DNA of 11,039 nucleotides from Candidatus Altimarinota bacterium. GTDB lineage: Bacteria; Patescibacteriota; Gracilibacteria; JBDHUY01. The position numbers and the translations under genes are program-made. Positions 1-11,039 of this stretch are shown in pieces. How positions within the stretch are numbered: position 1 is the first letter of the stretch; each line of letters opens with the position of its first letter. The notes below the pieces were generated by a model. That model was not told where the DNA came from and did no database searches. It was given only the letters and a program-made list of their open reading frames with translations. The stretch is taken from NCBI GenBank assembly GCA_039809385.1, contig JBDHUY010000026.1, positions 1-11,039 on the forward strand, in the 5' to 3' direction.

Positions 1-116
1 TCAAAGAACGTCTCGGGCTCGTATCCACCCTCGCTCGAAGTGTCAACGGCTATTTAGCCCATTATATTCATGTCCTCTTCGGCTATTTCTTCTCCAAAGC
101 TATTTCGTAATTCAAG

Positions 117-932
117 TTATAATAATTTTTTAATCCCTTCTTTCGCTTCTTTGTTATACGGATCGATATCCAAAACCTTGTGATAAAAAAACTTGGCTTT
201 TTCTTTGACGTTCAGTTCTTCGTACAATTTGGCCAGGATGAAAAAATAATCGGTATTCTTGGCTTCCAATTTAGCCGCCTGTTCGAAAAATACCACGGCG
301 TTATGAATATCCTGGAGTTCGTAATAGATTTGTCCGATATTGGCGTAGCGGGCCGGGCGCTTGGGATCCAACTCGATTGCTTTCTGGTAGGCTTTGATCG
401 CCATATCGGGACGGGATTGGCGGTAGAGAGTCAATCCCAGATTACTGTATACCGTAGCATCTTTCGTCCCCATTTCGACCAGTTTCAAATACAAGAATTC
501 GGCTTTGGGGTATTTTTCCTGCTTGAGGTACAGCAAGGCCAGTTTTTTATTGATATCTTTATTTGTCTCGTCGATTGCCAGCGCCTGTACCAGATATTTC
601 TCGGCCGTTTCCATATCCCCGCGTCCCTGATATACTTCGGCTTTGCGAAAAAGATTTTTGGCCTCCATGGCTTTTTCCTGACGACTGTCATCGATGGGTT
701 TCTTGCGTTTCATCCAGTCCTGAAGAGACTCAACCGCTTTCTCGACAGGGTTTTCACGGCGTTCCTCGGCGGTAAGACGAAAAATATGCCGTTTCATTTT
801 ACTGGTATATTGCATTAGATCTCTGGCTAGTTGTTTTTCCTGAGTCGACCGGCGCAGCGCACGCCAAAAAGTAAACAAAGCGCCAAGACACGAAAGTAAT
901 AGCAACCCGACATCAATTCTTACAAGAAGCAT
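117..932 (-). CDS. Membrane-anchored tetratricopeptide repeat (TPR) protein
   Basis: 271-aa ORF. N-terminal hydrophobic helix (VGLLLLSCLGALFTFW) followed by about 5 TPR-consensus units (e.g. VYSNLGLTLYRQSRPDMAIKAYQKAIELDP; YANIGQIYYELQDIHNAVVFFEQAAKLEA). Starts 14 nt downstream of the holB stop. Confidence 0.9.
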   Translation of the reverse strand: MLLVRIDVGLLLLSCLGALFTFWRALRRSTQEKQLARDLMQYTSKMKRHIFRLTAEERRENPVEKAVESLQDWMKRKKPIDDSRQEKAMEAKNLFRKAEVYQGRGDMETAEKYLVQALAIDETNKDINKKLALLYLKQEKYPKAEFLYLKLVEMGTKDATVYSNLGLTLYRQSRPDMAIKAYQKAIELDPKRPARYANIGQIYYELQDIHNAVVFFEQAAKLEAKNTDYFFILAKLYEELNVKEKAKFFYHKVLDIDPYNKEAKEGIKKLL

Positions 933-946
933 ACATTTGATAGAAG

Positions 947-1906
947 TTAGAAACTGAGCATCAAATTTTCCAAAACCAGTTTCTTGTTAATATTGGCCGT
1001 CAAAAGTTGATACGTATACTGAATTTTTTCAACCAGCAGCATAGCATCGTTCCGGTTTTTTACCAACCCGAAATGAGATGCTTGCGGCTTTACGGATGTA
1101 AAGAAGGCAGCACGGAGCATATAGATCATAAATTCAAATACGGATTTTATTTCCTGCCGAAATCCGACCGCATCGTTTTTAAACAGAGCTACGGTCTCTT
1201 CGACATACTGCAAGCGCTGTACCAGGCCAAAATCGTTTAAAATGCGTCGGGCCAGAAGATACCGTTGTTTAGACAACCGCATAAGATCCGAATTCTGCAA
1301 TATATCGATCGCCAGGCCCGGCTTGTTCAAAGAAAGGCCTACCGCATCTTGAATCAATTCGGAACTGGCATCGGGAAAAGTCTTTTTCAGATGATCAGTC
1401 AGCTCGGCAGTCGGCACGCCGCCCAGTTCCATGAGAAATACGCGCGACAAAATGGTCGGCAATAATGCCGAACGATTATTGGTAGTCAGGAGAAAGATGA
1501 TTCCTCGGGCAGGTTCTTCGAGTGTTTTCAGTAAAGCGTTGGCAGACTCGGTGGTCATTCGTTCGATCGACTCTATACAAACCGCGAAATAGGGGCTTTG
1601 AAATGTTTTGTTCGTGCGTTCTACCAATGCTCGTATCGCATCGACTTTGATACTTTCGCCGTCATCTCGCATCAGCACAGTATCGGGATGAATTCCTTGT
1701 TCTATCTGACGGCACACTGCGCACGCGTTACAACCTCCCTCGGGGCATTGGAGTATCTTGGAAAAACGACGCGCGAGAGTGAATTTACCGATTTTTTCCG
1801 GACCGGCAAATAAATACGCATGCTTCACCGTACGTTTTTCTACATCTTTTTCCAAAAAGCAGATCTGTTTGTTGTGTCCGATAATATCCCACATAAGGTC
1901 TTTCAT
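947..1906 (-). CDS. holB: DNA polymerase III clamp loader subunit delta-prime
   Basis: DIIGH start, HAYLFAGPEKIGK (degenerate Walker A), Zn module CPEGGCNACAVC, HPD, SANALLKTLEEP, LLPTILSR and C-terminal NINKKLVLENL. 319 aa fits HolB better than DnaX. Confidence 0.88.
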   Translation of the reverse strand: MKDLMWDIIGHNKQICFLEKDVEKRTVKHAYLFAGPEKIGKFTLARRFSKILQCPEGGCNACAVCRQIEQGIHPDTVLMRDDGESIKVDAIRALVERTNKTFQSPYFAVCIESIERMTTESANALLKTLEEPARGIIFLLTTNNRSALLPTILSRVFLMELGGVPTAELTDHLKKTFPDASSELIQDAVGLSLNKPGLAIDILQNSDLMRLSKQRYLLARRILNDFGLVQRLQYVEETVALFKNDAVGFRQEIKSVFEFMIYMLRAAFFTSVKPQASHFGLVKNRNDAMLLVEKIQYTYQLLTANINKKLVLENLMLSF

Positions 1907-1934
1907 TATTATTACAGTGTCATTCTTCGACAGT

Positions 1935-1963
1935 ATTGTATGCTAATACCATTTCCACTTCAA
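1935..1963 (-). promoter_or_regulatory. Putative sigma70 promoter for holB and the TPR gene
   Basis: Minus strand TTGAAG (1963-1958), 17-nt spacer, TACAAT (1940-1935), about 30 nt upstream of the holB ATG. Confidence 0.65.
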
Positions 1964-2017
1964 ATTGTTCCATGTATATGAATATTGAATATTGCCACAG
2001 CAAACGAAGATAATGCC

Positions 2018-2048
2018 AAAGTTCAATCCGCCGCGGCGAATGAAATTT
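2018..2048. repeat. Short GC-core imperfect palindrome (REP-like)
   Basis: ATCCGCC-GC-GGCGAAT core (2026-2041) flanked by AAAGTTCA / TGAAATTT arms, in otherwise AT-rich intergenic DNA. Confidence 0.35.
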
Positions 2049-2148
2049 GTGATTTGAGCTTTTCTTCTTTCTTCGTGTCAATGGATTTTGCTATCATGTA
2101 GATTTTTAAATCCTAAAACAAATTCCAGGTATAAATTTACCAGCTGAT

Positions 2149-2181
2149 CAAAAGGGACTTTCCGATTTTTCGAAAGCTCTC
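2149..2181 (-). terminator. Possible intrinsic terminator of the 658-aa gene
   Basis: Minus strand GAGCTTTCGA-AAAA-TCGGAAAGTCC imperfect hairpin followed by CTTTT, about 35 nt after the TAG at 2216. Confidence 0.4.
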
Positions 2182-2215
2182 ATAAAAAAGAAAATACGCA
2201 CGAGACAAAGCCAAA

Positions 2216-4192
2216 CTACGGAGCCAGACTGCGCATATCGATCTTGAGCAGCTGCTGGGGAGTGAGAATATACAGATTTTGTTCGGTATCGTCTACCCAG
2301 AAATCGCGCATTTCGCTGGTTTTCAAGACAAACTGGCGGTCGTACGTCATTTTTTCGGGTTTATCGAACGTGACTTTTTTATAGACCAGCAACCGTTGGT
2401 TGGCCGGATCCATAATATAAATGTTCCGTAAGTTTTCGTTGGTATAGATTTTGGCACGACTGTCGAGATTCTTGAGCGGAACGCTGGGACCGCCTTCTAT
2501 ACTAAAAGGAGCATTTTTCTGACTGAGCAGCCGTTTGACCTCACCGTTGGCTTTTAGAATATAAATACCCCCGTCGATGGCAAACGAAACGGCATCCTTT
2601 ATATCGACATTATCTGTATTATACGCAGTCGGTTTACGATATTTTTGCGTAGTCCGTTCATATCGCCATATATTGTTATTTAAGGGATCCAGCAGATAGA
2701 CAAACTGACGACTGGCATAGGTACGAATATCCACGGCGGTTTTCCAGACAGTATCTTCGGTATCCATAAAGGTCAGATTGTTGTCCTTATATTCAATGAC
2801 TTTATTCCCGCTGCTAAAAAACACCAGACTGTTACGATCGGTAAATTTGTCGGCCGCCAAAAACGTTTCGTTGTTTTCCAGCGACGGTCCTTTACTGAAA
2901 GATTCGGGCGAAGTATCCACAATCGGTCCCCAGACCGAAGTAGGGGTAATGATATAGAACGCGTTATTAAAATTTACCAGATGCGCCGCACTGAAATTCG
3001 CTTCTTTTTTAGAGAGATCGACAAACACAAGCGGATTAGTCAAATTGATAATACGATCGAGTTTCTCTTCCTCCTGCTGGATTTCCTGTAAAATTCTATC
3101 GGCATCGGAAATCAGAACTCCGGCGTTGCGGACATCCAGCACGCTCTTTTTGGCCGTCTCCAGGCTGGTCTTTGAGAGTTTGGCATCATAGAGTCTTTGC
3201 TGGCGGGCGTCGGTCAGACGATCACGCGCGGTCTGAAGCAGTTCTTCATATTTTTTGATATTCTGGTCTTTTTGTCCGCCACCTGAAAATACTGTCGTAT
3301 TGAGCAAAATGAGCGCGACTATCAGGATCGCGCCGACCACCAGATAATTGCGACGTTGTCTGGGATCGCGCATGCCGGCTACCACTTTTTTGGTAATATC
3401 TTTGCTCTTATCAAATGCCTGTTTCGACAGATCCAGCACTTTTTCGGGACTGAGCGAACGGGCGGAGGTTCTTGCGGAGGCAGGTAATGTTTCTTCATCC
3501 GCGGAGGACAGTTGCGACGCGGACAATGCACCCGTAAAACCGTTTACAAGGACATCTCCGGTATCTTCTACCGTCAGGAGCTGCTCCAGATCGCGGAAGG
3601 ATATTTCCAGATCATGCGTAAGGAACACATTGGTCAAATCGGCTTTCCCGACGAATTTTAAAAGCCGCTTGGAGCAGAAGATGACTTTGTCGCCGACCTC
3701 CAAGTCACCACTGGCTATGTTGACAAAATGATTGGCGTCGTTGTTTTTGCCGCTATAGAGACCTTCGCTGATTTCGATCACGTTGCCTTTTCGCAGCAGA
3801 TAACTTTCGGCCAAGCCGGTCTTGGTAAGATACAGGCTGTTTTGATCGAGCAACCCGATAACGGAATCGATTCTGCCGACCTGTCCGGATTCTTTCTTTT
3901 CTTTGAGGTCGTTGAGAAAAAAATTGACCTCTTTGAGACCTTCTTCGAAACGGTCATACATGGATAATTCGTTCTCCTCGGTAATATGTTTTTGCAGGAT
4001 TTCCAAAAAATTCTGAACCATGTTTTGCGGCTCGGCGTCAAACTCGTACCCTTCAATAGCGACGTTCATAAAAAGATGCAGACCGTCGAAATCAAGATGA
4101 TACCCTTTTAAAAAGGCTTTTTTCTCCTTTTCCACGACGAGCGATTTATACACCGGATCAAGTGTCATACGAGGTATATTTAGGGAAGACAT
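2216..4192 (-). CDS. Bitopic membrane protein: degenerate PP2C/SpoIIE-like N-terminal domain, TM helix, helical stalk, C-terminal NHL-like beta-propeller
   Basis: 658-aa ORF. LYLTKTGLAESYLLRKG and GDLEVGDKVIFCSKRL follow PP2C motif spacing. Single TM YLVVGAILIVALILL. Helical/coiled segment, then repeated beta-strand motifs (VYLLDPLNNNIWRY, AVSFAIDGGIYIL, IYIMDPANQRLLVY). The CDS is secure; the domain calls are by eye. Confidence 0.7.
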   Translation of the reverse strand: MSSLNIPRMTLDPVYKSLVVEKEKKAFLKGYHLDFDGLHLFMNVAIEGYEFDAEPQNMVQNFLEILQKHITEENELSMYDRFEEGLKEVNFFLNDLKEKKESGQVGRIDSVIGLLDQNSLYLTKTGLAESYLLRKGNVIEISEGLYSGKNNDANHFVNIASGDLEVGDKVIFCSKRLLKFVGKADLTNVFLTHDLEISFRDLEQLLTVEDTGDVLVNGFTGALSASQLSSADEETLPASARTSARSLSPEKVLDLSKQAFDKSKDITKKVVAGMRDPRQRRNYLVVGAILIVALILLNTTVFSGGGQKDQNIKKYEELLQTARDRLTDARQQRLYDAKLSKTSLETAKKSVLDVRNAGVLISDADRILQEIQQEEEKLDRIINLTNPLVFVDLSKKEANFSAAHLVNFNNAFYIITPTSVWGPIVDTSPESFSKGPSLENNETFLAADKFTDRNSLVFFSSGNKVIEYKDNNLTFMDTEDTVWKTAVDIRTYASRQFVYLLDPLNNNIWRYERTTQKYRKPTAYNTDNVDIKDAVSFAIDGGIYILKANGEVKRLLSQKNAPFSIEGGPSVPLKNLDSRAKIYTNENLRNIYIMDPANQRLLVYKKVTFDKPEKMTYDRQFVLKTSEMRDFWVDDTEQNLYILTPQQLLKIDMRSLAP

Positions 4193-4203
4193 AACTATAC
4201 GCT

Positions 4204-4231
4204 ACTATAGCGATTTTCGCTATTGTTTCAA
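4204..4231 (-). promoter_or_regulatory. Putative sigma70 promoter with an inverted repeat over the spacer
   Basis: Minus strand TTGAAA (4231-4226), 16-nt spacer, TATAGT (4209-4204), 11 nt from the ATG at 4192. Perfect inverted repeat ATAGCGA-TTT-TCGCTAT at 4207-4223. Confidence 0.55.
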
Positions 4232-4270
4232 GAGGAATACGCTTTCAATGTAATGATAAAAACATTTTGG

Positions 4271-4298
4271 TTGACCGTAACAATAAAAATGATAACCT
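4271..4298 (+). promoter_or_regulatory. Possible sigma70 promoter for the 240-aa orphan gene
   Basis: TTGACC (4271-4276), 16-nt spacer ending in TGA, TAACCT (4293-4298). The region is AT-rich, so a chance match is possible. Confidence 0.35.
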
Positions 4299-4414
4299 GT
4301 ATTCCTTTTGAAAGTACGAACTTACAGAAAAAATATTATAAAAATTACCGTTTTTTTGCAGTGTTACTTGTATAAGTCTGCAGTATTATTATCAGCATCA
4401 TCCCCTGAAATCGT

Positions 4415-5137
4415 ATGAACATGTCCTTATCGTTCCGACCGACCCAGAAGGCTCGGCCGACACACAAACAACAATTGGCCCTGAAAAATATTATCGGTCT
4501 TTATCAGAGACTCAAAGACCCGTGTGTGGCCAAAGCGTCCATCGGGTTGGAGGGGTTGCGTATCGGCGATGCGATTTTGAAACAACGACAGGCGATCGGC
4601 GTCGTCATCGGCGGATTGATGTCGGAAATATGGAACGAAAAAAGTACGGAAGAATCATTTAATAGCCATAAAGATACAGATATTGCTGTGTTGTCGGACA
4701 ATTTCGAACCCGAGACTACCTTTGAGGGCGGCATCGACTGGTGGATCCCTTCGATCAGAAATGTGAATATACGCAGCGACTATAGTAACTATACGACGTC
4801 CATGCAGATCTGGCAGAACGGGAATGAAGTAAATCTGTTCTGCGGATTTACGCTTTTCCCGTATGACTTTGCAAAGCTGCCAGCGGGATTATATCTTCCT
4901 GCCCGCCAACTGGTAATTGACTACCGGGTAGCGATTATGTCAGCCATGCTCGATGAACGGATCCAGCAAGAGGAAGATATAGAAGAATTACTCCAAAATA
5001 GAATAGAACGTGAAACCAGAAAAAGAATTTCGACACAGGTACGGAAACACTACCCCGTTATAAAAGACTGCGCAGTCAGTATTAAACCCTTTGAAAGAGC
5101 GGCTGTTTTAGCATTGGGACAAAAGGAATCGGGCTGA
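4415..5137 (+). CDS. Hypothetical protein with a Pol-beta-superfamily nucleotidyltransferase-like signature
   Basis: 240-aa ORF filling the gap between known genes. VVIGG...HKDTDIAVL...GGIDWW resembles hG[GS]...DhD...hD. The CDS is likely; the function is inferred. Confidence 0.6.
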   Translation: MNMSLSFRPTQKARPTHKQQLALKNIIGLYQRLKDPCVAKASIGLEGLRIGDAILKQRQAIGVVIGGLMSEIWNEKSTEESFNSHKDTDIAVLSDNFEPETTFEGGIDWWIPSIRNVNIRSDYSNYTTSMQIWQNGNEVNLFCGFTLFPYDFAKLPAGLYLPARQLVIDYRVAIMSAMLDERIQQEEDIEELLQNRIERETRKRISTQVRKHYPVIKDCAVSIKPFERAAVLALGQKESG

Positions 5138-5188
5138 GAAACTGTACTAGAAAAGAATAAAAGTAGGACGAAGAAATCGGAAAATATC

Positions 5189-5217
5189 TTGCAGCCCACT
5201 CTACTTTTCAGTATATT
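5189..5217 (+). promoter_or_regulatory. Putative sigma70 promoter for rpsA
   Basis: TTGCAG (5189-5194), 17-nt spacer, TATATT (5212-5217). Confidence 0.6.
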
Positions 5218-5230
5218 TTGAGCGTTAGGT

Positions 5231-5265
5231 GTCGTTTTTCCTGTCAAGCAGGGGGGAAAAACGGC
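5231..5265 (+). promoter_or_regulatory. Hairpin in the rpsA 5' leader
   Basis: GTCGTTTTTCC (5231-5241) pairs with GGAAAAACGGC (5255-5265) with one G-U pair. An inner CTG-TCAAG-CAG stem is possible. Followed by a U-rich tract up to the ATG at 5310. Confidence 0.55.
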
Positions 5266-5309
5266 CGGTAAAACTATTTATTTTTTCTCAGCTGCTTGTC
5301 ATATTTTTT

Positions 5310-6620
5310 ATGGTACGTACTAAAAAAACCGACGAATCCGTCCAAAGTGCATTGGATGCGGTTTTAAGTAAATCCCCCGCCATTTTTGTGCCCGTACTGG
5401 GAGACCTGGTCGAGGGCTCGGTCATTTCGATTGATAAAAAGCGTATTGTCGTCGACATCGGCGGTATCGCCACGGGTGTGGTCACCGGCAAAGAGATGCA
5501 GGACAACCGGCGCACCGGGGAAAAACTGAATCCGGGAGATGCGATTATTGCCGCGATCATCGACGAAGAGAATCAGGACGGACTCATCCTGCTCTCTCTG
5601 CGTAAAGCCAGTCAGAAACGCGCCTGGAACGAATTCGTCAAAGCCTTCCAGGAAGGGACGATCATTCAGGTACGCGCCAGCGAAGCCAATAAAGGAGGCC
5701 TGCTGGTCGACGTCGACGGGGTCAAAGGCTTTTTGCCGCTTTCGCAGCTGGCGCCCTTGCATTATCCGCGCGTGGAAGGAGCCAATGCTGAAAAAATATT
5801 TCAAAAACTAGTAGAACTGGTCGGAAAGACATTCAATGTAAAGATCATTACGATGGATACCGACAATAAGAAATTGATATTGTCGGAAAAAGCAGCCATG
5901 GATGAAGAGCGCAACGCGTCTCTCTCTAACCTGGAAGTCGGACAGAAAGTGGAAGGCAAGATCAGCGGTATTGTCAGCTACGGTATCTTCGTGACCTTCA
6001 ACGGCCTGGAAGGACTGGTCCATATTTCGGAAATCGATTGGGGTCATGTGGAAGATCCCCGAGTCTTCGGCAAAGTGGGAGACCCGGTCAAAGTATTGGT
6101 TATCGGTGTAGATGAATCCAAAATTTCTTTGTCTATCAAACGATTGCAATCCGACCCGTGGGTCGAGATCGGACAGCGCTATAAACTGGGAGACACCATC
6201 GAAGGTACTATTACGCGGGTAACTCCGTTTGGTGCCTTCATGAAGCTCGCCGAGGGGATCAATGGACTGATTCATCTTTCCGAAATTTCGCATGATTTAG
6301 TAAAAGATCCCAACACGTACCTGGAAATCGGACAAAAGCGCGACGCCAAAATTATTACACTCGACCTGGACGAACATCGCATCGGTCTCAGTCTGAAAGC
6401 CCTCGAAGAAAAACCGGAAGATGAAAACAAGGAAGAAAAAGCCAAGAAAAAGAGCAGCAAAGAAGACAGCGATATGCAGGCGGTAGAAGAAGGGGCCGAA
6501 GAGATCAAAAAGAGCAAGTCCAAAAAAGCTACAAAGGAGGAGGAAGATGAAACAGAAGAAATACGTGAAGAAGAAGAGGATTCTCCTAAAAAAACCTCCA
6601 AGAAAAAGAAATCCGAATAA
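5310..6620 (+). CDS. rpsA: 30S ribosomal protein S1 (four S1 domains plus a charged low-complexity tail)
   Basis: Four S1 repeats (GDLVEGSV..., NKGGLLVDVDGVKGFLPLSQL, YGIFVTFNGLEGLVHISEI, FGAFMKLAEGINGLIHLSEI). ATG 5310 (MVRTKK) preferred to the ORF-track start at 5229, which lies at the predicted transcription start and leader hairpin. Confidence 0.93.
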   Translation: MVRTKKTDESVQSALDAVLSKSPAIFVPVLGDLVEGSVISIDKKRIVVDIGGIATGVVTGKEMQDNRRTGEKLNPGDAIIAAIIDEENQDGLILLSLRKASQKRAWNEFVKAFQEGTIIQVRASEANKGGLLVDVDGVKGFLPLSQLAPLHYPRVEGANAEKIFQKLVELVGKTFNVKIITMDTDNKKLILSEKAAMDEERNASLSNLEVGQKVEGKISGIVSYGIFVTFNGLEGLVHISEIDWGHVEDPRVFGKVGDPVKVLVIGVDESKISLSIKRLQSDPWVEIGQRYKLGDTIEGTITRVTPFGAFMKLAEGINGLIHLSEISHDLVKDPNTYLEIGQKRDAKIITLDLDEHRIGLSLKALEEKPEDENKEEKAKKKSSKEDSDMQAVEEGAEEIKKSKSKKATKEEEDETEEIREEEEDSPKKTSKKKKSE

Positions 6621-6644
6621 GTTTTATAAGAAAACGACTGATGC

Positions 6645-6685
6645 AAAAGAACTCCGACAGATCATGCTGTCCGGGGTTCTTTTTT
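6645..6685. terminator. Bidirectional intrinsic terminator between convergent rpsA and comF
   Basis: AAAAGAACTCCGACAG-ATCATG-CTGTCCGGGGTTCTTTTTT: long stem with an A-tract on the left and a T-tract on the right. Confidence 0.8.
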
Positions 6686-6693
6686 GGTCTCAT

Positions 6694-7398
6694 TTATCCC
6701 CGGGCCAACACCAATCCGGACACATCCGAAAAACCGTTGCGAAGCAGAACTTTGGCCGCCTCGTCCAGCGTCGAGAGGGTCGAGGAGACGTCATCGACGA
6801 GCAATATTTTTTTGTTTCTTACCGTAGGATCGCTTGCTTTCTCGTCTAAGGCAAAGGCGTTGGCAAGATTGATCAGACGTTCGTGGCGTCCAAGTTTTGC
6901 CTGGGCCGCCGTATGCCGGATTCGCTGGATGAGCAAACCTACGGGAATACCAGTTTGGTGAGAGATCTGCTCGGCCAACAGCTCAGCCTGATTAAAGCCC
7001 CGCCATAGGGAACGATCTCGAAACAGAGGAATCGGGACCAGGAGGTATTGTTTTAAATCCGGTATATTTTCTTCCAGAACCCGACAAAGTAGTGAGGAAA
7101 GCGCTAGAGAGAGCTCCTTGGTGCCGGAATATTTGAAGCGTCGGATCGCTTGTTTCAGTCCCGGATTTTTATGATACGAAGCAGCTACAAGAAGACGGCA
7201 TAAACTGGTTTTGGATCGACAAAACCGGCCGTGGACCGAGCCGGTCAAGCTCTCTTTTCGACACACCGGACACACTTGTCGGTCGAGCAGAACGATGTTT
7301 TTCGCACAACCGGCGCACAAAAAATCTCCCTCGCGTTTACAACGGACGCAGATGGGAGGAAATAACAGGTTCAACAGAGTTCTCAGGATTTGTTTCAT
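6694..7398 (-). CDS. comF: ComF family protein (double zinc ribbon plus PRTase-like domain)
   Basis: LLFPPICVRC..LCAGC..CPVC zinc ribbon, FKY, VPIPL...RGFNQAELLA, QAKLGRHERLINL, ILLVDDV and C-terminal LAR. ATG 7398 (MKQIL) preferred; an alternative ATG lies at 7431. Confidence 0.92.
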   Translation of the reverse strand: MKQILRTLLNLLFPPICVRCKREGDFLCAGCAKNIVLLDRQVCPVCRKESLTGSVHGRFCRSKTSLCRLLVAASYHKNPGLKQAIRRFKYSGTKELSLALSSLLCRVLEENIPDLKQYLLVPIPLFRDRSLWRGFNQAELLAEQISHQTGIPVGLLIQRIRHTAAQAKLGRHERLINLANAFALDEKASDPTVRNKKILLVDDVSSTLSTLDEAAKVLLRNGFSDVSGLVLARG

Positions 7399-7464
7399 GA
7401 AGAAAAAGCTCCTCCGAGTATAGAACTCCATATCTTAAAAAAAGATAATTTCTCGTAAAAAAAG

Positions 7465-8325
7465 CTATTTATACTGAAATACTATGCCCCGCCGCGTCCC
7501 GGAAAAATCGTTGAAGACCCGGATAGAGGGATCGAAAAATGTAAATCGGATCAGTTTTTTCAACGTTTTAATCTGTGCCGGATCGCACTCGACCAGGCAG
7601 AAAACCTCTTTTCCGGCCAGATGCGAAGCCATCTGACGAAACAGCCGCTGATAAATATCCAGACCGTCTTGCCCGCCCCAAAGTGCCAGATGGGGTTCGA
7701 AGTTACCCACATCAGGCATGAGACTGGACATTTCGTCGGAAGTTATATAGGGCAGGTTGGCGGTTATGACGATCTTGGAAAAAGGCCCTATGGAGACATC
7801 TTGGAAAAGATCGGTACGCTGGAATCGCAAGGAATTGCAACGGTGAAAACGGGCGTTCTTTTGAGCAATTTCTACCGCTTGGGGAGAAATATCAGTACCA
7901 ATTATCGTAAGATCTGGAAAATGATGTGACATTGCAATCGCGATGGCGCCGCTACCGGTTCCGACATCGATCATCATGGTCTCTTCAGGATCGAAATGTC
8001 TGATGAGATTGATCGCTTCCTGTACTAAACATTCGGTATCGGGGCGGGGAATTAACACATGTTCGTTGACGCTCAAATCAAGTCCGAAAAACGATTGTTT
8101 TCCCAGGATATAGGCTACGGGTTCATGTTTTACCCTCCGTAGCAACAATCTTTGGTAAGATTGCTCGTGGTCAACCGAAACAGTAGAAGTTGGGTTGGAC
8201 AAAAGCCATGAACGCGGTTTTGCCAAAGCAACCGCCAGCAAGAGCTGGGCATCCAGAAGCGGCGTAGCGGAAGTTTCCCGCAAAACCGACTGTCCTTGCT
8301 GCAAAAGATCGGCAATGGTTGTCAT
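7465..8325 (-). CDS. prmC: Release factor glutamine N5-methyltransferase (HemK/PrmC)
   Basis: EPVAYILG, VLIPRPDTE, SAM-binding IDVGTGSGAIA, NLPY (NPPY variant), EPHLALWGGQDGL. ATG 8325 (MTTIADLL) preferred to the ORF-track start at 8412. Confidence 0.93.
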   Translation of the reverse strand: MTTIADLLQQGQSVLRETSATPLLDAQLLLAVALAKPRSWLLSNPTSTVSVDHEQSYQRLLLRRVKHEPVAYILGKQSFFGLDLSVNEHVLIPRPDTECLVQEAINLIRHFDPEETMMIDVGTGSGAIAIAMSHHFPDLTIIGTDISPQAVEIAQKNARFHRCNSLRFQRTDLFQDVSIGPFSKIVITANLPYITSDEMSSLMPDVGNFEPHLALWGGQDGLDIYQRLFRQMASHLAGKEVFCLVECDPAQIKTLKKLIRFTFFDPSIRVFNDFSGTRRGIVFQYK

Positions 8326-8360
8326 GAAATAGAAAAAGGAATACCGGATGACCCCCGGAC

Positions 8361-8389
8361 ATAGTGCCAAAATCGATTTTCGAGAGCAA
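8361..8389 (-). promoter_or_regulatory. Possible internal promoter for prmC-comF with a palindrome in the spacer
   Basis: Minus strand TTGCTC (8389-8384), 17-nt spacer ending TGG, CACTAT (8366-8361). Perfect palindrome AAAATCGATTTT at 8369-8380. Confidence 0.35.
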
Positions 8390-8414
8390 GAGTAGAGATT
8401 TATTAACAACACCT

Positions 8415-10601
8415 CTACCTATCCGGCGGCAGATTATAGTAATCGGCCATAAACGTCGCCAGTTCCTGAAAGAGCGGAGCGGCAGTAGCATCACCCCACG
8501 GAGAAGAACGCGGACGGACGATTTTGACGATCATTACCAGTTTTGGATTGTTGGCCGGGAAATAGCCGCCGAAACCGGCGATCGTCGACCCGTTCCCCTC
8601 TTCGAAGCCGGCTTTTCCTTCCAAAGCAATCTGGGCCGTACCGGTTTTCCCGGCCACATAATAATGATCCAGACGGGCTTTCCGGGCCACGCCTTGCTCG
8701 ACTGAACTGATGAGCATCGCGGTCACCGTATCGGCCGTATCTTTGCTGATCACTCGCCGAATAATATCGACTCCGCTTTTTTCACTTTTTCCGTCAGGGT
8801 GAATTACTTCTCTGACAATATGAGGTTGCAGGATAAGCCCGCCGTTCGCCAGCGCGGAATACGAAACAGCCATTTGGAGAGGCGTAACGGTAATTCCTTG
8901 ACCAAAAGAAATAGTAAGCAGATTAGAAGCAGCCCAATTTCGAAAATATTTTAAGAATCCTTTCTCTTCTTCATCCAGTTCCACATCCGTCCGTTCGCCG
9001 AACCCAAAATTAACCAGATAGTTATAGAAGAGACTTTTACCGAGTTTCTTGGCGATCGACGCCATCCCGATATTACAGGAATAATTCAGAGCATGAGTCA
9101 TGTCGTGAGTTCCCAGACACGCCTGAGAAACATTGTGAATCGTATACTCATCTACGGTGAGTTCACCTTTGTCATAATAGGTTGTATTCGGAGATATCTC
9201 GCCAGAATCAATCCCAATTGCCACGGTAACAGGCTTAAAAATAGATCCCGGCTCATAAGGAACACCGACAATCGAATTAAAAAAGACGGAGGGACCAAAC
9301 TTGTTTTCGTATGTAAGATACTTCTTATCACCTAGCTCTTTCAGTACCGTCATGGTCTTACCAGGATCGAAGTTGATCTCTTTAGTTTTATATGCATCTG
9401 AATATTTATTAGGATCAAAGCCCGGATACTGTGCCGATGCGACGATCTCGCCGGTGAAGGGGTCCATGACAATTACCGAGCCGCTGTCGGCACGGTAATC
9501 TTCCACGGCTTTTTTGAGACGTTTTTGAACTTCTGCCTGAACGCCCCGATCAAGGGTAAGCACAATCGAACTCCCGTCTTTGGCGGGCTTGATATTGCTT
9601 TCTCCCACTGTCAGGTTGCGGCCGAACGGATCGCTGGTCGACTCGATTTCTCCTTCCACGCCCCGCAATTCCGCATCAAATTTTCTTTCAATGCCGTATT
9701 GCGGATTGCTTGATGTGTCCATAAATCCCACGATCGAGGCAGCCAGATCGTTTTCCGGATAGAAGCGCCAGTGTTCCGGAACCAGTACTATTCCCTTCAA
9801 TTTCAGAGCTTCGATTTTATCTGATATTTCGGCTTGTAAGCGGTTCGCCAGGGGCACATAACGGGATGACCGGCGAGTAAGTTTGACGATCATGTCGTCG
9901 GTGGAAAAATCCAACAGTGGCGAGAGCTGTGCAGCGACCTGTTCTTTGTTACGGATACGGGTAGGATCGGCAAATATTTCTTCTTTGCTGACGAAAACTC
10001 CTTCGATATTGAGCGATTTCACTTTTTCACGTAAGACTTCGTCTTCGGGTTTCTCGAAATAGAATTTTTTAAACACCACCTTTGTTACCTCTTTTTCGGA
10101 AATTTTGGTATAAATGGTACGAGAAATATCGGCTATCAGTTGGTCTTTTTCTTTGGTAACTTCCTTCTGAATTTCTTTTTTCTGTCCTTTTACCGTGACC
10201 GTTTCGGTAACGAGATTCGTTCCGCCGGTATACTTGTCTACCGCTTTGGTGCAATCCATTTTTTCCAGACCACTACAGATATGCTCGTATATGAGCACAG
10301 AAAGCTTGTCCGCCACGTCCCGTTCGTTTTCCACGAACTGCGGATCCACGTATACCAGATCCTGAGTAATGTTGGTGGCAAGTTTATAATAGCTGCCGGA
10401 ACGCGGATCCTGTAATAAAATCTCGCCCCGTTTGGCCGGAAGTTTGATCGATCCATAGTGTTGCTCGCGGGCCTGATCCGAATAGAATTCGTGCCGCATA
10501 ACCTGCAAATAAAAAAGGCGTCCCAATACCGCGACGAAAAAGACAGAAAAGCCAACAGCTACGATTAAGTAGCGATTTATTTCACGTTTGCGCTTTGTCA
10601 T
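8415..10601 (-). CDS. ftsI: Class B penicillin-binding protein (FtsI/PBP2-type D,D-transpeptidase)
   Basis: N-terminal TM, RLFYLQV, AKRGEI, RFYP, GIE, LTLD and catalytic motifs SxxK (YEPGSIFK), SxN (YSCN) and KTG (GKTGTAQ). ATG 10601 (MTKRK) preferred to TTG 10616 given the promoter position. ftsI versus mrdA assignment is by resemblance. Confidence 0.88.
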   Translation of the reverse strand: MTKRKREINRYLIVAVGFSVFFVAVLGRLFYLQVMRHEFYSDQAREQHYGSIKLPAKRGEILLQDPRSGSYYKLATNITQDLVYVDPQFVENERDVADKLSVLIYEHICSGLEKMDCTKAVDKYTGGTNLVTETVTVKGQKKEIQKEVTKEKDQLIADISRTIYTKISEKEVTKVVFKKFYFEKPEDEVLREKVKSLNIEGVFVSKEEIFADPTRIRNKEQVAAQLSPLLDFSTDDMIVKLTRRSSRYVPLANRLQAEISDKIEALKLKGIVLVPEHWRFYPENDLAASIVGFMDTSSNPQYGIERKFDAELRGVEGEIESTSDPFGRNLTVGESNIKPAKDGSSIVLTLDRGVQAEVQKRLKKAVEDYRADSGSVIVMDPFTGEIVASAQYPGFDPNKYSDAYKTKEINFDPGKTMTVLKELGDKKYLTYENKFGPSVFFNSIVGVPYEPGSIFKPVTVAIGIDSGEISPNTTYYDKGELTVDEYTIHNVSQACLGTHDMTHALNYSCNIGMASIAKKLGKSLFYNYLVNFGFGERTDVELDEEEKGFLKYFRNWAASNLLTISFGQGITVTPLQMAVSYSALANGGLILQPHIVREVIHPDGKSEKSGVDIIRRVISKDTADTVTAMLISSVEQGVARKARLDHYYVAGKTGTAQIALEGKAGFEEGNGSTIAGFGGYFPANNPKLVMIVKIVRPRSSPWGDATAAPLFQELATFMADYYNLPPDR

Positions 10602-10620
10602 ATGAGAGAAAATCAAGGGC

Positions 10621-10649
10621 AGTGTAGCAAAAGGAAGGTCTCATTTCAA
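10621..10649 (-). promoter_or_regulatory. Putative sigma70 promoter for the PBP gene
   Basis: Minus strand TTGAAA (10649-10644), 17-nt spacer ending TGC (extended -10), TACACT (10626-10621). Confidence 0.7.
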
Positions 10650-10667
10650 CTTATTGAATCGGTGTAA

Positions 10668-10696
10668 TTGACTTTGCGCACCAAGATCTATAGTAT
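10668..10696 (+). promoter_or_regulatory. Near-consensus sigma70 promoter driving the tRNA-like repeat array
   Basis: TTGACT (10668-10673), 17-nt spacer, TAGTAT (10691-10696). Back-to-back with the PBP promoter. Confidence 0.75.
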
Positions 10697-10724
10697 GTCA
10701 AAGCAGTTTTTTTGATTATTGTCT

Positions 10725-10795
10725 CGGGGACTGGTTAATTGGTTAGCGCGTCCCGACGTGAGTGTCGGGAAGGCTATGGGTTTAATCCCTGATGC
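10725..10795 (+). pseudogene. Degenerate tRNA-Pro-like sequence, copy 1, anticodon arm replaced by a palindrome
   Basis: CGGGGACTGGTTAATTGGTTAGCGCG (decayed acceptor 5' strand and D arm), hairpin TCCCGAC-GTGAGT-GTCGGGA (10751-10770), then AGGCT-ATGGG-TTTAATC-CCTGA (variable loop and T-arm remnant). Confidence 0.55.
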
Positions 10796-10884
10796 AGTGT
10801 ACGAGAGTAAAGATGTGAGGAATGTTTGATAGATGTATACTATTTGTTTAGAGGTTAGTATTTCGAATTTAGAAATTTTCTCAT

Positions 10885-10956
10885 CGGGGTGTGGCGCAAT
10901 TGGCTAGCGCGTCCCGATGTGAGTGTCGGGAAGGCTATGGGTTTAAGTCCTGATGC
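10885..10956 (+). pseudogene. tRNA-Pro-like sequence, copy 2, anticodon arm replaced by a palindrome
   Basis: CGGGGTG-TG-GCGC-AATTGGCTA-GCGC-G is a typical tRNA-Pro 5' end with an intact D stem. Then TCCCGAT-GTGAGT-GTCGGGA (10912-10931), AGGCT, ATGGG-TTTAAGT-CCTGA. No complementary 3' acceptor strand or CCA. Confidence 0.7.
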
Positions 10957-11039
10957 AGAGTATATGAGGATAAAGATATGAGGAATGTTTGTATAGATGT
11001 ATAGTATTTGTTTAGAGGTTAGTATTTCGAATTTAGAAA

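What the first reader, a model, noticed from the sequence alone, without database searches (positions are those of the whole stretch)
10751..10931. Anticodon arm precisely swapped for a 20-nt palindromic hairpin
Seen: in both copies, the position between the D stem plus G26 and the AGGCT variable loop holds TCCCGAY-GTGAGT-GTCGGGA. A 17-nt anticodon stem-loop belongs there; this is a 7-bp stem with a 6-nt loop (8 bp and 4 nt with a G-U pair). The only difference between copies (C to T) leaves a G-U pair, so the structure is kept while the flanking tRNA parts decay. There is no 7-nt anticodon loop. Inference: a REP-like mobile palindrome has replaced the anticodon arm at exact structural boundaries. 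This suggests structure-targeted insertion (ssDNA/HUH-type) or an anticodon-less tRNA scaffold that displays a protein-binding hairpin.
Basis: partly seen in the sequence, partly recalled or inferred. Interest (0 to 1): 0.75.

Follow-up and report, generated by a model that had tools for sequence, protein, structure and literature searches.

The report
tRNA copies carrying a nuclease-linked hairpin
Broken copies of a proline tRNA gene, repeated in front of the real gene, have had their anticodon arm replaced by a hairpin that recurs in distant bacteria and keeps company with small selfish nuclease genes lodged beside tRNA genes.

Summary
Window 10751-10770 and 10912-10931 hold TCCCGAY-GTGAGT-GTCGGGA where the 17-nt anticodon arm should be. 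Each hairpin sits in a truncated tRNA-Pro(GGG) copy. These are head-to-tail units that run off the contig and end, on contig C20, in the real tRNA-Pro(GGG) gene.

The hairpin did not arise from the local anticodon arm. The same stem, TCCCGAC-N6-GTCGGGR, fills positions 27-43 in pseudo-copies of tRNA-Pro(CGG), Leu(GAG) and Ile(GAT) in this genome. It does the same in pseudo-tRNAs (Ala, Pro, Leu, Arg, Lys) of Bacteroidota and of metagenome contigs, and it also occurs alone.

It travels with single-domain GIY-YIG nuclease genes of about 90 aa that abut tRNA genes:
- The module "GIY-YIG ORF + hairpin-swapped partial tRNA" is found in this genome, in other genomes of its phylum and in a Draconibacterium.
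- 18 of the 20 closest nuclease homologues fetched lie beside a tRNA gene.

The closest known system is Ssn/SRM: GIY-YIG single-strand nucleases with flanking hairpin repeats. The published SRM motif does not fit this hairpin, and tRNA is not mentioned in that paper.

My reading is that the window holds nuclease-less, non-autonomous units of such a tRNA-associated element, co-transcribed as a leader and not working as tRNAs. The mechanism is inferred.

The parts
10668..10696 (+). Promoter-like site (TTGACT, 17 nt, TAGTAT) about 30 nt upstream of the first unit. It is a candidate start for a transcript that runs through the array into the tRNA-Pro genes.
   Evidence: Consensus scan: 2 sites found in the region against 1.1 expected. 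This is a consensus match only.
10725..10792 (+). Unit 1: diverged 5' copy of tRNA-Pro(GGG). It has the acceptor 5' strand, a decayed D arm, the hairpin, the AGGCT variable loop and a degenerate T arm, but no 3' acceptor strand.
   Evidence: Sequence, BLAST of the unit (C26:10737-10875, 91%), and the fold.
10751..10770 (+). Hairpin 1, TCCCGAC-GTGAGT-GTCGGGA, in place of tRNA positions 27-43.
10793..10884 (+). Spacer 1 between units. The same spacer sequence directly precedes the real tRNA-Pro(GGG) on C20.
   Evidence: No similarity to GIY-YIG genes was found.
10885..10953 (+). Unit 2. Positions 1-27 are identical to the real tRNA-Pro(GGG). They are followed by the hairpin, AGGCT and a T-arm-like ATGGGTTTAAGTCCTGA, but no 3' acceptor strand.
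   Evidence: 27/27 identity; tRNA model 18.2 bits. In one search, after 10911 some contigs continue with the real anticodon arm instead.
10912..10931 (+). Hairpin 2, TCCCGAT-GTGAGT-GTCGGGA. The T at 10918 makes a G-T/G-U pair.
   Evidence: The run contigs read C at 10918 in X1, X2 and X4.
10954..11039 (+). Spacer 2, which runs to the contig end. It is identical to C20:1-85. The array continues there with a third unit (C20:95-249), then the real tRNA-Pro(GGG) at 259-335 and tRNA-Pro(TGG) at 443-519.
   Evidence: The joint 11004 to 10841 is.

Best explanation
The two hairpins belong to a dispersed family of 20-nt palindromes, TCCCGAC-N6-GTCGGGR, which I call P1.

I read P1 as the cis-acting DNA hairpin of a family of small selfish cassettes. 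Each cassette encodes a single-domain GIY-YIG nuclease of about 90 aa and lodges at tRNA genes.

Where the cassette is intact, it lies inside a partial direct duplication of the tRNA gene. One copy stays whole and functional. The partial copy carries the element's hairpin where its anticodon arm was, or in some relatives in the D loop or the anticodon loop.

The window holds nuclease-less units of this kind, that is, non-autonomous or solo units. Each unit is tRNA-Pro(GGG) positions 1 to about 60 with P1, plus a spacer. The units are amplified head to tail in front of the real tRNA-Pro(GGG)/tRNA-Pro(TGG) genes. They cannot act as tRNAs and are probably just transcribed as a leader.

Shown:
- the anatomy of the units and the array;
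- the recurrence of the hairpin at the same slot in different tRNA isotypes and phyla;
- its physical linkage with GIY-YIG ORFs;
- the position of those ORFs against tRNA genes.

Inferred:
- By analogy with Ssn nucleases, the nuclease binds the hairpin in single-stranded DNA and nicks just upstream of it, that is, in tRNA positions 1-26.
- Such a nick favours recombination in the tRNA-homologous segment. That outcome inserts the cassette while keeping one tRNA copy intact.
- The tRNA sequence serves as the portable homology that lets the cassette move between genomes.
- The arrays grew by repeated recombination or unequal crossing-over.
For: 1. Same hairpin, same slot, different tRNAs in this genome.
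- Pro(CGG)-like units at the start of C25, loops GGAAGC and GCTACC.
- Two Pro(CGG)-like 3' copies on C20, loop GCTCCC.
- Leu(GAG)-like units at the end of C18 and the start of C17, loop CGAAGC.
- An Ile(GAT)-like copy at C23:18151-18215, loop GGTAGC.
- The flanks of each match its own neighbouring real tRNA.
- All 13 complete sites with a 6-nt loop in G000 are in tRNA-like contexts.

2. The hairpin is a repeat family beyond this genome.
- 19 of 301 genomes of the phylum hold it, against control-pattern hits in 2.
- 5 of 5 Bacteroidota genomes reached through loci hold 1-6 sites each, with control 0.
- tRNA-like contexts occur in 7 of 118 genome-contig loci, all Bacteroidota.
- They also occur in at least 7 of 49 metagenome loci.

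3. Linkage to GIY-YIG.
- The ORF at C20:25171-25434 is a GIY-YIG domain (Pfam E 2.9e-13).
- Its 3' end runs into a tRNA-Pro fragment that starts in the D loop and carries P1, and this occurs twice on C20.
- The same module is present in Draconibacterium loci L146 and L154.
- In L179 a 50%-identical ORF is bracketed on both sides by a two-hairpin module that contains P1, next to tRNA-Asp.

4. The 20 best homologue loci in the phylum.
- 18 of 20 hold a tRNA gene beside the ORF.
- In 10 of 20 the ORF's stop codon lies inside the tRNA, and in 6 of them at positions 8-9.
- 10 of 20 hold CCSGAY...RTCSGG hairpins, against 0 of 20 in reversed controls.
- 7 hold a tRNA copy whose anticodon arm is swapped for such a hairpin. 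L276 has two tandem units of [swapped tRNA-Ala copy + GIY ORF] in front of the real tRNA-Ala.

5. In G000 at least 6 of the 12 GIY-YIG matches lie directly beside a tRNA or tmRNA gene.

6. Precedent. Ssn nucleases are single-domain GIY-YIG proteins of about 94 aa. They bind hairpin repeats in ssDNA, cut a few nucleotides upstream, and have genes flanked by the repeats like an IS. This comes from PMC11893778, of which I read Results part 1, the Discussion and found passages.

7. No tyrosine recombinase lies on the contigs that carry the arrays. The RAYT-like ORF has a different repeat.
Against: - The window itself holds no GIY-YIG gene.
- Its spacers show no similarity to GIY-YIG genes (all E at least 0.95), so descent of these units from a nuclease-bearing cassette is not shown.
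- Most stand-alone P1 copies have no GIY-YIG gene nearby. Of the phylum loci L158-L182, only L179 does.
- At genome level the association is weak. 15 of 19 P1-positive genomes have a homologue, against 161 of 282 P1-negative ones, and related genomes are not independent.
- The published SRM motif does not fit P1. It gives 8 hits in G000 against 5-11 in controls, and none contains P1.
- Membership of the nuclease in cd10448 could not be tested. The nearest solved relatives are UPF0213 proteins.
- P1-like hairpins also sit as Stem III of weak T-box-like leaders and in terminator-like settings. That would also fit a generic stable hairpin or an RNA-level role.
- Many of the hairpin instances were found with patterns that fix the stem, so stem conservation in alignment A1 is partly built in.
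- No nuclease activity, excision product or empty site was observed.
Confidence: 0.55

Rival explanations
1. P1 is an autonomous REP-like or mini-MITE palindrome. It spreads by some other route, such as an unknown enzyme, template switching or short-patch gene conversion between stem-loops. It preferentially replaces stem-loops in dispensable structured-RNA genes. On this reading its nearness to GIY-YIG genes is incidental, because both pile up at tRNA flanks.
For: - Most P1 copies in other genomes of the phylum stand alone, without a GIY-YIG gene within about 1.5 kb.
- P1-like hairpins take the place of Stem III in T-box-like leaders (L160, L220, L224 and L242).
- They also appear in terminator-like sites (L168, L173, L226, L237 and L241).
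- A second palindrome, TCCGCCGCGGCGGA, is dispersed at about 20 sites in G000 and also sits in the pseudo-tRNA-Met and pseudo-tRNA-His copies.
- In the pseudo-tRNA-Phe copies the D and T arms are replaced by other hairpins.
Against: - The module of GIY-YIG ORF plus P1-swapped tRNA fragment is conserved between two phyla.
- Related hairpins occur in 10 of 20 GIY-YIG loci, against 0 of 20 reversed controls.
- Each GIY-YIG subfamily of G000 has its own flanking repeat, as expected of cognate pairs.
- No other candidate enzyme was found. The RAYT-like ORF has its own repeat.
Confidence: 0.25
2. The units act at the RNA level. They form a tRNA-like leader whose constant hairpin binds a protein or shapes the processing, stability or dosage of the downstream tRNA-Pro transcripts, or of the nuclease mRNA where one is present.
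For: - The array lies between a promoter-like site and the tRNA genes on the same strand.
- Many copies have T...G ends, which pair as U-G only on the tRNA-sense strand, and a semi-conserved asymmetric loop N-G-N-A-N-C.
- The hairpin is more stable as RNA, -11.6 kcal/mol.
- It occupies structural slots of RNAs, namely the anticodon arm and T-box Stem III.
Against: - The hairpin occurs in both orientations relative to the tRNA-like flanks. The loop GCTACC at C25:669 is the reverse complement of GGTAGC at C23, and GCTCCC follows the GIY ORFs.
- No Rfam family covers it.
- The units lack a 3' acceptor strand and cannot form the tRNA L-shape.
- Relatives in the same class lack it: 0 of 40 with the strict pattern.
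Confidence: 0.12
3. The units are ordinary decaying tandem duplicates of tRNA-Pro. On this reading the hairpin arose locally from the anticodon arm by mutation and its palindromy is chance.
For: - Partial tRNA copies of many kinds flank real tRNA genes in this genome.
- Unit 1 is visibly decayed in its D arm.
Against: - The real arm CATGCATGGGGTGCATG (17 nt) and the hairpin (20 nt) share no alignable sequence.
- The same 7-bp stem occurs in copies of three other tRNAs here and in other phyla.
- Chance expectation in the window is 0.00.
Confidence: 0.03

Closest known systems
Ssn nucleases and their NTS/SRM hairpin repeats (Chenal et al. 2025, Nat Commun 16:2388, PMC11893778; I read Results part 1, the Discussion and found passages)
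   Same: - A single-domain GIY-YIG protein of about 90-110 aa.
- Cognate hairpin repeats of 20-50 nt that flank the gene, like IS ends, and also occur as many solitary copies.
- Different homologues have different hairpins.
- P1 shares a TCCCG...CGGGA core with the NTS printed in that paper.
- Two other G000 GIY-YIG genes (C8:94290 and C12:34554) are flanked on both sides by repeats beginning CGTCATT, like the NTS 5' flank.
   Different: - P1 does not fit the published SRM search motif and lacks its conserved 5' flank.
- The elements here are embedded in partial tRNA duplications, with the hairpin in the place of a tRNA arm and the ORF abutting a tRNA gene.
- The word tRNA does not occur in that paper's main text. 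Its supplements were not seen.
- Family membership (cd10448) and ssDNA cutting were not tested here.
REP/BIME palindromes with RAYT (IS200/IS605-like HUH) transposases (general knowledge, recalled, and as discussed in PMC11893778)
   Same: - Short GC-rich extragenic palindromes, dispersed and mostly solitary.
- They are thought to be handled as single-stranded hairpins by a linked nuclease or transposase gene that they flank.
   Different: - The linked gene here is GIY-YIG, not HUH.
- The genome's RAYT-like ORF is flanked by a different repeat, GGTTCCAAGTTGYACTTGGAACC.
- REPs are not known to me to replace tRNA arms.
Free-standing GIY-YIG homing endonucleases in tRNA gene clusters, such as phage T4 SegB (PMC2330249; search listing and abstract only)
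   Same: A GIY-YIG nuclease gene placed among tRNA genes and inherited together with the tRNA region.
   Different: - By my recollection, Seg proteins are larger multi-domain enzymes that cut double-stranded DNA.
- I know of no hairpin repeats, partial tRNA duplications or arm replacement for them.
Integrase-borne genomic islands and prophages at tRNA genes (general knowledge, recalled)
   Same: Partial direct repeats of a tRNA gene bracket the inserted DNA while one intact tRNA copy is kept.
   Different: - There is no integrase on the contigs concerned.
- The partial copies here are mostly 5' parts lying upstream of the intact gene.
- The repeated units are only 150-165 nt.
- The anticodon arm is replaced by a constant palindrome.

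Membership tests
tRNA (Rfam RF00005; ARAGORN) | A cloverleaf that reaches the model's gathering score, with a 5-bp anticodon stem and a 7-nt loop | tested here: not met
   18.2 bits against a cut-off of 29, E 0.4, for unit 2 only. Rfam at gathering score finds 0 matches. ARAGORN finds 0 genes in the window.
tRNA (Rfam RF00005; ARAGORN) | An acceptor stem formed by paired 5' and 3' ends | tested here: not met
   The sequence after the T-arm-like part (TGATGCAG...) is not complementary to CGGGGTG, and the folds show no acceptor helix for unit 2.
Ssn/SRM system (PMC11893778) | A single-domain GIY-YIG protein of about 94 aa | tested here: met
   The C20 ORF is 88 aa, and Pfam GIY-YIG covers residues 4-73 at E 2.9e-13. 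Six such ORFs in G000 align with the motif residues kept. None lies in the window itself.
Ssn/SRM system (PMC11893778) | The gene is flanked by its hairpin repeat, on one or both sides | tested here: met
   P1 lies 3' of both C20 ORFs, with a P1 array on the 5' side. Both sides are flanked in L179 and L273.
Ssn/SRM system (PMC11893778) | The repeat fits the published SRM search motif HGTCWYN(0-2)YYVSBRHN(0-5)WNVSBRGN(0-2)RNCYNB | tested here: not met
   8 hits in G000 against 5-11 in five Markov controls, and none contains P1.
Ssn/SRM system (PMC11893778) | The protein belongs to CDD family cd10448 | not testable with these tools
   No CDD search is on hand. The nearest solved sequences are the UPF0213 proteins 1zg2 (E 2.5e-7) and 1ywl.
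Ssn/SRM system (PMC11893778) | Binds the hairpin as ssDNA only and cuts a few nucleotides upstream | not testable with these tools
   This needs a biochemical assay.
REP/RAYT | A RAYT (Y1 HUH) gene flanked by the same palindrome | tested here: not met
   There is one weak Y1_Tnp match (22.7 bits). That ORF is flanked by a different repeat.
Integrase att site at a tRNA gene | A tyrosine or serine recombinase gene adjoining the partial tRNA repeat | tested here: not met
   The two Phage_integrase matches in G000 are on C2 and C3, not on C17, C18, C20, C23, C25 or C26. Serine recombinases were not searched.
Intrinsic terminator | A GC-rich hairpin followed by a run of T | tested here: not met
   Both window hairpins are followed by AGGCTATGGG. 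The terminator scan of 10550-11039 lists neither of them. Some P1 copies elsewhere do have T runs.

The most novel reading that the evidence does not exclude
A previously undescribed class of tRNA-gene-homing selfish elements, shared by Patescibacteria-like bacteria and Bacteroidota.

In it, a minimal GIY-YIG nuclease uses a tRNA-shaped stretch of single-stranded DNA as the scaffold that presents its recognition hairpin in the anticodon-arm slot. The nuclease would nick just 5' of that hairpin, or of the natural anticodon hairpin in an empty tRNA gene. The highly conserved tRNA sequence would then serve as the universal homology arm for copying the cassette in. One tRNA copy is always left intact, and the nuclease ORF ends on the tRNA's own U8-A9-G10 as its stop codon.
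Probability: 0.2. Interest if true: 0.85.

Novelty: new variant of a known kind. Interest (0 to 1): 0.66.

Why it matters
Several consequences follow if the reading holds.

- **Annotation.** It would explain a recurrent puzzle: partial tRNA copies, "tRNA-???" calls with odd anticodon loops, and contig breaks at tRNA genes in small-genome bacteria and Bacteroidota.
- **Range of the Ssn/hairpin-repeat paradigm.** It would extend that paradigm to new phyla and to a new niche, tRNA genes. This is a bacterial counterpart to tRNA-targeting mobile elements of eukaryotes.
- **Biology of Ssn-like enzymes.** It would give these recently discovered single-strand nucleases a concrete role as selfish elements, which that paper left open.
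- **A testable substrate.** It supplies natural nuclease/hairpin pairs with a defined structured flank for biochemical tests.
- **Assembly.** These arrays break the assembly. C26, C20, C25, C17 and C18 all end in them.

Tried and rejected
**Tested and not supported**
- The spacers of the window array as remnants of a deleted GIY-YIG gene. blastn-short of four spacers against 11 GIY-YIG gene regions gave only 7-13-nt matches with E at least 0.95, and the spacer frames are full of stops.
- HUH/RAYT as the partner. The RAYT-like ORF has its own repeat.
- An integrase att site. No recombinase lies on the relevant contigs.
- The published SRM motif. It shows no enrichment and no overlap with P1.
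- A described RNA family. Rfam finds nothing at gathering score in the window. With E-value thresholds, the window end, seven Bacteroidota loci and six further loci gave only tRNA and weak chance-level hits. Two weak T-box-like hits (24 and 27.5 bits, cut-off 93) are the exception.
- A phage origin. There are only 8 loci in viral contigs, mostly in GC-rich contigs, and one is terminator-like.

**Uninformative tests**
- Covariation test on the hairpin. Alignment A1 is 24 rows picked out of 29 contexts, namely those 20 nt long. It shows 94% pairing but only 2 pairs with a change on both sides, no better than shuffles. The rows were found with patterns that fix the stem, so the test says little.
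- Close relatives. 0 of 40 genomes, 39 of the same class and one of the same family, have the strict tRNA-context pattern. No empty-site comparison was therefore possible.

**Sequencing runs**
- 14 DNA runs hold part of the stretch, and no RNA holder is listed.
- Only contigs could be laid, so depth is not a copy number.

**Literature**
- Searches for "Bacteroidete tRNA" (0 papers), tRNA pseudogene / anticodon arm / palindrome, GIY-YIG with COG2827/YhbQ/UPF0213, GIY-YIG with tRNA genes, Bacteroidetes and mobile (0 papers), and GIY-YIG with tRNA adjacency phrases found no description of hairpin-swapped tRNA copies. The library lacks most subscription journals.
- My recollection of a "Bacteroidete tRNA motif" could not be checked.
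- Supplementary data of PMC11893778 were not seen. They may list such genomes or contexts.

**Other**
- No structure prediction or complex job was run.
Full report
**What is in the window.**
- The last 320 bases hold two head-to-tail units.
- Each unit starts like tRNA-Pro: CGGGG..., a D arm, then GCGCG. The 20-nt palindrome TCCCGAY-GTGAGT-GTCGGGA follows, at 10751-10770 and 10912-10931. After that come the variable loop AGGCT and a degenerate T arm. Then comes 85-95 nt of spacer, not a 3' acceptor strand.
- The pattern is expected 0.00 times by chance in the window.
- Both copies fold as predicted, whether as DNA or as RNA, with z about -3.5.
- ARAGORN and Rfam call no tRNA. The tRNA model reaches 18.2 bits against a cut-off of 29.
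- The rest of the window is housekeeping: PBP2-like, PrmC-like, S1, holB-like and TPR genes.

**The array and its end.**
- The window is contig C26 of a 1.87-Mb, 26-contig genome.
- Its last 85 bases equal C20:1-85. C20 then holds a third unit (95-249, 99% identical), the real tRNA-Pro(GGG) at 259-335 and tRNA-Pro(TGG) at 443-519.
- Unit 2 is 27/27 identical to positions 1-27 of the real gene.
- The spacer in front of the real gene is the same as the spacer between units.
- Contigs of public runs from two studies join 11004 back to 10841, confirming the 164-nt period. Other contigs continue after 10911 with the real anticodon arm.
- A promoter-like site lies at 10668-10696.

**The swap is systematic in this genome.**
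- A second array lies at the start of C25 (minus strand) and runs into the end of C20. Its units of about 147 nt are copies of tRNA-Pro(CGG) cut off in the T loop. They carry TCCCGAC-GGAAGC-GTCGGGG in the anticodon-arm slot, and the array ends in the real tRNA-Pro(CGG).
- Downstream of tRNA-Leu(GAG), units at the end of C18 and the start of C17 carry TCCCGAC-CGAAGC-GTCGGGG between the D arm and the long variable arm.
- Between the 16S gene and tRNA-Ile(GAT) on C23, a copy carries TCCCGAC-GGTAGC-GTCGGGG.
- In each case the flanks match the neighbouring real tRNA and only positions 27-43 are replaced.
- All 13 complete sites with a 6-nt loop in the genome are in such contexts.
- The hairpin occurs in both orientations relative to the tRNA sense. 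For example, GCTACC at C25:669 is the reverse complement of GGTAGC.
- Other partial tRNA copies (Met, His, Phe, Asp, Ser, Leu-CAA) carry other palindromes. One is TCCGCCGCGGCGGA, which is dispersed at about 20 sites.

**Beyond this genome.**
- The 16S gene is 71.7% identical to that of a Flagellimonas. The genomes of the phylum sample are 0.4-2.1 Mb, so this is a Patescibacteria-like organism, though I was not given its name.
- None of 40 relatives, 39 of the same class and one of the same family, has the strict pattern.
- 19 of 301 genomes of the phylum have TCCCGAC-N6-GTCGGGR, against 2 with the control pattern. One 0.7-Mb genome has 9 sites.
- In those genomes most copies stand alone. Some are in two-hairpin modules or terminator-like sites.
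Most were chance hits in GC-rich genomes. Seven loci, all Bacteroidota, showed the hairpin in the anticodon-arm slot of partial or whole tRNA-like copies beside real tRNA-Ala, Pro, Leu, Ser and Ile/Ala genes.
- Five such genomes hold 1-6 sites each, with control 0.
- A metagenome scan gave 49 loci. They include tRNA-Arg(CCG)-, Ala- and Pro-like contexts.
- Viral contigs gave 8 loci.
- No Rfam family covers the hairpin.

**The link to GIY-YIG genes.**
- Directly 3' of the real tRNA-Pro(CGG) lies an 88-aa ORF with a GIY-YIG domain (Pfam E 2.9e-13). Its end runs into a tRNA-Pro fragment that starts in the D loop, carries the hairpin and keeps a good T arm and CCA end.
- The ORF-plus-fragment pair occurs twice on C20.
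- G000 has 12 GIY-YIG matches. One is the 632-aa UvrC-like ORF. At least six of the small ones lie directly beside a tRNA or tmRNA gene.
- The small proteins align with the catalytic motifs kept.
- The same ORF-plus-hairpin-swapped-fragment module is present in Draconibacterium.
- In one genome of the phylum, a 50%-identical ORF next to tRNA-Asp is bracketed on both sides by a two-hairpin module that contains the hairpin.
- Homologues occur in 176 of 301 genomes of the phylum.

**The 20 best homologue loci.**
- 18 have a tRNA gene beside the ORF.
- In 10 the ORF's stop codon lies inside the tRNA gene, and in 6 at positions 8-9, the conserved TAG.
- 10 hold CCSGAY...RTCSGG hairpins, against 0 in reversed controls.
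- 7 hold tRNA copies whose anticodon arm is replaced by TCCCGAC-N6-GTCGGGG or by the shorter [TC]CCCGAT-N4-ATCGGG[AG]. In others, hairpins of the same kind sit in the D loop or the anticodon loop of the copy.
- L276 shows two tandem units of [swapped tRNA-Ala copy + ORF] in front of the real tRNA-Ala. That is the same layout as the window's array, but with the nuclease gene present.

**Comparison with what is known.**
- Chenal et al. 2025 (PMC11893778) describe Ssn. These are single-domain GIY-YIG proteins of about 94 aa (cd10448).
- They bind hairpin repeats (NTS, SRM) only as single-stranded DNA and cut a few nucleotides upstream.
- Their genes are flanked by the repeats like an insertion sequence, and different homologues have different hairpins.
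- This matches the pairing seen here, and each GIY-YIG subfamily of G000 has its own flanking repeat.
- The hairpin nevertheless fails the published SRM motif, and I could not test cd10448 membership. The nearest solved relatives are UPF0213 proteins.
- That paper's main text never mentions tRNA.
- My five literature searches found no description of arm-swapped tRNA copies.

**Reading.**
- I take the hairpin to be the cis element of a tRNA-associated GIY-YIG cassette, and the window units to be nuclease-less derivatives amplified in tandem.
- The proposed mechanism is a nick in single-stranded DNA just 5' of the hairpin, followed by recombination within tRNA positions 1-26, so that one intact tRNA always remains. 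The tRNA sequence acts as portable homology. All of this is inference.
- Points against: the window has no nuclease gene and its spacers show no trace of one. Most solitary hairpins have no nuclease nearby. The genome-level association is weak, 15 of 19 against 161 of 282. The hairpin also fills Stem III of weak T-box-like leaders.
- A free-living REP-like palindrome, or an RNA-level role, therefore remain live rivals. Local decay by point mutation is excluded.

Noticed in passing
G000 contigs C1, C2, C3, C5, C6, C7, C10, C13, C25 (e.g. C25:18137, C2:171292): A 14-nt perfect palindrome, TCCGCCGCGGCGGA (or ...GCAGA), is dispersed at about 20 sites. It is often inside longer inverted repeats (caaatgacaa...ttgtcatttg) or A-run/T-run terminator-like flanks. 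It also sits just after the anticodon loop in partial copies of tRNA-Met and tRNA-His.
   Followed up: partly
G000 C2:139916-140566 and flanks 139500-140760: A 216-aa ORF has a weak Y1 transposase match (22.7 bits) and an H-I-H motif. It is flanked on both sides by several copies of its own hairpin repeat, GGTTCCAAGTTGYACTTGGAACC, so it looks like a RAYT/REP pair.
   Followed up: partly
G000 C5:19444-19616 (minus strand); also L160, L220, L224, L242: Weak T-box-leader-like matches (24.2 and 27.5 bits, cut-off 93) in which a TCCCGAC...GTCGGGR hairpin aligns exactly with Stem III, just before the GGGUGGAACC box. The downstream gene was not identified.
   Followed up: partly
G000 C8:28413-28628 (minus), next to the tmRNA at C8:28716-29154: A small GIY-YIG ORF lies 88 nt downstream of the tmRNA gene. 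ARAGORN's tag peptide for this tmRNA is unusually long and odd (GVKDRIGNYFDRWITFRISSMILA), and the gene is called at 439 nt.
   Followed up: no
G000 C8:94100-94700 and C12:34350-34950: Two longer GIY-YIG ORFs (109 and 98 aa, 48% identical) are flanked on both sides by repeats that begin CGTCATT. This resembles the 5' flank of the Neisseria NTS printed in PMC11893778. They look like classical Ssn-type gene/repeat pairs and are not next to tRNA genes.
   Followed up: partly
G000 C4:123000-123110 and C11:16680-16790: About 110 nt right after the CCA end of tRNA-Tyr and of tRNA-Val are conserved between the two loci. The stretch starts with the hairpin CATTCTTCGC...GCGAAGAATG. Each is followed by a GIY-YIG ORF, which is frameshifted on C11.
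   Followed up: no
G000 C11:24398-24551: Partial copies on both sides of tRNA-Phe keep the anticodon arm but have the D arm and T arm replaced by other hairpins.
   Followed up: no
Loci L260, L261, L266, L271, L272, L276 (other genomes of the phylum): The GIY-YIG ORF ends on the TAG formed by tRNA positions 8-10 of the following tRNA gene, so the last residues of the protein are encoded by the tRNA's acceptor strand.
   Followed up: yes
L107 (Haliscomenobacter), L146/L150 (Draconibacterium), L152: Some hairpin-swapped copies are complete cloverleaves that ARAGORN reports as tRNA-??? with four-letter anticodons (aggc, aaaa, ctta). In L107 they score 34 bits on the Rfam tRNA model, and their 5' half looks Pro-like while the 3' half equals the neighbouring tRNA-Ala.
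   Followed up: partly
window 2216-4189 (minus) and 4415-5134 (plus): Two long ORFs (657 and 240 aa) have no Pfam match at E 1e-5.
   Followed up: no
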